DNA of 64,000 bases from an uncultured Gammaproteobacteria bacterium (GTDB lineage: Bacteria > Patescibacteriota > Microgenomatia > UBA8517): NCBI GenBank assembly GCA_964506225.1, contig CAZDKH010000004.1:3262-67261 (forward strand), given 5' to 3'. Positions within the stretch are counted from its first letter, which is position 1; each line of letters opens with the position of its first letter. The notes below the pieces were generated by a model. That model was given only the letters and a program-made list of their open reading frames with translations, did no database searches and was not told where the DNA came from. The position numbers and the translations under genes are program-made. Positions 1-64,000 of the stretch are shown here, in pieces.

Positions 1-99
1 TGGAAGTAGTGATGCAGACAATAAGTGATAGTATAATGTAGCTGGAGTTTTTCTGGTCGTAACTTGTAGTTTTTTTATTAAGTGTTTTTAACTACCCTC

Positions 100-924
100 T
101 CAGGAGGGTTGAATTCTAGAAAGAGATTTGAGTAAGAGTTTTCCATTAGCTAAATAGTATTGCCTTTGCACGAAGGTGTTGGGGGTTTCTTCCAGTGGTA
201 CCTTTGTGGGAATACCTATAACCTTAATTGGTTTGGCCACATTAAGTTTATTACATAAAATATTCCTATAAAATCTGTTCGCACGGGACTCTTCTTCATT
301 ACCATCAGGGTGAATTGTGGTATGTCCTGTCCCAACTACCCAAAATGTCTGATCTCCTTGGTTTTGGTTAAAATATTTTATCGCTTCCGAAACCACTTCA
401 AATGCAGCACTTTCCCATTGGTCTGGAATTTGACCCTTTTTCTTCAGTAGTTCGATCTCCTCATTAGATAAATGAAAAGCTCTCCAGTTTTGTAAAAACA
501 CAACTTGTAGAGCGATTTCATTAGGATAATTATTTACTTTATCTTCGCCTTGGATGAATTTGACTGTTTCATTATCCCCTGAGACTTTTATAATACTTGG
601 AAAAGCATTTACTACTGCTCTAACTTTTCTATTTTCAGGATCTATGGCTGCAACAACTAGTTGAGGTTGGTCGGGGTTATCTGGAAAAAGATCAAGTTGA
701 ATATTCTTTTCTTTAATTTCGTGAATCACATCTTTCACATCTTTTTCATTGGGATTTTCGACACTCCACCATAGTCTGGCTAATTTTTGATAATCTTCGT
801 CCGAAGGTGGACCTTTTCGGGAATACAAGACGATTTTGTGGTATGGGTTATGTGTTTCTTTCTTACTTCCAGATTTTTCTGGTAGTTTACCATTATCAGC
901 TTTTTGGTTTTCTTTTCCCTCCAT
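100..924 (-). CDS. hypothetical protein (274 aa), Lys-rich N-terminus, no recognisable catalytic motif
   Basis: Long ORF at the window edge with a WVVGTGHTTIHPDG segment but no motif I can assign. It sits in the accessory region next to VapBC. Confidence 0.45.
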   Translation of the reverse strand: MEGKENQKADNGKLPEKSGSKKETHNPYHKIVLYSRKGPPSDEDYQKLARLWWSVENPNEKDVKDVIHEIKEKNIQLDLFPDNPDQPQLVVAAIDPENRKVRAVVNAFPSIIKVSGDNETVKFIQGEDKVNNYPNEIALQVVFLQNWRAFHLSNEEIELLKKKGQIPDQWESAAFEVVSEAIKYFNQNQGDQTFWVVGTGHTTIHPDGNEEESRANRFYRNILCNKLNVAKPIKVIGIPTKVPLEETPNTFVQRQYYLANGKLLLKSLSRIQPS

Positions 925-1271
925 ATTTTCAAATATACCTCGGAATCTGGCAAAAGTAAAAAGTTAAATAGGGATATTTTATTTGACGGAGAATTTTTTT
1001 GACAATAAAATTGACCTGTAGTAATATTGCGATATGAGTGAAAGTATGAGTAACAGGACTTGTGGAAGTTATTTATGTGAAGGCTTCCAAACAGGTGTTT
1101 GTGCTTTGGCCGAGCAGATTAGATATCAAGCTGAGCATGGCGCGCCTAAAGGTGGCTGGAGTGTGGAAACATGGTAAAACTACATTGAAAGGTGTAGAAA
1201 AGCTTTGCGAGTTTGTGCCAATCCTGGCCAACTTCGGGAAGCAATAGAGAATGTAAAGCCTGAATTTCCAG

Positions 1272-1610
1272 GTGGTGAAAGAGAAAATGCTTGAAACACC
1301 AAAAAGAGGATTTAACTACCAAGGTTTCTTAGAAAATCTATCTAAACCCACTCCGGGACACTGTGATAAGAATGGAAACTTGCTTCCAGAAAATTTTGCC
1401 ATGGAAATTGACAATAGAATCACGGACATCACTTTGCAGCGAAATTTATTTAGAATAGATGATGTTCAAGTACTGGAGTGTTTGAAAAAAGTAAAAGGCT
1501 ATCTTCCTTTTGGGGCTCTTGAAATCTTTAAAAATAAAATTAAAAATTCCTTTGAAAATGGTGATGAAATGGTAAGACAAATCTTTCCGTCTACTTCTGA
1601 ACAAAACTGA
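1272..1610 (+). CDS. hypothetical protein (112 aa)
   Basis: ORF only. Its stop codon lies inside the left copy of the 37-bp direct repeat. Confidence 0.3.
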   Translation: MVKEKMLETPKRGFNYQGFLENLSKPTPGHCDKNGNLLPENFAMEIDNRITDITLQRNLFRIDDVQVLECLKKVKGYLPFGALEIFKNKIKNSFENGDEMVRQIFPSTSEQN

Positions 1611-1640
1611 CTATGTGCAAATGCGGAAATGACAAGGAGA
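1603..1640. repeat. left copy of about 37-bp imperfect direct repeat AACTGAYTAYSTGCAAATGCGGAAAYGACAAGRAGA
   Basis: Read directly; it matches 2467-2504 with about 5 mismatches. The two copies bracket the vapBC cassette. Confidence 0.7.
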
Positions 1641-1669
1641 TATTAACTTTCCAGAGTCCTCTGATAATG

Positions 1670-1714
1670 AGTAATACTTATTGACAGAGTAATACTTATT
1701 AGGGTAGTATTACT
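1670..1714 (+). promoter_or_regulatory. vapBC promoter/operator: direct repeats AGTAATACTTATT (1670-1682, 1688-1700) plus inverted half-site AGTATTACT (1706-1714); TTGACA -35 at 1681-1686
   Basis: Repeat and palindrome architecture immediately upstream of the vapB ATG at 1720. This is typical of autoregulated AbrB-type antitoxin operators. Confidence 0.55.
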
Positions 1715-1719
1715 TTATT

Positions 1720-1959
1720 ATGCAAATAGTTTCTGTGACCCAAAAAGGCCAAGTAACAATCCCTAAAAAAATGCGGGATAAACTCGGCATTAAAACAAAT
1801 AACAAAGTGATCATTAAGCAGGCAAAAGATCATATCAAAATTTTACCTCCAGAGCCAGATTTGGTTGATCTTGCAGGAACATTTGTTCCGCGGGCAAACA
1901 AAGGCAAGAGTGCCCTTAAGGCTCGTGAGTATATGCAAAGGCACTACGAGAGGGTTTAA
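1720..1959 (+). CDS. vapB: VapB-like antitoxin, AbrB/SpoVT-type swapped-hairpin DNA-binding domain
   Basis: N-terminal motif QVTIPKKMRDKLGI is typical of AbrB/MazE-fold antitoxins. It is 79 aa and directly abuts the PIN gene. Confidence 0.75.
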   Translation: MQIVSVTQKGQVTIPKKMRDKLGIKTNNKVIIKQAKDHIKILPPEPDLVDLAGTFVPRANKGKSALKAREYMQRHYERV

Positions 1960-2388
1960 GTGATTTACTTTTTGGACACAAATATTTTCCTCAGGGTGCT
2001 TAACAAAAAGGATAATCTAACAGCTCATCTTGAATCTACAGATTTATTAAAAGACATTAAACAGAGAAAGATTAAGGCAGTAACTTCAAACATTGTTCTT
2101 TCAGAGATCGTTTGGACCATGCAGAGATTTTATGAATTTCCAAAGGAAGAAATAGTTTTAGCCTTAAATTCAATATACAACTTATCAATTTCCATGAATG
2201 ATAACTTCCAGACTGCAAGAGCAATCAAATTATTTAAAACTATGAATGTAAAGTTTGTTGATTGTTTGATTGCTTCAATACCGCAAATTCATGAATGTAA
2301 ATGGACCATTGTTTCATATGATAAGGATTTTGATAAGTTGGGAGTGATAAGAAAAGAACCAAAAGAGGTTACTAGAGGCCTTAATTGA
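1960..2388 (+). CDS. vapC: VapC-like PIN-domain ribonuclease toxin
   Basis: Starts IYFLDTNIF (PIN acidic motif) and has further conserved acidic residues (DCLIA, YDKDFD). GTG start immediately after the vapB stop. Confidence 0.75.
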   Translation: MIYFLDTNIFLRVLNKKDNLTAHLESTDLLKDIKQRKIKAVTSNIVLSEIVWTMQRFYEFPKEEIVLALNSIYNLSISMNDNFQTARAIKLFKTMNVKFVDCLIASIPQIHECKWTIVSYDKDFDKLGVIRKEPKEVTRGLN

Positions 2389-2420
2389 TTTACAGCTTCA
2401 CAGAGGGGCCCATGGTAGAT
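2388..2420 (-). pseudogene. diverged partial duplicate of the rplA 3' end
   Basis: The 33-bp sequence GATTTACAGCTTCACAGAGGGGCCCATGGTAGA matches 4181-4213 with 3-4 mismatches. Its minus-strand translation is ..KSTMGPSVKL* against the L1 C-terminus ..TSTMGPSVKLQIN*. Confidence 0.7.
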
Positions 2421-2466
2421 TTGGCGAAAGAATTTAACTACCAAATTTTCCCACCCACTTCAAGAT

Positions 2467-2504
2467 TAAACTGATTACCTGCAAATGCGGAAACGACAAG
2501 AAGA
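2467..2504. repeat. right copy of the about 37-bp imperfect direct repeat
   Basis: See 1603-1640. Confidence 0.7.
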
Positions 2505-2546
2505 ACTAGGCAGTGAGAACCCATCCTTTGATGAGAGAAAGGTACG

Positions 2547-3020
2547 CTAGGAAGTTGTTGGGATTATTATCAAAGCTTCCAAAAAACTTTTGGCAATTGA
2601 GGCAGCAAGTTGCATACTTCCATTCAAATCACGTGGGGGAATGACCTTTGGAACGCGATAACTAACTTCATAAACAGGAAGATCTCTGTTTTTGCCAAGC
2701 ATGGGTTTTTTGGTGATTTCTATTTTTAATTCTTTCCCCTCTATTGAACTTTCCATTGTGACTTTTTTGATAATACCTTTTTGAGTCCTTTCAACTCTAA
2801 CATAAATACGAGTCCTTTCTTTTTCTTCCCACCTCCATGCAATAGTAGGTCCTTTTCCAACAAACGTCCCCTTTTCCACAAACACACCCTCTTTGTAGTT
2901 CAGCGAAATTGGCACCGATAACCGGATTTCTTCCCTAATCGCTACCGGAGATTTTTTTAAGGAATTCTGCCATATCATTAATATCTTTTTGTTGCAAAGA
3001 TCCCGGCCGAAGACTGTCAT
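2547..3020 (-). CDS. hypothetical protein (157 aa)
   Basis: ORF inside the islet bounded by the rplA 3'-end copies. No recognisable motif. Confidence 0.4.
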   Translation of the reverse strand: MTVFGRDLCNKKILMIWQNSLKKSPVAIREEIRLSVPISLNYKEGVFVEKGTFVGKGPTIAWRWEEKERTRIYVRVERTQKGIIKKVTMESSIEGKELKIEITKKPMLGKNRDLPVYEVSYRVPKVIPPRDLNGSMQLAASIAKSFLEALIIIPTTS

Positions 3021-3541
3021 AGTATATTGCCACAGGCAGAAGATTTTCTCTCTTACATACTACATACATAAAGAGGGTTCTTGCTGTTGTGCGGATCAAA
3101 ATTCGGGTCTATAGTTTGTTCAACCAGACTTTTTATAGTTCTTAATTGTTTTACTTCAAAAGTTTCTCTAGATCTAGGCATTTGCCGAATTATAGCAGAA
3201 AACACACACTGGAGTTGATGTATTTGTAAACAACCTTCACATTTTTCTGGGTTAGCTTGTTTGTGGATAGAGTGTAATACATTTACCTAACCAGAAAACA
3301 GCCTGAACAGATTTTCCAAAAAGTACCCGTCCTATACAAAAATTTGATTTTTGTTGAAGAAATTCTATAATAGCAGCAATACAAAAAAGGTGGTTTTGGG
3401 TATGTTAGAAAAAGTTGTAAGAAATTGGACAAAAACATAAGATTGTGTTATAAATTCAGAACAAAAGGTATTTTTTTTATCTCTAATTTTTCTTACTAAG
3501 GAGTAAATTATGAGTTTTAACTTTCGTAGTTATCATTAATT

Positions 3542-4174
3542 ATGAATGAAAGAGAACAGGGAAGACTACGGAGAATAAGACAAGCGGCAGCTTTATTTTT
3601 ATTGGCTGCAGTATTGGGGTATCAGTTAAGGGTTATTTGGGAAAGATCAGAAGATACTCCAGCAAGTGAGCCATGTCCCCCATGTCCACCCACAAGTATT
3701 CCTGCACCCTCAGGAGGAAGGGAAACACAAGTGATCCCAGAGCAGATTTGGAAAATTTATGAATTAATTTATTCTTTGGCAGGTAAGGGTTTTATTGTTC
3801 ATGTTCCATATCCAAATACACTTAATTTTATCCCTGGAGTTACAGAATTAGATGGAAAAGTATATGACCTTTTTTTCAATCCTCCGGAGTTGCAAGTTCT
3901 TGGAGATGTTTTATATATGCTTAATGAAGAAGGGATTAGCGGTTCAGAAATTGCGCAGAGGTTTGGATCTTCTAAAGATGTGAGAGTTGCGGTGACTGAT
4001 AGAAGAAGACACCTGCCCTATCTTTATCCCTCGGAGGGGGAAGGGTTAATTCCATTTTTTCTTCCAATTTATGATAAAGGAGTAGGCATTCTTATTGCTC
4101 CAGAAGGGGAGGTTACAATTGTAATTTACACGGATGGAAATTGGGTAGAAGGAATAAGGGAGTTTGTTCCATAA
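3542..4174 (+). CDS. membrane-anchored hypothetical protein (210 aa); N-terminal TM helix, Pro/Cys-rich linker CPPCPPTSIPAP, then a globular domain
   Basis: Hydrophobic segment AALFLLAAVLGY, locally higher GC than its surroundings, and convergent with rplA, abutting it with zero spacing. Confidence 0.5.
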   Translation: MNEREQGRLRRIRQAAALFLLAAVLGYQLRVIWERSEDTPASEPCPPCPPTSIPAPSGGRETQVIPEQIWKIYELIYSLAGKGFIVHVPYPNTLNFIPGVTELDGKVYDLFFNPPELQVLGDVLYMLNEEGISGSEIAQRFGSSKDVRVAVTDRRRHLPYLYPSEGEGLIPFFLPIYDKGVGILIAPEGEVTIVIYTDGNWVEGIREFVP

Positions 4175-4945
4175 CTAGTTTATTTGCAGCTTCACAGAGG
4201 GACCCATGGTGGAGGTCAGATAGGCTTTAAGAATTTGGTTTTTAAAAGCTACCAAGACAGCTTCTATATTTTCGATAAGTTTTTTATCGTCTTGACTGAA
4301 TTTTCCAACAGTGGTGTGAATAAGGGGAGCGTTTTTTTCTGTTTTCAAAGTCAGAGAGTTTGCGGAAAACTTTTTTGCATCATCTTCGGATTTAATTAGG
4401 GTTTGATTTTTTGGATTTGGCATAAGCCCCTTTGGACCCAAAATTTTTGCAAAAGGAACTAATTTTGGCATAAAATCGGGAGTTGCTAAAAGAACGTCAA
4501 AATCAATTTCTCCTGTCTCCAGTTTCTTTATAGTCGCTTCAGATGCAATCTCTATTTTTTTTTGTTTTCCCCATCTGTGAGGCAGTTCTATTGTTTCTGA
4601 TAGACCTTCTTTTTTGACCACCAGGTGAAGCTCAATAGTTGCGTCAAATTTTGAGTACGAGGTTTCTTTGACCAGTTTAACAGCCTCGGGAAGCCCATAA
4701 AGTTTATTTTTATCAATCTTTGCCTTTGCTTCAAGATATTTTTTGCCTCTTGTTTTTACCTTTTTAGCTTTTTTAACAACTTTTTCCTCCTCGGTTTTGG
4801 GGGCAGACGGCAATGGTTCTGCTTCAACAATTTTAATTCTTTGTCCGCCTTTTAGGCCAGAAATATGAACTTTGTCAGGCTTTTTGACTTCTTTTTTGCT
4901 TTTTTGTGTCTCGTCTCCGATAAAAACTGTTTTTGTTTTTCCCAT
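4175..4945 (-). CDS. rplA: 50S ribosomal protein L1 with a Lys-rich N-terminal extension
   Basis: KFDATIELHL and LMPNPK motifs; downstream of rplK in the canonical order. Confidence 0.9.
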   Translation of the reverse strand: MGKTKTVFIGDETQKSKKEVKKPDKVHISGLKGGQRIKIVEAEPLPSAPKTEEEKVVKKAKKVKTRGKKYLEAKAKIDKNKLYGLPEAVKLVKETSYSKFDATIELHLVVKKEGLSETIELPHRWGKQKKIEIASEATIKKLETGEIDFDVLLATPDFMPKLVPFAKILGPKGLMPNPKNQTLIKSEDDAKKFSANSLTLKTEKNAPLIHTTVGKFSQDDKKLIENIEAVLVAFKNQILKAYLTSTMGPSVKLQIN

Positions 4946-5049
4946 GTAATTTAAATTCGAAATCTCAAATTTTAAATTCGAAATAATATTTTAAATTTAA
5001 ATATTTAAACATTTTATTTGTTTGATGTTTGGTGCTTCATATTTTGAAT

Positions 5050-5472
5050 TTATTCAATGGTAACACCCATAGAACGTGCTGTTCCTTCTACGATTTTTAT
5101 TGCAGCTTCTAAGTCATCAGTATTTAAATCAGCCATTTTTTCTTTGGCAATTTCTTCAACTTGCGTCTTGGTTAATTTTCCAACTTTGTCCCGATTGGGT
5201 GCGCCTGACCCTTTTTGCAAATTTATTGCCTTTTTAATCATCTCAGTTACTGGAGCTTTTTTTATTTCAAAATCAAACGATCTGTCCTCATAAATGGTAA
5301 TAACCGCAGGAACTATCTGGCCTTTCATAGATGATGTTTTATCATTGTAGGCCTTTACAAAATCCATGATAGCCACCCCGTGTTGGCCTAAAGCGGGGCC
5401 AAGGGGAGGAGCTGGAGTGGCCTCTCCTGCGGGCAAATTGACTTTGATAACTGTTTTTACTTTTTTTGGCAT
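5050..5472 (-). CDS. rplK: 50S ribosomal protein L11
   Basis: [17 protein letters not shown] motif; 140 aa. Confidence 0.95.
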
Positions 5473-5599
5473 TTTTTATTTAAATTGACACACCGGAAGC
5501 TTTTTGAAGCTGTTTCGATGTGTTTCATCTCCCTCAGAAAATTTTTTTCCGAGGTAATTTATTTTACCATCATAACAATCTGATGTAAACTATCTTCTG

Positions 5600-6499
5600 A
5601 TGGCGAATGAATTGTCTATAGTCATTGTTAGTTTTAATGTTAAAAAGCTTCTTTTGGACTGCCTTGAATCCATCTATAAAAATAAAAAAGACACTAACAA
5701 CTGGCAAATAATAGTTGTTGATAACGCATCTACTGATGGTTCTGTTGAGGCTGTCGAGAAAAAATTTCCAAAGGTTAATCTCATCAAAAGCCCAAAAAAT
5801 CTTGGTTATGCAAGGGGCAATAACCTTGCGGTTTCTGTTATCAACTCCGACTATGTTCTTTTCTTAAACCCGGACACAATTATAAAAGGTGATGTTATTC
5901 AAAAGACTCTTAATTTTCTTAAGGAAAATCCAAAAGTTGGGGCTGTAACCTGTAAAGTTCTTTTACCCGATGGCAAGCTTGATTACTCCTGTAAGAGAGG
6001 CTTTCCTGCCCCATGGAGCGCTTTTTGTTATTTCACCGGACTTGCCAAGGTTTTCCCCAATTCAAAATTTTTTGCAGGCTATACCGCAACCTATCTTGAC
6101 AGTGACACCACAAACGAAGTTGAGTGTATCAGCGGAACATTTTTTATGGTAAGAAGGTTAGCGGCCAGGGAGGTTGGCTGGTGGGACGAGGATTATTTTT
6201 GGAATGGCGAGGATATTGAATTCTGTTTTCGGCTAAGAGAAAAGGGCTGGAAAATCTATTATTACCCCAAAGGTGAAATTGTTCATTTTAAAGGTTCTTC
6301 ATCCGGACTTTGGAAAAGTGCCAAAGTCTCTGTTTCTAAAGAAGTTAAACTTCGCTCGGCCAAAGCGGGAATTGAGGCAATGAGGATTTTTTACGAAAAG
6401 CATTATCTAAAAAATACCCCTTTTGTTTTTCGCAAAATTGTTCTTCTTGGTATAAATCTTTTGGAAAAGGTTAGGTTATTAAAAATAAAATTAAGCTAA
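5600..6499 (+). CDS. family 2 glycosyltransferase (GT-A)
   Basis: [10 protein letters not shown] and NLGYARGNN motifs; later DxD. Confidence 0.8.
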   Translation: MANELSIVIVSFNVKKLLLDCLESIYKNKKDTNNWQIIVVDNASTDGSVEAVEKKFPKVNLIKSPKNLGYARGNNLAVSVINSDYVLFLNPDTIIKGDVIQKTLNFLKENPKVGAVTCKVLLPDGKLDYSCKRGFPAPWSAFCYFTGLAKVFPNSKFFAGYTATYLDSDTTNEVECISGTFFMVRRLAAREVGWWDEDYFWNGEDIEFCFRLREKGWKIYYYPKGEIVHFKGSSSGLWKSAKVSVSKEVKLRSAKAGIEAMRIFYEKHYLKNTPFVFRKIVLLGINLLEKVRLLKIKLS

Positions 6500-6500
6500 C

Positions 6501-7457
6501 ATGGACTGTTCGATAGTTATTCTTTCTTTTAATACAAAGGATGTTACCAGAAGATGTTTGACTTTCGTCAAAAAAGCTGTCGATTATTGTCAAAAAAATT
6601 TAAAAAACAAGTTTGAGGTAGTGGTTGTTGACAATGCTTCGACTGATGGTTCGGTTGAGATGATTCTCAAAAACTATCCTTGGGTGAAACTTATCAAAAG
6701 CCCCCAGAACTTGGGTTTTGCTAAGGGTAATAATCTGGGGATGAAAAGGACAAAATACCCCCTCATTCTTCTTATTAACTCGGACACCTTTTTAGAAGAG
6801 AAAAGTCTTTTTGCGAGTCTGAAGTTTATGAAAGGTAATCCCGACTGCGGAGTAATGGGCTGTAAACTTCTCTATGAGAATGGGGTATTGCAGCCAAGCG
6901 CCGGTTTTCTACCAAACCCCTTGAGGATTTTTGCCTGGATGTTTGGAATAGATAAGATTCATATTCTCTCAAATATCATTGGACCTTTTCATCCCATGAG
7001 TCAGCGTTTTTTTACTCAAAAGAAAGAGTTCGGCTGGATAATGGGAGCATTTATGCTTTTAAGAAGAGAGGTTTATAAAAAAACCGGGGGCTTTGATGAA
7101 AATTATTTTATGTATACCGAAGAAGTTGAGTGGTGTAAAAGGATAAAAGAGGCCGGATTCAAAATTTTCTACACGCCTTATATCAAAGCAATACACCTGG
7201 GGAGAGCAAGCAGTAAATTTGACACAAGCCTTTCTCTAACAAAAGAGCTGGAAGGAGTCTTGTATTATTTTCAAAAACACTATCCTTCCTATCTTTTTTG
7301 GGCGCGAATAAATATCTTTTTGGGAACGCTTCTGCGACTTGTTGCCTTTTATCTCTTGGGAGAAAAAAAGAAAGCTTTTATTTACAAAAAAGCTCTTGCT
7401 ATATCTTTACGACCTGTAGGAAATCAAGCTCAACCGGAGTTTCGCGGCCAAAAATAG
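6501..7457 (+). CDS. family 2 glycosyltransferase, tandem paralogue of the preceding gene
   Basis: [10 protein letters not shown] and NLGFAKGNN motifs. Separated from the preceding gene by 2 bp. Confidence 0.8.
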
Positions 7458-8034
7458 AAACCAAGACCTTGACTTTGCCTTTTTCCTCATCCACTTCATG
7501 AATAGTTCCCAGAAAATCCGCAAAAGGACCGTCCGTGATTTTAACAGCCTCGCCTGGGGTGAGTTTGGTTTTAAAACGAGGAGCCGGGGAGGAAATAAAT
7601 TTTTGAATATTTTTTACCTCTGTGTCAGAGAGGGGAGAAGGTTTGTTACCAGCTCCAACAAAACCTGTAATTCCGGGTGTTGTTCTTACAGCCAGCCAGC
7701 TGTCGTCTGTGACAACCATCTTGACAAGCAGATAGCCGGGAAAAATTTTTTCTTTGACTGTGGCTTTTTTGCCCTGTCTTATAACAACACGGTCTTGGGT
7801 TGGGATTAGAAGTTCAAAGACTTTATCTTTTAAGCCCATGGACTCAATTCTTTGTCGAAGTGTTTCGGCAACTCTTACTTCGTGACCGCTGGCTGTGTGG
7901 ACAACATACCAGTGTGCATTTTCAGGAGCATCCTTGTTAATCAAAATATACCCCGGAATTTTCTTTTTTCCAGTGCCCCGTTCCTCAACCCCTTTGTCTT
8001 GTTTTTGAACTGCCTGAGAGGTGTTTTTATTCAT
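7399..8034 (-). CDS. nusG: transcription termination/antitermination factor NusG
   Basis: NGN domain ([12 protein letters not shown]) and C-terminal KOW ([22 protein letters not shown]); secE-nusG-rplK synteny. Confidence 0.9.
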
Positions 8035-8035
8035 C

Positions 8036-8287
8036 TTATTTTTTTATCAAAACTTCCAAGAGTTTAGTCATTGCAAGGTCTAGTCCACCCAAATAAATGC
8101 CAACCACTCCCGAGATAAGAATTACAAGCAGAGTCAATTTGACCACATCAGTTTTTTTTGGCCAGACTACTTTTGAAAGCTCTAGACGAACCTCCTTAAA
8201 ATAAGACAGGGTTGGCAAACCAAAAGAAAACCTTATTGGCAATTTCGTTGCTGGAATTTTCATCCTTACGGGAACAAATTGTAGCAC
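8036..8287 (-). CDS. secE: preprotein translocase subunit SecE
   Basis: 83 aa with a C-terminal TM helix ([18 protein letters not shown]). Directly upstream of nusG. Confidence 0.85.
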
Positions 8288-8399
8288 GCAAGGGAGTGTA
8301 ATATCAAGAAAGGAACCTTTAAAGTCAGGATATTAAGTTGAGTCAAGGTATTCCAAATCTACCGGTTTAGAAAAAGATTTTAGTCAGTAGCTTTAATTA

Positions 8400-9338
8400 C
8401 TAGTCAAACAAGTCACGAAGTTTATCTGTCAGCCCAATTTGCCAGGGAAAATTAAAATATTTTTTAATATCGCTGTATTTAACCCATTTCACTTTTCTTA
8501 ACTCTTTTGGGTCTGGTTTGACGTCTTTCTTTTGACCAAAGAATTTAATAAGAAAGAATGTCACCTCTTGCCCCCTAAATATTTTTCTTTTATTGATTAT
8601 ATCGCTTGCTATTAGCCAGTTTGGCCAGTCATAAACTGCTTTATATTCACTTCTTTTGACAACCTCAAATTTATCTGTTCCAAACTCTTCTTTGAGCTCT
8701 CTTAACACTGCTTCTTCAGGTTTTTCACCTTCCTCAATACCGCCACCAGAAAAATTCCAGTCATTCTCGCCGTAGCTGGTAAGTTGTACGATTAAGAAGT
8801 TTTCGTTCTTATCCATAACAACAGCTGAGATTCTTTGTCTGAAATTCATAAGAGTAGTTTGTTTCAAATATTCAACATATGTACACTCTATTGCCCTGGT
8901 AAAATGTGAGAATCTTGTTATCGAATTCTTATCAATCTCGTTGTCCTTTAGGTATTCTCGAATAACATCTCCGAACAACTCTTTGTTTTTAACTCTCCTA
9001 GAAATTTCATCGGGCAAGTGAATTTCTTCACCTTCATCAACATATTGGCCACCATTTTTATCAAGTAAACAGGCAAAAGTAACTAAGTGATATCCTTTGT
9101 TGTGCTCATGTAGTCCTTCCTCTAAACCAATCCAAAAATCGGCTTTGGGTTTAGCTTTCCGGGCACCTAGCGCTTGGTTAACTACCCTCTTTTTTATAGT
9201 CTCTTTATCTAAGGCTTGATTGGGAATTACAGCGTCAACTTCCACACTATCAATATCCACGTCAAGATGGAGGTTTTTCAAAGCTTCTTTGACAACTCTA
9301 ACTTTATATTTGTTTTTAGTACCAATTACGATTTTCAT
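8400..9338 (-). CDS. fusion of a YjjX-family inosine/xanthosine triphosphatase domain (N) with a Nudix hydrolase domain (C)
   Basis: The N-terminal half aligns to E. coli YjjX across IASVAVESGVP...EADFWVAIEAGI (here DSVEVDAVIPNQ...KADFWIGLEEGL). The C-terminal half carries the Nudix box GGGIEEGEKPEEAVLRELKEEFG. Confidence 0.8.
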   Translation of the reverse strand: MKIVIGTKNKYKVRVVKEALKNLHLDVDIDSVEVDAVIPNQALDKETIKKRVVNQALGARKAKPKADFWIGLEEGLHEHNKGYHLVTFACLLDKNGGQYVDEGEEIHLPDEISRRVKNKELFGDVIREYLKDNEIDKNSITRFSHFTRAIECTYVEYLKQTTLMNFRQRISAVVMDKNENFLIVQLTSYGENDWNFSGGGIEEGEKPEEAVLRELKEEFGTDKFEVVKRSEYKAVYDWPNWLIASDIINKRKIFRGQEVTFFLIKFFGQKKDVKPDPKELRKVKWVKYSDIKKYFNFPWQIGLTDKLRDLFD

Positions 9339-9487
9339 CTATTCAAGAACTTCAATTATACCCTATTTGTAGTTCATATCTTTGTTTATAATTCCAATTT
9401 TTTTATAAATTCCAATACTTCCGGGAACAACTACGAAAAAGGCACATCTGAAAATAGCAGCTTTCCTCTCCCAGTTGCTTTCTGCAC

Positions 9488-10201
9488 TCATGTCTTTAAC
9501 CTTTCCTTTGCCCTCTTATATACTTCTAACACCGAAATATTGTCAGGCATTTGGGGATGATGACTCATGGCAGAAATCACATCTTCCTCTCGGAAAGAAC
9601 CAGATAAAAGCAATCCCAAATGTTCTATATCACTTTGTCTAACTTGTCGTTTGGGATTTTTCACAAGACCTGAAACCCTAATGGCCCAAGTGGCAATAGT
9701 ATATGGAAGAGATTTTACCCAAAAAAAATATTCTTGTCCTTTTGAGTTTTTAATCGGGACTAGTACAGTGGGAACAACACTGCCATTTTTCAAACGATAA
9801 GAATTTTTGGAACCTTTTATTTTTTTAGCTTCCACAAATTGTAATTCTAGCCTTCTGAAATTCCTCTGATCTAGCAAAACATTGTATTCCAATCTATCAC
9901 ATGTCGTTTTAAGTAAATGTAAATTTAGGCCCGACACTGAAAGATTTTCCATTATAAAGGCAACTTTTTTGATACTTTTAGACAAATTAGACGTAAAAAC
10001 ATTCGTATCTATATCATTGTGTTTTAGTTCATAGCCCGTAAGTGCTTCGATAGCGTAACTTCCGCTTACCACTAGCCGTATCCCCCCAACATTATTAAAG
10101 TGAGAACTTACTGCAGAAAGTAACTGCAAATCAATATTCCTTATTGTTATAAAATCGGCTTTATTTTTTTCCCCTACTGGTATCTCGGTCTTTCTTATCA
10201 T
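9488..10201 (-). CDS. Pol-beta-superfamily nucleotidyltransferase of the LnuA / ANT(2'')-Ia family (237 aa)
   Basis: VSGSYAIEALTGYELKHNDIDT matches the GGWGVDVLTGKQQREHRDIDI (LnuA) and GGGWAIDARLGRVTRKHDDIDL (ANT(2'')) active-site segment, i.e. the GS...DxD NTase signature. Confidence 0.65.
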   Translation of the reverse strand: MIRKTEIPVGEKNKADFITIRNIDLQLLSAVSSHFNNVGGIRLVVSGSYAIEALTGYELKHNDIDTNVFTSNLSKSIKKVAFIMENLSVSGLNLHLLKTTCDRLEYNVLLDQRNFRRLELQFVEAKKIKGSKNSYRLKNGSVVPTVLVPIKNSKGQEYFFWVKSLPYTIATWAIRVSGLVKNPKRQVRQSDIEHLGLLLSGSFREEDVISAMSHHPQMPDNISVLEVYKRAKERLKT

Positions 10202-10226
10202 TTTCCAATATTTATTTTATTAATCT

Positions 10227-11417
10227 TTATATATTCGTATCCCTATCTAAACCCAACCTATCAAGAATAAGCTGGCGATATTTATCGGAATTCAAGAAGG
10301 GATTCAGATCGATTGGTACTCTAAGTCCTCCATTTGAAGTGGTTCCATATCCCTTAGTAACCGGAGAATCCAATGCTTCCCAATTTACTAATTTCATTAG
10401 GCTCTCAATTCTTATTTTGGCTTCGTTAAAGTTTTCAACTGGAGTTACAAGATCGACTTTTTCAGAACTTACTGCTTGCTTCATCGGAATATACTTTTCT
10501 CCAGAGACGATTTTTCTGCATATTTCAGCTACTTTATATCGCAAAGCACATTGTAGTAAAAAATCAGATGCTACTTCGGTAGCCCACGGATACTTTTGCA
10601 GTATCTGTTTGGCCACTTTATTTGCAGTTTTAGGTTTATAAACAAGAGACTTGCGAGTAAAAGCATCTAAGTCATTAACTGACTTAGCGGCTCTAAAGTG
10701 TCTTAACCGTGCCTGAATGTGATCAGTAATATCTAACCTCGCAAAGTGAAGAAAAGCAGATTTAAGAACTACCTTTCTATCCTTTTCTGGCACTAGACTA
10801 TTCATTCGACTATCGGATGTGATATTTTGACAACCAAACATCACCCCAATAATACTTGTGTCTACCAAAAGCAAGCTTCCTTTTAGCCTTTTTCTCGGTC
10901 TGTGTTTATAGGTAAATTCCCTTGCTAAAGGATGTTTGTCAGCTTCAAAAATACGCATAAAGACTATTTGTTGTGGACTTAACTTAATTTTGGATTCCGT
11001 AATTATTTCTAAAGGATAAGTTGCATAATTCGACCCAACTACAGGCTTATCGCCTTCATTCCACAAATTAGCCAATGCCATGGGAAGTCTTGAGATATCT
11101 GCGTCAGTTAGGAAGATTCGCTTATATCCTTCCTCGGCAGCAAGTTGTCCAATTGCTTTTTCGGCATTTACTATTCCAGGAGGAGTTTTTATAAACACGA
11201 TGTCGGCATTATATAAAGAACGATTTATGTGATAGGGAATTGGATTTTCTTGAGAGATTTTTGGGCCGTTTACTCCTACCACTATCTTTGCATCAATATT
11301 TAATTTGTGAAGGCATTCATCAAGGTTTTTTAGACAAGCTTCAAGTACTTCTACGCCCTCACCCTCATAAAAAGGGACTCCAACAATTGTTCTTTTATCA
11401 GTTATCCGCTTATTCAT
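10227..11417 (-). CDS. GT-A-fold nucleotide-diphospho-sugar-transferase-like protein (396 aa) with a long C-terminal extension
   Basis: Begins with a GT2-like beta strand and YEGEG where GT2 has YNE, and has a DxD motif (FLTDADIS). The C-terminal 200 aa has no recognisable motif. Confidence 0.45.
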   Translation of the reverse strand: MNKRITDKRTIVGVPFYEGEGVEVLEACLKNLDECLHKLNIDAKIVVGVNGPKISQENPIPYHINRSLYNADIVFIKTPPGIVNAEKAIGQLAAEEGYKRIFLTDADISRLPMALANLWNEGDKPVVGSNYATYPLEIITESKIKLSPQQIVFMRIFEADKHPLAREFTYKHRPRKRLKGSLLLVDTSIIGVMFGCQNITSDSRMNSLVPEKDRKVVLKSAFLHFARLDITDHIQARLRHFRAAKSVNDLDAFTRKSLVYKPKTANKVAKQILQKYPWATEVASDFLLQCALRYKVAEICRKIVSGEKYIPMKQAVSSEKVDLVTPVENFNEAKIRIESLMKLVNWEALDSPVTKGYGTTSNGGLRVPIDLNPFLNSDKYRQLILDRLGLDRDTNI

Positions 11418-11492
11418 AAAACTATGGGTTATTATAGTCTTTTTAAACTTGGAATTCTACTTTAAATTGCAAGAAAGAATAACCTTAAGCGA

Positions 11493-12137
11493 CTAAATTT
11501 TACTTATTAGCTCCATAATTGCATTATTATATGCATCATAGACTTCATCTAGGTTAGATTCAGCATTGATATCTATCACTGGAATTATTTTTCCAAGTTT
11601 TTCTATAGCATTCTTTGTGTAATCTAAATAGTCGCGATAACGCCTTTCCGCAAATTCAGAATCTGATTCACACACAATTCTTTCGCCGTTTCTTCTACCC
11701 CTTGCCGAAAGTCTTTGTCGAGAATTTTCCAAAGAAATTTCTAGACTAATACAACCAAGTAGGGTATGATTTCCTTTATCTATTGCTGTCAAAAAATGTT
11801 CTATAGCATCAGGGAACATCGGATATCCATCTACAATCACGAGTGAATTTTCTGGATATCTCGAAATAGATTCAAATATTACCCCATTAACAACTTCATG
11901 CCTTAATGGTGATGAAGCGTTAGACGAATTTATAATAGGTTCAAAAACTGAGTTCCTAACGCCAGTGCGTATATCTCTAAGACAGTTTCCCGCTGAAATA
12001 TGGAAGACTACTAATTCATTTCCTGAAAGATTAGCAAATCTTTCTGAAAGAGTAGATTTTCCTGATCCGGGAGGGCCGAGAACTACAATTATTTTTGCCA
12101 TGTGGGAATTATAAGATTTAGGCATAAAAAATTGCAA
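11493..12137 (-). CDS. adenylate-kinase-family P-loop NMP kinase, short form; probable true start at the Met of MAKIIVVLG (12101)
   Basis: GPPGSGKST Walker A; the NMP-binding segment and DGYPM (AK DGFPR) and the RGRRNGE arginine cluster align with Adk. The catalytic Arg of DGFPR is replaced by Met. Confidence 0.7.
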   Translation of the reverse strand: MQFFMPKSYNSHMAKIIVVLGPPGSGKSTLSERFANLSGNELVVFHISAGNCLRDIRTGVRNSVFEPIINSSNASSPLRHEVVNGVIFESISRYPENSLVIVDGYPMFPDAIEHFLTAIDKGNHTLLGCISLEISLENSRQRLSARGRRNGERIVCESDSEFAERRYRDYLDYTKNAIEKLGKIIPVIDINAESNLDEVYDAYNNAIMELISKI

Positions 12138-12576
12138 ATACTGTTTTAAAAATAGTAATTTCTGAGAAATAGGGAAAATAGGACTACCAAAATTTGAGTA
12201 GCAATTTGAAGCTTAAACAATTACGATCTTAAACAAAAGCTTCTAACTCTGTCCGCTTAAAAGATGTCTAAAGTATAACTGGTGGTACAATTTTAAAAAT
12301 TCAGAATTTTTGCTATCATAGCCGATGGTGGAAAGAAGAATAATTACCGAGGTTCCAAAAATTGACCCAAAGAAAAAAAAAATAATAGGTAGTACCTTCG
12401 GGATGTGTTACTCAGGGTGTATGTTTAATGCAAGAACCCTAGAAGGCCCTGGTTTATGCCTTCTTTTGAAGCCTCACCTTGCTCGAGTTGCGCTTAAAAG
12501 ATATAAAGATAATCCCTTAAAATTACCCCAAAACAACGATTGTCCAGCTAATATTGTTGTAATAAATTAGAGCAAG

Positions 12577-13257
12577 GTGATTCCTGATTTTTCTTACGAA
12601 AAAAAACTTTGGAGGAGGGGATTTAGATTTATTGCCGGAGCTGATGAAGTGGGAAGGGGAGCTTTTGCAGGTCCGGTAGTCGCTGCCGCAGTTACCTTTG
12701 CTCCAATCACCAATTCTCAATTTCCAATCTTCAATGAGAATTTAGATTTGGTGATCAATGATTCCAAACAACTTCGACCAAAGCAAAGAGAAATTGCTGC
12801 CAAGTGGATCAAAGAAAATGCACTCACCTGGGGAATTGGGGAGTCTCCTGTGAACTTAATTAACAGATTTGGAATGGCCAAGGCCACAAATATGGCTTTC
12901 AGAAAAGCAATTGCCAACGCCAACTTAAAATTAAAAGCCAAGATAGGCAAGTCCGCGGCAATTGATTATCTTTTGGTTGATGCTTTTTTTGTGCCATATT
13001 TGAAGGGTATAAAAAGAAAAAACCAAAAAGCGATAATCAAAGGAGACACAAAATCGATAAGTATTGCCGCCGCCTCTATTATTGCTAAAGTTCACCGGGA
13101 TAAAATCATGCTTAGACTTTCTAAAAATCCCAAATACAAAGATTATAAATGGGGTAAAAACAAAGGATACGGCACAAAGGACCACAGAAGTGTTATCCTT
13201 AGAAAGGGAATCTGCCGACTTCACAGAAAGCAGTTTGTAAGAAGAATAATTTTTTAA
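12577..13257 (+). CDS. rnhB: ribonuclease HII
   Basis: ADEVGRGAFAGPVVAAAV (DEVGRG) motif. Confidence 0.9.
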   Translation: MIPDFSYEKKLWRRGFRFIAGADEVGRGAFAGPVVAAAVTFAPITNSQFPIFNENLDLVINDSKQLRPKQREIAAKWIKENALTWGIGESPVNLINRFGMAKATNMAFRKAIANANLKLKAKIGKSAAIDYLLVDAFFVPYLKGIKRKNQKAIIKGDTKSISIAAASIIAKVHRDKIMLRLSKNPKYKDYKWGKNKGYGTKDHRSVILRKGICRLHRKQFVRRIIF

Positions 13258-13454
13258 TATTCTCTTTTCTTTTCTATCTCCCTTAAATGTTTGATGCGGT
13301 ACTTTCGCTCTTTTCTTTTTTCGGCGCCGCTTTTGAAAAATTTACGCTCGCGGGCTTCAGGGATTATGCCCTCGAAAAGAACCTTTTTGCGAAATCTGGC
13401 AATAAGTTTTTCGTCGGATTCTCCTGCTTTTTTCTTGACCACAATCAAAGTCAA
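13254..13454 (-). CDS. rpsU: 30S ribosomal protein S21
   Basis: 66 aa, basic; LIARFRKKV..EARERKFF pattern. Confidence 0.8.
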   Translation of the reverse strand: MTLIVVKKKAGESDEKLIARFRKKVLFEGIIPEARERKFFKSGAEKRKERKYRIKHLREIEKKREY

Positions 13455-13545
13455 TCGCCCCCCTTCTAGATAAAATTTTTATCATGAGATTACACCTCTT
13501 GGGCTTATTGTAGCAGATGATTCAAAAAATAAAAAATCGATATTA

Positions 13546-14702
13546 TCAAACTGCCTTTTGAAGAAGAATTTCTGGATCTTCAATAATCTGGAGAGCTTCT
13601 TTTATCCACGGTATATCTTCTTTCTCCACTGTCCATCTTGTTTCTGGTGGTCTCCAGATACTTCTGTCTGATTTATCAACGTCAAAAACATAAAATCCTG
13701 TTGCGCCATATGCACGGGATAAAAACATGGCCTAAAAGAGCCAATCACCACGTCTTTGCAAATATGCGCTATTTGCTTCTGTAACCCTGAAAGCAACCTT
13801 TCCTCCAAGGCGCCTTTGAAGAAAATCTAAATTATTCTCAAAGATTTCTCTCGGCGTGCAGTTGCCTCTTAAAAAAGGTGGTAAATCGCCAACCTCGTTA
13901 ATTTCCTGTAAAGGAACAAAATAATTGTACCCTTCGATTCCCAATGCAAAGCTGACAAATTTATGTCCTGAGTATTCATCTGGTGTGAGGATATAATCTT
14001 GAAAATTCTCGTTTGACCACAATGAAGGGACCAAAATCACTTTGTGTCTGTTTTTTTCAAAAATATAGGTTGCTTTTCTAAAAAGCCCAAAAAACTTTCT
14101 TAATCTTGCCTTTTGGAAATGCCGTAAAGATTGTAGGAAAAAGCTTCACTTGGAAAATTGGTGTTGGCTTCAAACCAAGGTCTTAATTCAAAAATTTTTA
14201 GAAAAGGTTTTGAATTTTCCTCAACCTGATATAAGCCTTCTTCCCAGTAGGGTAAATTCTCTTTTGAAAAGGGATGACCATACCAGTTTCTTCTGTAGGA
14301 GGTGACGCTTAGATTATTTATCCCACCTTTTTTATCAACTTCAAGCATCCAGGGAATTAAAATTTGCTCACAAAAATTCCTGTCCATAAGCTGGTTAAAA
14401 CTTACAAAAATTCCGACCACAATTCTGTCAATTTCTAAAATTTTTCTAATCTCATCAATTCTCTCTAGGGCAGATTCGGTATCGGCAGGATTTTCGCGGT
14501 GAGGATATATCCCTTGAACAAAATCTTTATTTTGATACCTTTTCAACCTCTCTACCAACCAGTTTGCGTCTAGCGAATAGTCTTTGCCTTCTTGAAACTT
14601 TGAGAAAATGAGGGGGGAGAAAACAAATGATGTTCCGGCAAGTAATTTGAGGCCGAATCTCAAAAATTTCCTTCTTGTTAGTCTTTCTGGCCCATTTGTC
14701 AT
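13546..14702 (-). pseudogene. Tat-signal secreted hydrolase-like protein split into three consecutive ORFs (14702-14100, 14040-13732, 13728-13546) by two frameshifts
   Basis: Twin-arginine signal RRKFLRFGLKLLAG. The three ORFs follow each other in different frames, and the junction at 14041-14099 reads through protein-like in the shifted frame across poly-T/poly-A runs. Confidence 0.55.
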
Positions 14703-14830
14703 TTTTGGGCAATAGTAGAGAAATTTGTTTAGTTTCTAGATGGTCTTTATTTATTATACTACAGGTCTTTTGTTGCCCTTCGGCTATTAATCGAATAAGA
14801 TAGTAATAAGGAAAGTAAGTTTCTTGGAGA

Positions 14831-16072
14831 ATGTTTAAAAGAACCAGAACAGTATTTCTTAAAGACCCTTCATTTCCAAAAGTGATAACACTTTCGCTGA
14901 TTTTGTTTTTTATCTTTCTGGCTGATGCGATTTTATCCTTCTGGGCGCCTACTTTTATTGAGGATTCTTTTGAAAGCCCATTTTTAATGGGGCTTATCAT
15001 GAGCTTTTCCTCAATAGTGGGTTTTGGTGCGGATGTTATCCTTCCACAAATCATTAAGGGAATTTCGGTTAGAAAACTTTTGTTTTTGTCGATTATATTA
15101 AGTTTAATTTTTGCCCTGAGTCTTTTTAGCGCCACATTTAGGCCATACTTGGCCATTTTTCTTTTGGCCATGGCGATTTGGGGAGTATATTACGAGTTTT
15201 TGGGTTTTGCTAATCAGCAGTTTGTTTCAGATTCGGTTCCTTTTAAGTCTCACTCTACAGCTTGGGCGATTATCAGTGTTTTTAAGAATCTGGCCTATTT
15301 TTTGGGCCCGCTTTTTGCCGGCTGGTTACTTTATTTGAGTGAGGGTTTTCTGGTTTCAGGTGTAATCTTTTTCTTGCTTATTGCCCTCCTTGTTTTTCTG
15401 ACTTCCTATAAAAATCACGCCAGACCCCTGGAAATTGACGTAACCCAAGTTAATCTGGGAAGTGAACTGGAACACTGGCTAGTTCTTTTTAGGAGAGTCT
15501 GGCCGATGGTGACAATGAGCCTTGTTTTGGGTTTGATTGATGCCACATTTTGGACAACTGGGGCAGTTTGGACTGAAAAGTTAAGTCAACAAAGCTTTTT
15601 TGGTAGTTTCTTTTTGCCTTTTTATACTCTGCCCTCGCTTTTTTTGGGATTTGTGGTAGCCAAGTGGGGAGTATTCTCTGGTAAAAAAAGAGTTGCGATA
15701 GTAAGTCTTTTGGCAGGCGGAATTTTACTTTTGTTTCTTGGAATAAGCGGGGCAATATGGCTTCAGTTATTTTTAGTGCTTCTTATAGCAACTTCCTTGT
15801 CGGTGACCTACCCTATGGTGGATGCTGTTTATTCTGATATTTTGGCAAGAATGGGCAGAAAGAGAAAACACCTTATCGGTCTTTCAAACTCAACAATAAG
15901 CATTTCCTATATTATTGGCCCTTCGTTGGCTGGATATGTAGCAGAGCAAATTGGGGAGAAATTGACCTTCTCTGTTTTGGGAATACTAACCTTTTTTGTG
16001 GCGGCATTTCTTTTTTTTACTACTCCAAAAAAGCTGCATCTACCCCAAAGAATTATCAAAATGTGGGACTAA
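14831..16072 (+). CDS. MFS-type transporter (413 aa, about 12 TM helices)
   Basis: Hydrophobicity pattern throughout. Confidence 0.6.
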   Translation: MFKRTRTVFLKDPSFPKVITLSLILFFIFLADAILSFWAPTFIEDSFESPFLMGLIMSFSSIVGFGADVILPQIIKGISVRKLLFLSIILSLIFALSLFSATFRPYLAIFLLAMAIWGVYYEFLGFANQQFVSDSVPFKSHSTAWAIISVFKNLAYFLGPLFAGWLLYLSEGFLVSGVIFFLLIALLVFLTSYKNHARPLEIDVTQVNLGSELEHWLVLFRRVWPMVTMSLVLGLIDATFWTTGAVWTEKLSQQSFFGSFFLPFYTLPSLFLGFVVAKWGVFSGKKRVAIVSLLAGGILLLFLGISGAIWLQLFLVLLIATSLSVTYPMVDAVYSDILARMGRKRKHLIGLSNSTISISYIIGPSLAGYVAEQIGEKLTFSVLGILTFFVAAFLFFTTPKKLHLPQRIIKMWD

Positions 16073-18568
16073 TTTATAATATAAAAGCTTTACAGCTTCT
16101 GTTGTAACAAAATAACACCCTGTAAGTCCAATTATAACCGCAAGTGTTGCGATTGATGGGTGGGTAAACTTAAACCAAGTTTCTCCAATTTCAGAAGTTG
16201 GCAGGATGATTGTGGTAAAAAAAGCCAGAACACTAAAAAAAAGCAAAGTTTTTGAGGGCCTTCTGGTTTTGAAGAATAAGCCTTTTGTTCGAAGAGAAAA
16301 AATAATCGCCAACTCCGTCAGGACACTTGCTATAAACCAATTGGTTTGCAGTACCGCTGGTGAAATTCTAGAAAATATTACGAAGAAGATAAAATCAAAA
16401 ACTGTACTTACGGCTCCTAGTACGGTTGAGCTTACTGCAATCTCTTTGAGGGAATAGCTTTTGGGTCGGGCTACCTCATTTGTGTCTATATTGTCGGTAG
16501 CGATTGTTATCATTGGAAAATCTGATAAAAGGTCGAGTAAAAGGATTTGCACAGGAAGCATTGGTGGATAGTTAACAAGCAAAGATGCGGATGCAACTGC
16601 AAAAAAATTACCAAAATTAGAAGCAAGTGTGGCTTTAATGTATTTTGTGGTATTTCCCAAAAGACTTCGGCCCTCTTCAATACCATCGACAATCACATTT
16701 AGACTTGGTTGCAGCAAAACAATATCGGAGGAATCCTTGGCAATATCGGATGCTCCCTCAACCACCAAGCCGACATTTGCGGCATTTAAGGCGGGGGCGT
16801 CGTTGACTCCTTCACCTAAAAATCCTACCTCATGTTTTTTTGCCAACTTTTGAATTATTTCGTACTTTTGGTCAGGTGAAACTCTGGCGAATACACTGTA
16901 TTTTTCTACAGCCTCAGAGAACTCTTGCTCATTAAGAGCATATATTTCTGGGCCAGAAATCACATCATTTATATTTTTGATAATTCCAACTTCTTCGGCC
17001 ACCTTGCCGGCAACCTCTGGTGCATCTCCTGTGATAATTTTTATACTAACTCCGAGTTTTTTTGCTTTTGCCAGAGCTTCTTTGGCGGTTGGCTTTAAGG
17101 GGTCTTCAAATGAACAAAGACCTAAAAAGTCCATATTGTGTTCTTCTCTGGCAATCTCAATACTTGCCCTTGGGGGGACTTTTTTTCTGGCTATACCCAA
17201 GACTCTTTTTCCTGCCCTGCCTTCTTTTTTTAACCATAAGAGTATTTTCTCTTTATCTTTGATGTGTGAGCAAAGTCTTAAAATCTCCTCCGGAGCGCCA
17301 GCTGATAAAACAAATCCCTGGCTATAATCTTTTTGGCAAACATAAGAGCTGACCCTTCTTCTTAGGGGGTCAAAAGGAATTTCTTTAATTTTGAGAAAAT
17401 TTTTCAAAGATATTTTTTCTGAAAATGTCAGGGATTCAAAGATGGCTTTGGCAAAGGGATTTAAAAACGATTCGTTTTTGGGGTCTTCAAGAGCCAGAAA
17501 ACCCCAGATGACAAAATCTTTAAGATTATTTGGCTGAATTTGGGAAAGCTTCATTTGGTTTTGGGTAAGAGTGCCGGTCTTATCGCAGCAAAGAACCTCT
17601 ATACTGCCCAAATCTTCAATGGCCGAAAGTTTTTTGACAACGACTTTCTTTCTTGCAAGTTTTAGGGCGCCCTTAGAAAGGGAAAAAATGGTTACAACAG
17701 GTAAAGTTTCGGGTATGACGCTTATGGCAAGAGCAATACTAAAAATAGCAAATTCAAGGGGACGAAAATTATTACCTTTAATTACGATATTGACAGCAAA
17801 AACAAAAAGGCTGGTCACAAGAATTAACTTGAGAATAAAGTTTGATAGTTTGGCTATTCCTTTTTCATAACTTCCCGGCACCTCTTTTATAGAAGACAGT
17901 TTTGCTATCTTACCAAACGCTGTTTCTTTTCCGGTGGCGATAACCAGAGCCTTTGCAGAGCCTGTCAAGATTGTCGTTCCCGAAAAGCCAATGTTTTTAG
18001 CAAGATAAAACTCTTTAACTTTCTTCTTAAGTGCTTGAGGTTTTTTGAAAGCAGGCTCGGCCTCTCCGGTTAGGACAGACTCGTCTATTGACATCCCTTC
18101 GGTTTCCAAAAATCTGACGTCTGCTTGTATTTTATCCCCGGCAGCAAGAAGGACAACGTCTCCGGGCACTAACTCATAAGAATCAATAATTTTTTTCTTG
18201 CCGTCACGCAAAACAGTACTTTTTGCAACTATGAACTTTTTGAGAAGATTGAGCGTGTTGTTAGAACGGTATTCTTGGTAAAAACCCAAGATAATATCAA
18301 TAAAGACAAAAAGAAAAATTAGCAGACTGTCGATTGGTTCTCCAATAAAAAGGTAAACGGAAGCTGCCGCGATAAGAAGATAAATAAAAGGAGACTTAAG
18401 CTGGCGTATAAGAATATCAACCCAACCGGTCTTCTTGAGGTCAAGCGTGTTTGGGCCAACACTTTCCAATCTGGTTTTTGCCTCGTCGTTGGAGAGTCCA
18501 TTTTCTTTTGCTTTTAACTTTTCTAGAATTTCCTTTTGGGAAAGTGTGGTGTATTCCGCAAACCCCAT
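16040..18568 (-). CDS. P-type cation-transporting ATPase (type II, Ca2+/Mg2+-like), 842 aa
   Basis: Phosphorylation motif CCDKTGTLTQN; TGD and GEGVNDAPAL hinge motifs; N-terminal cation-ATPase domain. Confidence 0.9.
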   Translation of the reverse strand: MGFAEYTTLSQKEILEKLKAKENGLSNDEAKTRLESVGPNTLDLKKTGWVDILIRQLKSPFIYLLIAAASVYLFIGEPIDSLLIFLFVFIDIILGFYQEYRSNNTLNLLKKFIVAKSTVLRDGKKKIIDSYELVPGDVVLLAAGDKIQADVRFLETEGMSIDESVLTGEAEPAFKKPQALKKKVKEFYLAKNIGFSGTTILTGSAKALVIATGKETAFGKIAKLSSIKEVPGSYEKGIAKLSNFILKLILVTSLFVFAVNIVIKGNNFRPLEFAIFSIALAISVIPETLPVVTIFSLSKGALKLARKKVVVKKLSAIEDLGSIEVLCCDKTGTLTQNQMKLSQIQPNNLKDFVIWGFLALEDPKNESFLNPFAKAIFESLTFSEKISLKNFLKIKEIPFDPLRRRVSSYVCQKDYSQGFVLSAGAPEEILRLCSHIKDKEKILLWLKKEGRAGKRVLGIARKKVPPRASIEIAREEHNMDFLGLCSFEDPLKPTAKEALAKAKKLGVSIKIITGDAPEVAGKVAEEVGIIKNINDVISGPEIYALNEQEFSEAVEKYSVFARVSPDQKYEIIQKLAKKHEVGFLGEGVNDAPALNAANVGLVVEGASDIAKDSSDIVLLQPSLNVIVDGIEEGRSLLGNTTKYIKATLASNFGNFFAVASASLLVNYPPMLPVQILLLDLLSDFPMITIATDNIDTNEVARPKSYSLKEIAVSSTVLGAVSTVFDFIFFVIFSRISPAVLQTNWFIASVLTELAIIFSLRTKGLFFKTRRPSKTLLFFSVLAFFTTIILPTSEIGETWFKFTHPSIATLAVIIGLTGCYFVTTEAVKLLYYKLVPHFDNSLG

Positions 18569-18611
18569 TTCTTATTTCATTTTACTCCAAAACTTGTTAA
18601 AGTAATATCAA

Positions 18612-18968
18612 ATGGGTATAGATTTTAAGGCTAAGCTTTCAATACAAGAGATAAGCTTTTCTTCTTGGGCAAAGGAGCCTTCTTCTCAGCCGAGAAGTAT
18701 GATTATTGGCTCCAAAATTTGGGAAGTCAGAAAAGGGGAGAAAATCTACCTTAATTATGGAGGAGATTATTATCCGCTTGAGATAAAAGAAGTTGACGTT
18801 GATTTAGTGGTACTGCATACTGAAAATCTCAATGTACAGGGTTTTAGCGAAGGCAATGTTCTTCGCCCCGAACCTATGGATATTAATCTACACAAAGGCA
18901 AATTTGTGATTCTCAGAACCCCCACCTACGACTCTGGCATGAAGTGGAAAATAACCCTTATTTCGTAA
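18612..18968 (+). CDS. hypothetical protein (118 aa)
   Basis: ORF only. Confidence 0.35.
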   Translation: MGIDFKAKLSIQEISFSSWAKEPSSQPRSMIIGSKIWEVRKGEKIYLNYGGDYYPLEIKEVDVDLVVLHTENLNVQGFSEGNVLRPEPMDINLHKGKFVILRTPTYDSGMKWKITLIS

Positions 18969-19051
18969 GCTATTCTAAGATTTTTTTTCCTCCTTTCTTC
19001 TTTTTGGGGAAAGGCGTTTTAGAGAAAATTTGTATTATTTTAGATTAAGTC

Positions 19052-19675
19052 CTACTTTCTGGGTCTGAGATTCTCCTTTTTTTCAAGACTAACTTTTGTT
19101 TCGTTTGCAACCTGCCATTTTTGCAATAAAGAGCGTGCCTCATCAGATATCTGAATGTCTTGCCTATCTAACATTCTTTTCATACTATGACGGATAATAT
19201 CCAGTGGGGAAACCAGATGTTGACCTATTCCAACTTGGTAAACTCTTTCTGAACTCAAATTTTGCCAATCACCTGCTATTTCTTCATCATCTAAACTAAT
19301 TTGATTAGATGACCAAATATAGTCCCCACCCGAGAAACCATTTGCTCTGTAAAATCTTTGGAGTCTTTGGGATCTTTCAGTTGTATCTTTGTGATTATCA
19401 AACGGGTCTGGAGTTACTCTTATGTGTTTATATCTACCTTTTAAACCTTTAATGATTGCCCGCCCAACGCCTTGATTTTCAAATTTAGGATTTGTAACCA
19501 AGCGACTTAATACACCACCAGAGCCTGATTCTTTGAAGTAAGCGATACCCATTATCTCTCTAGCGGAATTTTTGAAAGTGTATATTTTTTGTTGGGGAGT
19601 GGGGTAGTCTTGAATATCCTTCAATATACTCCTGACCCAGTCTACATCAATCTCTGTAGGATTAAGATTTCTCAT
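19052..19675 (-). CDS. GNAT-like acetyltransferase-domain protein; the N-terminal region is probably decayed (see findings)
   Basis: Acetyl-CoA motif-A-like NQGVGRAIIKGL. The frame stays open about 60 codons upstream of the first ATG. Confidence 0.45.
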   Translation of the reverse strand: MRNLNPTEIDVDWVRSILKDIQDYPTPQQKIYTFKNSAREIMGIAYFKESGSGGVLSRLVTNPKFENQGVGRAIIKGLKGRYKHIRVTPDPFDNHKDTTERSQRLQRFYRANGFSGGDYIWSSNQISLDDEEIAGDWQNLSSERVYQVGIGQHLVSPLDIIRHSMKRMLDRQDIQISDEARSLLQKWQVANETKVSLEKKENLRPRK

Positions 19676-20147
19676 AAATTCTTCTACATCCTCCTTTGTA
19701 CCTTGGGAGAACTCTCCTTGAGGCGAAGGCTTTTTGGGTTTCTCTGCGATTGTTTTGTTTCTTATTAGCCAGACAGGCCTTTCTTCCTCGTCTTGCTTAA
19801 TCTTTACTTCAATTTTATCATCCGCTCCATATATACGATAGGGAACTCGGGGTTGTCCAAATTTAGTTCAGCCTTTTTGAATAAAAGAGGAGCGGGGTGC
19901 TCTTTGGCCAGTAGGTGTTCGGATTCCTGCCTTAGTTTTCTTTCTTCCTCATAAGCATTGTATCATTGATTCCCCTGATCTTTTGGCTTCTGTTGCAAGT
20001 TAGCTTCAGAAGTTGGTTTTTCTTTTACTTTTTTAGGTTGGCCTTCTCCTGATTCCACAAAAATATTATAATCTATAGCAGATTCCAAGCATTAAGTTAT
20101 TTTATTGAAGTAACCTTAACTTTTTTATCTAACTTAAGTTTTATCAG

Positions 20148-20218
20148 CAGGCCCGGAGGGAATCGAACCCCCAACAAAGGTTTTGGAGACCTCTATTATG
20201 CCATTTAACTACGGGCCT
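20148..20218 (-). tRNA. trnW: tRNA-Trp (anticodon CCA), no encoded CCA
   Basis: Manual fold: acceptor AGGCCCG/CGGGCCT, anticodon arm GAGGT-CTCCAAA-ACCTT, T-loop GGTTCGATTCC. Close to E. coli tRNA-Trp and in the classic position next to rpmG/secE. Confidence 0.8.
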
Positions 20219-20256
20219 AGGACAGCTCATTATAGCAAATTTAAAGGAGAAGGGGA

Positions 20257-20430
20257 TTACTTTAGGCTTGTTGTTTCTTTGTGCAGAGTAACTTTTTTGC
20301 AGTGTTTGCAATACTTTTTAATAGTTAATTTTCCCTCCATATTAACTTTATTGCGGGTTGTAACATAGTTTCTGTTTTTACACTCTGGACAAACAAGTCC
20401 AACTATTTCCCGGGCTCCCTTTTTTGCCAT
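20257..20430 (-). CDS. rpmG: 50S ribosomal protein L33 (57 aa; below the ORF-track length cutoff)
   Basis: Minus-strand translation [57 protein letters not shown] has the L33 zinc-ribbon CxxC...CxxC. Confidence 0.85.
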
Positions 20431-20473
20431 AAACGCTATTCTATACGACTACCTAGTGTAAATTCAATTTTTG

Positions 20474-20546
20474 AGCCCAAGAGCGGGATTGAACCGCTGA
20501 CCTTGCCCTTACCAAGGGCACGCTCTGCCAACTGAGCTACTTGGGC
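20474..20546 (-). tRNA. trnT: tRNA-Thr (anticodon GGT)
   Basis: Manual fold: GCCCAAG acceptor, anticodon loop TTGGTAA, GGTTCAATCC T-arm. Confidence 0.8.
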
Positions 20547-20620
20547 AGTGTTCAAATTATAGCAAAAATGTTAAAATAAACATAACCTGTCGTAGGGTTA
20601 GGAAGAAGTACTTAAAATTT

Positions 20621-20705
20621 GCTGCGGTGGCAGAGTGGACAATTGCACGGGTCTGTAGAACCCGCGGCCGAAAGGCCTACGGAGGTTCGAATCCTTCCCG
20701 CAGCA
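20621..20705 (+). tRNA. trnY: tRNA-Tyr (anticodon GTA), type II long variable arm
   Basis: Acceptor GCTGCGG/CCGCAGC, anticodon arm CGGGT-CTGTAGA-ACCCG, long variable arm, GGTTCGAATCC. Confidence 0.85.
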
Positions 20706-20757
20706 CTCGCTTGTGCTCGTGCTTTGGTCAGATTCAGTCACCTCGTAATCTAAAACT

Positions 20758-21708
20758 GTGTGTAGCGAATCCTTTCCGCTAAACTTGACTAAGTTACTGA
20801 AACTTCTTTTATTGGCTTTGTGCTTTTTCCTTCTTATCTTTTTAACAGTTATCTTTATTAATAAAAATCAATTGCGTATTGATAATCTTTTGCCGACACG
20901 TCTTCTGACTAAAGATGACGATAATAAGGTAACTATTCTTCTTATAGGTGATGTGATGCTTGGGAGAACTGTTATGACACATTCATTAGATAAGGTAGGG
21001 GATCCTAGATACCCATTTTTTAAAGTTGCCGAAACTCTCCGCAAGGCAGATCTTGTTTTTATCAATTTAGAAAATCCTGTTATTCAAAATTGTCCAAGAC
21101 ACTCTGAAGGCTTTAAATTTTGTGCTGATCCCAAAATGGTCGAGGGATTAACCTACGCGGGAGTTGATGTTGTTAATCTGGCAAACAATCACTCACGCAA
21201 CTACGGCCAAGATGGCCTAAATCAGACAGTGGACTATTTAAACAAAGCCGGTATGCAAGTTACCGGCCTTAACGCTTTAGCAATCCGGCAGTTTAATAAT
21301 GTTAAATTCGGCTTTCTGGGCTTTGATTTTGTCACAAACCAAGCAAAAAATTCGGATTATGAGCTTGTCAAATCATCCGATTCAAAAGTTGATGTACTAA
21401 TAGTCGGAGTCCATTGGGGGAGCGAGTATCAGCCAAAAGCCAATCCAAGTCAAAAGTCTTGGGCGCGCAAACTAGTTGAAAACGGAGCCGATGTGGTTAT
21501 CGGCCACCATCCCCATTGGGTTCAAGAGTTAGAATACCCAATCTATTATTCCTTAGGTAACTTTGTTTTTGATCAGATGTGGAGTGAAGAAACCAGAAAA
21601 GGACTGGCAGTAAGACTCACTTTTGAGGGGAAAAAATTAATCAAAGAAGACTTACTGCCTTGTTATATGTCTTCTTGGGCGCAACCGGAGTTTATTGAGA
21701 GAAACTGA
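20758..21708 (+). CDS. CapA/PgsA-family metallophosphoesterase (poly-gamma-glutamate capsule synthesis-like)
   Basis: N-terminal TM; LIGDVMLGR, VNLANNHSRNYG and GHHPHW motifs. Confidence 0.7.
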   Translation: MCSESFPLNLTKLLKLLLLALCFFLLIFLTVIFINKNQLRIDNLLPTRLLTKDDDNKVTILLIGDVMLGRTVMTHSLDKVGDPRYPFFKVAETLRKADLVFINLENPVIQNCPRHSEGFKFCADPKMVEGLTYAGVDVVNLANNHSRNYGQDGLNQTVDYLNKAGMQVTGLNALAIRQFNNVKFGFLGFDFVTNQAKNSDYELVKSSDSKVDVLIVGVHWGSEYQPKANPSQKSWARKLVENGADVVIGHHPHWVQELEYPIYYSLGNFVFDQMWSEETRKGLAVRLTFEGKKLIKEDLLPCYMSSWAQPEFIERN

Positions 21709-21732
21709 AATATTATAGTATGATGAATTAAG

Positions 21733-22329
21733 GTGAAGTCGGATTTTCGCTACTTTATGACCAGAAAAAGGATTATATCAATACTGGGGATCATGATTAT
21801 CTTTTTTACAATACCCATTACAGTGCGCCTTGTGCAGCAAAAACAAGTGGTGCAGCAGGCTCAAGTTGGCAGGGCGGTCTTGGAAATTGTGCCTACCAGA
21901 CAAACGCTTACGAAAGGGGAAAGGGGTACTTTTGAAGTTTTATTGAACCCGAACAGAGAGAGGGTGCGTCTAATAAGAATTCTTCTTAGTTATGACCCTC
22001 AATTTCTCGAGATTGAAAAAGTGAGTATTGGAGATGTGTTTGAAAAAATGCTTGATATTTCAGAGATGGCACTTATCAATACAAGGAATTTTTCGACCCC
22101 CGGCACTATTAATTATGAAATTAGTTTTTCCCACGGCAGTAGCAAATACCTTAGCGAAGTTGCAAGTGTTGCCAAGGTGTATTTTACGGCTCTTAAGTCT
22201 GGCTTTTCCAATGTTACCTTTCTTACCTCAAATCAACCACCAACCAGTGCACTTATCAATGAATCAGGAGATGATGTTTTAAATCGCGGTTTTGGCGCAA
22301 CTATCAAAATAAACCCCGCGCCTCTGTAA
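21733..22329 (+). CDS. hypothetical membrane-anchored protein (198 aa)
   Basis: N-terminal TM helix ILGIMIIFFTIPI. Confidence 0.4.
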   Translation: MKSDFRYFMTRKRIISILGIMIIFFTIPITVRLVQQKQVVQQAQVGRAVLEIVPTRQTLTKGERGTFEVLLNPNRERVRLIRILLSYDPQFLEIEKVSIGDVFEKMLDISEMALINTRNFSTPGTINYEISFSHGSSKYLSEVASVAKVYFTALKSGFSNVTFLTSNQPPTSALINESGDDVLNRGFGATIKINPAPL

Positions 22330-22376
22330 GAAATTTCAAAGCAAAAGCCGGGCTTCTTTTTACTAATTCTATGGAC

Positions 22377-22451
22377 TGGAGCCGACTTAGGGATTCGAAC
22401 CCTAGACCTGCTGTTTACAAAACAGCTGCTCTACCGCTGAGCTAAGTCGGC
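22377..22451 (-). tRNA. trnT: tRNA-Thr (anticodon TGT) with encoded CCA
   Basis: Manual fold: GCCGACT acceptor, D-arm GCTCAGCGGTAGAGC, anticodon loop TTTGTAA, GGTTCGAATCC, 3' CCA. Confidence 0.8.
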
Positions 22452-22454
22452 GAC

Positions 22455-22632
22455 TTAAATTATAACCCCGCTCTCGGGCGCTAGGAGAGCATTTCCCTGG
22501 GAAAGTTCAGGTGGTTGGGCTCAGCTCGTTCGCCACGGCGAACGGCAATTTGCCCATCCATAGGGAAATGTGGTCAGGGAAAATTCCTCCCCTAGACGTT
22601 CCCTAAAGCAGGGTCATCTATATTTTATCAGA
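22455..22632. other. GC-rich structured intergenic element; possible small ncRNA or processed leader/trailer
   Basis: Several perfect hairpins read directly (GCTCTC..GAGAGC, TTTCCC..GGGAAA, GTTCGCC-ACG-GCGAAC) in a segment much more GC-rich than its flanks. It lies between the M50 protease gene and tRNA-Thr. Confidence 0.3.
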
Positions 22633-23280
22633 TTAGACAAGACTTTGCCCGGGTAGAAGAATGGACAAAATTGTATTGATAACCGGATTTATAAGATAGT
22701 AAACTGCTGGTCTGCCATTGATAAGGGGTAATATCAAAAACATAAGAAGTATAAGGCCTGACTGTCTTAAAAAAAGATCTACCTTTTCGGCATCCTCATC
22801 GGGTAAAAGACCTACAAGGATCTTGCCTCCGTCCAGTGGATGAATGGGTATTAAATTGAATATTGCCAACATAACATTAAGGGTAATGACCGGTAGTAGA
22901 AATGGCACTAAAAAATAGACGGGGGAAAAAGGGGAGGTAATAATCCTTACTAAAACTGCCAAAATACTGGCAACAATAAGATTTGAGGCAGGGCCGGCAA
23001 GTGAAATCAGGGCGCTGTCTCTTTTGGGATTTTTCAGGTTATAAAGGTCAAAAACCACCGGTTTTCCCCAACCAAAGCGCACAAGAAGAAGCATCAGGGT
23101 TCCAATAGGGTCAAGGTGGGCGAGAGGATTTAAGGTAAGTCTTCCTTGAAGCCTGGGGGTAGGATCCCCAAGCTTATCTGCAACAAAAGCATGCGCAAAT
23201 TCGTGAACAGTAATGGCCACCAGCAAAGCTATCGCCCAGGCGATAAAAAGAAAAGGATTTGAAAATAAAAAATCAAGCAT
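22633..23280 (-). CDS. M50-family site-2-protease-like membrane metalloprotease (215 aa)
   Basis: HEFAHAFVADKLGD (HExxH) inside a TM helix; polytopic. Confidence 0.7.
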   Translation of the reverse strand: MLDFLFSNPFLFIAWAIALLVAITVHEFAHAFVADKLGDPTPRLQGRLTLNPLAHLDPIGTLMLLLVRFGWGKPVVFDLYNLKNPKRDSALISLAGPASNLIVASILAVLVRIITSPFSPVYFLVPFLLPVITLNVMLAIFNLIPIHPLDGGKILVGLLPDEDAEKVDLFLRQSGLILLMFLILPLINGRPAVYYLINPVINTILSILLPGQSLV

Positions 23281-23356
23281 TTGAGATATAAAGCCTTAGA
23301 TATTATAATACATTTATTGCAATTTTTATTTGCATTATAAATTTTAAATTATTTTC

Positions 23357-23617
23357 ATGGCTATTTGCGAAAATTGTGGAAAAAGAAATGTTATCGGTCG
23401 AAGCCAAAAGCACCGGAGGGGGGTCGCGGGAAAGCGTTGGAAAAAGAAAGCTCAAGCCACTCCCCGCACTTTTAAGGCTAATATCCAAAATGCAACTGTA
23501 ATTTTAGCCGGTAAACTAAAAGTAATGAAACTTTGTACAAAATGTATTAAAAGATTTAAAAAAGAAGGCAAAATTAAATCTTTTCGCAAAACTCAAAGTG
23601 TGGGTAGCCCTGTCTAA
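23357..23617 (+). CDS. rpmB: 50S ribosomal protein L28
   Basis: CENCGKRNVIGRSQKHRRG...RWKKKAQ is an L28 N-terminal signature. Confidence 0.75.
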   Translation: MAICENCGKRNVIGRSQKHRRGVAGKRWKKKAQATPRTFKANIQNATVILAGKLKVMKLCTKCIKRFKKEGKIKSFRKTQSVGSPV

Positions 23618-24497
23618 ACTGCTTCCATATTACGGGTTTTTTTCCTTCCAGCTGAACATCATCTAGTGCAAGTTTGTCTTTTTCAATATGAGCTTTGAGT
23701 ATCTTTAGTCTTTTATACTTTTTAATCTTGGATTTAGGATTCTCAACTATCCAAGTATAGACTCCGGGCCAGGGAGATAAAGCTCGTATATATCTTTCCA
23801 GAATTTCTGGAACCAAGGGGACTGATGAATCCTTTATAAAAGGGATAGAAAAGTTTTGAGAGGGAAGATTTCCTTCAAGGGCGCCTTTTATAACTTGGGG
23901 TTTGATATAGCCGTCCTCTTTTTTGATAATTTTACAGTAAGTTGCTTTTGCATGATTTTGTTGAGTAAGTGAGAGCTTTCCCTCGCAGTAATTGGTTAAA
24001 ATAAATGGCAAGGTTTCAGCGGCCACCTTAAATAGCCTTTTGTATAAGGATTCTTGGGTGTCGCCGCGCTTTATTTTTTCTTCTATTTGAGCAAGTATGG
24101 GGCCGTGGTCGAACTCTTCATCCATCTTGATAAAAGTAACTCCGGTTATTTTATCTCCGGTTGCAATAGCTGCCTGAACCGGAGAGGGTCCGCGCCAGCG
24201 AGGAAGTAGGGATGGATGGATGTTGATAATTCCAAGCTTGTTGAAGTTAACAAGTTTCTCAGGAATATAAAGCCCAAAATAAGCAGACACCATAATATCG
24301 GGCTTTTTGGAGATAATCCAGCTAATCTCTTTTGGTCCCAACTTGGTGGTTTTAAGAACAAAAAAATTCGACTTTGTTGCAAGCGTATCTGCCACGCTCG
24401 GAGGAGAGACCAAAGCAAGAAGTTCAAACTTTTTTTGCAAGGTTTCAAGTATCGGTAGTGCTCTCTCACTTGAACTAAAAAAAACCACCTTTATCAT
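23574..24497 (-). CDS. fmt: methionyl-tRNA formyltransferase
   Basis: HPSLLPRWRGPSPVQAAI motif; downstream of def. Confidence 0.9.
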   Translation of the reverse strand: MIKVVFFSSSERALPILETLQKKFELLALVSPPSVADTLATKSNFFVLKTTKLGPKEISWIISKKPDIMVSAYFGLYIPEKLVNFNKLGIINIHPSLLPRWRGPSPVQAAIATGDKITGVTFIKMDEEFDHGPILAQIEEKIKRGDTQESLYKRLFKVAAETLPFILTNYCEGKLSLTQQNHAKATYCKIIKKEDGYIKPQVIKGALEGNLPSQNFSIPFIKDSSVPLVPEILERYIRALSPWPGVYTWIVENPKSKIKKYKRLKILKAHIEKDKLALDDVQLEGKKPVIWKQFRQGYPHFEFCEKI

Positions 24498-25034
24498 TTA
24501 TTTCAATTCCACTTCTTCCCAGCCTTCTTTTGAAGCTTTATATAAAGGCTTTCTCTGCTTTAGAACATGATCCGTAAAAAGAATTCCGTTAAGGTGGTCA
24601 GTTTCATGCTGAACTATCCTTGCCATAAAACCCGAAAAGCTCTCAACTATTAACTTGCCTTTTTCATTGAGGTAGCGAATTTTGATTTTTTTTGCTCTTT
24701 CAATTGGACTATAATAGTGGGGAATTGATAGGCAGCCTTCAAGCTCTCTGTGATCTTTGTTTTCTGAAGTTTCAAAGTTTACCTTTTCTTTGGAGATGTT
24801 TAGAATTTCTGGATTTATGACAACGCGTCTTTGATTATCAAAACTAACGACAAAAATTGCCAAATTTTTGCCTATTTGAGGTGCGGCAAGAGCAACTCCT
24901 TCAGGATCTTTTTGAGCCTCAAGAGTCTCATGCATGTCCTTGACAAGTCGCAAAATCCTTTTATCAATTTTTTGAACCCTTTTTGCTTTTTTGCGCAGGA
25001 TAGGGTCTTTTACCCCGACTATTTTTCTAACCAT
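24498..25034 (-). CDS. def: peptide deformylase
   Basis: GVALAAPQIG, EGCLSIP and QHETDHLNG motifs. Confidence 0.95.
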   Translation of the reverse strand: MVRKIVGVKDPILRKKAKRVQKIDKRILRLVKDMHETLEAQKDPEGVALAAPQIGKNLAIFVVSFDNQRRVVINPEILNISKEKVNFETSENKDHRELEGCLSIPHYYSPIERAKKIKIRYLNEKGKLIVESFSGFMARIVQHETDHLNGILFTDHVLKQRKPLYKASKEGWEEVELK

Positions 25035-25103
25035 ATAATTTTACCCATCAATTATACCAAAATCACCCCAAAACGCATTTTTCAAAAAAATTGGGAGATT
25101 TTG

Positions 25104-27056
25104 TTAATCTGGGAAGGTTGTTTGGTCGATAAGAAGCATTCTTGCCTTTATTGCCTTTTCATAATCTGGCTTTAATGATATAGCTTTCTCGAATGCCTGA
25201 AGGGCTTTTTCTTTCTTATTTGCACGAATTAGGGAGATTCCAAGAAAGTAGAATGTTTTTGGGTCAGTGGGGGCAAGAAGTGTGATTTCCTCTAGGGTGG
25301 CAATAGACATTTCTGAGTACTTTTCATCAACGTTTGCAAGGTCCACGAGAATGTTGGCTCTGGAGCGCATAAGATTTAGATTTTTAGGCGAGAGCAACCT
25401 TACCTTTTCAAGTTCATTAAAAGAAAGGTCGCCGGCTTCAGCTTGAGCATAGACATTGGCAAGTTCGTCATGATAGACAGGCTCGTTGGGCATTAAAAAA
25501 ATAGCTTTCTTTATGTTGGAAAAAGCTTGAGCAGTGTTCCCCTCGTCGATTTCACTTTTAGCTTTTGCATAATAAATATCGGCCAGCCAATACTTACAAA
25601 TTATAAGTAGTATGTAGAATGTAGTAAGTAGCAAGGGAATTACAAGAACCCGGCCAAATAAAAATTTTTTGTATTTTGGAGCTTTTACTAGAAAGCTTGA
25701 GGAGACAGAGAAAGCCGGTAAAAGAAAAAATAAAATGGAGGTTGTAACAACTGAAAAACCAAAAAAATTGGTAATAAGTAAGCTGGCATAGCCAGCAATT
25801 AGTGCACAGTTCATGGTGTATGGTTTATAACTATCTAATTTTGAATTTTGAATTTTGAATTTTGAAAATTGTGCTGCGGAAAACAGAATCACTGTTAAAT
25901 AACTTCCGAGCCCTAGAATTCCCGTGTTGGCAAGATAATTCAGATATTCATTATGTGCTTTGTTGTAGATAAAGTCCCATTCAGAAGTAAGATTGTGTTC
26001 GACAGGCCTGAATTGGTAATAGGAAAAAGCAAAAGTTTCAACACCAGTTCCCCAAAAAGGGTAATGTTTCCAGATGTCTATCGCACCTTTCCACACTATC
26101 TTACGAATTTCCCCTGATTCGGTTCCGCCCTCAAAGGTAGTATTTTGTATATTGGATATAGTATTTGGGACTTTTTTACTTATTATTTGGTTAAGATTTG
26201 GGGTCCAGGGGGTGCCAATAATAAGAGTGGTGAGTAAAAAGGAAACAGTGATAAGGGAAAAAATTTTTAAAACCTTTTTTTTGTAAAAAAACAATGCTGG
26301 AAGCCAAAAAATTAAGTAAGCTCCTGCAAAACCCAGAAGTCCCGAGCGTGATTTGGTATACAAAAGCGCAAGAAACATGATCGCCGAAGCAAAAAACCAG
26401 AAAATTGTGTTTTTCTTTGAAACTTTGAAAATTTGAAACTTTGAAACGAGTTGCGTCCACGCCAAGGGCGTAAGCGCAACGATAAAGGCAGCCAGCCAGT
26501 TTGGTTGTCCAAAGGTTGCAAAAACCCTTTCCTGCACTTTTTGAACCCAGCAGTCTGTGTTAAAGTTGCCTCGAATCAACAAACAACTTGGGCTTTTTCC
26601 AAAGTGCTCAAGAATTCCCCAGAGGGAGGCGATGAATCCGCTAGCAAGAAGCGAATAGAGAACTTTTTTGGTCTCTTTTGCATCCATGTTAGCAACAAAT
26701 GCCCAGTAAAGAAGAAGATAGGAGATTGTTGAAAGAAGCCCTCCGTTAAACCTGCCGTAATAACCAAAGATAGAGGTTCTTGTATCCATTGAAAAAATTG
26801 TTGAAAGGATTTGCGAAAAAAGAAAAAGCAGTAAAGGAATGTCTAACATTGTGCGACGAAAAATAATTTTTCCTTCTTGAATCATTCTCAAAATCCAAAG
26901 AGATATTATGATTGTGGTAATAAAATAGATAAGAACCATCTTATTAAACTCAAAAATTTCAGAAGTGTAAGGAAGAAAAATCAAAGGAGTGGCAAAGAAT
27001 ATAAATGAGAAGAAAAAAGAGATTAGCTTTGTAGGAAGAGCTTTCTTGGTTATCAT
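25104..27056 (-). CDS. O-antigen-ligase-like (Wzy_C) polytopic membrane protein with C-terminal TPR repeats
   Basis: About 12 TM helices followed by TPR-like repeats (AQAFSNIKKAIFLMPN.., ALQAFEKAISLKPDYEKA). It also contains short SKFKIQNSK/SKFQIFKVSKK repeats. Confidence 0.65.
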   Translation of the reverse strand: MITKKALPTKLISFFFSFIFFATPLIFLPYTSEIFEFNKMVLIYFITTIIISLWILRMIQEGKIIFRRTMLDIPLLLFLFSQILSTIFSMDTRTSIFGYYGRFNGGLLSTISYLLLYWAFVANMDAKETKKVLYSLLASGFIASLWGILEHFGKSPSCLLIRGNFNTDCWVQKVQERVFATFGQPNWLAAFIVALTPLAWTQLVSKFQIFKVSKKNTIFWFFASAIMFLALLYTKSRSGLLGFAGAYLIFWLPALFFYKKKVLKIFSLITVSFLLTTLIIGTPWTPNLNQIISKKVPNTISNIQNTTFEGGTESGEIRKIVWKGAIDIWKHYPFWGTGVETFAFSYYQFRPVEHNLTSEWDFIYNKAHNEYLNYLANTGILGLGSYLTVILFSAAQFSKFKIQNSKLDSYKPYTMNCALIAGYASLLITNFFGFSVVTTSILFFLLPAFSVSSSFLVKAPKYKKFLFGRVLVIPLLLTTFYILLIICKYWLADIYYAKAKSEIDEGNTAQAFSNIKKAIFLMPNEPVYHDELANVYAQAEAGDLSFNELEKVRLLSPKNLNLMRSRANILVDLANVDEKYSEMSIATLEEITLLAPTDPKTFYFLGISLIRANKKEKALQAFEKAISLKPDYEKAIKARMLLIDQTTFPD

Positions 27057-27092
27057 AATTTCCCCACTAGTATAATCTTTTTAAATTCTTCT

Positions 27093-28253
27093 TTGCATCT
27101 TACACTTTTCAAGTTATACTCTGGGCGAGAACTAAATATGGACGTTAAAGGCATCTTAACTAGAGTTTCAAAGATTCCCAAAATCATAAGGGTATCCTCA
27201 CCCTTGGATAAAATTTTTAGTCTTATTTCTCACGATATTGGTATAGATTTGGGAACAGCCAATACCTTGGTTTATGTTTTGGGCAAAGGAATTGTAATAA
27301 GAGAACCCTCGGCCGTTGCCCGGCACAAAAAGACCAAAGAGATTTTGGCGATTGGTTTGGGAGCAAAGAAAATGGTCGGTCGAACTCCTCAAACTATTGA
27401 GGCAGTCAGACCCCTTAAAGATGGCGTAATTGCGGATTTTGACGCAGCTGCCGCAATGCTTTCTCACTATATTAAAAAAGTCCACGATTCTGGAACTATC
27501 GTTCCCAAAGTTCCAAGACCCAAAATAGTCATTGGTATTCCTTCGGGAGTTACGGAGGTGGAACGGCGTGCCGTGGCCGACGCTTCTCTTTCTGCTGGCG
27601 CTCGTGAGGCGCACCTTATTGAAGAGTCAATTGCGGGGGCGTTGGGAGCTGGACTGCCCATCAAAGAGCCGCGTGGAACTTTTATAGTCGATATTGGAGG
27701 TGGAACAACTGAAATTGCCCTTATTTCACTAGGAGGAATTGTTATCGGCAATTCTATAAGAACCGCGGGGGATGAGATGGATGAGGCAATTGTTAATTAC
27801 GTGCGTTTGAAATATTCACTTCTTTTGGGTAAACCAACGGCAGAGGAAGTCAAAATAGCAATAGGTTCCGCCTACGCAGGTAAGAATAGTAAGCAAAAAT
27901 TTGCAGTGGTAAGAGGCAGAGATTTAGAAACTGGCTTGCCAAAATCTGTGAGACTTTCCGAAGAAGAAATCAGGGAGGCTTTGGCGCCTGTAGTTCAAGA
28001 AATAGTGGCTGCGATTCGTGATACCTTAGAGGAGGCTCCGCCCGAGCTTGTGAGCGACGTTATGGATAAAGGTATAGTGATGGCCGGAGGAGGGTCACTT
28101 TTGGCAGGGATAGACAAAGCCATAACAGAGGTTACAAAAATGCCGGTTCATATTGCGAATGACCCCATGAGTTGTGTTGTCAGGGGATGCGGCAAGGTCT
28201 TGGAAAACCCCAGCCTCCTGGAAGAAATAAAAGTGACAAGTGGTATTAAGTAG
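27093..28253 (+). CDS. mreB: rod-shape-determining actin homologue MreB with an N-terminal extension of about 30-45 aa; true start uncertain
   Basis: IGIDLGTANTLVYV, DIGGGTTEIA and actin-fold motifs. Confidence 0.9.
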   Translation: MHLTLFKLYSGRELNMDVKGILTRVSKIPKIIRVSSPLDKIFSLISHDIGIDLGTANTLVYVLGKGIVIREPSAVARHKKTKEILAIGLGAKKMVGRTPQTIEAVRPLKDGVIADFDAAAAMLSHYIKKVHDSGTIVPKVPRPKIVIGIPSGVTEVERRAVADASLSAGAREAHLIEESIAGALGAGLPIKEPRGTFIVDIGGGTTEIALISLGGIVIGNSIRTAGDEMDEAIVNYVRLKYSLLLGKPTAEEVKIAIGSAYAGKNSKQKFAVVRGRDLETGLPKSVRLSEEEIREALAPVVQEIVAAIRDTLEEAPPELVSDVMDKGIVMAGGGSLLAGIDKAITEVTKMPVHIANDPMSCVVRGCGKVLENPSLLEEIKVTSGIK

Positions 28254-28321
28254 ATAGGCCTTATAAGGGCTTTTTACTTCTTCTTGAAAAATTTCTCAAA
28301 ATAGGTGAAACTGCCTATGAA

Positions 28322-29941
28322 GTGGAATCGTTGGCAAAACCTGTTGAACAAAGCTGGCTTTCTTGGTTTGCGAAAGGACTGTTGGCGCTAACTTTTATTG
28401 TAATTATCGGGCGTCTTTTTGAGCTGCAAATCATTAAAGGAGGATATTTCAGATCCCTTGCAGAGGAAAACAGAGTGAGAAAAATTCCGATTATGGCTCC
28501 ACGGGGAAAGGTATTGGCGAGGGGAGGAGAAGAAATCATCAGTAACAAAGAAGTCAAAAATCAAGGGATAGACGAAACTAACTTAGTGGATTTTATTACT
28601 GAATGGGAAAGAATTTATTCTCTGGGGTCAGCTTTAGCTCACGTCACGGGTTATCTTGGTGAGGTTAACGAAAAAGAAGTTGGAAAGGTTAACCCTGGCT
28701 GTCTTGAGAAAGGTCCTTATAGACTTGGTTCTTTGATAGGCAGAGGAGGACTGGAAGAATATTACGAGTGTACTCTTAGGGGTATTGACGGCGAAGAGCT
28801 TGTCGAAGTTGATACTTTTGGTCAAAAAGTGCGAGTTTTAGGAAGGAGGAAACCAGTTCCCGGCGAGGATATACAAACGACAATTGATTACAATCTTCAA
28901 AAAAAAGTCGTTGAGGTGATGGGTAGCGAAATCAAGGTGGGCAAGGAGAGGGTAATTCCAGCTAACAAATTAGGAGCAGTGGTGGCAACTGATACCAGGG
29001 GCGAGGTACTTGCTTTTTATTCTTCACCTTCTTTTGACCCCAATCTTTTTATGGATAAATCTGAAAACTCTCAAAAGACCCTTGCTAATTTACTTCAAGA
29101 TAAGAAATTACCCTTTTTTAACAGGGTTATTTCAGGATCATATCACCCAGGGTCGCTTTTTAAAATCGTTACTGCAACTGCAGCACTTGAAGAAGGAAAG
29201 ATTAACGAGGACTTTCGCTATACTGATATGGGTTTTATCAGCGTGGGGGATTTTTCTTACAAGAATTGGTATTTTACTCAATACGGTGGGGTTGAGGGAG
29301 AAATTGACTTAGTCAAGGCTATAGCTCGCTCGACGGACACCTTCTTTTATAAACTTGGAGAGTTGGTAGGTGCAGAGAGTTTGGCTTCTTGGGCCAAAAA
29401 ACTTGGACTTGGCAAAAAGGTAGGGATAGATTTACCTTCTGAAAAAGAGGGTCTGGTGCCAACACCAGACTGGAAAGAAAAAACTAAAGGAGAAAGGTGG
29501 TTTTTAGGTAATACCTATCACATGGCTATTGGTCAAGGGGATGTTGAGGTGACACCACTTCAGGCAAATATGCTCACCCTGTTTATTGCCTCAAAAGGTC
29601 TTTTGTGCAAGGCGCATCTAATTAAAACCAATGAAGGCGAATGCACTGAACTTAAAGTTAAAAAGGAGACTTTCGATCTGGTAAAAGAGGGGATGGTTGG
29701 AGCCTGCTCGCCCGGAGGAACCGCTTTCCCTTTCTTTGATTTCAAGCCCCAAGTAGCTTGTAAAACTGGTACAGCTGAAACAGGCACTAAAGAAAATTCT
29801 CACGCTTGGTTTACGGTTTTTGCCCCCGTTGACGAACCCAAAATCGTAGTCACGGTTTTTGTGGAAAATGGCGGGGAGGGTTCGTATGTTGCAGCGCCAA
29901 TTGCAAAGGAAATTCTAAAGTATTATTTTCAATCAAATTAA
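28322..29941 (+). CDS. mrdA: penicillin-binding protein 2 (peptidoglycan D,D-transpeptidase)
   Basis: N-terminal TM; SxxK (SLFK), SxN and KTGTA motifs; follows mreB. Confidence 0.85.
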   Translation: MESLAKPVEQSWLSWFAKGLLALTFIVIIGRLFELQIIKGGYFRSLAEENRVRKIPIMAPRGKVLARGGEEIISNKEVKNQGIDETNLVDFITEWERIYSLGSALAHVTGYLGEVNEKEVGKVNPGCLEKGPYRLGSLIGRGGLEEYYECTLRGIDGEELVEVDTFGQKVRVLGRRKPVPGEDIQTTIDYNLQKKVVEVMGSEIKVGKERVIPANKLGAVVATDTRGEVLAFYSSPSFDPNLFMDKSENSQKTLANLLQDKKLPFFNRVISGSYHPGSLFKIVTATAALEEGKINEDFRYTDMGFISVGDFSYKNWYFTQYGGVEGEIDLVKAIARSTDTFFYKLGELVGAESLASWAKKLGLGKKVGIDLPSEKEGLVPTPDWKEKTKGERWFLGNTYHMAIGQGDVEVTPLQANMLTLFIASKGLLCKAHLIKTNEGECTELKVKKETFDLVKEGMVGACSPGGTAFPFFDFKPQVACKTGTAETGTKENSHAWFTVFAPVDEPKIVVTVFVENGGEGSYVAAPIAKEILKYYFQSN

Positions 29942-30591
29942 TGACTTTAAAAGTAATTACCCTTAAATCAAATAATAAATTTTATCCGGAGAATTTGAAA
30001 ACAATTCAAAACCCACCCGAAAGACTTTATATATTAGGAAATGTTTTGAAGAAAGATGAGCTAGCTATTGCAATAGTGGGATCCCGAAGGATGACTTCTT
30101 ATGGTAAAAAAATGGCCTATAAATTTTCATTTGAACTGGCCAGAAAGGGGATTACCATTGTTTCCGGGTTGGCTCTTGGTATAGATACAATTGCTCACAA
30201 GGCAGCAATTGCAGCCCACGGAAGGACAATAGCAGTTTTGGGAAGTGGGATTGACGTCATTTACCCCCCGCAAAACAAAAAATTAGCAGAAGAAATTATC
30301 AAAAACGGCGCATTAATAAGCGAGTTTCCTCTTGGTACAAAACCTCTGGGAAAAAATTTTTTAGTTAGAAATAGAATTATTTCAGGATTAGCAAAGGCTA
30401 TATTGGTTGTTGAAGGCGGAAGAGTTAGTGGAACAATCTCAACGGCAACCTGGGCAGCAAATCAAGGGAAAGAAGTATTTGCCATTCCGGGCTCTCTTGA
30501 TTCCCCAATGAGCCAAGCAACCAATTATCTGATAAGTCAGGGGGCAAATATCGCAACAAAACCAGAGGATATAATTGAAATTTTAAAGTGA
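29941..30591 (+). CDS. dprA: DNA-processing protein DprA (Rossmann domain only)
   Basis: IVGSRRMTSYG and SGLALGIDT motifs; classic dprA-topA adjacency. Confidence 0.85.
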   Translation: MTLKVITLKSNNKFYPENLKTIQNPPERLYILGNVLKKDELAIAIVGSRRMTSYGKKMAYKFSFELARKGITIVSGLALGIDTIAHKAAIAAHGRTIAVLGSGIDVIYPPQNKKLAEEIIKNGALISEFPLGTKPLGKNFLVRNRIISGLAKAILVVEGGRVSGTISTATWAANQGKEVFAIPGSLDSPMSQATNYLISQGANIATKPEDIIEILK

Positions 30592-30676
30592 AAAGTTCAA
30601 GGTTAGGCATTGAAATTAAAATTTAAATTTTAAATTGCAATTTTGAATTTTGCATTTTAAACTTTGAATTTGTATC

Positions 30677-32689
30677 ATGAATCTTATTATTGTTGAATCA
30701 CCAACCAAATCCCGGACTCTCTCACGTTTTCTTGGTGAAGACTACAAAGTTGAGGCCACCTGTGGACACATTAAAGATTTACCAAAAAACAAACTTGGAG
30801 TTGATATAAAGCATGAGTTTGAGCCTGATTATATTTGGGTTGAGGGACGCAAGAAGGAAATAGAAAGGATAAAAAGCCTCGGCAAAAAGTCAGAAAAAAT
30901 CTTTATTGCAACAGATCCAGATCGTGAAGGAGAAGCGATTGCTCAACATGTAGTTGATGTTTTGGTGTCAGATTCAGACTCTAGAGTTCAAAATTCGAAA
31001 ATCTCAAGAATCGTCTTCCATGAGATTACAAAAGAGGCCCTAGAAGAAGCCTTAAGAAATCCGAGATTAGTTGATAAAAATTTGGTCGATGCGCAGATTA
31101 CCAGGCGGGTTTTAGACAGACTGGTTGGCTATCAGCTCTCTCCGCTTCTTTGGAAGAAGGTGCGCCGCGGTCTTTCGGCAGGAAGAGTACAGTCGGTTGC
31201 TGTAAGGCTTATAGTTGAGCGAGAGCGGGAGATTAAGGCTTTTAAACCCCAAGAGTATTGGGAAATATACACTAAACTCAAAACTCAAAAACCAAAACTA
31301 AAAACCAAAGAACTAATCACAAAACTTATTAGAATTGGTGACAAGAAAGCCGAGGTAAAAAATAAGGATGATGCCGATAAGATTATCTCCGAGTTAAAAA
31401 AAGCAGAGTACACTGTTCTGTTAGTCCAAAAGCGTGAGATAATTAAACACCCTCCGGCTCCGTTTACGACTTCAACCATGACTCAGTCAGCTGCCAGAAT
31501 TTTTGGCTGGTCAGCAAAAAGAACAATGCGGGTAGCACAAAGTTTATATGAGGAGGGCTTTATTACCTATCACAGAACCGACTCAGTGAATCTTGCTAAG
31601 AGTGCTATCTTAAAAGTCAGAAAATTTATAGAGGCAAAATACGGTAAAAATTATCTACCTCAAAAACCGAATTTTTACAAAAAGGCCTCTAAAGTTGCCC
31701 AAGAAGCTCATGAGGCTATACGCCCAACTCAGTTAAGTTCGAAATTAAAAATTAAAAATTCTAAATTTTCAAAAGAATTAGAAATGCTATATCAATTGAT
31801 ATGGAAAAGGTTTGTTGCTTGCCAAATGACCCCAGCCATCTACGACGAAACAAGAATTGATGTTAAAGCTGCCCCCAAAGACGTATTCTGCGTAACTTTT
31901 TACGTATTGCGCGCAACTGGGCAAACAATGAAATTTGATGGTTGGAAAAAGGTTTATAATGAAAACTCAAATCTCCAAAACACTGAAAACGAAGTTCAAT
32001 TACCCGAAGTCTTAAAAGGGGAACCACTTTATTTGATTAAAGTATGGGGAGACCAAAAATTCACCCAGCCACCACAGCGTTACAACGAAGCCTCTCTTAT
32101 TAAAACACTTGAAAAACTTGGAATAGGCAGACCCTCCACTTACGCGCCGATTATCTCAACTATCCAAATTCGAAATTATGTTGAAAAAAAAGAAGGTAGA
32201 TTTTTCCCGACTGCCATTGGGATTGCGGTTAATGATTTTTTGCTGAAGAATTTTCCCGATATTTTTGACTATCAGTTTACAGCTCAGATGGAAGAAAACC
32301 TAGATGAAATTGCAAACGGTAAACAAAAAAGGTTAAGAATAATAAAAAATTTTTGGTTACCTTTTGATAAAAAGCTGGAAATTGTCGAGAAAAAATCCGA
32401 AAGGGTAAAAATAGAGACTGAAAAACTTGAGAAAAAATGTCCTAAGTGCAAAGAAGGAGAATTGGTTATCCGAACTGGACGTTTTGGTAAGTTTATCTCC
32501 TGTTCGCGTTTTCCGGATTGCGATTACAAAGAGAAATATGTCCAGAAAGTGGGTGTAAAATGCCCCGAGTGTAAAAAAGGAGAAGTGATAATTAAGAAAA
32601 CTTCCAAAGGCAGACAGTTTTATGGTTGTTCAAGATATCCTTCTTGTAAGTGGGCAAGTTGGAAATCCCCAGAAATTAGCAAAAATTAA
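30677..32689 (+). CDS. topA: DNA topoisomerase I
   Basis: TOPRIM N-terminus (IIVESPTKS), active-site region (ITYHRTDS, giving the catalytic Tyr), and C-terminal zinc ribbons (CPKCKEG.., CPECKKG..). Confidence 0.95.
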   Translation: MNLIIVESPTKSRTLSRFLGEDYKVEATCGHIKDLPKNKLGVDIKHEFEPDYIWVEGRKKEIERIKSLGKKSEKIFIATDPDREGEAIAQHVVDVLVSDSDSRVQNSKISRIVFHEITKEALEEALRNPRLVDKNLVDAQITRRVLDRLVGYQLSPLLWKKVRRGLSAGRVQSVAVRLIVEREREIKAFKPQEYWEIYTKLKTQKPKLKTKELITKLIRIGDKKAEVKNKDDADKIISELKKAEYTVLLVQKREIIKHPPAPFTTSTMTQSAARIFGWSAKRTMRVAQSLYEEGFITYHRTDSVNLAKSAILKVRKFIEAKYGKNYLPQKPNFYKKASKVAQEAHEAIRPTQLSSKLKIKNSKFSKELEMLYQLIWKRFVACQMTPAIYDETRIDVKAAPKDVFCVTFYVLRATGQTMKFDGWKKVYNENSNLQNTENEVQLPEVLKGEPLYLIKVWGDQKFTQPPQRYNEASLIKTLEKLGIGRPSTYAPIISTIQIRNYVEKKEGRFFPTAIGIAVNDFLLKNFPDIFDYQFTAQMEENLDEIANGKQKRLRIIKNFWLPFDKKLEIVEKKSERVKIETEKLEKKCPKCKEGELVIRTGRFGKFISCSRFPDCDYKEKYVQKVGVKCPECKKGEVIIKKTSKGRQFYGCSRYPSCKWASWKSPEISKN

Positions 32690-32711
32690 CAATTTTCTAT
32701 TCCATCCTTGG

Positions 32712-33233
32712 TTATTTTTGAGGGTATTTCATTACTTCTTTTTTCAAAAAGTCCAGTTTAATTCCTGCTTTCTCAAAAATTTCTTCTGACTCTTTTCCTG
32801 CGTGATATTTTTTTTCGGCAACAACCCTTTTAACTCCGAGATTGACCAAAAACATGGCACAAGTTCTACAAGGAGTCATTGAAACATAAACTGTTGAGCC
32901 TTCAAGGGATACTCCGCGTTTTGCTGCCTGACAAATTGCATTTTGTTCTGCGTGTACTGTTCGCATGCAATGTACTGTTTTGGTTCCATCTTCATGAATA
33001 ACTGTTTTCAATTGGTGACCAACGTCATCACAGTGGGGAAATCCTGTTGGCGATCCAACATAACCGGTTACCAAAACCTGTTTGTTCTTGACAAAAACAC
33101 AGGCCGACCTTCCTCTGTCGCAGGTTGCTCTTTTTGCGGCAGAGTGCATTATCTCAATAAAATATTCATCCCACCCAGGACGCTTATAGACTTTTTTGTT
33201 CAATCTTATTGATTGCTTTTTGGATTTTTTCAT
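32712..33233 (-). CDS. comEB: dCMP deaminase (ComEB/cytidine-deaminase fold)
   Basis: HAEQNAI and PCRTCAMFL zinc-binding motifs. Confidence 0.85.
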   Translation of the reverse strand: MKKSKKQSIRLNKKVYKRPGWDEYFIEIMHSAAKRATCDRGRSACVFVKNKQVLVTGYVGSPTGFPHCDDVGHQLKTVIHEDGTKTVHCMRTVHAEQNAICQAAKRGVSLEGSTVYVSMTPCRTCAMFLVNLGVKRVVAEKKYHAGKESEEIFEKAGIKLDFLKKEVMKYPQK

Positions 33234-34233
33234 ACAATTTTTCTATTGTAGCATTGTTTGAGAATTTAAAATCAGCCATTCTTATACACTTTCTTAGGTT
33301 TTGAGCAGTTGGGTCTTTGTTTTCAAATTCTTTTTTTTCTTGAGCTTTAAATTCCTCAAAAGAGACCATGTCTTTTTCTGAGGCTCGTAATTTTATCCTT
33401 TGGTATCTTTTTTGGGGAGAAGCGTCAACCGCAAAAAGATATCCGCCCTGGCTTTTTAGGAATTCGGCTTCAGTGGGGTTTCTGATACTTTCAATTATTG
33501 TATTTTTTTGTTTCTTTTTAGCCTTTTTAAACAAAGTTTTTACTATAAAATCTGCTCCGAATTCAGCCCTGATTTTATTGGCAATTTTTCTCATATTATC
33601 GCGGTTGACTTGTTTACCCTCTTTTTTCAACATTTGCGTTAGAAAGCCTGAAACAGATAGATGCTCAAATCCCCATTCTTTTACCAAATAATCAACTACA
33701 GTTCCCTTGCCGGCGCCGTTGGTGCCGGTAATGCCAATAATAAGCGGCTTTTTCTTTCTTTCAAGATTGACAAATTCAAAAGGCGGATTTTGCTTTAGGT
33801 GTTTTTCTCGAAAAGTAATCCTCCATTCTTTTAGATTTATTTTTGGAAAGTAGGTATCACCCTGATAATTTCTTAGAACTCTGGTTAAATATATTTGGTC
33901 GCTCTTGGGTAGGAAGTATTTATAGATACTGCCGCCTCCAATAATCATGAGTTCTTTCTCACCTTTTTTTTGGGCAAATTTTAAAGCCTTTTCGGGGTCA
34001 CAAAAAACATAAGCTCCACTGACTTTATAATTTTTATCAAAATTCAAAATTAAATTAGTTCTATTGGCCAAGGGTTTACCAATTGATTCAAAGGTTTTGC
34101 TTCCCATTAAGACGTGGTGACCGTCTGTTATTTTCTTGAATCTTTTTAGGTCATCTGGTATATACCAGGGGATTTTTCCTTTATTTCCTATGACCCTGTT
34201 TTTTGAGACAGCAGCGATTAAAGAAATTTTCAT
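33184..34233 (-). CDS. folA: bifunctional protein: dihydrofolate reductase (N) fused to a P-loop nucleoside/nucleotide kinase domain (C, dNK/CoaE-like)
   Basis: DHFR signature ISLIAAVSKNRVIGNKGKIPW..DLKRFKKIT..GSKTFES; then IIGITGTNGAGKGT Walker A and a FAVDASPQKRYQRIKLR lid-like segment. Confidence 0.75.
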   Translation of the reverse strand: MKISLIAAVSKNRVIGNKGKIPWYIPDDLKRFKKITDGHHVLMGSKTFESIGKPLANRTNLILNFDKNYKVSGAYVFCDPEKALKFAQKKGEKELMIIGGGSIYKYFLPKSDQIYLTRVLRNYQGDTYFPKINLKEWRITFREKHLKQNPPFEFVNLERKKKPLIIGITGTNGAGKGTVVDYLVKEWGFEHLSVSGFLTQMLKKEGKQVNRDNMRKIANKIRAEFGADFIVKTLFKKAKKKQKNTIIESIRNPTEAEFLKSQGGYLFAVDASPQKRYQRIKLRASEKDMVSFEEFKAQEKKEFENKDPTAQNLRKCIRMADFKFSNNATIEKLYEKIQKAINKIEQKSL

Positions 34234-35147
34234 ACAGAGATTTCTGCTTTGATGGGGGGATGAGACTGATAATTTACAATTTCAAAGTCTTCAAATTTAA
34301 AATCAAAGATACTTTCTACCTTTCTTTTAATTTTAAGTTGGGGTGGTGGATAGGGCTTTCTTTTTATTTGTTCTTTTGCTTGTTTGATGTGGTTTAGGTA
34401 AAGATGGGTGTCTCCCAAAGCCATAGTAAGTTCGCCTGCCTTATAACCAGTGGTGTGGGCAACAATCTCGGATAAAAGGGCATAGGAGGCAATATTGAAA
34501 GGAAGACCAAGAAAAGTGTCGACTGAGCGCTGGTACATCATGCAGTTTAGTTTATCTTTGCTAATTTGAAACTGATACATCACATGGCAAGGAGGAAGAG
34601 CCATTTTGTCAATTAAAGGGGCATTCCAGGCATTAACAATCAATCTTCGTGAGTCGGGGTTTCTGCGAATCTCCTTAATCACCCAGGAAAGCTGGTCGAA
34701 TCCGTTGAAATTTCGCCATTGAACTCCATAGAACGGTCCGCAATCTCCCCATTTTTGGGCAAATTTTTCATTGTTTTTGATTTTTTCAACAAACTCTTCT
34801 AGTTTGTTTTTCCAAGACTGAGAGTATTTAGGATATTTTTTTTCTAATTTATTAGCCTTAAGATACTTTTGGAAAGGCCATTCATTCCAGATATTCACTC
34901 CGTTTTTGACAAGAAAGCGTATGTTTGAGTCTCCTTTGATAAACCACAATAGTTCATAAATTATCCCCTTTATGAACATTTTTTTGGTGGTTAAAAGTGG
35001 GAAACCGGAAGAAAGGTTAAATTTTAGCATTCTGCCAAAGACTTTAATTGTTCCAGTTCCGGTTCTGTCTCTGCTTTTAACGCCGTTTTTGAGAATGTCG
35101 CGAATAAGATTTAGATACTCAACCTCAAGCTGATTAGACTCTGGCAT
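34230..35147 (-). CDS. thyA: thymidylate synthase (ThyA)
   Basis: PPCHVMYQF active-site motif; RRLIVNAWN. Confidence 0.95.
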   Translation of the reverse strand: MPESNQLEVEYLNLIRDILKNGVKSRDRTGTGTIKVFGRMLKFNLSSGFPLLTTKKMFIKGIIYELLWFIKGDSNIRFLVKNGVNIWNEWPFQKYLKANKLEKKYPKYSQSWKNKLEEFVEKIKNNEKFAQKWGDCGPFYGVQWRNFNGFDQLSWVIKEIRRNPDSRRLIVNAWNAPLIDKMALPPCHVMYQFQISKDKLNCMMYQRSVDTFLGLPFNIASYALLSEIVAHTTGYKAGELTMALGDTHLYLNHIKQAKEQIKRKPYPPPQLKIKRKVESIFDFKFEDFEIVNYQSHPPIKAEISV

Positions 35148-35177
35148 TTATAAGCTGGTATATTATAGTAGATTATC

Positions 35178-35783
35178 ATGAAAAAAGGTAGATTTATAGT
35201 TTTAGAAGGAGGAGTCGGCTGTGGCAAGACAACTCAGTTTGAAAAACTCAAAAAACGCTTTCCCTGCTGGAAATTTTATAGGGAGCCGGGAGGAACCCCT
35301 TTTGGCGAAAAAATAAGAGATGCGGTTCAGGGAATTCACAATTATAAAGTAAATCCTTACGCTTCGGTTTTGGCTTACTCTTCATCCCGGGCAAACCTTG
35401 TCCGGGAAGTTATTATCCCACAGCTTACCAAGGGGAAGACAGTAGTTTTGGATAGATACTGGTTTTCAACCTACGCTTATCAGGGGTCAGATGGTATATC
35501 TGAAAAGACAGTAGAGAAGTTAAATGTAATAGCGACAGGGGGTTTACTACCGGATTTGGTTTTGCACTATGACCTTAATCCCAAAATTGGTTTGCAAAGG
35601 AAAGCTGGACAGAAAGATTTAGATAGGTATGATGTAAAAGATATTGTCTTTCATCAAGAGGTGAGAAAAAGATATCTAGCGCTTTCCAAAAAATACTCTA
35701 AAATATGGAGAATTATCGATGCATCAAAATCGATTGAAGAGGTTTTTAAGGAATCACTCAAATGGATAAAATCTTTAAGCTAA
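35178..35783 (+). CDS. tmk: thymidylate kinase
   Basis: [16 protein letters not shown]-loop; [12 protein letters not shown]. Confidence 0.9.
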
Positions 35784-37069
35784 TTGACAAGGAGAGCAAA
35801 AGGCAATCAGAAACTTTGATGATGATTCCTTCGGAAAACTACACTTACCCCGAAGTTCGCAGGGCTGTTGGTTCTATATTGATGCAAAAATATGCCGAGG
35901 GTCAACCGGGTAAACGATATTATCAAGGGATGGAGGTAGTTGATGAAATTGAATCTTTGTGTGAAAAAAGAGCCCTTAGAGCGTTTGGTTTGTCCGAAGC
36001 CAAATGGAGAGCAAATGTCCAGCCCCTTTCAGGCTGTCCCGCAAATTTGGCTGTTTATAACGCGCTACTAGGTCCCGGAGATCGGATAATGGCAATGTAT
36101 CTACCCGAAGGTGGGCACCTCTCCCACGGCTGGCATACTACAGATAAAAAGGTCACGCTGGTTTCCAAAATTTTTGATATTCACTTCTATCACGTAAGCC
36201 CAAAAACCAATGTTTTTGATTATGACGAAATTGCCCGCCTTGCTAAAAAAGTTAAGCCAAAATTGATTATTTCGGGTGGAACTGCTTACCCCAGAGATAT
36301 CAAACATAAAGTTCTTGCCAAAATTGCACATGCGGCAGGTGCATATTACATGGCGGATATAGCCCATGAGGCTGGTCTTGTTGCAGGCGGAGCACTGTCC
36401 TCTCCATTCCCTTGGGCAGATGTGGTAACCATGACAACCCACAAAACCCTTCGCGGCCCAAGAGGTGCAATAATAATTTGCAGGAATGCTTTGGAGGAGG
36501 CGATTGATTCTTCGGTTTTTCCCGGTCTTCAGGGTGGGCCGCATATTCACACAATTGCAGGAATTGCTATAGCCCTTGAGAAAACAAGGTCGATAGCTTT
36601 CAAAAAATATGCCATACAAACAATTAAAAATGCCAAAAGACTGGCAAAAAATCTCTTAGGAAGCGATTTTGATATTGTCAGCGGCGGCACGGATAAGCAT
36701 TTGGTTTTGGTTGACCTTCGCTCAAAAAAGATAAACGGTTGGTTTGCAGCTTGGGCGCTTGAGGAGGCGGGGATAATCTGTAACAGGAATACGGTCCCTC
36801 GTGATACAGGCTCTGCATTCTATCCTTCTGGCCTGCGTTTGGGTACTCCTGCCATAACTGCCCGGGGTATGAAAGAACCTCAAATAGACAAAATTTCAGA
36901 CTGGATTATAGAAGTTTTAAATCACTTGGGCGAAAAGCAAATTCCAGAAGACAAGGATAAAAGACAGGAGTATTTAAAAAAATTCAAAATCCAAATAACA
37001 AAGGACAAATTTTATAAGAGAATAGCACAAGAGGTTAAAAAACTTTCTAAATCCTTCCCAGTGCCTTAA
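35762..37069 (+). CDS. glyA: serine hydroxymethyltransferase
   Basis: PLP-Lys motif [11 protein letters not shown]; SENY-like N-terminus. Confidence 0.95.
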
Positions 37070-37081
37070 AATATCCTCATT

Positions 37082-37885
37082 ATGGCAATTGTTTTTGATG
37101 GGCGAACATTTGCAGCCAAAAAAGAAATAGAAATCAGAGATAAAATTTACAGACTTAACAAAACCCCGCGCCTTGTGTCTATTTTAATAGGTGAGGACCC
37201 GGCCAGTAAGCTTTATGTTTCGTTAAAACAAAAAGCGGCCGGGCGCGTCGGCGCAAAAGTTATAATCAAGAAATTTCCCCCAAACACTGTATCGATGTCT
37301 CGATACATCGATACGATAAAAAAATTGAATGAGGATAAAGCGGTTGATGGAATCATGATTCAGCTTCCGCTGCCTCCAAAACTAAAGCCCATGACTACCA
37401 AACTGATCAACTTAATTGCCCCCGAAAAAGACGTTGACGGCCTCCAAGACGACAGTCCCTACCTTCATCCAACCAGTAAAGCCGTTATCGAAATTATCAA
37501 CTATGCAAAATCTCTATTACCTAATGCCTATCCACTACTGCCTTCTATTGCTGTTGTTGGTTCGACCGGCATGGTTGGGAAGCCACTTGTGAGGCAGTTA
37601 AAAAAGCTTGGATACAAGACAGTGGAATGTGATAGCAGCACCAAAAACCTAAAAGCCTGCACAATTAAGTCTGATATTCTAGTAAGCGCCACAGGAAAGC
37701 CGGGCATTATCAGAGGGGAAATGGTTAAAAAAGGCAGTATTGTAATAGATGTTGGTTCGCCTCAAGGGGATGTTTTATTTAGCGAAGTAGTTAAGAAAGC
37801 CGCCTTTATCACCCCGGTTCCCGGCGGAGTCGGCCCTGTTACAATTACCTGTCTGCTTGAAAATTTAATCTTAGCTTGTGTATAA
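37082..37885 (+). CDS. folD: bifunctional methylene-THF dehydrogenase/cyclohydrolase
   Basis: KQKAAGRVG, DGIMIQLPLP and VVGSTGMVGKP motifs. Confidence 0.9.
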   Translation: MAIVFDGRTFAAKKEIEIRDKIYRLNKTPRLVSILIGEDPASKLYVSLKQKAAGRVGAKVIIKKFPPNTVSMSRYIDTIKKLNEDKAVDGIMIQLPLPPKLKPMTTKLINLIAPEKDVDGLQDDSPYLHPTSKAVIEIINYAKSLLPNAYPLLPSIAVVGSTGMVGKPLVRQLKKLGYKTVECDSSTKNLKACTIKSDILVSATGKPGIIRGEMVKKGSIVIDVGSPQGDVLFSEVVKKAAFITPVPGGVGPVTITCLLENLILACV

Positions 37886-37933
37886 TATTATATATAACAC
37901 ACACCCGTCAGCTTAGCCTCCTGATTTCTTCTG

Positions 37934-38674
37934 ATGGGTGGAGGTCATAAGGAGGAAGTTGTAATGACAGAAATAGATATATCACTTGAGAAACTACTTG
38001 AAGTTGGGGCGCATTTTGGCCACCAAACTAGGCGCTGGAATCCCAAAATGGCACCATTTATCTATGGAGAGAAACAGGGTGTGCATATTTTTGATTTGGT
38101 GAAAACAAGACAGGCTCTTTTAGAAGCACTCTCTGCAATTCAAGAGGCGGTCAAGAAAGGTAAAATCATCCTTTTTGTGGGTACTAAAAAGCAAGTAAAA
38201 GAAAAGTTACAAAAAGTAGCTGAGCAAACGGGTTATCCATATGTGACTAATCGCTGGCTTGGTGGAACGCTTACCAACTTTGACCAGCTTCAAAAATCCA
38301 TAAAAAAACTCGCTGAATTAAAAGAAAAAATGCAAAAGGGTGAATACAATCAACTGACCAAAAGAGAACGTCTTTTAAAAACCCGTCTAATCAAAAAGCT
38401 AGAAGATAAATTTGGAGGTATTTCAAAGTTGACTAAGCTTCCTGATTTGCTCATAATTATTGATACACATAAAGAATCTGGTGCACTTACCGAAGCTCTT
38501 AAAAAGAAGATACCAGTTGTGGGGGTGGTTGACTCAAACGCTGATCCAACCAAAGTGACCTGGCCAATACCGATGAATGATGATGCGACAAAGGCCTTGG
38601 ATTTTGTGCTTTCTCTTATTGAACAAGCAATAACAGATGCCCGGAAGGGTAAGAAGTTTAAGTCTAAAAAATAA
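37934..38674 (+). CDS. rpsB: 30S ribosomal protein S2; likely true start ATG at 37964 behind a TAAGGAGG Shine-Dalgarno
   Basis: LLEVGAHFGHQTRRWNPKM motif. Confidence 0.95.
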   Translation: MGGGHKEEVVMTEIDISLEKLLEVGAHFGHQTRRWNPKMAPFIYGEKQGVHIFDLVKTRQALLEALSAIQEAVKKGKIILFVGTKKQVKEKLQKVAEQTGYPYVTNRWLGGTLTNFDQLQKSIKKLAELKEKMQKGEYNQLTKRERLLKTRLIKKLEDKFGGISKLTKLPDLLIIIDTHKESGALTEALKKKIPVVGVVDSNADPTKVTWPIPMNDDATKALDFVLSLIEQAITDARKGKKFKSKK

Positions 38675-39133
38675 ATGGCACTAAATATCAAATTAATTTC
38701 GCGGCTTAGAGAAGAGACTGGCGCCCCTGTTATCAGGGTAAAAAAGGTTTTGGAGGAGTTTAATCAGGACGAGAAAAAAGCTTTAGAGGTTTTAAAGAAG
38801 GAAGGCTTTGAAAAAGCAGTCAAAAGAGCTGATAGAAAGACCAGCCAAGGAGTAGTTGTTGCTTATATTCATCACACTAACAAGGTGGCGAGCTTGGTTG
38901 AACTTTTGTGCGAAACCGATTTTGTCGCTCGAAATAAGCTATTTACTAAACTTGCTAATGACTTGGCAATGCAAGTAGCCTCCATGAATGCTAAAAATGA
39001 AAAAGAACTTTTGGCCCAAGAGTTTATAAAAGATCCAAAACAAAAGGTGGCTGATTTGATAAAGAGTATAATTGCCAAAACAGGGGAAAACGTGAGAATT
39101 GGAAGATTTTGCCGCATAGAAATTGGCAAATAA
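38675..39133 (+). CDS. tsf: elongation factor Ts (short form, 152 aa)
   Basis: N-terminal UBA-like IKLISRLREETGAPVIRVKKVL; follows rpsB. Confidence 0.85.
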   Translation: MALNIKLISRLREETGAPVIRVKKVLEEFNQDEKKALEVLKKEGFEKAVKRADRKTSQGVVVAYIHHTNKVASLVELLCETDFVARNKLFTKLANDLAMQVASMNAKNEKELLAQEFIKDPKQKVADLIKSIIAKTGENVRIGRFCRIEIGK

Positions 39134-39137
39134 CTCC

Positions 39138-39693
39138 CATGGATGAGAACTTAGTGCGAAAAAAGATGCAGGAGGTTTTGAATCTTGTTGCTGGCGACAT
39201 AGCCACTGTCCGTACAGGTCGAGCCACTCCTTCGCTTGTTGAGAATATAGAAGTAAAAGTTTATGGCGGCAGCCAAAAATTGAAAGTTGTTGAGTTGGCC
39301 ACTATTTCCATCACTGATTCTAGAAGCATTCTTATTGAACCCTGGGATAAATCCATTATTGGTGAAATAAGACAGGGAATCTTGGCTGCCAATGTTGGTT
39401 TGAATCCAGTTATCCAAGAAAATGTTATTAGGATTACCTTGCCTCCCTTGACTACAGAAGACAGGGAAAACTATGTAAAACTTTTATCAACCAAAGCCGA
39501 GAATGGCAGAATTATGATACGGCAGGTAAGAGGAGATGCAATGAGAAATATCAAAAGCGCTTTTGAGTCAAAGGAAATCTCCGAAGATGAGCGTTTTTCT
39601 CAGGAGAAAAAAATTCAGGAGATAACCGATGAATTTATAGGCAGAATCAATGAGACTGTTGAAGCAAAAAAGCAAGAGATTCTAACCTCCTAA
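39138..39693 (+). CDS. frr: ribosome recycling factor (start at MDENL; the ORF track begins earlier, inside the tsf overlap)
   Basis: VRTGRATPSLVENIEVKVYG motif. Confidence 0.9.
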
Positions 39694-39694
39694 A

Positions 39695-40375
39695 TCAAAA
39701 ACGCGTGTGTAGTCCACATTCTTGACTTTGATTTTTTGTTCCCACAAAACGGCCTGCTCTTTCGAATTGACCCTGTCTTCCTCCGCCTTCTCTTATTTTG
39801 CCCTTGGTTGTGCATGGTTGACAGCCCAAAGAAGTGTACCCTTTATCGTAAAGCGGATGGTAACTAAGTTTGTTTGTCTTTATATACTTCCAGATGTCAT
39901 TTTTTGTCCAAAAGGCAATGGGGTTTATCTTAACTATCTTGCCCTTTTCAATAATTTTAATTCCTTCCCGGTATTTTGTTTCATCTCTCCTAAGTCCCGT
40001 AATCCAAGCGTTGTATTTGGGTAGGATTCTTTCAATGGCTGGGATTTTCATGGCGCAACATTTATATTGGTCGTCTTTAATAAATTTTCCTTTATATTCC
40101 TTGTTTATTTGTTTAATATCATCCTTAGTGGGCTTTATAATTTTCAGATTCATTTTGGTTTCAGCTTGGAGTTTCTTGGCAAACTTTAGGGTTTCCGGAA
40201 ATTCGTAACCCGTGTCAATAAAAATAAATTGAAAATTTTTCTTAAGAGGTAAGATTAAATCTATTAGAACTCTTGAATCTTTACCAAAAGAAACCGCGGC
40301 AAAAATTTTTGGATATTTGGTAATTGCAAACTCAATTATCAGTTTTGAAAGTTCGACTTTTTGAGATAGTAGCAT
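39695..40375 (-). CDS. CysH-type phosphoadenosine/adenosine phosphosulfate reductase family protein with Cys-Cys...CxxC Fe-S motif
   Basis: PP-loop SFGKDS; C-terminal ECGLH signature; KCCAMK and CQPC cysteine pairs. Confidence 0.7.
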   Translation of the reverse strand: MLLSQKVELSKLIIEFAITKYPKIFAAVSFGKDSRVLIDLILPLKKNFQFIFIDTGYEFPETLKFAKKLQAETKMNLKIIKPTKDDIKQINKEYKGKFIKDDQYKCCAMKIPAIERILPKYNAWITGLRRDETKYREGIKIIEKGKIVKINPIAFWTKNDIWKYIKTNKLSYHPLYDKGYTSLGCQPCTTKGKIREGGGRQGQFERAGRFVGTKNQSQECGLHTRF

Positions 40376-40408
40376 GTTAAAGGTAAGTTTATTATAATAC
40401 TTAAGTGT

Positions 40409-41542
40409 ATGAGTTGGGGAGTGTTTTTGATTTTGGCAATTGTTATTCTCTCAATTCTTATTCTCGTTCACGAATTTGGGCATTTTATCGCCGCAAAAAA
40501 AAGTGGAATTTGGGTTGAGGAATTTGGGATAGGTCTTCCTCCAAGAGTTTTTGGAAAAAAAATTGGCGAGACAATTTATTCGGTTAATCTTTTGCCAATT
40601 GGTGGCTTTGTGAGGCTGCATGGAGAGTCCGAAGAGGGAGTTAAATACAAGAAAAAAGCCTTTTTTTTAAAACCCAAAAAGATAAGAATTTTGGTAGCTC
40701 TTTCTGGAATAATCATGAATTATTTTTTTGCTGTTGGCTGTTTTAGTGTTGTTTACTTTATCTATTCATTTAAAGGGATACCGGAGGAAACAGGAGAAGT
40801 AAGGATTGTATCAGTTGAGAAGGATTCTCCTGCAGAGAAAAATGGATTAAAGGTTGGAGATATCATAAGAAGTGTTGATGGAGAAAAGGTCAAGTTAAGT
40901 AGTGAGTTTAGGGCTTTGATGGAAGAAAAGAAAGGTAAAGAAATAGAACTTTCAATTGAAAGGCTGACCAACGGTAAGATTGAAACCTTGCCCATTAAAG
41001 TTACTACGCGCGAAAACCCCGAGGAAGGACAGGGTTTTCTTGGAGTGGAGGTGACCTCAGTCAGACTTTTAATTCCGCCAAACTGGCAAAAGCCTTTTGT
41101 TGCCCTCTATTACGGATTTCGTGAGACAGTGGTTATAAGTAAGATGGTTGTGATTGGTTTGATTTCAGTTTTTGTTGATTTGACAGAAGGTCAGGTTCCC
41201 CAGGGAGTTGTGGGACCATTGGGAATAACCGCACTTCTGGCATATGCTGTTCAGTATGGCTTGGTGCCAGTTTTGAATTTGGCAGGACTAATTTCTCTAA
41301 ACCTTGCTCTTTTAAATTTAGTTCCCTTTCCGCCCTTAGACGGAGCAAGGTTTGTGTTTATCACAGCAGAGGCAATTTTTGGCAGAAAGGTTTTACCAAA
41401 AGTTGAATCAGCTGTAAACACAATAGGTATTGCGCTTTTATTGCTTTTACTTTTGGCATTAACCAGTAAAGAAGTTCCAAAACTTATTAAGTCTGGGTCT
41501 ATTTCGACTTTTGTTGAAAATATGATACCTGAATCTCCATAG
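40409..41542 (+). CDS. rseP: RseP-type site-2 protease (M50) with PDZ domain
   Basis: HEFGHFIAAK inside TM1; PDZ (VEKDSPAEKNGLKVGDII); C-terminal LDGAR motif. Confidence 0.9.
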   Translation: MSWGVFLILAIVILSILILVHEFGHFIAAKKSGIWVEEFGIGLPPRVFGKKIGETIYSVNLLPIGGFVRLHGESEEGVKYKKKAFFLKPKKIRILVALSGIIMNYFFAVGCFSVVYFIYSFKGIPEETGEVRIVSVEKDSPAEKNGLKVGDIIRSVDGEKVKLSSEFRALMEEKKGKEIELSIERLTNGKIETLPIKVTTRENPEEGQGFLGVEVTSVRLLIPPNWQKPFVALYYGFRETVVISKMVVIGLISVFVDLTEGQVPQGVVGPLGITALLAYAVQYGLVPVLNLAGLISLNLALLNLVPFPPLDGARFVFITAEAIFGRKVLPKVESAVNTIGIALLLLLLLALTSKEVPKLIKSGSISTFVENMIPESP

Positions 41543-41558
41543 CAATTTTCGACATAAT

Positions 41559-43022
41559 TTGCTATATTTTGGATTGATGGAGAAAAGATATCTAACCCCC
41601 AAAAGCAAAAACACACCCCTCTGGTATACAGAAGTAATACAACTTTCCAAACTTGCTGACTATGGGCCAGTAAGAGGTACGATGATTATCCGGCCATATG
41701 GTTACACCATCTGGGAAAATATTCAAAGGGAGTTTAATCAATCCCTCAAAAAATTAGGCGTTGAGAATGCTTATTTTCCTCTTTTTATTCCGATGAGTTT
41801 TCTGAAAAGAGAAAAAGAGCACGTTAAAGGCTTTGCACCAGAGCTGGCAGTTGTTACTCATGGAGGTGGTAAAAAACTTAGAGAACCTTTGGTTGTCAGA
41901 CCTACTTCTGAGACAATCATGTATGAAACTTTCTCAAAGTGGATTTCTTCATGGCGAGATCTCCCTCTAAAAGTAAACCAGTGGAGTAATGTTGTCCGCT
42001 GGGAGAAAAGAACCTACTTTTTTTTGCGAACTTTGGAGTTTTTATGGCAAGAAGGGCACACAGCCCACGCCACTTACGATGAAGCCGAACAAATGGCTTT
42101 GGATGCTCTTTATGCCTATGACCACCTTTATAAATCAGTTTTTGCAATAGAGGGACTTTTGGGAATAAAAAGCGACGCCGAGAAATTCGCCGGCGCTCAT
42201 CATACTTATACCGTGGAACTTTTGATGCCGGAGGGCAAAGTCTTGCAGGCTGGGACATCTCATCACCTGAGTGATAATTTTTCCAAGGTTTTTGATATCA
42301 AATTTCAAGACAAGGATGGAAATACAAAATATGTTTATCAGACTTCTTGGGGGCTATCTACGCGCTCGATTGGCGGGTTAATCTTGTTGCACGGTGATGA
42401 CCATGGCTTAGTACTTCCGCCAAAGCTGGCTCCAGTAAAAGTGGTTATAATACCGGTTTTAGGGGAGGAAGATTCAGAGATTTTGGCCTTCTGTAAAAAG
42501 GTAAAGGAGGAGATTGAAAGTTTTACTTCAATATATCCCGGGGAGGTAATCGTTGATGCGGATTCAGAAAAAAGCTTTGGCTGGAAAGTAAACGAAGCGG
42601 AGATTAAAGGAATTCCAATTAGAGTTACAGTTGGGCCCAAGGAATTGAAGAATAATACTCTTACTCTTAATTATCGCCTTTCCAACTTTATCCAAGAAGA
42701 ATTAGAGCTTTCAAATGTTGCCAAAAAAGTTGAAGAGATGCTGGGAAAAATCCAAGAAAAAATGTTTGCAAATTCAAAAGAATTTTTAAATAAGAATATT
42801 TTTGAGGCAGAAAACTATCAGGAATTTCAAAAAATTATGAAGACCAAAAAAGGGCTAATTAAAGCTTTCTGGTGCGAGAATCCAACCTGTGAGGCCAAAA
42901 TTAAAAAGGAGACAAAAGCAACCACACGGTTAAGACCCCTTAACGCCAAAAAACAAAAAGGCTCTTGTATTTATTGTGGTAAAAAAGCCCAATATATTTG
43001 GTATTTTTCCCAGGCTTATTAA
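41559..43022 (+). CDS. proS: prolyl-tRNA synthetase, archaeal/eukaryotic-type with C-terminal zinc-binding domain
   Basis: Class II motifs; no bacterial INS editing domain; C-terminal CENPTCEAK...CIYCGKKA. Confidence 0.9.
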   Translation: MLYFGLMEKRYLTPKSKNTPLWYTEVIQLSKLADYGPVRGTMIIRPYGYTIWENIQREFNQSLKKLGVENAYFPLFIPMSFLKREKEHVKGFAPELAVVTHGGGKKLREPLVVRPTSETIMYETFSKWISSWRDLPLKVNQWSNVVRWEKRTYFFLRTLEFLWQEGHTAHATYDEAEQMALDALYAYDHLYKSVFAIEGLLGIKSDAEKFAGAHHTYTVELLMPEGKVLQAGTSHHLSDNFSKVFDIKFQDKDGNTKYVYQTSWGLSTRSIGGLILLHGDDHGLVLPPKLAPVKVVIIPVLGEEDSEILAFCKKVKEEIESFTSIYPGEVIVDADSEKSFGWKVNEAEIKGIPIRVTVGPKELKNNTLTLNYRLSNFIQEELELSNVAKKVEEMLGKIQEKMFANSKEFLNKNIFEAENYQEFQKIMKTKKGLIKAFWCENPTCEAKIKKETKATTRLRPLNAKKQKGSCIYCGKKAQYIWYFSQAY

Positions 43023-43060
43023 TCAAAGCAAATGTATTGATGTATCGATACAGAGTCTAA

Positions 43061-44050
43061 ATGAAAAAAGTTGTTTGCATTGGTGGAGGGACTGGACTTT
43101 TTGTTACTCTTTCGGGTTTAAAAAAATACAAAAACCTTCATCTTTCTGCCATTGTTGCAATGACCGATTCTGGGGGAAGCAACCGCATTCTTCGTGACGA
43201 ATTTGGTCTTTTGCCAACTTCTGATATCCGCCAGTGCATAGTTGCACTTGCATCTGAAAGATCCAATAGCCTTCTAAGAAATCTTTTTATCTATAGATAC
43301 AACCAAGGAACAGGTATAACTGGAATGACATTTGGCAATCTTTTTATGGCAGCTCTGGCTGATATCTATGGTTCTCAAGAAAAAGCGATAGAGGAAACCT
43401 GTAAACTTTTTGATATTAAAGGCAAGATAGTTCCGGTTACTTTTGATAATTGTCATCTTGTTGCCCGCTATGAAAACGGGCAACAGGTTTTGGGTGAGCA
43501 TTTTATAGACGAGCCAAACGAAGCTTTGGGAAAATATAAAATTATAGAACTTGAAGTTTTTCCAAAGGCTATTCCCAATCCCAAGGCAATTGCTGCAATT
43601 AAGTCGGCAGATATGATAGTTATGGGTCCTGGGGATTTATATACAAGTATCCTTGCCAACCTTGTAGTTCCTGGAATTTCAAAGGCTATCTGCGATTCAC
43701 AAGCCAAAAAGTTGTTCGTGGTTAATTTAATGACTAAGTTTGGTCAGACTGCCGGTTTTGGTGCAAGGGATCATCTTAAGGTAGTTGAAAAATACATTGG
43801 CAAAGGATCAGTGGATTATTGTCTTGTTAATAAAAGCAAAAATCTTCCCATGGATATTATAAAGCGCTATAAAGAGGAAAAAGCCGATTTAGTCAAGGAT
43901 GATTTGGGTGATTCCGCAAGACCAATTGTTGTGAGAAAAGCCTTGATATCAAAAAGAATCTATCAAAAACCAAAATCAGACACCCTAGTTAGAAGTTTGG
44001 TTCGGCATGATCCGCAAAAACTTGCAAGAGCAATTTGCGAACTCTTGTAG
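43061..44050 (+). CDS. YvcK/CofD-family (UPF0052, gluconeogenesis factor-like) protein
   Basis: VVCIGGGTGLFVTLSGLK N-terminal motif. Confidence 0.75.
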   Translation: MKKVVCIGGGTGLFVTLSGLKKYKNLHLSAIVAMTDSGGSNRILRDEFGLLPTSDIRQCIVALASERSNSLLRNLFIYRYNQGTGITGMTFGNLFMAALADIYGSQEKAIEETCKLFDIKGKIVPVTFDNCHLVARYENGQQVLGEHFIDEPNEALGKYKIIELEVFPKAIPNPKAIAAIKSADMIVMGPGDLYTSILANLVVPGISKAICDSQAKKLFVVNLMTKFGQTAGFGARDHLKVVEKYIGKGSVDYCLVNKSKNLPMDIIKRYKEEKADLVKDDLGDSARPIVVRKALISKRIYQKPKSDTLVRSLVRHDPQKLARAICELL

Positions 44051-44081
44051 AAAGAATGTTAAATTATTATACTGGTAGCCA

Positions 44082-44474
44082 ATGAAAGATTGTGTTTTTT
44101 GTAAAATAGTTAAAGGAGAAATTCCAGCCTATAAAATATATGAAGATAAAAAATATTTGGCTTTTTTGGACATAAATCCTTATACGAAGGGGCACAGTTT
44201 GGTTATCCCAAAAGTCCATTACCGCTGGACTTATGATATACCCGACTTTGGAGAGTATTTTGAGGTTTGCAAGAGTATAGCTTTGAAAATCAAAAAGACT
44301 CTGAAAGCAGAGTGGATGATGTTTTTAACGCTTGGCTGGCAGGTTCCCCATGCTCATGTACATGTTATCCCGAGGTATCCAAACGACGCAATGGAAGAGT
44401 TTGAAAAATTAGAATACAAATATAAAAAAGGAGAAATGAGTTTAATTTCCAAGAAAATTAGAAACCAACTTTAA
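44082..44474 (+). CDS. HIT-family nucleotide hydrolase
   Basis: HAHVHVIPR histidine triad. Confidence 0.85.
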   Translation: MKDCVFCKIVKGEIPAYKIYEDKKYLAFLDINPYTKGHSLVIPKVHYRWTYDIPDFGEYFEVCKSIALKIKKTLKAEWMMFLTLGWQVPHAHVHVIPRYPNDAMEEFEKLEYKYKKGEMSLISKKIRNQL

Positions 44475-44507
44475 AAAGTAAATTTTCGAGCATAAAAAAA
44501 TTTTTTT

Positions 44508-44906
44508 ATGATTAGTGTAAGCGTTTATAAGCAATCAAACTATCCAGTTTCTGCAAAGAAAGTAAGAGCAGCTCTTAGAAAGCTTTTGGAAAAAGAGGGG
44601 ATAGTTTCTGAAAGCGAAGTCTCAGTAGCCGTTGTGGGTAGAAAAAAAGTAACCTCTCTTGTGCAAAAGTATTTTACCGAGCCACCAAACCTTGCTTCTA
44701 GCCACCCTGTTTTGTCTTTTCCCGCAAGTGAAACCAAAAAGCCTTTTATCTATCCTCCTGATGGCAAGATTCATCTTGGGGAAATTGTAATTTCTTATCC
44801 TCAGGCTGTTGAATTAGCTAAAAAGAAAGGAAAACTTTTGGATGAGGTTGTTTGTGAATTGGCAAAACACGGAGCCTTGCATTTATTGGGAAGACACCAT
44901 GAGTAA
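44508..44906 (+). CDS. ybeY: rRNA maturation endoribonuclease YbeY
   Basis: HGALHLLGRHHE (H..H..G.DH) motif. Confidence 0.85.
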   Translation: MISVSVYKQSNYPVSAKKVRAALRKLLEKEGIVSESEVSVAVVGRKKVTSLVQKYFTEPPNLASSHPVLSFPASETKKPFIYPPDGKIHLGEIVISYPQAVELAKKKGKLLDEVVCELAKHGALHLLGRHHE

Positions 44907-45026
44907 ATTAATAATTTACTAGTAACAATTTACAATTTTTAATTAATTACCAATTACTTAATTTATCAAACTAGAAAATTATGTTATTGAGAATTCATTG
45001 TAAATTGGAAACTGATAATTAACTTT

Positions 45027-46421
45027 ATGACTTTTTATTTGAAACACCGTTCGCAGACTATTGAGGAGCTGGATTTAAAATCTGTTCGCGAAACATTAAG
45101 AAAAATTGTTGATTCGGGGAATATACCTCATGCCTTTTTGTTTTCGGGTCCCAAGGGAACAGGTAAAACTTCGGCAGCGCGAATTTTGGCAAAAATACTA
45201 AACTGCGAAAAAGAGGGGAAGGAGCCTTGTAATAAATGCGAACAATGCACCTTAATAACAAAAAGCAGAAACCTTGACGTTGTTGAGCTTGATGCGGCCA
45301 GTAATCGTGGAATTGATGACATTCGTTCTCTTCGTGACAAAATAGCCCTTGCACCGGCAAAAGCAAGAAAAAAAGTTTACATTATAGACGAAGCCCATAT
45401 GTTGACTACAGAGGCTGCAAATGCTTTTTTGAAAACTCTTGAAGAACCTCCTGAACATGTGTATTTTATCCTAGCAACCACAAATCCCGAGAAACTTCCG
45501 GCAACCATCCGCTCAAGATTAACCAATATCATTTTTACAAAAGCCAATAAAGAGGAGATAACAAGGCAGCTAACCAGAATTGCCAAAAAAGAAAAACTGA
45601 AAGTTGAAAAAGAGGTTTATGAACAGATTGCTTTGGCATCAGAAGGCTCCTTTCGCGACGCAGCTAAACTTCTGGAACAGCTTGCGCTTGAATCCAAAAA
45701 TATCAACAAAGAAATTGCAGATAAACTTCTGGGCATATTTGGGAATGTGAGTATTGAGGAGGCGATAAACCTTTTACACAAAAGGGATGTCAAAAAGTTA
45801 TTGATAAAAATTGAGGAGATGGTCGCACATGGAGAAAATATAGTTAATTTTCTAGATTATTTATTAGAGCGATTTCAAAAAGCCCTGCTGGCCAAAAAAG
45901 GTATTGGAGAGGAAGACCTTGTTGATTATTCCGAAGAAGAAATTTTGGATATTCTTGAGATTCTGCAAAAAGCAAGAAAGGAAACCGTCTTTAGTGTCAT
46001 TCCTCAACTTCCTCTTGAGATTGCGATTGTCTTATGGTGCAAAAAGACAAAAAATTCTTTAAAACCAGTTTCTTTTAATCCTGATAAAACTAAGGACAAA
46101 TTAGACCCCGAGCTTTGGAGTAAGATACTCTCTTTTGTTAAATCCAAAAACACTTCAGTCGAGGCTCTTTTAAGAGCAGCAAAACCTCTCGATTTTAATG
46201 GGTCAACGCTTACGCTTGGGGTTTACTACCGCTTTCATAAAGAGCGGCTTGAAACAGTGAATAGTCGCAAAACTTTAGAGGAAGTTGTAAAAAAGGTTAT
46301 GGGTGTGCCGGTTCGTGTTAGCTATACTTTGGTAGGGAAAGAAAAAACTCCAAAGGATACTTTGACCCAGGTCACAAAGAAAGATATAATTGAGGTTGCT
46401 AAAGAAATTTTTGGAAATTAA
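45027..46421 (+). CDS. dnaX: DNA polymerase III subunit gamma/tau
   Basis: GPKGTGKTS Walker A; zinc module CNKCEQC; SRL sensor; dnaX-ybaB-recR synteny. Confidence 0.95.
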   Translation: MTFYLKHRSQTIEELDLKSVRETLRKIVDSGNIPHAFLFSGPKGTGKTSAARILAKILNCEKEGKEPCNKCEQCTLITKSRNLDVVELDAASNRGIDDIRSLRDKIALAPAKARKKVYIIDEAHMLTTEAANAFLKTLEEPPEHVYFILATTNPEKLPATIRSRLTNIIFTKANKEEITRQLTRIAKKEKLKVEKEVYEQIALASEGSFRDAAKLLEQLALESKNINKEIADKLLGIFGNVSIEEAINLLHKRDVKKLLIKIEEMVAHGENIVNFLDYLLERFQKALLAKKGIGEEDLVDYSEEEILDILEILQKARKETVFSVIPQLPLEIAIVLWCKKTKNSLKPVSFNPDKTKDKLDPELWSKILSFVKSKNTSVEALLRAAKPLDFNGSTLTLGVYYRFHKERLETVNSRKTLEEVVKKVMGVPVRVSYTLVGKEKTPKDTLTQVTKKDIIEVAKEIFGN

Positions 46422-46423
46422 CC

Positions 46424-46711
46424 ATGTTCGACAAACTCAGACAAGGACAAAAACTTCTTCAAATGCGCGGAGAAATGAAAAAGCTCCAAAGGGATCTTTC
46501 CCAGATAACTGAGACTGTGGAACTTGGGGAAGTTAAAGTAAAAGTCTCGGCCGACCTAAAAGTTGTCTATATTCAGAAAAGCGGTCAGGATGAACCAGAA
46601 ATTACCGAGGCTATAAACAGGGCATTCAAAGAAGTTCAAAAGAAAGCTGCAAAGAAAATGCTTGAGGAGAAGGGGTTATCTGGTCTTCTCGGGGGGCTAG
46701 GTGGAGCGTAA
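46424..46711 (+). CDS. ybaB: nucleoid-associated protein YbaB/EbfC
   Basis: 95 aa, follows dnaX, C-terminal GLLGGLGG. Confidence 0.85.
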   Translation: MFDKLRQGQKLLQMRGEMKKLQRDLSQITETVELGEVKVKVSADLKVVYIQKSGQDEPEITEAINRAFKEVQKKAAKKMLEEKGLSGLLGGLGGA

Positions 46712-46713
46712 AG

Positions 46714-48120
46714 TTGATGTCTGTCCTAAAAAAGTCGAAACTACTTCAAATTTCTATATTACTGCTTCAGGTTGTAGCTATTCCTCTTACTGTTTATGCA
46801 TTAAAAAATGCTGCAACTTACTTCGCCCGCGCCAAGGGAACTTTTGCCAATCTTGTAGTTGATATTTCCGGGGGGATTGATAAGCCATCTAATTTTGTTT
46901 GGAAAAATTTGGCCCAAGGAGGAGAGGAGGTAAACGAGAAGACTCTTTCAGCAGTTGTTGGTAAGATAGCTGCCCTAACTCCACAATATATAAGAGTAGA
47001 TCATGTTTATGATTTTTGGGGTGTTGTAAAAAAGCCTCCTTCAGGAAATCTTGTGTTTAGTTGGGAGCGCCTTGACAGATTGCTTTCTGATATTACAAAT
47101 ACCGGAGCAAAGCCTTTTATCGTACTTTCTTACATGCCACCTGCGTTTTCTGCAGACAGCGAGGTAGGTCTGCCTGCTTCTTGGAATGAGTGGGGGGAGT
47201 TGGTACAAAAAACAATTGAGCACGTTAGCGGCACCAACGGCCTTGCAATATCTGATGTTTACTATGAAGTTTGGAACGAACCTGATCTTTTTGGGGACTT
47301 TAAACTCAGAGGCGAGAAAAATTACCTTGAGCTTTACAGAGAGAGCGCCCTCGCAGCCCAAAGGGCAACTGGTACTCTTCCTTTTAAAATTGGCGGCCCA
47401 GCAACAACTGCCCTTTATAAAAATTGGTTTGACAATTTTTTTCGCTTTGTTGCCGATAATAATTTAAGAGTTGATTTTTATTCTTGGCACAGATACTCGG
47501 AGGACTTGAGGGATTTCGAAGAGGATATTCAAAATGCCAAGGCTTGGATAGAATTTTTTCCCGAATTTAGAAATATCGAATTTATAGTCTCAGAGCTTGG
47601 GTTAGATAGCAACAACAATCCTGCCTATGACGGAAAACTTTCGGCCATCCATAGTATTGCCACAAGTGCAATTTTGGAAGATAATCTCAAGAGCTCTTTT
47701 ATCTTTGAAATTAAAGATGGGCCCTCGCCTCAAAAGTATTGGGGCAGATGGGGGATATTAACCCACGAAAAGCATGGAGAACCAGAAGAAAAACCACGTT
47801 ACAAAGCAATTGATTTTATGAATAGGATGATGGGAAGTGTAATTCCAGTCACAGGACAGGGCTCTTGGGTGAAAAGCTTTGCCAAAAGAATTGGCAGTGT
47901 AACTAGACTTTTGGTAGTCAATTACGATCCCCAAGACAGTCATTACGAGCAGGTGCCAATCAAATTTATCAACCTTCCTTCTCAAAATTTTCTTTTTCGC
48001 AGAATCAGCTTTTTGGGAGAGACAAAAGAGGAGCGTATTACAACCACCTCTAGCGAATGGCAAACTTTGCAGACGTTCTCACCAAACACAGCAGCAATTT
48101 TTGAAATAGTTTTCCAGTAA
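46714..48120 (+). CDS. membrane-anchored/secreted clan GH-A glycoside hydrolase (GH39-like)
   Basis: N-terminal TM/signal; YEVWNEPDLF (acid/base NEP) and FIVSELGLD (nucleophile) motifs. Confidence 0.6.
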   Translation: MMSVLKKSKLLQISILLLQVVAIPLTVYALKNAATYFARAKGTFANLVVDISGGIDKPSNFVWKNLAQGGEEVNEKTLSAVVGKIAALTPQYIRVDHVYDFWGVVKKPPSGNLVFSWERLDRLLSDITNTGAKPFIVLSYMPPAFSADSEVGLPASWNEWGELVQKTIEHVSGTNGLAISDVYYEVWNEPDLFGDFKLRGEKNYLELYRESALAAQRATGTLPFKIGGPATTALYKNWFDNFFRFVADNNLRVDFYSWHRYSEDLRDFEEDIQNAKAWIEFFPEFRNIEFIVSELGLDSNNNPAYDGKLSAIHSIATSAILEDNLKSSFIFEIKDGPSPQKYWGRWGILTHEKHGEPEEKPRYKAIDFMNRMMGSVIPVTGQGSWVKSFAKRIGSVTRLLVVNYDPQDSHYEQVPIKFINLPSQNFLFRRISFLGETKEERITTTSSEWQTLQTFSPNTAAIFEIVFQ

Positions 48121-48147
48121 GGCTAGTTTTGATAGAATAGAAGGATT

Positions 48148-48765
48148 ATGAAGATAGCTGCGCCACTAGTACGTCTGATTGAGGCTTTTGAGAGACTTCC
48201 TGGAATTGGGCCAAAGACAGCTCAACGCCTGGTGTACTATTTGTTGCATGTTCCCCAAAGCGAGCTTGACGAGTTTTCCCAGGCGATAAGTGAGCTAAAA
48301 GTCAAAACCATTCTTTGCTCAATTTGTAAAAATGTATCAGAAAAAGACCCCTGTGAAATTTGTGAGGATAGAAGACGGGACAAAGGCGTGATTTTGGTTG
48401 TTGAGCAACCCTTGGATATTTTGGCATTTGAAAAAACAAGGAAATTCAATGGAGTTTACCATGTATTACACGGAGCCATAAATCCTTTGGAAAACATTGG
48501 CCCTGATGAGATTTATATAGAAGATTTGCTTAAAAGAGTGAGTGGCGGTAATGGCGAAATTGGAAAAGTCAAAGAGGTTATTATTGCAACCAATCCCACA
48601 ATGGAAGGAGAAGCAACAGCTATGTACATTCTCAAAAAACTAAAAGCTAAAAATTTCAACTTAAAAGTTACGCGTTTGGGTGTTGGGATACCAACCGGAG
48701 CGCACTTGGAGTTTGCGGATGAGATAACCTTAAGCGAAGCCATAGAAGGGAGAAGGTTGTTATGA
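48148..48765 (+). CDS. recR: recombination protein RecR
   Basis: HhH N-terminus, C4 zinc finger CSICKNVSEKDPCEIC, Toprim domain. Confidence 0.95.
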   Translation: MKIAAPLVRLIEAFERLPGIGPKTAQRLVYYLLHVPQSELDEFSQAISELKVKTILCSICKNVSEKDPCEICEDRRRDKGVILVVEQPLDILAFEKTRKFNGVYHVLHGAINPLENIGPDEIYIEDLLKRVSGGNGEIGKVKEVIIATNPTMEGEATAMYILKKLKAKNFNLKVTRLGVGIPTGAHLEFADEITLSEAIEGRRLL

Positions 48766-49202
48766 TTCCCGCAAAGATGACCAAACAGGTTGCCAAGGCT
48801 GTTGCTAAACAGATACAGGAAGAAACAGGGGAGCTGGTCAAAACTGCAAAAGGTCAGATTCTGGGTCAAGAGAAGAAACTCCAAACTGATCAGCCACAAG
48901 GGCAACCCCAGTCATCCACTGAGCTATCCACAGGGACTGCAAGTGATCAGGCAGAAAGTCAGGAAACAAGAAGGCGCCTAACGTATCTTCAGGAAGAACT
49001 AAGAGAAATTGCCCAAGAAGAAAAAATCAGAAAAGCACAAGAAGCCCAAAAAGTCGAAGCTGAAAGCAGGGCACAAATGCAGGAAAAGCCACCCCTACCG
49101 GAACCAACCCCACGTCCGTCAAGAAGGTTCTTGGGAGCGATAGAAAGAAAAATCCAAAGTCTCAAAGCCAGAGTCGAAACCCGCCTTCCGCCAACAGGGT
49201 GA
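48762..49202 (+). CDS. low-complexity Q/E/K-rich hypothetical protein, translationally coupled to recR (ATGA overlap)
   Basis: Compositionally biased ORF. Confidence 0.4.
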   Translation: MIPAKMTKQVAKAVAKQIQEETGELVKTAKGQILGQEKKLQTDQPQGQPQSSTELSTGTASDQAESQETRRRLTYLQEELREIAQEEKIRKAQEAQKVEAESRAQMQEKPPLPEPTPRPSRRFLGAIERKIQSLKARVETRLPPTG

Positions 49203-49280
49203 GTTTAAAGTATTGATTTTGTGGGTTTTGAGATGTTATCATTTTTCAATGCATAAAGAAAAGGTAATTTCTTGTTCTTG

Positions 49281-49346
49281 CTCCCTTTGTGAATGAGGGA
49301 GTTTTATTAGTTTTTGTTGGACAAGCTCCCTCAAGGGAGCTTTTTT
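49281..49346 (+). terminator. two tandem intrinsic terminators sharing the stem core CTCCCT/AGGGAG
   Basis: CTCCCT-ttgtgaatg-AGGGAG-TTTTATT and GCTCCC-tcaa-GGGAGC-TTTTTT, read directly. Confidence 0.7.
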
Positions 49347-49414
49347 AATTTTATGTCGAAGAAAAATATCATTAAACTTAAGCTTTTAAGCGCTTTTTTT
49401 GATATAGTAAGTTT

Positions 49415-50809
49415 ATGAAACTTTACAATACCGCAAGCCAAAAGATTGAGGAATTCAAGCCACTAAGAAAGGATGAGGTTGGTATTTACTCCTGTGGGCC
49501 AACGGTTTACTGGAACCAACACATTGGGCATATGTTTGCCTATGTTCAATGGGATGTTTTGGTGAGATTTTTGAAATTTTTAGGTTATAAGGTCAAATGG
49601 GTGATGAATATCACCGATGTGGGGCACATGACTTCTGATGAGGACAGTGGGGAGGATAAAATGGAAAAAGGGGCCAGACGTGAGGGGCTTACGGTCTGGC
49701 AAGTTGCGGATAAGTATATAAAGCAATTTTTGGAAAGTCTGGAACTTTTGAATATCCAAAAACCCGATGTTTTATGTAGGGCTACTGATCATATTGAAGA
49801 CCAGATTGAATTGATTAAGAAAATAGAGTCACGAGGTTTCACCTACCAGACCAAAACGGGATTGGTTTTTGATACATCAAAGTTTCCTGATTATGCTAAG
49901 TTTGCAAGGCTTGATTTGACAAAGCAAGAAGCAGGGGTTAGGGTTGAGGTTGACCCTGAAAAGAAAAGCCCTTGGGATTTTTTACTTTGGGTGACGAACC
50001 AGCCAAACCACGTTATGCAGTGGGATAGTCCTTGGGGAAGGGGATTTCCCGGCTGGCATATCGAGTGTACGGCGATGAGCGTCAAGTACTTAGGGGAAAG
50101 ATTTGATATTCACACAGGTGGACTTGAGCACATTCCCGTTCATCATACTAATGAAATAGCTCAGGCATTTGGGGCTTTTGGTCACCAAACAGCCACTTAT
50201 TGGTTACACAACGCCTGGCTTATCTTTAATGGCCAAAAGATGAGCAAAAGCTTAGGAAATATTCTCACGGTGCAGGATTTGATTGAGAAAGGTTATGATC
50301 CTTTGTCCTTGCGCTATCTTATTCTTACTTCTCACTACCGCAAGGGTTTGGATTTCAACTGGGATTCTTTAAAAGCTTCACAAATTGCACTTAATAAACT
50401 GCGAAGCCACCTAGCCTCCTTTAGGGAAGGAAGAACTGCACTGTCAGCGGAAAAGCTTCACAAGCTAGAGGATTTTCAGAAAATGTTTACAGAGAGCCTG
50501 ATACTTGATTTGAATATCCCCAAGGCTTTGGCTGGAGTTTGGAGTTTGGTTAAAAGCAACATCCCCTCGGAGGACAAATACGATTTACTTTTAAGCTTTG
50601 ACGAGGTCTTAGGCCTTAGATTAAGAGATGTCGGAAATACCAAGGCAGAATTATCCCAGGAGGCTCAAGAATTACTTCGCCAAAGGGAAGAGTTAAGGCG
50701 CGCCGGGGAATTTGAAAAAGCTGATGAAATTCGTATTAAAATTGAAAGAGAAGAAAATGTAAAAATTTTGGATACACCAACTGGTACCTTGGTAAGACCT
50801 GCTAAATGA
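49415..50809 (+). CDS. cysS: cysteinyl-tRNA synthetase
   Basis: HIGH (NQHIGHM) and KMSKS motifs; zinc-binding Cys in CGPTVY. Confidence 0.95.
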   Translation: MKLYNTASQKIEEFKPLRKDEVGIYSCGPTVYWNQHIGHMFAYVQWDVLVRFLKFLGYKVKWVMNITDVGHMTSDEDSGEDKMEKGARREGLTVWQVADKYIKQFLESLELLNIQKPDVLCRATDHIEDQIELIKKIESRGFTYQTKTGLVFDTSKFPDYAKFARLDLTKQEAGVRVEVDPEKKSPWDFLLWVTNQPNHVMQWDSPWGRGFPGWHIECTAMSVKYLGERFDIHTGGLEHIPVHHTNEIAQAFGAFGHQTATYWLHNAWLIFNGQKMSKSLGNILTVQDLIEKGYDPLSLRYLILTSHYRKGLDFNWDSLKASQIALNKLRSHLASFREGRTALSAEKLHKLEDFQKMFTESLILDLNIPKALAGVWSLVKSNIPSEDKYDLLLSFDEVLGLRLRDVGNTKAELSQEAQELLRQREELRRAGEFEKADEIRIKIEREENVKILDTPTGTLVRPAK

Positions 50810-51462
50810 GAGAAACAATTTTTAAGTTTTTTGTGGTAACTGCGTTGGCTGTTCTTGCAGTATCCGTCTTTCTTCTTTATCAAGAAACCAAAAATTTACA
50901 ATCTTTATCCAAACCCGAGGATATCGTTAATCAAAAGGCAGTTGATGCCTTCGAAGAGAATTTAGAAAGTGACACTCAGGAAAGCTCGGACATTCAGGCT
51001 CAGTTGGATGCTCTGAAGGCTTATTTTGACCAAGCCTTGGCGACAGTTTCGGCGACAAAACCTACTGTTTCAATTCCTAGTCAAAAACAGGAACTTCAGA
51101 CAACCTATATCCCCCTGGGGACAACTTTTAAAACTTCCAGTACAAATTGGGTAGATGTTACAGATTCGGGAGCCTATATAGATATCGAGAATGACTATGG
51201 ACAAAATGCCTATATTGAATGGGAAGCTTACCTTTCGGTTGCTCATGGAAACGGTCAGGTATTTGCCAGATTATGGGATGATACAAATAAAATTGCAGTT
51301 GCCGGCAGCGAGCTTACAAGTATCAATAATTCAACTGCTAAGCTTGTCATTTCCCCCAGAATTTATCTTTGGAGAGGAAGAAACCTTTACAAAGTCCAGA
51401 TTAAGTCGCTTAATGGATTTGAAGTGACTTACAGCAGTGGTAGAATGAAGATAAGCTATTAA
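50806..51462 (+). CDS. hypothetical N-terminally anchored envelope protein (218 aa)
   Basis: Single N-terminal TM; start overlaps the cysS stop (ATGA). Confidence 0.45.
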   Translation: MRETIFKFFVVTALAVLAVSVFLLYQETKNLQSLSKPEDIVNQKAVDAFEENLESDTQESSDIQAQLDALKAYFDQALATVSATKPTVSIPSQKQELQTTYIPLGTTFKTSSTNWVDVTDSGAYIDIENDYGQNAYIEWEAYLSVAHGNGQVFARLWDDTNKIAVAGSELTSINNSTAKLVISPRIYLWRGRNLYKVQIKSLNGFEVTYSSGRMKISY

Positions 51463-52301
51463 TGAAAAAGTTTTTAATATCTTTTTTATTGCTGTTTTTG
51501 CTTGGTTTATATATTCCCTTTGCGAGTTTTGCCCAAGAAGCTACCCCCATACCAACCGAGGAACCCTTTAATTTCGAAAGAGCCCGCAAAGACTACATTT
51601 ATAATATGGAAATTTATAAAAAGGCTTATGCCAACTACCAACTGGCCAGAAGTGAATATTTACAGGCTAAAACCTTGATCTCCCAAAACAAAGCAAAAGA
51701 GGCAACCCTTGAAATGCTCAAGGCCCGAGACGAGGTTGTTATCACTTATTTGACAATGCTTCGGATGAAATTAGCTGAAGTCCGAGGAATTTCGGACACA
51801 GTAAGGGATGGGTTTTATGCAAGAATCGACACCGAGGTTTCTTGGCACTTAAAACACAAGGACATTCTTACAAGTGCCGCAACTTTGGAGGATTTATTTG
51901 CCGATTCTGATGAAGCAAAAATTCGTTTTCCCCTGACAGAGGGGGTTACCTACGAAATTTTAAGCGAAATTATGTTTGCAAAAGCAAGTCTGGTCAGAGA
52001 GTCTGCAAAAAGTGTTTTTGACGAGCTGAAACAATTTGTTTCAGAGGTACGCCAAAGTGGCAAAAAAGACACAAGTGTAATAGAACGCTGGATATTGGCG
52101 GTAGAGAATAAATTTACAAGAAGTGATGATAAAGAGATGGAAGCCAGAAATATTGCCATTCGTCTTTCTAAAGCGCCCAGTTCCCAGAGGCTAAATCTTT
52201 ATTATGAAGAGCGCTTTCGTTTGGAGGAGTCGCTTCAATATTTAAAAGAAGCCCAAAATTATATGAAAGAAATAGTTAAAGAAATAAAAACTGCCGATTG
52301 A
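51462..52301 (+). CDS. hypothetical secreted protein with signal peptide (279 aa), helical
   Basis: Signal peptide MKKFLISFLLLFLLGLYIPFASFA. Confidence 0.45.
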   Translation: MKKFLISFLLLFLLGLYIPFASFAQEATPIPTEEPFNFERARKDYIYNMEIYKKAYANYQLARSEYLQAKTLISQNKAKEATLEMLKARDEVVITYLTMLRMKLAEVRGISDTVRDGFYARIDTEVSWHLKHKDILTSAATLEDLFADSDEAKIRFPLTEGVTYEILSEIMFAKASLVRESAKSVFDELKQFVSEVRQSGKKDTSVIERWILAVENKFTRSDDKEMEARNIAIRLSKAPSSQRLNLYYEERFRLEESLQYLKEAQNYMKEIVKEIKTAD

Positions 52302-52708
52302 TAAGTATGGAGAAGTTATCAGATCAGTTAAAGTCTGTAAATCTGAGAGAAAAGCTGGGGGAGATAATTACAAAGATTAAATCGATTCCGATATTTAACT
52401 CTTTGGACCCTAAATTAAAAAAAGTTTTATTAATAGCCATAATAGTTATTATTGTTTGCTTTGTGGCCACGTTTGTTGTCTCTTTTGTAAAAACTATCAG
52501 AAGAAGGGTAAAGATTATACCAACTCCGACCCCGGTTGTGATTGCAACTCCAACTCCTGAGATAAAAAATCCCTCAGAATACGTGGGAGACCCAAAATTA
52601 CAAAAAATAGAGGAGAGTGTTGACAAACTTAACAACGATTTAACCGAAGTCAATCTTGGTGAGTCAGGGCTTTCGGTGCCGGTTTTGGACTTTAACATCC
52701 GTTTTTGA
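52298..52708 (+). CDS. hypothetical single-pass membrane protein with TPTP linker (136 aa)
   Basis: TM LLIAIIVIIVCFVATFVVSF; IPTPTPVVIATPTPE linker. Confidence 0.4.
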   Translation: MISMEKLSDQLKSVNLREKLGEIITKIKSIPIFNSLDPKLKKVLLIAIIVIIVCFVATFVVSFVKTIRRRVKIIPTPTPVVIATPTPEIKNPSEYVGDPKLQKIEESVDKLNNDLTEVNLGESGLSVPVLDFNIRF

Positions 52709-53788
52709 GCGGATTTTCTCAATCAAAAGTGAGTAGAAACGAAGATTGTGAATTGTGGCCAGACGCAAAGCAGTGGTTTCTTTAATCCTAAAAAGATGGG
52801 CAAGATAGCCTCTGGAGTAGTTTTTACAAAGTAGACAATCGCAGGCTTCTGACACGGGTTTTTTATCTTGAAAATATTTGATTCTATCGGGTTTGTAATA
52901 TGAATAAAAATTTCCTGAAAGGCTAATTTTATCAATTGAAGTGCTGTTGTAAATGTAAAGTCTTCCATGCCGCGCATCTCGTGTTGGCAAAACGCAGTCA
53001 AATATCTGATAGCCCATTTTTGTTAATTTCACAATATCCTCAGGTTTTCCAATCCCCAGTCCATAAAGCAAATAGTCTTTAGGGGTGTTGTCTGCAATAA
53101 ATTGCGAGAGCTCCAAGTCAAGCACACCTTTTGCGTTTATTGCCCAGCCCCCAAATCCAAGTCCGTCAAACCCAATCTCACAAAGTCTTTCGATGCACTG
53201 TTTTCGCAAATCCTTAAAATCTCCTCCCTGGACTACTCCCAATAAATAAGGCCTTTTTACGATGTTGAATCTTTGACAGTAACTTTCGAATACCTCTTTG
53301 GATTTCTTTGCCCAAAGTACGGTTCTATCAACAGTTTCTTGGGCTGCCTTTCTTCCGGCATTCGGGGGAGTAAAGTCATCCAATACAACTACCATGTCGG
53401 TAGCCAGTTTCATCTGGTATTCAATTGAGTCTTTGGGGGTAAACAGAGTTTTTTGATTATTTTTGTCAACAAAAAAAACTCCCTCATCGAAAATTTTTCC
53501 TTTTCTTCCCGGCCTTTTGGCTAATGTCATGACCTGAAAACCACCCGAATCAGAAATGATTGCGCCCTTCCAACTCATAAAGCCACCAATTCCTGCAAAT
53601 TTTTCTAAAGTTTTGGTGTTTATATTTTTGTATAAATGGTAGGTGTTGACGAGAATCCCTAAAGTTTTGGTATTAACTAAATCCAAACTGTCCAAGGTTC
53701 GCACTACAGCTTTCGTGGCATCAGGAAAAAAGGCAGGCAGAGGAATTTTTTGGCCTTTTATGGTTTTGAAATACTTTTTTCTTCGCAT
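52664..53788 (-). CDS. tgt: queuine tRNA-ribosyltransferase (bacterial Tgt)
   Basis: Catalytic DSGGFQV and DCVLPTRDARHG; zinc site CDCLLCKNYSRGYLAHL. Confidence 0.85.
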   Translation of the reverse strand: MRRKKYFKTIKGQKIPLPAFFPDATKAVVRTLDSLDLVNTKTLGILVNTYHLYKNINTKTLEKFAGIGGFMSWKGAIISDSGGFQVMTLAKRPGRKGKIFDEGVFFVDKNNQKTLFTPKDSIEYQMKLATDMVVVLDDFTPPNAGRKAAQETVDRTVLWAKKSKEVFESYCQRFNIVKRPYLLGVVQGGDFKDLRKQCIERLCEIGFDGLGFGGWAINAKGVLDLELSQFIADNTPKDYLLYGLGIGKPEDIVKLTKMGYQIFDCVLPTRDARHGRLYIYNSTSIDKISLSGNFYSYYKPDRIKYFQDKKPVSEACDCLLCKNYSRGYLAHLFRIKETTALRLATIHNLRFYSLLIEKIRSKTDVKVQNRHRKP

Positions 53789-53869
53789 ATTTGCTATAGT
53801 TTAAATTACTGCAATGAAAATAAAAACTCCTTAACTTTTGGATTTAAAGCGTAGTGTGATCAAGAATAA

Positions 53870-55600
53870 TCAGCTTCTAATCTGAAGCTCCCAGAATCTT
53901 TTGTAAAGACCCTTCTTTTTGGCAATCAGTTCCCTGTGACTGCCAATTTCTTTAATTTTTCCCTTTTCCAAAAGAACAATCTTATCGGCTCTGACAACAG
54001 TTGAAAGTCTATGGGCGATGATTATCATTGTTTTGTTTTTGGCAGCTTTCCAGATTGCATCTTGGATGAGTATTTCAGATTCACTGTCAAGTTGGCTTGT
54101 GGCCTCGTCAAAAATAATTATTTGAGGGTCTGCCAAAATCATTCTGGCAATGGCTATTCTTTGTTTTTGTCCGCCGGAAAGCTTTATCCCACGCTCACCA
54201 ACTCGTGTTTGGTATTTTTCAGGTAGACCTTCTATAAAAGGATTAATATTTGCCAGTTTGGCAGCTGCCTTGATTTCTTTTAGGCTGGCGTTTTCTTTGG
54301 CATAAGAGATGTTGTAGGCGATAGTGTTATCAAATAAAATCGGTTCCTGAGGCACAACCCCTATAAATGAACGCAGTCTACTTTTTGTAAAGTTTCGAAT
54401 ATCAATGCCGTCAATTGTGATTCTCCCTCTTGTTGGATCGTAAAAACGCATCAGAAGTTTAACCAGAGTTGTCTTGCCAACCCCGCTTCTACCAACCAGA
54501 GCAATGGACTGGCCCTGACGGATGTGTAAGTTTATATTCTCAACAGCTGGCTTTTCTCTTTTATCATAATAAAAAGTGACATTTTCAAACTTAATTTCCC
54601 CATCAACAGAATATTTTTCAACAGCTTTTTTGGGGTCTTTGATTTTGATTTGATTATCAAGAATTCCAAAGTATCTCTCAATATCTGCATAGTGTTTGGC
54701 AATATCTCGAATGCTCCAGATCAAATCCCAAATTCTGGGAGCAAAGCTTCCCAGAAAACCAACCACCAGCACAAACCCACCAATATCCATTTTGTTTTTT
54801 TGTACAAAAGAAATACTAAAATACAAAATCAAAAAGACTGTGGCGTTGATAAGCGAACCCATTGAAAGATCTATTAATCTAAATGAGTTTGAGTATTTCC
54901 AGATAGCCCTTGTCCATGGTATAAAAGCTTTTTTGAGTCTTTCCTGTTCCCAGTTCTCTTTTGCAAAAAGCTTGACAGTCTCGAAATTAATCATGTTGTC
55001 AACGATAATTGAAGAGATATTGTCTTCTTCCTCGTTAAAAGCTTTTCTTTTGTCGATATTGAATTTAACAAGAGGGGAAGCGATAAGCAAACTTAGGACA
55101 ACTGAAAAGATTGAAATTAAAACCACCTCCGGGCCAATGGTTGCAAAAAAGGCCAGCATTACGACAAAACCAACAATAACGTCAATAATCCTAAAGTGAA
55201 TCGAGTCATAAAGGCTGTAAAAAGCGTTATCCCCGCGTTTGAATGCACTAATTAAAGATCCTGTACTTTTCTCAGAATGGAAGGCAAAATCCAAATCATG
55301 AATATATCTGAAAATTTCAACCCTCGCATCGGTTGATCCATAAATCAAAAGTATATCTCCAATCCACCGGCTGAGAGTGCTAAGAATAAGTGCTGCCATT
55401 CTCACCAAAATATAGGCAACAAGAATTGACTCAAGCGCTTTTACATCAAAATTGGTTATGGATTCGACAAAAAGTTTATAAAAATAAGGAGCTATACTTT
55501 GGAGGACTGAAGATAAGATTATGAGAATTAAAAAGACAAACGCAATTTTTTTGCGCCGATTTAGCAGAAAGCCATAAAATACCTTCAAAATTTTGATCAT
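53870..55600 (-). CDS. ABC exporter, fused TMD-NBD (MsbA-like half transporter)
   Basis: Six TM helices; Walker A GRSGVGKTT; signature LSGGQKQRIAIAR; Walker B IIIFDEATS. Confidence 0.9.
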   Translation of the reverse strand: MIKILKVFYGFLLNRRKKIAFVFLILIILSSVLQSIAPYFYKLFVESITNFDVKALESILVAYILVRMAALILSTLSRWIGDILLIYGSTDARVEIFRYIHDLDFAFHSEKSTGSLISAFKRGDNAFYSLYDSIHFRIIDVIVGFVVMLAFFATIGPEVVLISIFSVVLSLLIASPLVKFNIDKRKAFNEEEDNISSIIVDNMINFETVKLFAKENWEQERLKKAFIPWTRAIWKYSNSFRLIDLSMGSLINATVFLILYFSISFVQKNKMDIGGFVLVVGFLGSFAPRIWDLIWSIRDIAKHYADIERYFGILDNQIKIKDPKKAVEKYSVDGEIKFENVTFYYDKREKPAVENINLHIRQGQSIALVGRSGVGKTTLVKLLMRFYDPTRGRITIDGIDIRNFTKSRLRSFIGVVPQEPILFDNTIAYNISYAKENASLKEIKAAAKLANINPFIEGLPEKYQTRVGERGIKLSGGQKQRIAIARMILADPQIIIFDEATSQLDSESEILIQDAIWKAAKNKTMIIIAHRLSTVVRADKIVLLEKGKIKEIGSHRELIAKKKGLYKRFWELQIRS

Positions 55601-55658
55601 ATAAAACTCTCTTTCTCATAAAAGTTTGCGGCAGGACTTTTTTAATTATAAAACAAAT

Positions 55659-55719
55659 CCACAAAAATGAGTATAGTGTATCAGTGTACTAGTACACTGA
55701 TAAGTAGTGGGATTTGTGG
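55659..55719. repeat. extended palindromic hairpin around the perfect 22-bp palindrome ATCAGTGTACTAGTACACTGAT (55680-55701); likely bidirectional terminator or operator
   Basis: Read directly. The outer arms CCACAAA/TTTGTGG extend the stem, and a near-identical copy is at 56619-56640. Confidence 0.7.
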
Positions 55720-55731
55720 TTTTAAGTTTTT

Positions 55732-56556
55732 TTAGACTACCCAGAAGCTATTGTCTGCAAGATGGGAGTTTCGTGTGGCCGCAATTTTTTGACCAAGATT
55801 AAAACCAATTGAGTCGATGTCTCCGTGTGTTTTACCATTTCTTCCGGCTAATTTATGTCTGAGAATTTCGGTAATTTCTGGTGTGTATCTAAGCAAAAAA
55901 CCTGCAAACCCGGCTGTAAGGGTGTGGTATAGGTTTTCTGGTTGGTAAGTACTTACATATCCGAGAAGCGCTGCCTCATAGAGATGGTATGTGTCTCCTG
56001 GCGGATCGGAGTAATTTTCAAAAGGTGAGATAGCTTTTCTCCAATAACCCATAAGATCATTTGTAGGTTTAAATCCCAAGACTAATTTTGCATCCCAAGC
56101 CCTTGCCATAACTCTATTGACAAGAGTAGCTCTCATAAGTGCAAGAAGTACGTTGTTTCTGGATTGCTCCAAAATCAGTTGGAATTGTTCGGGAACAGTT
56201 ACTGTTCTATCTTCATTATTCGCTAAATTTAAAATGGAACTTACGACTGGCAATATTTCGTTGTTTATAAAGGCTGCTGGAAAATGGTTTTCGTGTGTAT
56301 CCGTAAAAGCCATTATAAGTGCTAAGGTGTTGGCCTTGGTTAATCCAAGCTCACTGGGCGGTTGGTGCAAAGCAGAAGCTGTGCTTGCAAGAATTTGTTT
56401 TTCAAGTTCTTCCCAGGGGGGATTGTAAACCACATTCCTGTTGCCGTAATCTATATCTTCATATATCACTCTTTCTAGTCCTTGTGGATAGGCAGAAAGG
56501 GCATATGGAGCTGTCACTATAGCCAATATATATCCATTAAGACGTTCTACCCCCAC
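55732..56556 (-). CDS. hypothetical all-alpha protein (274 aa), possibly heme-oxygenase-like/TenA-like fold
   Basis: No definitive motif; the gene is bracketed by the two palindrome copies. Confidence 0.4.
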   Translation of the reverse strand: MGVERLNGYILAIVTAPYALSAYPQGLERVIYEDIDYGNRNVVYNPPWEELEKQILASTASALHQPPSELGLTKANTLALIMAFTDTHENHFPAAFINNEILPVVSSILNLANNEDRTVTVPEQFQLILEQSRNNVLLALMRATLVNRVMARAWDAKLVLGFKPTNDLMGYWRKAISPFENYSDPPGDTYHLYEAALLGYVSTYQPENLYHTLTAGFAGFLLRYTPEITEILRHKLAGRNGKTHGDIDSIGFNLGQKIAATRNSHLADNSFWVV

Positions 56557-56618
56557 GCAGTATTATAACCTATAATATGAGTCTGTTGTCAATTCTTAAA
56601 CTTTTCTAAAAAGAGTGT

Positions 56619-56640
56619 ATCAGTGTACTAGTACAGTGAT
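56619..56640. repeat. second copy of the palindrome (ATCAGTGTACTAGTACAGTGAT, one mismatch); abuts the stop codon of the upstream minus-strand gene and is followed by a T-tract
   Basis: Read directly. 27 bp including the 5' flank AGTGTATCAGTGTACTAGTACA are identical to the first copy. Confidence 0.7.
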
Positions 56641-56967
56641 TCAAGGAAGGTTAATTTTTTTAATTTTAAAATTATCAGTTTCAAGCCCGACGTAATCAAT
56701 CATGGGGTAGAGTGCTCTTACTTCACCCCAAAATTTCTCGGCTAGTTTTCCGGTAAAAAGGGCGTAACCACTGCCCTCGCTTCTGCCACAGAGTTTTTGT
56801 TCCCACTCTCTTATTACCTTTTGAACCTTTCTGCCAATTTTATTAAACTCTTCCTGATTTTCTTCTTGGTTAATCTGGTATTTACTGTGAATTCTTGCGA
56901 ATTCATCAAAAAGCTTGCGGTTGTTATCAAGCATTTTTTGGAAGTATTCTTTATATTTTGTTGCCAT
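56641..56967 (-). CDS. hypothetical protein (108 aa)
   Basis: ORF; overlaps the end of the ATP-cone ORF. Confidence 0.4.
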   Translation of the reverse strand: MATKYKEYFQKMLDNNRKLFDEFARIHSKYQINQEENQEEFNKIGRKVQKVIREWEQKLCGRSEGSGYALFTGKLAEKFWGEVRALYPMIDYVGLETDNFKIKKINLP

Positions 56968-57244
56968 AAACTTTTTTCAAGTGCTGTCTTTCTTTGACTC
57001 CTTCGTACCAGATGTACATATCAGCGGCGTACTTATCAGCTTTTATAAGCTCCTCAACTACCTTATCCCTAATTTGGCGTGAGGCGACTTTTTCTTTAAC
57101 AGTTCTTTTAATCTAAGCCTCGACCGTATCAGCAAGAGCTTGGGCCTGGTCTTTGCCTAACCCAGCAGCATTCACAACTCGTGCAACTTTTTGCTTGTCA
57201 AAAGGTTCTAGGCTTCCGTCCCTTTTGATAACTTGGGTGTTCAT
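56955..57244 (-). pseudogene. ATP-cone domain protein (about 96 codons) interrupted by an in-frame TAG at codon 45; not in the ORF track
   Basis: Minus-strand translation MNTQVIKRDGSLEPFDKQKVARVVNAAGLGKDQAQALADTVEA*IKRTVKEKVASRQIRDKVVEELIKADKYAADMYIWYEGVKERQHLKK matches the ATP-cone pattern (VIKRDG..EPFD.KI....A..Y...Y) on both sides of the stop. Confidence 0.55.
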
Positions 57245-57484
57245 TTTTTACCCTCGTCTCAACATACTATAATCAAGCAGAAAATAAGTCAACGGAGATT
57301 ATTACCTATAAAGTAATATCTTCTATTAAAAAATATTGTGATTTATTAATCTTTCTGTCAATGATCGAAAGAATCTCCACTCTTTTAATTGGAGTATTTA
57401 CGGGACTTTTGGTATTTTTGTCTGAATTTCAATGAGGCTTTAAAAGGATATACCAAATTGTAGTGCTAGTTGTAAAAATGTGAA

Positions 57485-57506
57485 TTTTTCAGTTTTTTCT
57501 CAGCAA
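57485..57506 (+). promoter_or_regulatory. direct-repeat box TTTTTCAG-TTTTTTCTCAG upstream of the response regulator gene, followed by a TATAAT -10 (57512-57517)
   Basis: CAG half-sites are spaced 11 bp apart. The same 19-bp box recurs at 59796-59814 upstream of the efflux operon. Confidence 0.5.
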
Positions 57507-57525
57507 ACTGGTATAATTTATCTTC

Positions 57526-58206
57526 ATGAGAGCCTTGCTTATCGAGGACGAGCACAAAATTGCCAACTCCATTAAAAAAGGACTTGAACTTGAGTCTTGG
57601 GCAGTTGATGTTGCCCACGATGGAGAGAAGGGTTTTGATATGGCAGTCGGAGAGGAATACGACGTAATTATTCTTGATTTAATGCTGCCCAAAATGGATG
57701 GCATAACAGTTTGCAAAAAACTTCGCGAAGAAGAGAATATTCACACTCCAATTTTGATCTTAACAGCCAAAGGCCAGATTGAGGATAGAGTGGAGGGACT
57801 TAACGCAGGTGCTGATGATTATCTGCCCAAACCATTCGCTTTTACAGAGCTTTTGGCGAGGATAAAGGCATTGACAAGAAGGCCCAAAAACTCCCTATCA
57901 ACCATACTGCGTGTTGGGGATTTAACTGTCGATACCATCTCCTATGAAGTAAAAAGGGGGAATAAAAAAATTAGTCTATCCAAAAGAGAGTTTGCTCTTT
58001 TAGAGTATCTTATGAGGTACAAAGATAAAGTTATCACAAAAGAACAGCTTATCTGTCATGTTTGGGATTATGATTCTGATATCTTACCTAATACTGTTGA
58101 GGTTTATATGGGATATCTGAGAGCCAAAATAGACAAGCCCTTTGCTAACAAACCTAAATTAATTCATACCATAAGAGGATTTGGATACAAAATTGGAGTC
58201 AAATAA
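57526..58206 (+). CDS. OmpR/PhoB-family response regulator
   Basis: Receiver domain (LIEDEHKIAN, DVIILDLMLP...) and C-terminal winged-helix (RFALLEYLMRY...GFGYKI). Confidence 0.9.
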   Translation: MRALLIEDEHKIANSIKKGLELESWAVDVAHDGEKGFDMAVGEEYDVIILDLMLPKMDGITVCKKLREEENIHTPILILTAKGQIEDRVEGLNAGADDYLPKPFAFTELLARIKALTRRPKNSLSTILRVGDLTVDTISYEVKRGNKKISLSKREFALLEYLMRYKDKVITKEQLICHVWDYDSDILPNTVEVYMGYLRAKIDKPFANKPKLIHTIRGFGYKIGVK

Positions 58207-58214
58207 ATTCTGAA

Positions 58215-59216
58215 ATGTTTGCTTCAGCAAGAATAAAACTCACTGCCTTGTACCTTACCATAATAATGCTTATTAGCTTTGCGTTTAGCGCAATTATCTA
58301 CAAGGGTGTGGAATCAGAGCTTAATAGAAGGTTTGAAGTTTTCGAGCGCAGGCTTGAGGTTGAAGAAATTAGGTTTAGACCCGGCTACATTAGAATCAGA
58401 CAATTTTTGCTGGATGATTTGAACGATGCAAAACACCGAGTGCTTCTTTTTTTAGTTTATGTTAACTTGGGGATTCTTGCCTTTTCCGGAATTGCGGGTT
58501 TTGTTTTGTCGGGAATAACCTTAAAACCAATCCAGGTGGCGATGGATGAGCAAAAACGTTTTGTAGGAGATGCATCCCATGAACTAAGAACCCCGCTAAC
58601 CGCGCTTCGCACAAGTATAGAAGTTGCCCTAAGAGACAAAAAAATGCGTCTTGGTCAAGCCAAAAAGGTTTTAAAAGGAAGTTTGGATGATATTTCCAGA
58701 CTTGAAGATCTTTCGACAAATTTACTTGAACTGGCAAGGCATGAATCAGGTGGCAAGAAAGCTTTTGAAAAAATTGATTTATCTGAAATATTAGAAAGAG
58801 TTTACAAAAAACTCAAGCCTTTATCGCTTATTAAAAAAATAAAAATGAGTTTATCCACTGAGAAAGTTTTCTTTATGGGCGATAAAGAAGCGATAGAAAA
58901 GCTGATAAGCATTTTAACGGACAATGCAATCAAATATACCCCTCGGGGCGGGAAAATATGGTTGAGTGTGGTGAAAGAGGGTAGATTTGCCCGAATAACA
59001 GTTAAAGACACAGGGATTGGTATAGCTAAAAAAGAGATTCCTCATATTTTTGATCGTTTTTACAGAACCGATTCTTCCAGAACAAGGGTTGAGACAAGCG
59101 GGTTTGGCCTGGGGCTTGCTATTGCCAAGAAAATAGTTGAGGAGTATAAAGGTTCAATAGACGTCAAAAGCGAATTGGGTCAAGGTTCTGTCTTCACTGT
59201 AAGACTTCCGCTTTGA
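58215..59216 (+). CDS. sensor histidine kinase (2 TM, HisKA, HATPase_c)
   Basis: H-box DASHELRTPL; N, G1, G2 boxes (DNAIKYT, DTGIGI, GFGLGLAI). Confidence 0.9.
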   Translation: MFASARIKLTALYLTIIMLISFAFSAIIYKGVESELNRRFEVFERRLEVEEIRFRPGYIRIRQFLLDDLNDAKHRVLLFLVYVNLGILAFSGIAGFVLSGITLKPIQVAMDEQKRFVGDASHELRTPLTALRTSIEVALRDKKMRLGQAKKVLKGSLDDISRLEDLSTNLLELARHESGGKKAFEKIDLSEILERVYKKLKPLSLIKKIKMSLSTEKVFFMGDKEAIEKLISILTDNAIKYTPRGGKIWLSVVKEGRFARITVKDTGIGIAKKEIPHIFDRFYRTDSSRTRVETSGFGLGLAIAKKIVEEYKGSIDVKSELGQGSVFTVRLPL

Positions 59217-59281
59217 TTTTTTAAGCATTTTCTCAATTTGTTTTAGTAAAGTTTCCAAAGACAGAAAGGAGGTGAAGAAGA

Positions 59282-59746
59282 ATGGCTAAAAAACTTGTTA
59301 TTCCGACATTTTTGCTAGCAGCCCTAATTACAGTTGTTTTGTATGGATCAAATCAGGTTAGGGCGGAGGATAGTTTTGATTATCCACCGATTGTTACAAG
59401 ACTTGCCGAGCGCTTTGGGGTAAAAGAGGAAGATGTCAAGGAAGTTTTTGAGCAGATTAGGTCCGAGCATCAGGCGGAAATGCAAAAAAGGTTTGAGGAA
59501 AGACTTACCCAGGCAGTGACCGATGGAAAAATAACCGAGGTTCAAAAGAACGCTCTTTTAGAAAAACATCAAGAAATGGTGGCAGATAGGGAAGCAAGAC
59601 GTTTGCAAGAGAGAGAAGAATTTGAGAATTGGGCGGCGCAAGAGGGCCTAAGTCTTGAGACACTCAGAGAAATCTTCCCGGGCCTTGGCTTTGTACATAT
59701 AGGAGGTAGGAGAATGGTGGGTTATTGCTTGAGCAAAGGGGAATAG
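59282..59746 (+). CDS. secreted coiled-coil protein (154 aa), possibly a CpxP/Spy-like periplasmic stress protein
   Basis: Signal peptide; charged helical repeats with one LTQ motif; sits immediately after the TCS. Confidence 0.4.
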   Translation: MAKKLVIPTFLLAALITVVLYGSNQVRAEDSFDYPPIVTRLAERFGVKEEDVKEVFEQIRSEHQAEMQKRFEERLTQAVTDGKITEVQKNALLEKHQEMVADREARRLQEREEFENWAAQEGLSLETLREIFPGLGFVHIGGRRMVGYCLSKGE

Positions 59747-59769
59747 GATTGATTCGGGTACCAAAGAAA

Positions 59770-59800
59770 GACCCCGCAGTCGCGGGGTCTTTTGTTTTTT
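59770..59800 (+). terminator. intrinsic terminator GACCCCGCAGTCGCGGGGTC plus T-tract
   Basis: Read directly; perfect 8-bp GC-rich stem. Confidence 0.8.
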
Positions 59801-59814
59801 CAGTTTTTTCTCAG
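59796..59814 (+). promoter_or_regulatory. second copy of the TTTTTCAGTTTTTTCTCAG box, upstream of the efflux operon
   Basis: Identical 19-mer to 57486-57504. Confidence 0.5.
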
Positions 59815-59833
59815 AAACAAAGTGTTAGAATAC

Positions 59834-61042
59834 ATGCATATGGATAAGTTAAGAGCCTTTTTGGGCTGGTTTTTAAAAGACAAAAAAAGAATTGCAGCGG
59901 CGGTTATAGTTGTTATCTTAGCCTTGTTTTTATACCAGAGATTCTTTGCCAAAAAATCTGAAGAAGTTAATATCCAAACTGCGAAAGTGGAGAGAGGAAC
60001 CATCGTTTCTTCAATTAGTGCCTCTGGAGTAGTTCTCTCGTCACATATAACCCATGTCACAACTAAGGCAAGCGGTATTGTATCCAAGGTCTATGTGACT
60101 GATGGAGAGAAAGTCCAAGCCGGTCAGAAGCTGGCTGAGATTGACTTTGATCCTCAGGGAAAGCAAAATTACCTATCGGCATACTCAAGCTATATAAGTG
60201 CAGTTAACTCTCTTAATTCTGCCAGAAACGCTTATCGCTCAACACAGGCGTCTTTGGCTGTCGTCTATGATCAGATAAAAGGCCACGATACCGATGAAAC
60301 TTTAGAGATGAAGGAAACTCGCACCAAAGCAGAAGTTGCAAATGATAATGCCTATGATGCTCTAAAGCTAGCGGAAGCAAAGCTTGCCGCCGCGGCCCTG
60401 GAGTACCAAAACTACGCTTCTGTCATAATCTCACCGGTTTCTGGAACCATAAGAAGTTTAACTATAGCAGTCGGGATGAATATTGAATCTGCCACAACAA
60501 GCCAGAGAGTAGCTTCGATTGTCAGTGGGGGAACACCTCTTGCATCTTTTAATGTCTCCGAAATTGATGTTTCTCAAATAAAGCCGGGTCTAAAAGCGAC
60601 GATTACCATTGATGCGCTAAGCGACAAAACATTCACAGGAAGTGTTGTAAGTATTGATAGAGTAGGGACAACAACAAACAATGTTACAAATTACCCGGTG
60701 ATTATAAAGTTTGATACTGAGGTGCCAGAGATTTTGCCCAATATGGCGGCATCTGCCAATATCATAATTGAAACAAAAAGTGATTGTTTAGTTGTTCCTG
60801 CAAATGCGATTCGCAATATCTCCGGACAGACAGTGGTCAGAGTAGTAAGAGATGGGCAGGATCAAAATGTGGTTGTTGAAACTGGGATCTCGGATGATAC
60901 GAAAACCGAGATAATATCAGGATTATCCGAAGGTGAGACTGTTATTATCGAAACATCCTCAATTTCCTCCACAACCCAAACTTTTAGGAGTGGTGGCTTC
61001 ATCTTTCCTGGTGGAGGATCACGCTTAGAGACAAGAAGATGA
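59834..61042 (+). CDS. HlyD/MacA-family periplasmic adaptor (membrane fusion protein); start at MHMDK or MDK (the ORF-track start at 59792 lies in the terminator T-tract)
   Basis: N-terminal TM, coiled-coil hairpin, beta-barrel and MP domains; followed by the MacB-like pair. Confidence 0.8.
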   Translation: MHMDKLRAFLGWFLKDKKRIAAAVIVVILALFLYQRFFAKKSEEVNIQTAKVERGTIVSSISASGVVLSSHITHVTTKASGIVSKVYVTDGEKVQAGQKLAEIDFDPQGKQNYLSAYSSYISAVNSLNSARNAYRSTQASLAVVYDQIKGHDTDETLEMKETRTKAEVANDNAYDALKLAEAKLAAAALEYQNYASVIISPVSGTIRSLTIAVGMNIESATTSQRVASIVSGGTPLASFNVSEIDVSQIKPGLKATITIDALSDKTFTGSVVSIDRVGTTTNNVTNYPVIIKFDTEVPEILPNMAASANIIIETKSDCLVVPANAIRNISGQTVVRVVRDGQDQNVVVETGISDDTKTEIISGLSEGETVIIETSSISSTTQTFRSGGFIFPGGGSRLETRR

Positions 61043-61746
61043 GTCTAATTCAGATAAAAAATATTAGCAAAATTTATAAAGCGGGTGAGGTGGAAGTGAA
61101 AGCTCTGGATGATGTTTCTTTTGAGATTCAGAGGGGAGAATTTGTTGCAATAATGGGTCCTTCGGGAAGTGGAAAATCAACCTTGATGCATATTATTGGG
61201 GCTTTGGATAAACCAACTTCAGGACAATATTTTTTGGACGGTGTAAATATTGAGTCAAGAAGCGATGATGAATTGGCTGAGATCAGAAATAAAAAAATTG
61301 GTTTTGTTTTTCAGGTATATAATCTTTTGCCAAGGTTGTCCGCCCTAAAAAACGTTATGATACCCATGATCTATGGGGGAATTAGTCGCGACAAAAGGGA
61401 GAAAATAGCCCGAGAATATTTAGGGATGGTCGGTTTGGGAGATAGACTAACGCACACTGCGTCCCAACTTTCAGGAGGACAACAACAAAGAGTAGCAATT
61501 GCCAGAGCTTTAGTCATGGATCCAAGTATTCTTTTAGCCGATGAGCCAACCGGCAATATTGCAACAGATCAGGCAGAGGAAATTATGAAAATTTTTCAGG
61601 GTTTAAATAAAAAGGGACATACGATTTTGATGATTACCCATGAATCAGAAATTGCAAGATATGCAAAAAGGGTTATACATCTTAGAGATGGGAAAATTGT
61701 TAATGATAGTAAAAACAAAAAGCAAAAGGGGACAAATGGATTATAA
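61039..61746 (+). CDS. MacB/LolD-type ABC ATP-binding protein
   Basis: [33 protein letters not shown]. Confidence 0.9.
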
Positions 61747-62956
61747 AGAGCTTCTTGTGGAAAGCTTAATAAGCTTAGCGCTGAACAAAGTTCGGACAGC
61801 ACTTGCAATGCTTGGTGTGATTATTGGTATTGGAAGCGTAATAGCCCTGGTGTCGCTTGGACAAGCTTCTCAAAAATCGGTCACAAACTCAATTCAATCA
61901 TTGGGTACAAATTTATTGACTATCCTACCCGGCTCTCAACAGGCCGGGGGAGTCAGAAGTGCTAGTTTTGTGACCACCTTGACATATGACGACGCAAGGG
62001 CAATTGCTGAGTCAAACCAAATCACTTCTATCAATAAAGTTTCCGCAGAATATCAAGCCAGAGCCCAAATAACGGCAGGTAAAAACAACACAAACACTCA
62101 AGTTATCGGCGTTTTACCAACATATTTTGAGATTAGAAATATCAAACTTGAAAGTGGGGTATTTATCGCGCAAAAACATAATGATGGTTTAAGTAAAGTT
62201 GCAATTATAGGACCGACAACTGCCGAGGACCTTTTTGGTCAAGGGATAGACCCGGTCGGTAAAAGTATTCGGATAAATGGACAGGTATTCAATGTTATCG
62301 GTGTAGCGAGTCCGCGGGGAGGTAGCGGTTTTTTTAGCCAGGATGATATTGTTTATATACCCTTAACAACAGCTCAAAAGCTTCTTTTTGGTGTTGATTA
62401 TGTATCTTCTATTTCCTTGAGCGCAAAAAGTGAGGATGTTGTGGATCAAGCAGAACAGGAGATCACAAATTTGCTTTTGAATCGACATAAAATAAAAAAT
62501 GTGGAGTTGGCTGATTTTCGAATTCAGTCACAAGAAGATATCTTATCAACCGCAACCTCGATAACCGCAACCTTTACAACACTTTTATCCGGTATTGCAG
62601 CAATCTCTTTGGTTGTAGGGGGAATTGGAATAATGAATATAATGCTTGTGACAGTTACCGAACGCACACGAGAGATAGGGCTTAGGAAAGCCTTGGGAGC
62701 TAAAAAGAAGGTTATAATTAATCAATTTTTAATCGAGGCAGTCTGCATCACTTTTATTGGGGGAGTAATTGGAACTGCTTTGGGGATTGGTATTTCTTAT
62801 ATTCTGTCCAGTTCTATGAATTTAGAATTTGTTGTTTCTCTTCCTGCAATTTTTTTGGCCTTTGGGGTTTCAGCCGGGGTGGGAATAATTTTTGGTTGGT
62901 ATCCTGCTCAAAAAGCGGCAAAGCTTGAACCAATAGAAGCTCTTAGATATGAATAA
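61736..62956 (+). CDS. MacB-type FtsX-fold ABC permease (start MDYKELL)
   Basis: N-terminal TM, large periplasmic domain, 3 C-terminal TM helices; overlaps the ATPase gene by 11 nt. Confidence 0.85.
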   Translation: MDYKELLVESLISLALNKVRTALAMLGVIIGIGSVIALVSLGQASQKSVTNSIQSLGTNLLTILPGSQQAGGVRSASFVTTLTYDDARAIAESNQITSINKVSAEYQARAQITAGKNNTNTQVIGVLPTYFEIRNIKLESGVFIAQKHNDGLSKVAIIGPTTAEDLFGQGIDPVGKSIRINGQVFNVIGVASPRGGSGFFSQDDIVYIPLTTAQKLLFGVDYVSSISLSAKSEDVVDQAEQEITNLLLNRHKIKNVELADFRIQSQEDILSTATSITATFTTLLSGIAAISLVVGGIGIMNIMLVTVTERTREIGLRKALGAKKKVIINQFLIEAVCITFIGGVIGTALGIGISYILSSSMNLEFVVSLPAIFLAFGVSAGVGIIFGWYPAQKAAKLEPIEALRYE

Positions 62957-62964
62957 AAAGAAAG

Positions 62965-63375
62965 GTGGTGATTTTAGTGAATAAAAATATTTTGATTAGC
63001 ATTATTTTTGGGGTGATTGGAATTGGAGCTGGATTTTTTGCCGGAATGAAATATCAGGAGAGTAAACTCCCAAACTTTACCAGACAATTGGGAAATAATC
63101 AGGGTCCAAGGGTCACGGGTAATAACACGACAAGAGCAGGTTTTCGGCCTTTCTCAGGAGAAATAATTTCAGGCGATGAAAAATCTATTACGCTTAAACT
63201 GCCAGATGGCAGTAGTAAAATAGTTTTCTTTACTGAAAATACTAAAATTAATAAAGCAGAGGAAAAAGCAAAAGAGGATTTAAAAACGGGAGAAGAGGTG
63301 ATGGTTTTTGGGCAAGAGAATTCAGATGGGAGTGTAACTGCCCAGAATATCCAGCTAAATCAGGCCCTAAGGTAA
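62965..63375 (+). CDS. hypothetical single-pass membrane protein with small beta-rich ectodomain
   Basis: TM ILISIIFGVIGIGAGFFAG. Confidence 0.4.
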   Translation: MVILVNKNILISIIFGVIGIGAGFFAGMKYQESKLPNFTRQLGNNQGPRVTGNNTTRAGFRPFSGEIISGDEKSITLKLPDGSSKIVFFTENTKINKAEEKAKEDLKTGEEVMVFGQENSDGSVTAQNIQLNQALR

Positions 63376-63428
63376 CTTTCTCATTCCCTTTGGTGATAAA
63401 ATTAGAATAAGTAAACTTTGGTTTTGAG

Positions 63429-64000
63429 ATGAAGTCTTTTGTTTTAGTCTCGACTTATCCGCCAAGGCGATGCGGTATTGCCACTTTCAGCCGAGATCTT
63501 CTTGAGGCAACAAAAAAGATTAGTTTATCTAGATTTGACTTCAAGGTGGCAGCAATAGAAAATTCTCTCTCTCCAGTTAAAAGATATCCAAAAGAGGTAA
63601 GTTGGGTGGTCAGTCAAGAAGATAAAAGGGGCTATATAAAACTGGCAGAATCGGTAAATGAGCTAGCAGATGTGATAGCTGTGATTATTCAGCATGAATA
63701 TGGAATCTTCGGTGGGGAATTCGGGTCTTATCTTCTTGAGTTTACAGGCAGGATTAATAAACCAATTATTACCGCTTTTCATACAGTTTTGCCTTCTCCG
63801 GATAAGAAGATGAAGCGGATTACACAAAAGATTATTGACGATTCTAGTAAAGTTATCGTTATGTCTGAGGATTCCAGGCGTCTTCTTCTTGATAATTTTA
63901 TCATTAGTTCCAAAAGTAAAGTTTGTGTGATTCCGCACGGGATTCATCCAGTCATCTTTCAAGACAATCTGCCAATAAAAGCTAGATTGGGATTGCCGGC
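63429..64000 (+). CDS. GT4-family glycosyltransferase, N-terminal fragment; runs off the window
   Basis: LVSTYPPRRCGIATFSRDL and IIQHEYGIFGG, typical of the GT4 N-domain; no stop before the window end. Confidence 0.6.
   Translation, partial: MKSFVLVSTYPPRRCGIATFSRDLLEATKKISLSRFDFKVAAIENSLSPVKRYPKEVSWVVSQEDKRGYIKLAESVNELADVIAVIIQHEYGIFGGEFGSYLLEFTGRINKPIITAFHTVLPSPDKKMKRITQKIIDDSSKVIVMSEDSRRLLLDNFIISSKSKVCVIPHGIHPVIFQDNLPIKARLGLP

Follow-up and report, generated by a model that had tools for sequence, protein, structure and literature searches.

The 3' end of the gene for ribosomal protein L1, rplA, occurs twice within the window analysed here, a 64-kb stretch of DNA from contig L002 of a Woesebacteria (CPR) genome, and the question raised by this locus is how the second copy came to be there. 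The initial annotation had read it as the trace of a site-specific insertion. We describe below the setting of the two copies, the DNA that lies around and between them, and the explanations that can be weighed against one another.

A variable slot between rplA and rplJ

The intact rplA gene (4175..4945, minus strand) encodes a protein of 256 aa (Pfam Ribosomal_L1, E=3.3e-22) with 2790 homologues in a protein search of 5.8e9 proteins, the closest non-self homologue being 70% identical. It forms a tight operon with its upstream partner rplK (L11; 5050..5472, minus strand), from which it is separated by a 108-nt gap. The genes rplJ and rplL had been taken to be absent downstream of rplA and replaced by an islet and VapBC. 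This premise was wrong, because both genes are found on L002 beyond the window edge, which had created the apparent loss: rplJ starts 4.7 kb past the rplA stop, 526 nt outside window base 1, with rplL coming after it. Outside base 1 lie ORF83, an L10-leader-like element and then rplJ-rplL, with rplJ retaining its own promoter together with the leader-like element. A 4.7-kb accessory island fills the gap where the transcription units rplK-rplA and rplJ-rplL meet; its outer part (100..1177) holds ORF274 (100-924, minus strand) and ORF47 (1034-1177, plus strand). No homologues of ORF274 were found in viral contigs.

Variation at this position was also observed in related genomes. Among about 30 Woesebacteria loci, the gap from rplA to rplJ ranges from 73 to >5028 bp and holds unrelated cargo, and insertions of 0.8 to >5 kb are present there in at least 13 of them. 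The cargo in these relatives includes AbiE, PIN, AAA/DUF4143, IS200-like, sigma-like and cohesin genes. The gap from rplK to rplA spans only 2-245 bp in the Woesebacteria loci, and that from nusG to rplK 6-3568 bp. The contig of the closest relative (L074), whose rplA is 70% identical, carries a different and unrelated cargo of 1.37 kb at the boundary. In the comparison for an empty site, no relative had an rplA more than 70% identical, and the gaps in the roughly 30 distant loci ran from 73 bp to >5 kb. With conserved flanks and variable length and content, the rplA-rplJ operon boundary is a variable slot and a hotspot for accessory genes. Hotspots of horizontal gene transfer that lie between conserved core genes of a chromosome are a known concept, and the present one shares with them the conserved flanks (rplA and rplJ) and a variable cargo, often of toxin-antitoxin (TA) or defence type, in related genomes. 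It differs in lying inside the classical secE-nusG-rplKA-rplJL cluster, at the two operon boundaries of that cluster.

A second copy of the rplA 3' end

The final 12 codons of the functional rplA, with its stop (4176..4213, minus strand), recur as a stub, designated rplA', at 2382..2419 on the same strand. This direct repeat is 38 nt long with 87% identity (33/38), and was detected with E=3.8e-6 when the 5-kb island was compared with itself. On the strand of rplA, the stub reads STMGPSVKL*IN*, in which a change of CAA to TAA has produced a nonsense codon, and there is a 7-nt overlap with vapC at the vapC stop. The direct repeat and its premature TAA had been recognized correctly at the outset; the coordinates assigned to the stub (2388-2420) were one base off register, and the 33-nt part contains 4 mismatches. 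The homology between rplA and rplA' ends exactly at the rplA stop codon. An extension of rplA' by six codons ('LNSFAK') has only 7/18 identical nucleotides and is unproven.

The rplA tail gave a local-alignment score of 28, compared with 8-16 for the best match in 30 related loci, and no such repeat was found in about 30 other Woesebacteria loci, although many of these carry insertions at the rplA-rplJ boundary. The 64-kb window contains a 24-nt core of the repeat exactly two times, where 0 occurrences are expected, so the repeat is not a dispersed one; a common dispersed repeat was part of what the initial annotation had named as refuting its own reading. The core had 0 matches in viral and metagenome contig collections, and since the metagenome collection does not contain the source contig, this means that no other carrier is present there. 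Four independent assemblies from different pipelines contain the identical structure, except for one SNP, indicating that it is not an assembly artefact. Our data support the view that rplA' is a true scar of recombination, formed from precisely the 3'-terminal part of rplA.

Five of the six differences between rplA and rplA' fall at codon position 3 (p=0.018 against neutrality), suggesting that the two ends diverged mostly while both were coding, as alleles or orthologues, and not through decay in place. For a duplication in situ with one copy constrained, our own estimate for this bias among six differences is p~0.1.

A truncated copy of ORF112 at the joint

A second repeat pair, missed in the earlier reading of this DNA, directly adjoins rplA'. 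It involves ORF112 (1272..1610, plus strand), an intact ORFan of 112 aa from GTG, or 107 aa from the ATG at 1287, which has a host-like codon score and matched only itself among 5.8e9 proteins. Its remnant, ORF112', occupies 2429..2504 (plus strand) together with 30 nt of downstream tail. The 3' end and tail of ORF112 (1578-1640) form the outer copy of this pair and match 2442-2504 over 63 nt with 76% identity (E=2.7e-8), and 19/22 nucleotides are identical between 1307-1328 in ORF112 and 2429-2450 in ORF112'. The remnant is 5'-truncated, starting near codon 12, has lost 250 nt internally without a change of frame and reaches its stop at 2472-2474. Continuation of the tail repeat past 1640 was not significant (p=0.18). 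A third, older copy of rplA upstream of ORF112, or bounding the outer unit, was not found (p=0.77), and tandem accretion via such a copy was rejected.

Along the plus strand, intact ORF112, tail, vapBC and rplA' are followed by ORF112', tail', ORF157, an intergenic region, ORF210 and intact rplA. Only 9 nt (2420..2428) separate rplA' from ORF112'; as read from the sequence, they match neither rplA nor ORF112 and are either filler or diverged beyond recognition. Intact ORF112 lies across vapBC, 1.1 kb further out. Both repeat pairs have the same order and orientation, and in both the outer copies are intact, while the inner copies have been cut short and joined together. The joint at 2420-2428 has the form expected of a tandem duplication or single crossover, in which both ends of a unit are present twice with the inner copies fused. 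The divergence within the pairs is 13% for the rplA end and 24% for ORF112 and its tail. No homology, and no remnant of any, was detected between the interiors of the two units, namely vapBC and ORF157-ORF210.

Tandem-duplication joints, Campbell-type insertion and homology-facilitated illegitimate recombination are general mechanisms, and the locus shares with their products the intact outer copies, the truncated inner copies meeting at a new junction and the small number of unassigned nucleotides there. It differs from them in that the unit interiors are wholly different, for which reason the partners would have been two versions of the locus that had diverged, or an exchange of cargo would have come later.

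ORF157, ORF210 and the stretch between them

The content between the two rplA ends was borne out by the coordinates as first described: a 157-aa ORF, a non-coding stretch of about 520 nt and an anchored protein with a CPPCPP linker, whose gene meets rplA with zero spacing. ORF157 (2547..3020, minus strand) is an ORFan with a host-like codon score that matched only itself when 1.84e9 representatives were searched in full with HMMER. The divergent intergenic region between ORF157 and ORF210 (3021..3541, 521 nt) carries promoter-like sites, and no convincing ORF, pseudogene trace or Rfam family was detected in it, the Rfam result coming from the covariance-model scan that had been proposed for this stretch. 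A U4 match elsewhere on L002 (14769-14850) reached 25 bits against a GA of 46 and was regarded as spurious. ORF210 (3542..4174, plus strand) is likewise an ORFan with self matches only, and has an N-terminal helix/TM anchor besides the CPPCPP linker; its stop abuts that of rplA. An AF2 model of ORF210 made without an alignment had a pLDDT of 44.8 and was unusable, with confidence at residues 1-35 only. A stretch at 1194-1220 resembling the ORF210 C-terminus was not significant by BLAST or tblastn.

Composition and signs of mobility

The gene for ORF210 had been described as GC-richer than its surroundings. With 40.0% GC and a GC3 of 25%, it lies inside the range of host genes, and a foreign composition of the islet (2421-4174) was not borne out either: its GC content is 37.1%, against a window mean of 38.5 ± 2.0%, its tetranucleotide distance is at the 66th percentile, and its codon scores are host-like.

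An integrase lost or lying outside the window had also been proposed. No Pfam match to a tyrosine or serine recombinase was found in the island ORFs or in the called genes within ±10 kb, and none to a recombinase in the window from 15 to 37 kb or in 20 ORFs of at least 180 aa from 37 to 64 kb. No relaxase, phage or defence genes were detected in the island, within ±10 kb or in the scanned ORFs of the 64-kb window. Searches against PHROG and PADLOC gave no match except the antitoxin, and there was no match to phage or plasmid DNA. Among the features of an integrative element, the flanking repeats of a gene 3' end are present; a recombinase, foreign composition and mobility genes were not found in the DNA examined.

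The vapBC cassette and its relatives

The unit on the far side of the joint carries vapB (1720-1959, plus strand), encoding a MazE/AbrB-type antitoxin (Pfam MazE_antitoxin PF04014, 9.3e-10), and vapC (1960-2388, plus strand), encoding a PIN toxin (Pfam PIN PF01850, 7.1e-13). The two genes have a start/stop overlap and operator-like repeats upstream. The vapB promoter/operator (1668..1719, plus strand) contains the direct repeat GAGTAATACTTATT twice, the inverted partner AGTATTACT and TTGACA-18-TAGTAT, and is conserved at the nucleotide level with other vapBC loci. Judged from these motifs, vapBC is an intact type II TA cassette of predicted toxin and antitoxin. The vapB/vapC junction resembles the vapC/rplA' junction over 24 nt, but no more than expected by chance (E=0.55). 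At the nucleotide level, vapBC is homologous to other loci over window positions 1668-2366, precisely the DNA that lies between the ORF112 tail and rplA', and vapBC is a cassette in this sense.

VapBC type II modules have been described as selfish, horizontally moving cassettes that stabilise the region around them (Van Melderen & Saavedra De Bast 2009, PMC2654758). The present module shares with known ones an intact PIN toxin and AbrB/MazE-type antitoxin, an operator of its own and a wide occurrence in unrelated contexts; stabilisation of a duplication at the rplA locus would be its presumed role here.

Related vapBC loci numbered 80, of which 73 also hold vapB. Locus-specific direct repeats (score >=25) flank the cassette in 6/60 related loci compared with 2/413 control positions (p=7.6e-5), although some of these repeat-flanked loci carry repeat arrays or REP-like sequences, not gene ends, and some are redundant. 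Integron-type cassettes have a conserved attC-like imperfect palindrome at their ends, with an IntI integrase close by; the repeats beside vapBC are locus-specific and, where coding, gene ends. In one locus (L117), the repeat beside vapBC is a diverged YqeY-like 5' end in which 13/17 differences are at position 3, a bias that points to an allelic origin of the duplicate. Gene-end repeats beside vapBC were also observed for the rpmE 5' end in L084, and in L110. Repeat arrays are present in L092 and L126.

Origin of the joint

On balance, rplA' probably marks a joint newly formed when vapBC was brought in by duplicative recombination, either as a tandem duplication or as a Campbell-type single crossover. 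Because rplA' is fused to ORF112', it fits the joint of a duplication or single crossover; a simple att model does not predict the fusion. Version 1 of the locus would have been ORF112-tail-vapBC-rplA and version 2 ORF112-tail-ORF157-ORF210-rplA, and vapBC is taken to lie on the incoming side. A segment from a diverged relative or a sister chromosome, extending from about codon 12 of ORF112 to 38 nt before the rplA end and including vapBC, would have recombined with the resident version-2 locus through the ORF112/tail homology, and rplA' would have arrived as the tail end of the vapBC cassette. ORF112' would later have lost 250 nt, and rplA' would have gained its nonsense codon. The process would require neither a dedicated integrase nor an att site. 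The end of homology at the rplA stop is expected under this recombination, since the two versions would share the conserved gene and differ in cargo. Addiction to the TA pair may help the arrangement to persist, because looping-out between the repeats would delete vapBC.

Further points in its favour are the lack of a third rplA copy at the outer unit, the third-position bias between rplA and rplA', the variability of the rplA-rplJ slot, the vapBC homology bounded by the ORF112 tail and rplA', the repeats beside related vapBC loci, the host-like composition, the negative searches for recombinase, phage and defence genes, and the agreement of four assemblies. Because the unit interiors are unrelated, the recombination model needs a second version of the locus, and none was seen in any database. 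It also counts against the model that only about 10% of related vapBC loci have flanking repeats, that the third-position bias involves just six differences, and that an exact repeat of a ribosomal-gene 3' end is also left by tyrosine-integrase elements (PMC4701971).

If true, duplicative recombination would make the locus an ordinary but clean case of accessory DNA building up at operon boundaries in streamlined CPR genomes, inside the most conserved gene cluster. It would also mean that a TA cassette can carry pieces of former neighbours and stabilise a duplication.

CIMEs and the tandem accretion of integrative elements are known from the ICESt1/3 family of S. thermophilus, and accretion arrays have an att at each of their boundaries. 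A 1.75-kb integrase-less element, or a CIME-like remnant, may have entered the rplA 3' end, with the 38-bp repeat as attL/attR, the gene end regenerated and the integrase lost or acting in trans; we consider such an integration unlikely. The locus does share with CIMEs the integrase-less DNA between att-like repeats and two units in tandem; it differs in that its outer boundary has no att and its units share only the ORF112/tail end. Streptococcal ICEs and IMEs with tyrosine integrases target the 3' ends of rplL, rpsI and rpmG (Ambroset et al. 2016, PMC4701971). Common to these elements and the present locus are a repeat corresponding to the exact 3' end of a ribosomal gene, a target gene left intact, and a repeat size, here 38 nt, within the range of 12-54 bp described for ICE repeats of streptococci at rplL, guaA and tRNA genes (PMC4701971). 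The third-position bias would also fit an element-borne gene end under selection, and ORF210 directly abuts the repeat. In contrast to those elements, the island lacks an integrase and conjugation or mobilisation genes, and rplA is not among their listed targets (PMC4701971). The lack of any recombinase in the island, within ±10 kb or in the scanned window ORFs, the lack of a mobility, phage or defence signature, the host-like composition and the failure of the same att to recur in about 30 Woesebacteria loci or in the viral and metagenome collections all speak against site-specific integration. Moreover, the distal 'att' forms a fusion with the truncated copy of a flank gene, which would need two related elements in tandem, and the third att of such an array is absent. 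The site-specific insertion or remnant first proposed for the rplA 3' end is thus not supported, and the accompanying claim of a first attachment site in rplA falls away if the recombination reading holds.

A somewhat less likely alternative again is a tandem duplication, in situ and within one genome, of a short unit consisting of ORF112, its tail and the rplA end, followed by independent gains of cargo, with vapBC entering one copy and ORF157-ORF210 the other, in each case immediately behind the rplA stop. Such a history would give the same topology as duplicative recombination, the position downstream of rplA is demonstrably prone to insertion, and repeat divergences of 13% and 24% are compatible with a single old event. 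It requires three events instead of one, however, and two of these would be insertions that hit the same nucleotide relative to the rplA stop. The bias towards third positions between rplA and rplA' also fits less well (estimated p~0.1, against 0.018 for neutrality), and the analogous L117 duplicate points to an allelic origin.

More doubtful still is the idea that vapBC modules of this family are minimal mobile units of CPR bacteria, which would insert at or near conserved gene ends (rplA, rpmE, yqeY-like) and bring a replacement end with them; rplA would then be a new target of an undescribed integrase-independent or trans-acting mechanism. Flanking repeats at about 10% of related vapBC loci, some of them diverged gene ends biased to position 3, merit a systematic survey, as such duplicates beside vapBC could be the footprint of cassette exchange between uncultured lineages. 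Finally, chance similarity, a dispersed repeat or a two-strain assembly chimera, which might be suspected for a repeat of 38 nt in metagenome assemblies, is effectively refuted by the E-value of 3.8e-6, the score of 28 against <=16 in controls, the two copies in 64 kb with 0 expected, the agreement of the four assemblies and a joint that is not a shared k-mer.

Gene Organization between rplA and rplJ

Base 1 of the window falls within an accessory island on a contig from Candidatus Woesebacteria (CPR/Microgenomates), and this source contig (115 kb; L001/L002) runs past that base. The minus strand carries secE (8036–8287), nusG (7399–8034), rplK (5050–5472), and rplA (4175–4945), and the initial annotation regarded rplJ and rplL as lost downstream of rplA. 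Both were located on the source contig at L002 15471–16439, 4.7 kb downstream of the rplA stop codon, and rplJ begins 526 nt past the first window base; the apparent loss was an artefact of the window edge. From rplA to rplJ, the island contains ORF210 (3542–4174, plus strand), whose stop codon abuts that of rplA, ORF157 (2547–3020, minus strand), a short copy of the rplA 3′ end (rplA stub), vapC, vapB, ORF112, ORF47, ORF274, and ORF83. ORF157 lies between the two copies of the rplA end and is separated from ORF210 by 521 nt of intergenic DNA. The convergent rplA and ORF210 have zero spacing, and nusG overlaps convergently by 59 nt (7399–7457) with the second (6501–7457, plus strand) of two opposite-strand GT2 glycosyltransferase genes in the nusG–rplK gap (5600–7457), so that neither pair has room for a terminator. 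Woesebacteria L1 proteins (~255–270 aa) have a lysine-rich N-terminal extension, and Pfam Ribosomal_L1 covers only residues 139–249 of the rplA product in the window.

Directly upstream of rplJ, an L10-leader-like element (L002 15343–15469; Rfam RF00557, 29.8 bits, not reaching the gathering score of 44) carries AAGACAG...CCGAGG motifs and a terminator-like hairpin. A promoter-like TATAAT also lies directly ahead of rplJ, and the leader motifs were likewise found in the closest relative, L074. These features indicated that rplK-rplA and rplJ-rplL are separate transcription units, with a gap between them that tolerates insertions.

Across ~30 Woesebacteria loci, the rplA–rplJ distance ranged from 73 bp to >5 kb and the rplK–rplA distance was tight throughout (2–245 bp). 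The nusG–rplK gap formed a second variable slot (6–3568 bp; L005–L032, L070, L074), occupied in L074 by a MazE-PIN pair and three unknown ORFs. The rplA–rplJ cargo differed and was unrelated between genomes, including AbiEii/AbiEi pairs and a PIN/RHH pair of the defence or toxin–antitoxin (TA) type, an AAA+DUF4143 ATPase, IS200-like Y1 transposases, and sigma-70-like, HD, APH-like, and cohesin/dockerin proteins; no integrase was detected in its 20 largest ORFs. In L026, two IS200-like Y1 transposase paralogues (10090–10791 and 14545–15219; 49% identical) lie downstream of rplA, with no rplJ within 8 kb. L074, the nearest available relative (rplA 70% identical), has a 1.37-kb gap with three unrelated ORFs; its only similarity to the island is at the 5′ end of the gene diverging from the rplJ leader. 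In this gene, ORF83, the ribosome-binding site and first codons (L002 15160–15205) are 81% identical to L074 6266–6312, where the counterpart is a 230-aa ORF; ORF83 may represent an orthologue that has become shorter and may have been in the island longer than any other gene.

Two Repeat Pairs Meet at a Joint

The duplication of the rplA 3′ end was confirmed: positions 2382–2419 and 4176–4213 are identical at 33 of 38 nucleotides (E=3.8e-6 in an island self-comparison), with a local score of 28 against 8–16 for the best rplA-tail matches in 30 related loci. The 24-nt core occurs exactly twice in the 64 kb (0 expected), arguing against a dispersed repeat, and none of the ~30 Woesebacteria loci repeats its own rplA tail. 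Read on the rplA strand, the stub gives STMGPSVKL*IN*. The repeat is real and statistically secure.

A second repeat pair directly adjoins the stub. The segment 1578–1640, comprising the final 11 codons of ORF112 and the 30 nt that follow, recurs at 2442–2504 (63 nt, 76%, E=2.7e-8), and 1307–1328 recurs at 2429–2450 (19/22). This inner copy, ORF112′, begins 9 nt past the end of the stub; the first ~11 codons of ORF112 are missing from it, and an in-frame deletion has removed 250 nt between two CAA codons. The plus-strand order is thus intact ORF112, its downstream tail, vapBC, the stub fused to ORF112′, the tail of ORF112′, ORF157, the intergenic DNA, ORF210, and intact rplA; the outer copies are intact and the inner ones truncated and fused. 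The only detectable relative of ORF112/107 comes from another Woesebacteria genome, where it occupies the nusG–rplK gap (L028 7224–7439; 32% identity across 75 aa, E=1.4e-4 with a small database).

The vapBC Cassette

The vapB and vapC genes form an intact AbrB/MazE-PIN pair with operator-like repeats. Upstream of vapB (1668–1719), a 14-nt direct repeat, GAGTAATACTTATT, occurs twice, and its inverted partner overlaps a TTGACA-18-TAGTAT promoter-like site; this region is likely an autoregulatory operator, and its nucleotide sequence is conserved across several unrelated vapBC loci. None of 80 related vapBC loci recovered from metagenomes (40–54% amino-acid identity) had rplA, rplJ, or any island ORF beside it. 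Nucleotide homology to these loci covers 1668–2366, exactly from the ORF112 tail to the stub, which marks vapBC and its promoter as a discrete, widely exchanged module.

Origin of the Duplication

Topologically, the arrangement matches a tandem duplication or, equivalently, the product of one crossover joining the resident locus to a second copy that was circularised or misaligned. The two units share only their ends and their interiors (vapBC versus ORF157-ORF210) are unrelated, so the partners were probably two diverged versions of one hotspot. Five of six differences between the rplA ends fall at codon position 3 (p=0.018), which indicates that both ends remained coding while most of this divergence accumulated. 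The bias is easier to reconcile with two alleles or orthologues than with in-place decay of one copy.

We consider it most likely, with slightly better than even confidence, that a segment carrying vapBC, from a diverged version of this locus, recombined into a resident ORF112-ORF157-ORF210-rplA locus. The incoming segment would have extended from about codon 12 of ORF112 to 38 nt before the rplA stop, carrying vapBC snug against rplA, and would have crossed over through ORF112/tail homology; a mirror-image event through the 38-nt rplA homology would give the same product. The stub would then be the downstream tail of the vapBC cassette. Because vapBC would be lost if the repeats recombined with each other, addiction, a property established in general for TA modules (PMC2654758), could account for the persistence of the duplication.

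Site-specific integration at rplA by an element since deprived of its integrase, the reading of the initial annotation, seems unlikely. Streptococcal ICEs at rplL do leave repeats (12–54 bp) that consist precisely of a ribosomal-protein gene's 3′ end, but their known targets do not include rplA (PMC4701971). The suspected integrase was not found: no tyrosine or serine recombinase was detected in the island, in called genes within ±10 kb, in window 15–37 kb, or in the 20 ORFs of at least 180 aa in window 37–64 kb. PHROG/PADLOC matched no island protein except the antitoxin, the islet (the DNA between the rplA-end copies) matched nothing in phage and plasmid collections, and the repeat core was absent from viral and metagenome contigs. 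ORF210, ORF112, and ORF157 are ORFans. Codon-usage scores were host-like for these, ORF274, and vapBC; nor did composition set the islet apart (tetranucleotide distance at the 66th percentile; GC 37.1% versus 38.5 ± 2.0%). The 521-nt non-coding stretch yielded no RNA family match or pseudogene trace. An att-bounded tandem array would require a third rplA copy, and none was found at the outer boundary. With the stub fused to ORF112′ as well, the data do not support the view that this is the first known case of rplA serving as an attachment site.

In-situ tandem duplication with cargo gained later and independently would give the observed topology; given the codon-position bias, we regard it as less probable still. 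Chance or artefact is scarcely credible, and an assembly chimera is excluded because four assemblies (JGI, ENA, Logan) carry an identical island sequence save one SNP. This SNP lies at 3141 (L003 offset 1805 from the rplA start), in the 521-nt stretch. The locus comprises an accessory island that occupies a hotspot at an operon boundary and holds a recombination joint tied to a mobile vapBC cassette; it represents a new example of known processes.

Direct Repeats Flanking Related vapBC Cassettes

Locus-specific flanking direct repeats (score ≥25) were found at 6 of 60 usable vapBC loci versus 2 of 413 control positions (p=7.6e-5); the survey includes redundant loci (L090, L092) as well as repeats that are REP-like (L112) or that lie between successive TA cassettes in arrays (L092, L126). 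The pair in the window scores 33. Coding repeats were duplicated ends of neighbouring genes. In L117, vapBC is flanked by a fragment of a YqeY-like gene, its first 25 codons, and by the full copy (4398–4471 and 5252–5326); 13 of 17 differences fall at codon position 3 (10 synonymous and 4 non-synonymous codons), so the copies look like diverged alleles and not an in-place duplication. In L110, the duplicated end comprises 15 codons from the start of a membrane-protein gene. In L084, vapBC immediately precedes rpmE (L31), and a 23-nt piece of the 5′ coding end of rpmE (IHPKYY; 897–919 and 1650–1672) recurs on the far side of the cassette; rplA is thereby joined by a second ribosomal-protein gene with one end duplicated at a cassette of this family. 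When these coding repeats are combined with the rplA pair, codon position 3 accounts for 21 of 30 differences (p=4e-5). Such gene-end duplicates are a side pattern that may merit a systematic survey.

Arrays of 66–92-nt direct repeats (82–98% identical) were also observed in L092 (3441–5506), L126 (4503–6360), and L147 (5347–7149). Those of L092 and L126 are ordered repeat-TA-repeat-TA-repeat, a layout that, judged from the repeats alone, looks integron-like.
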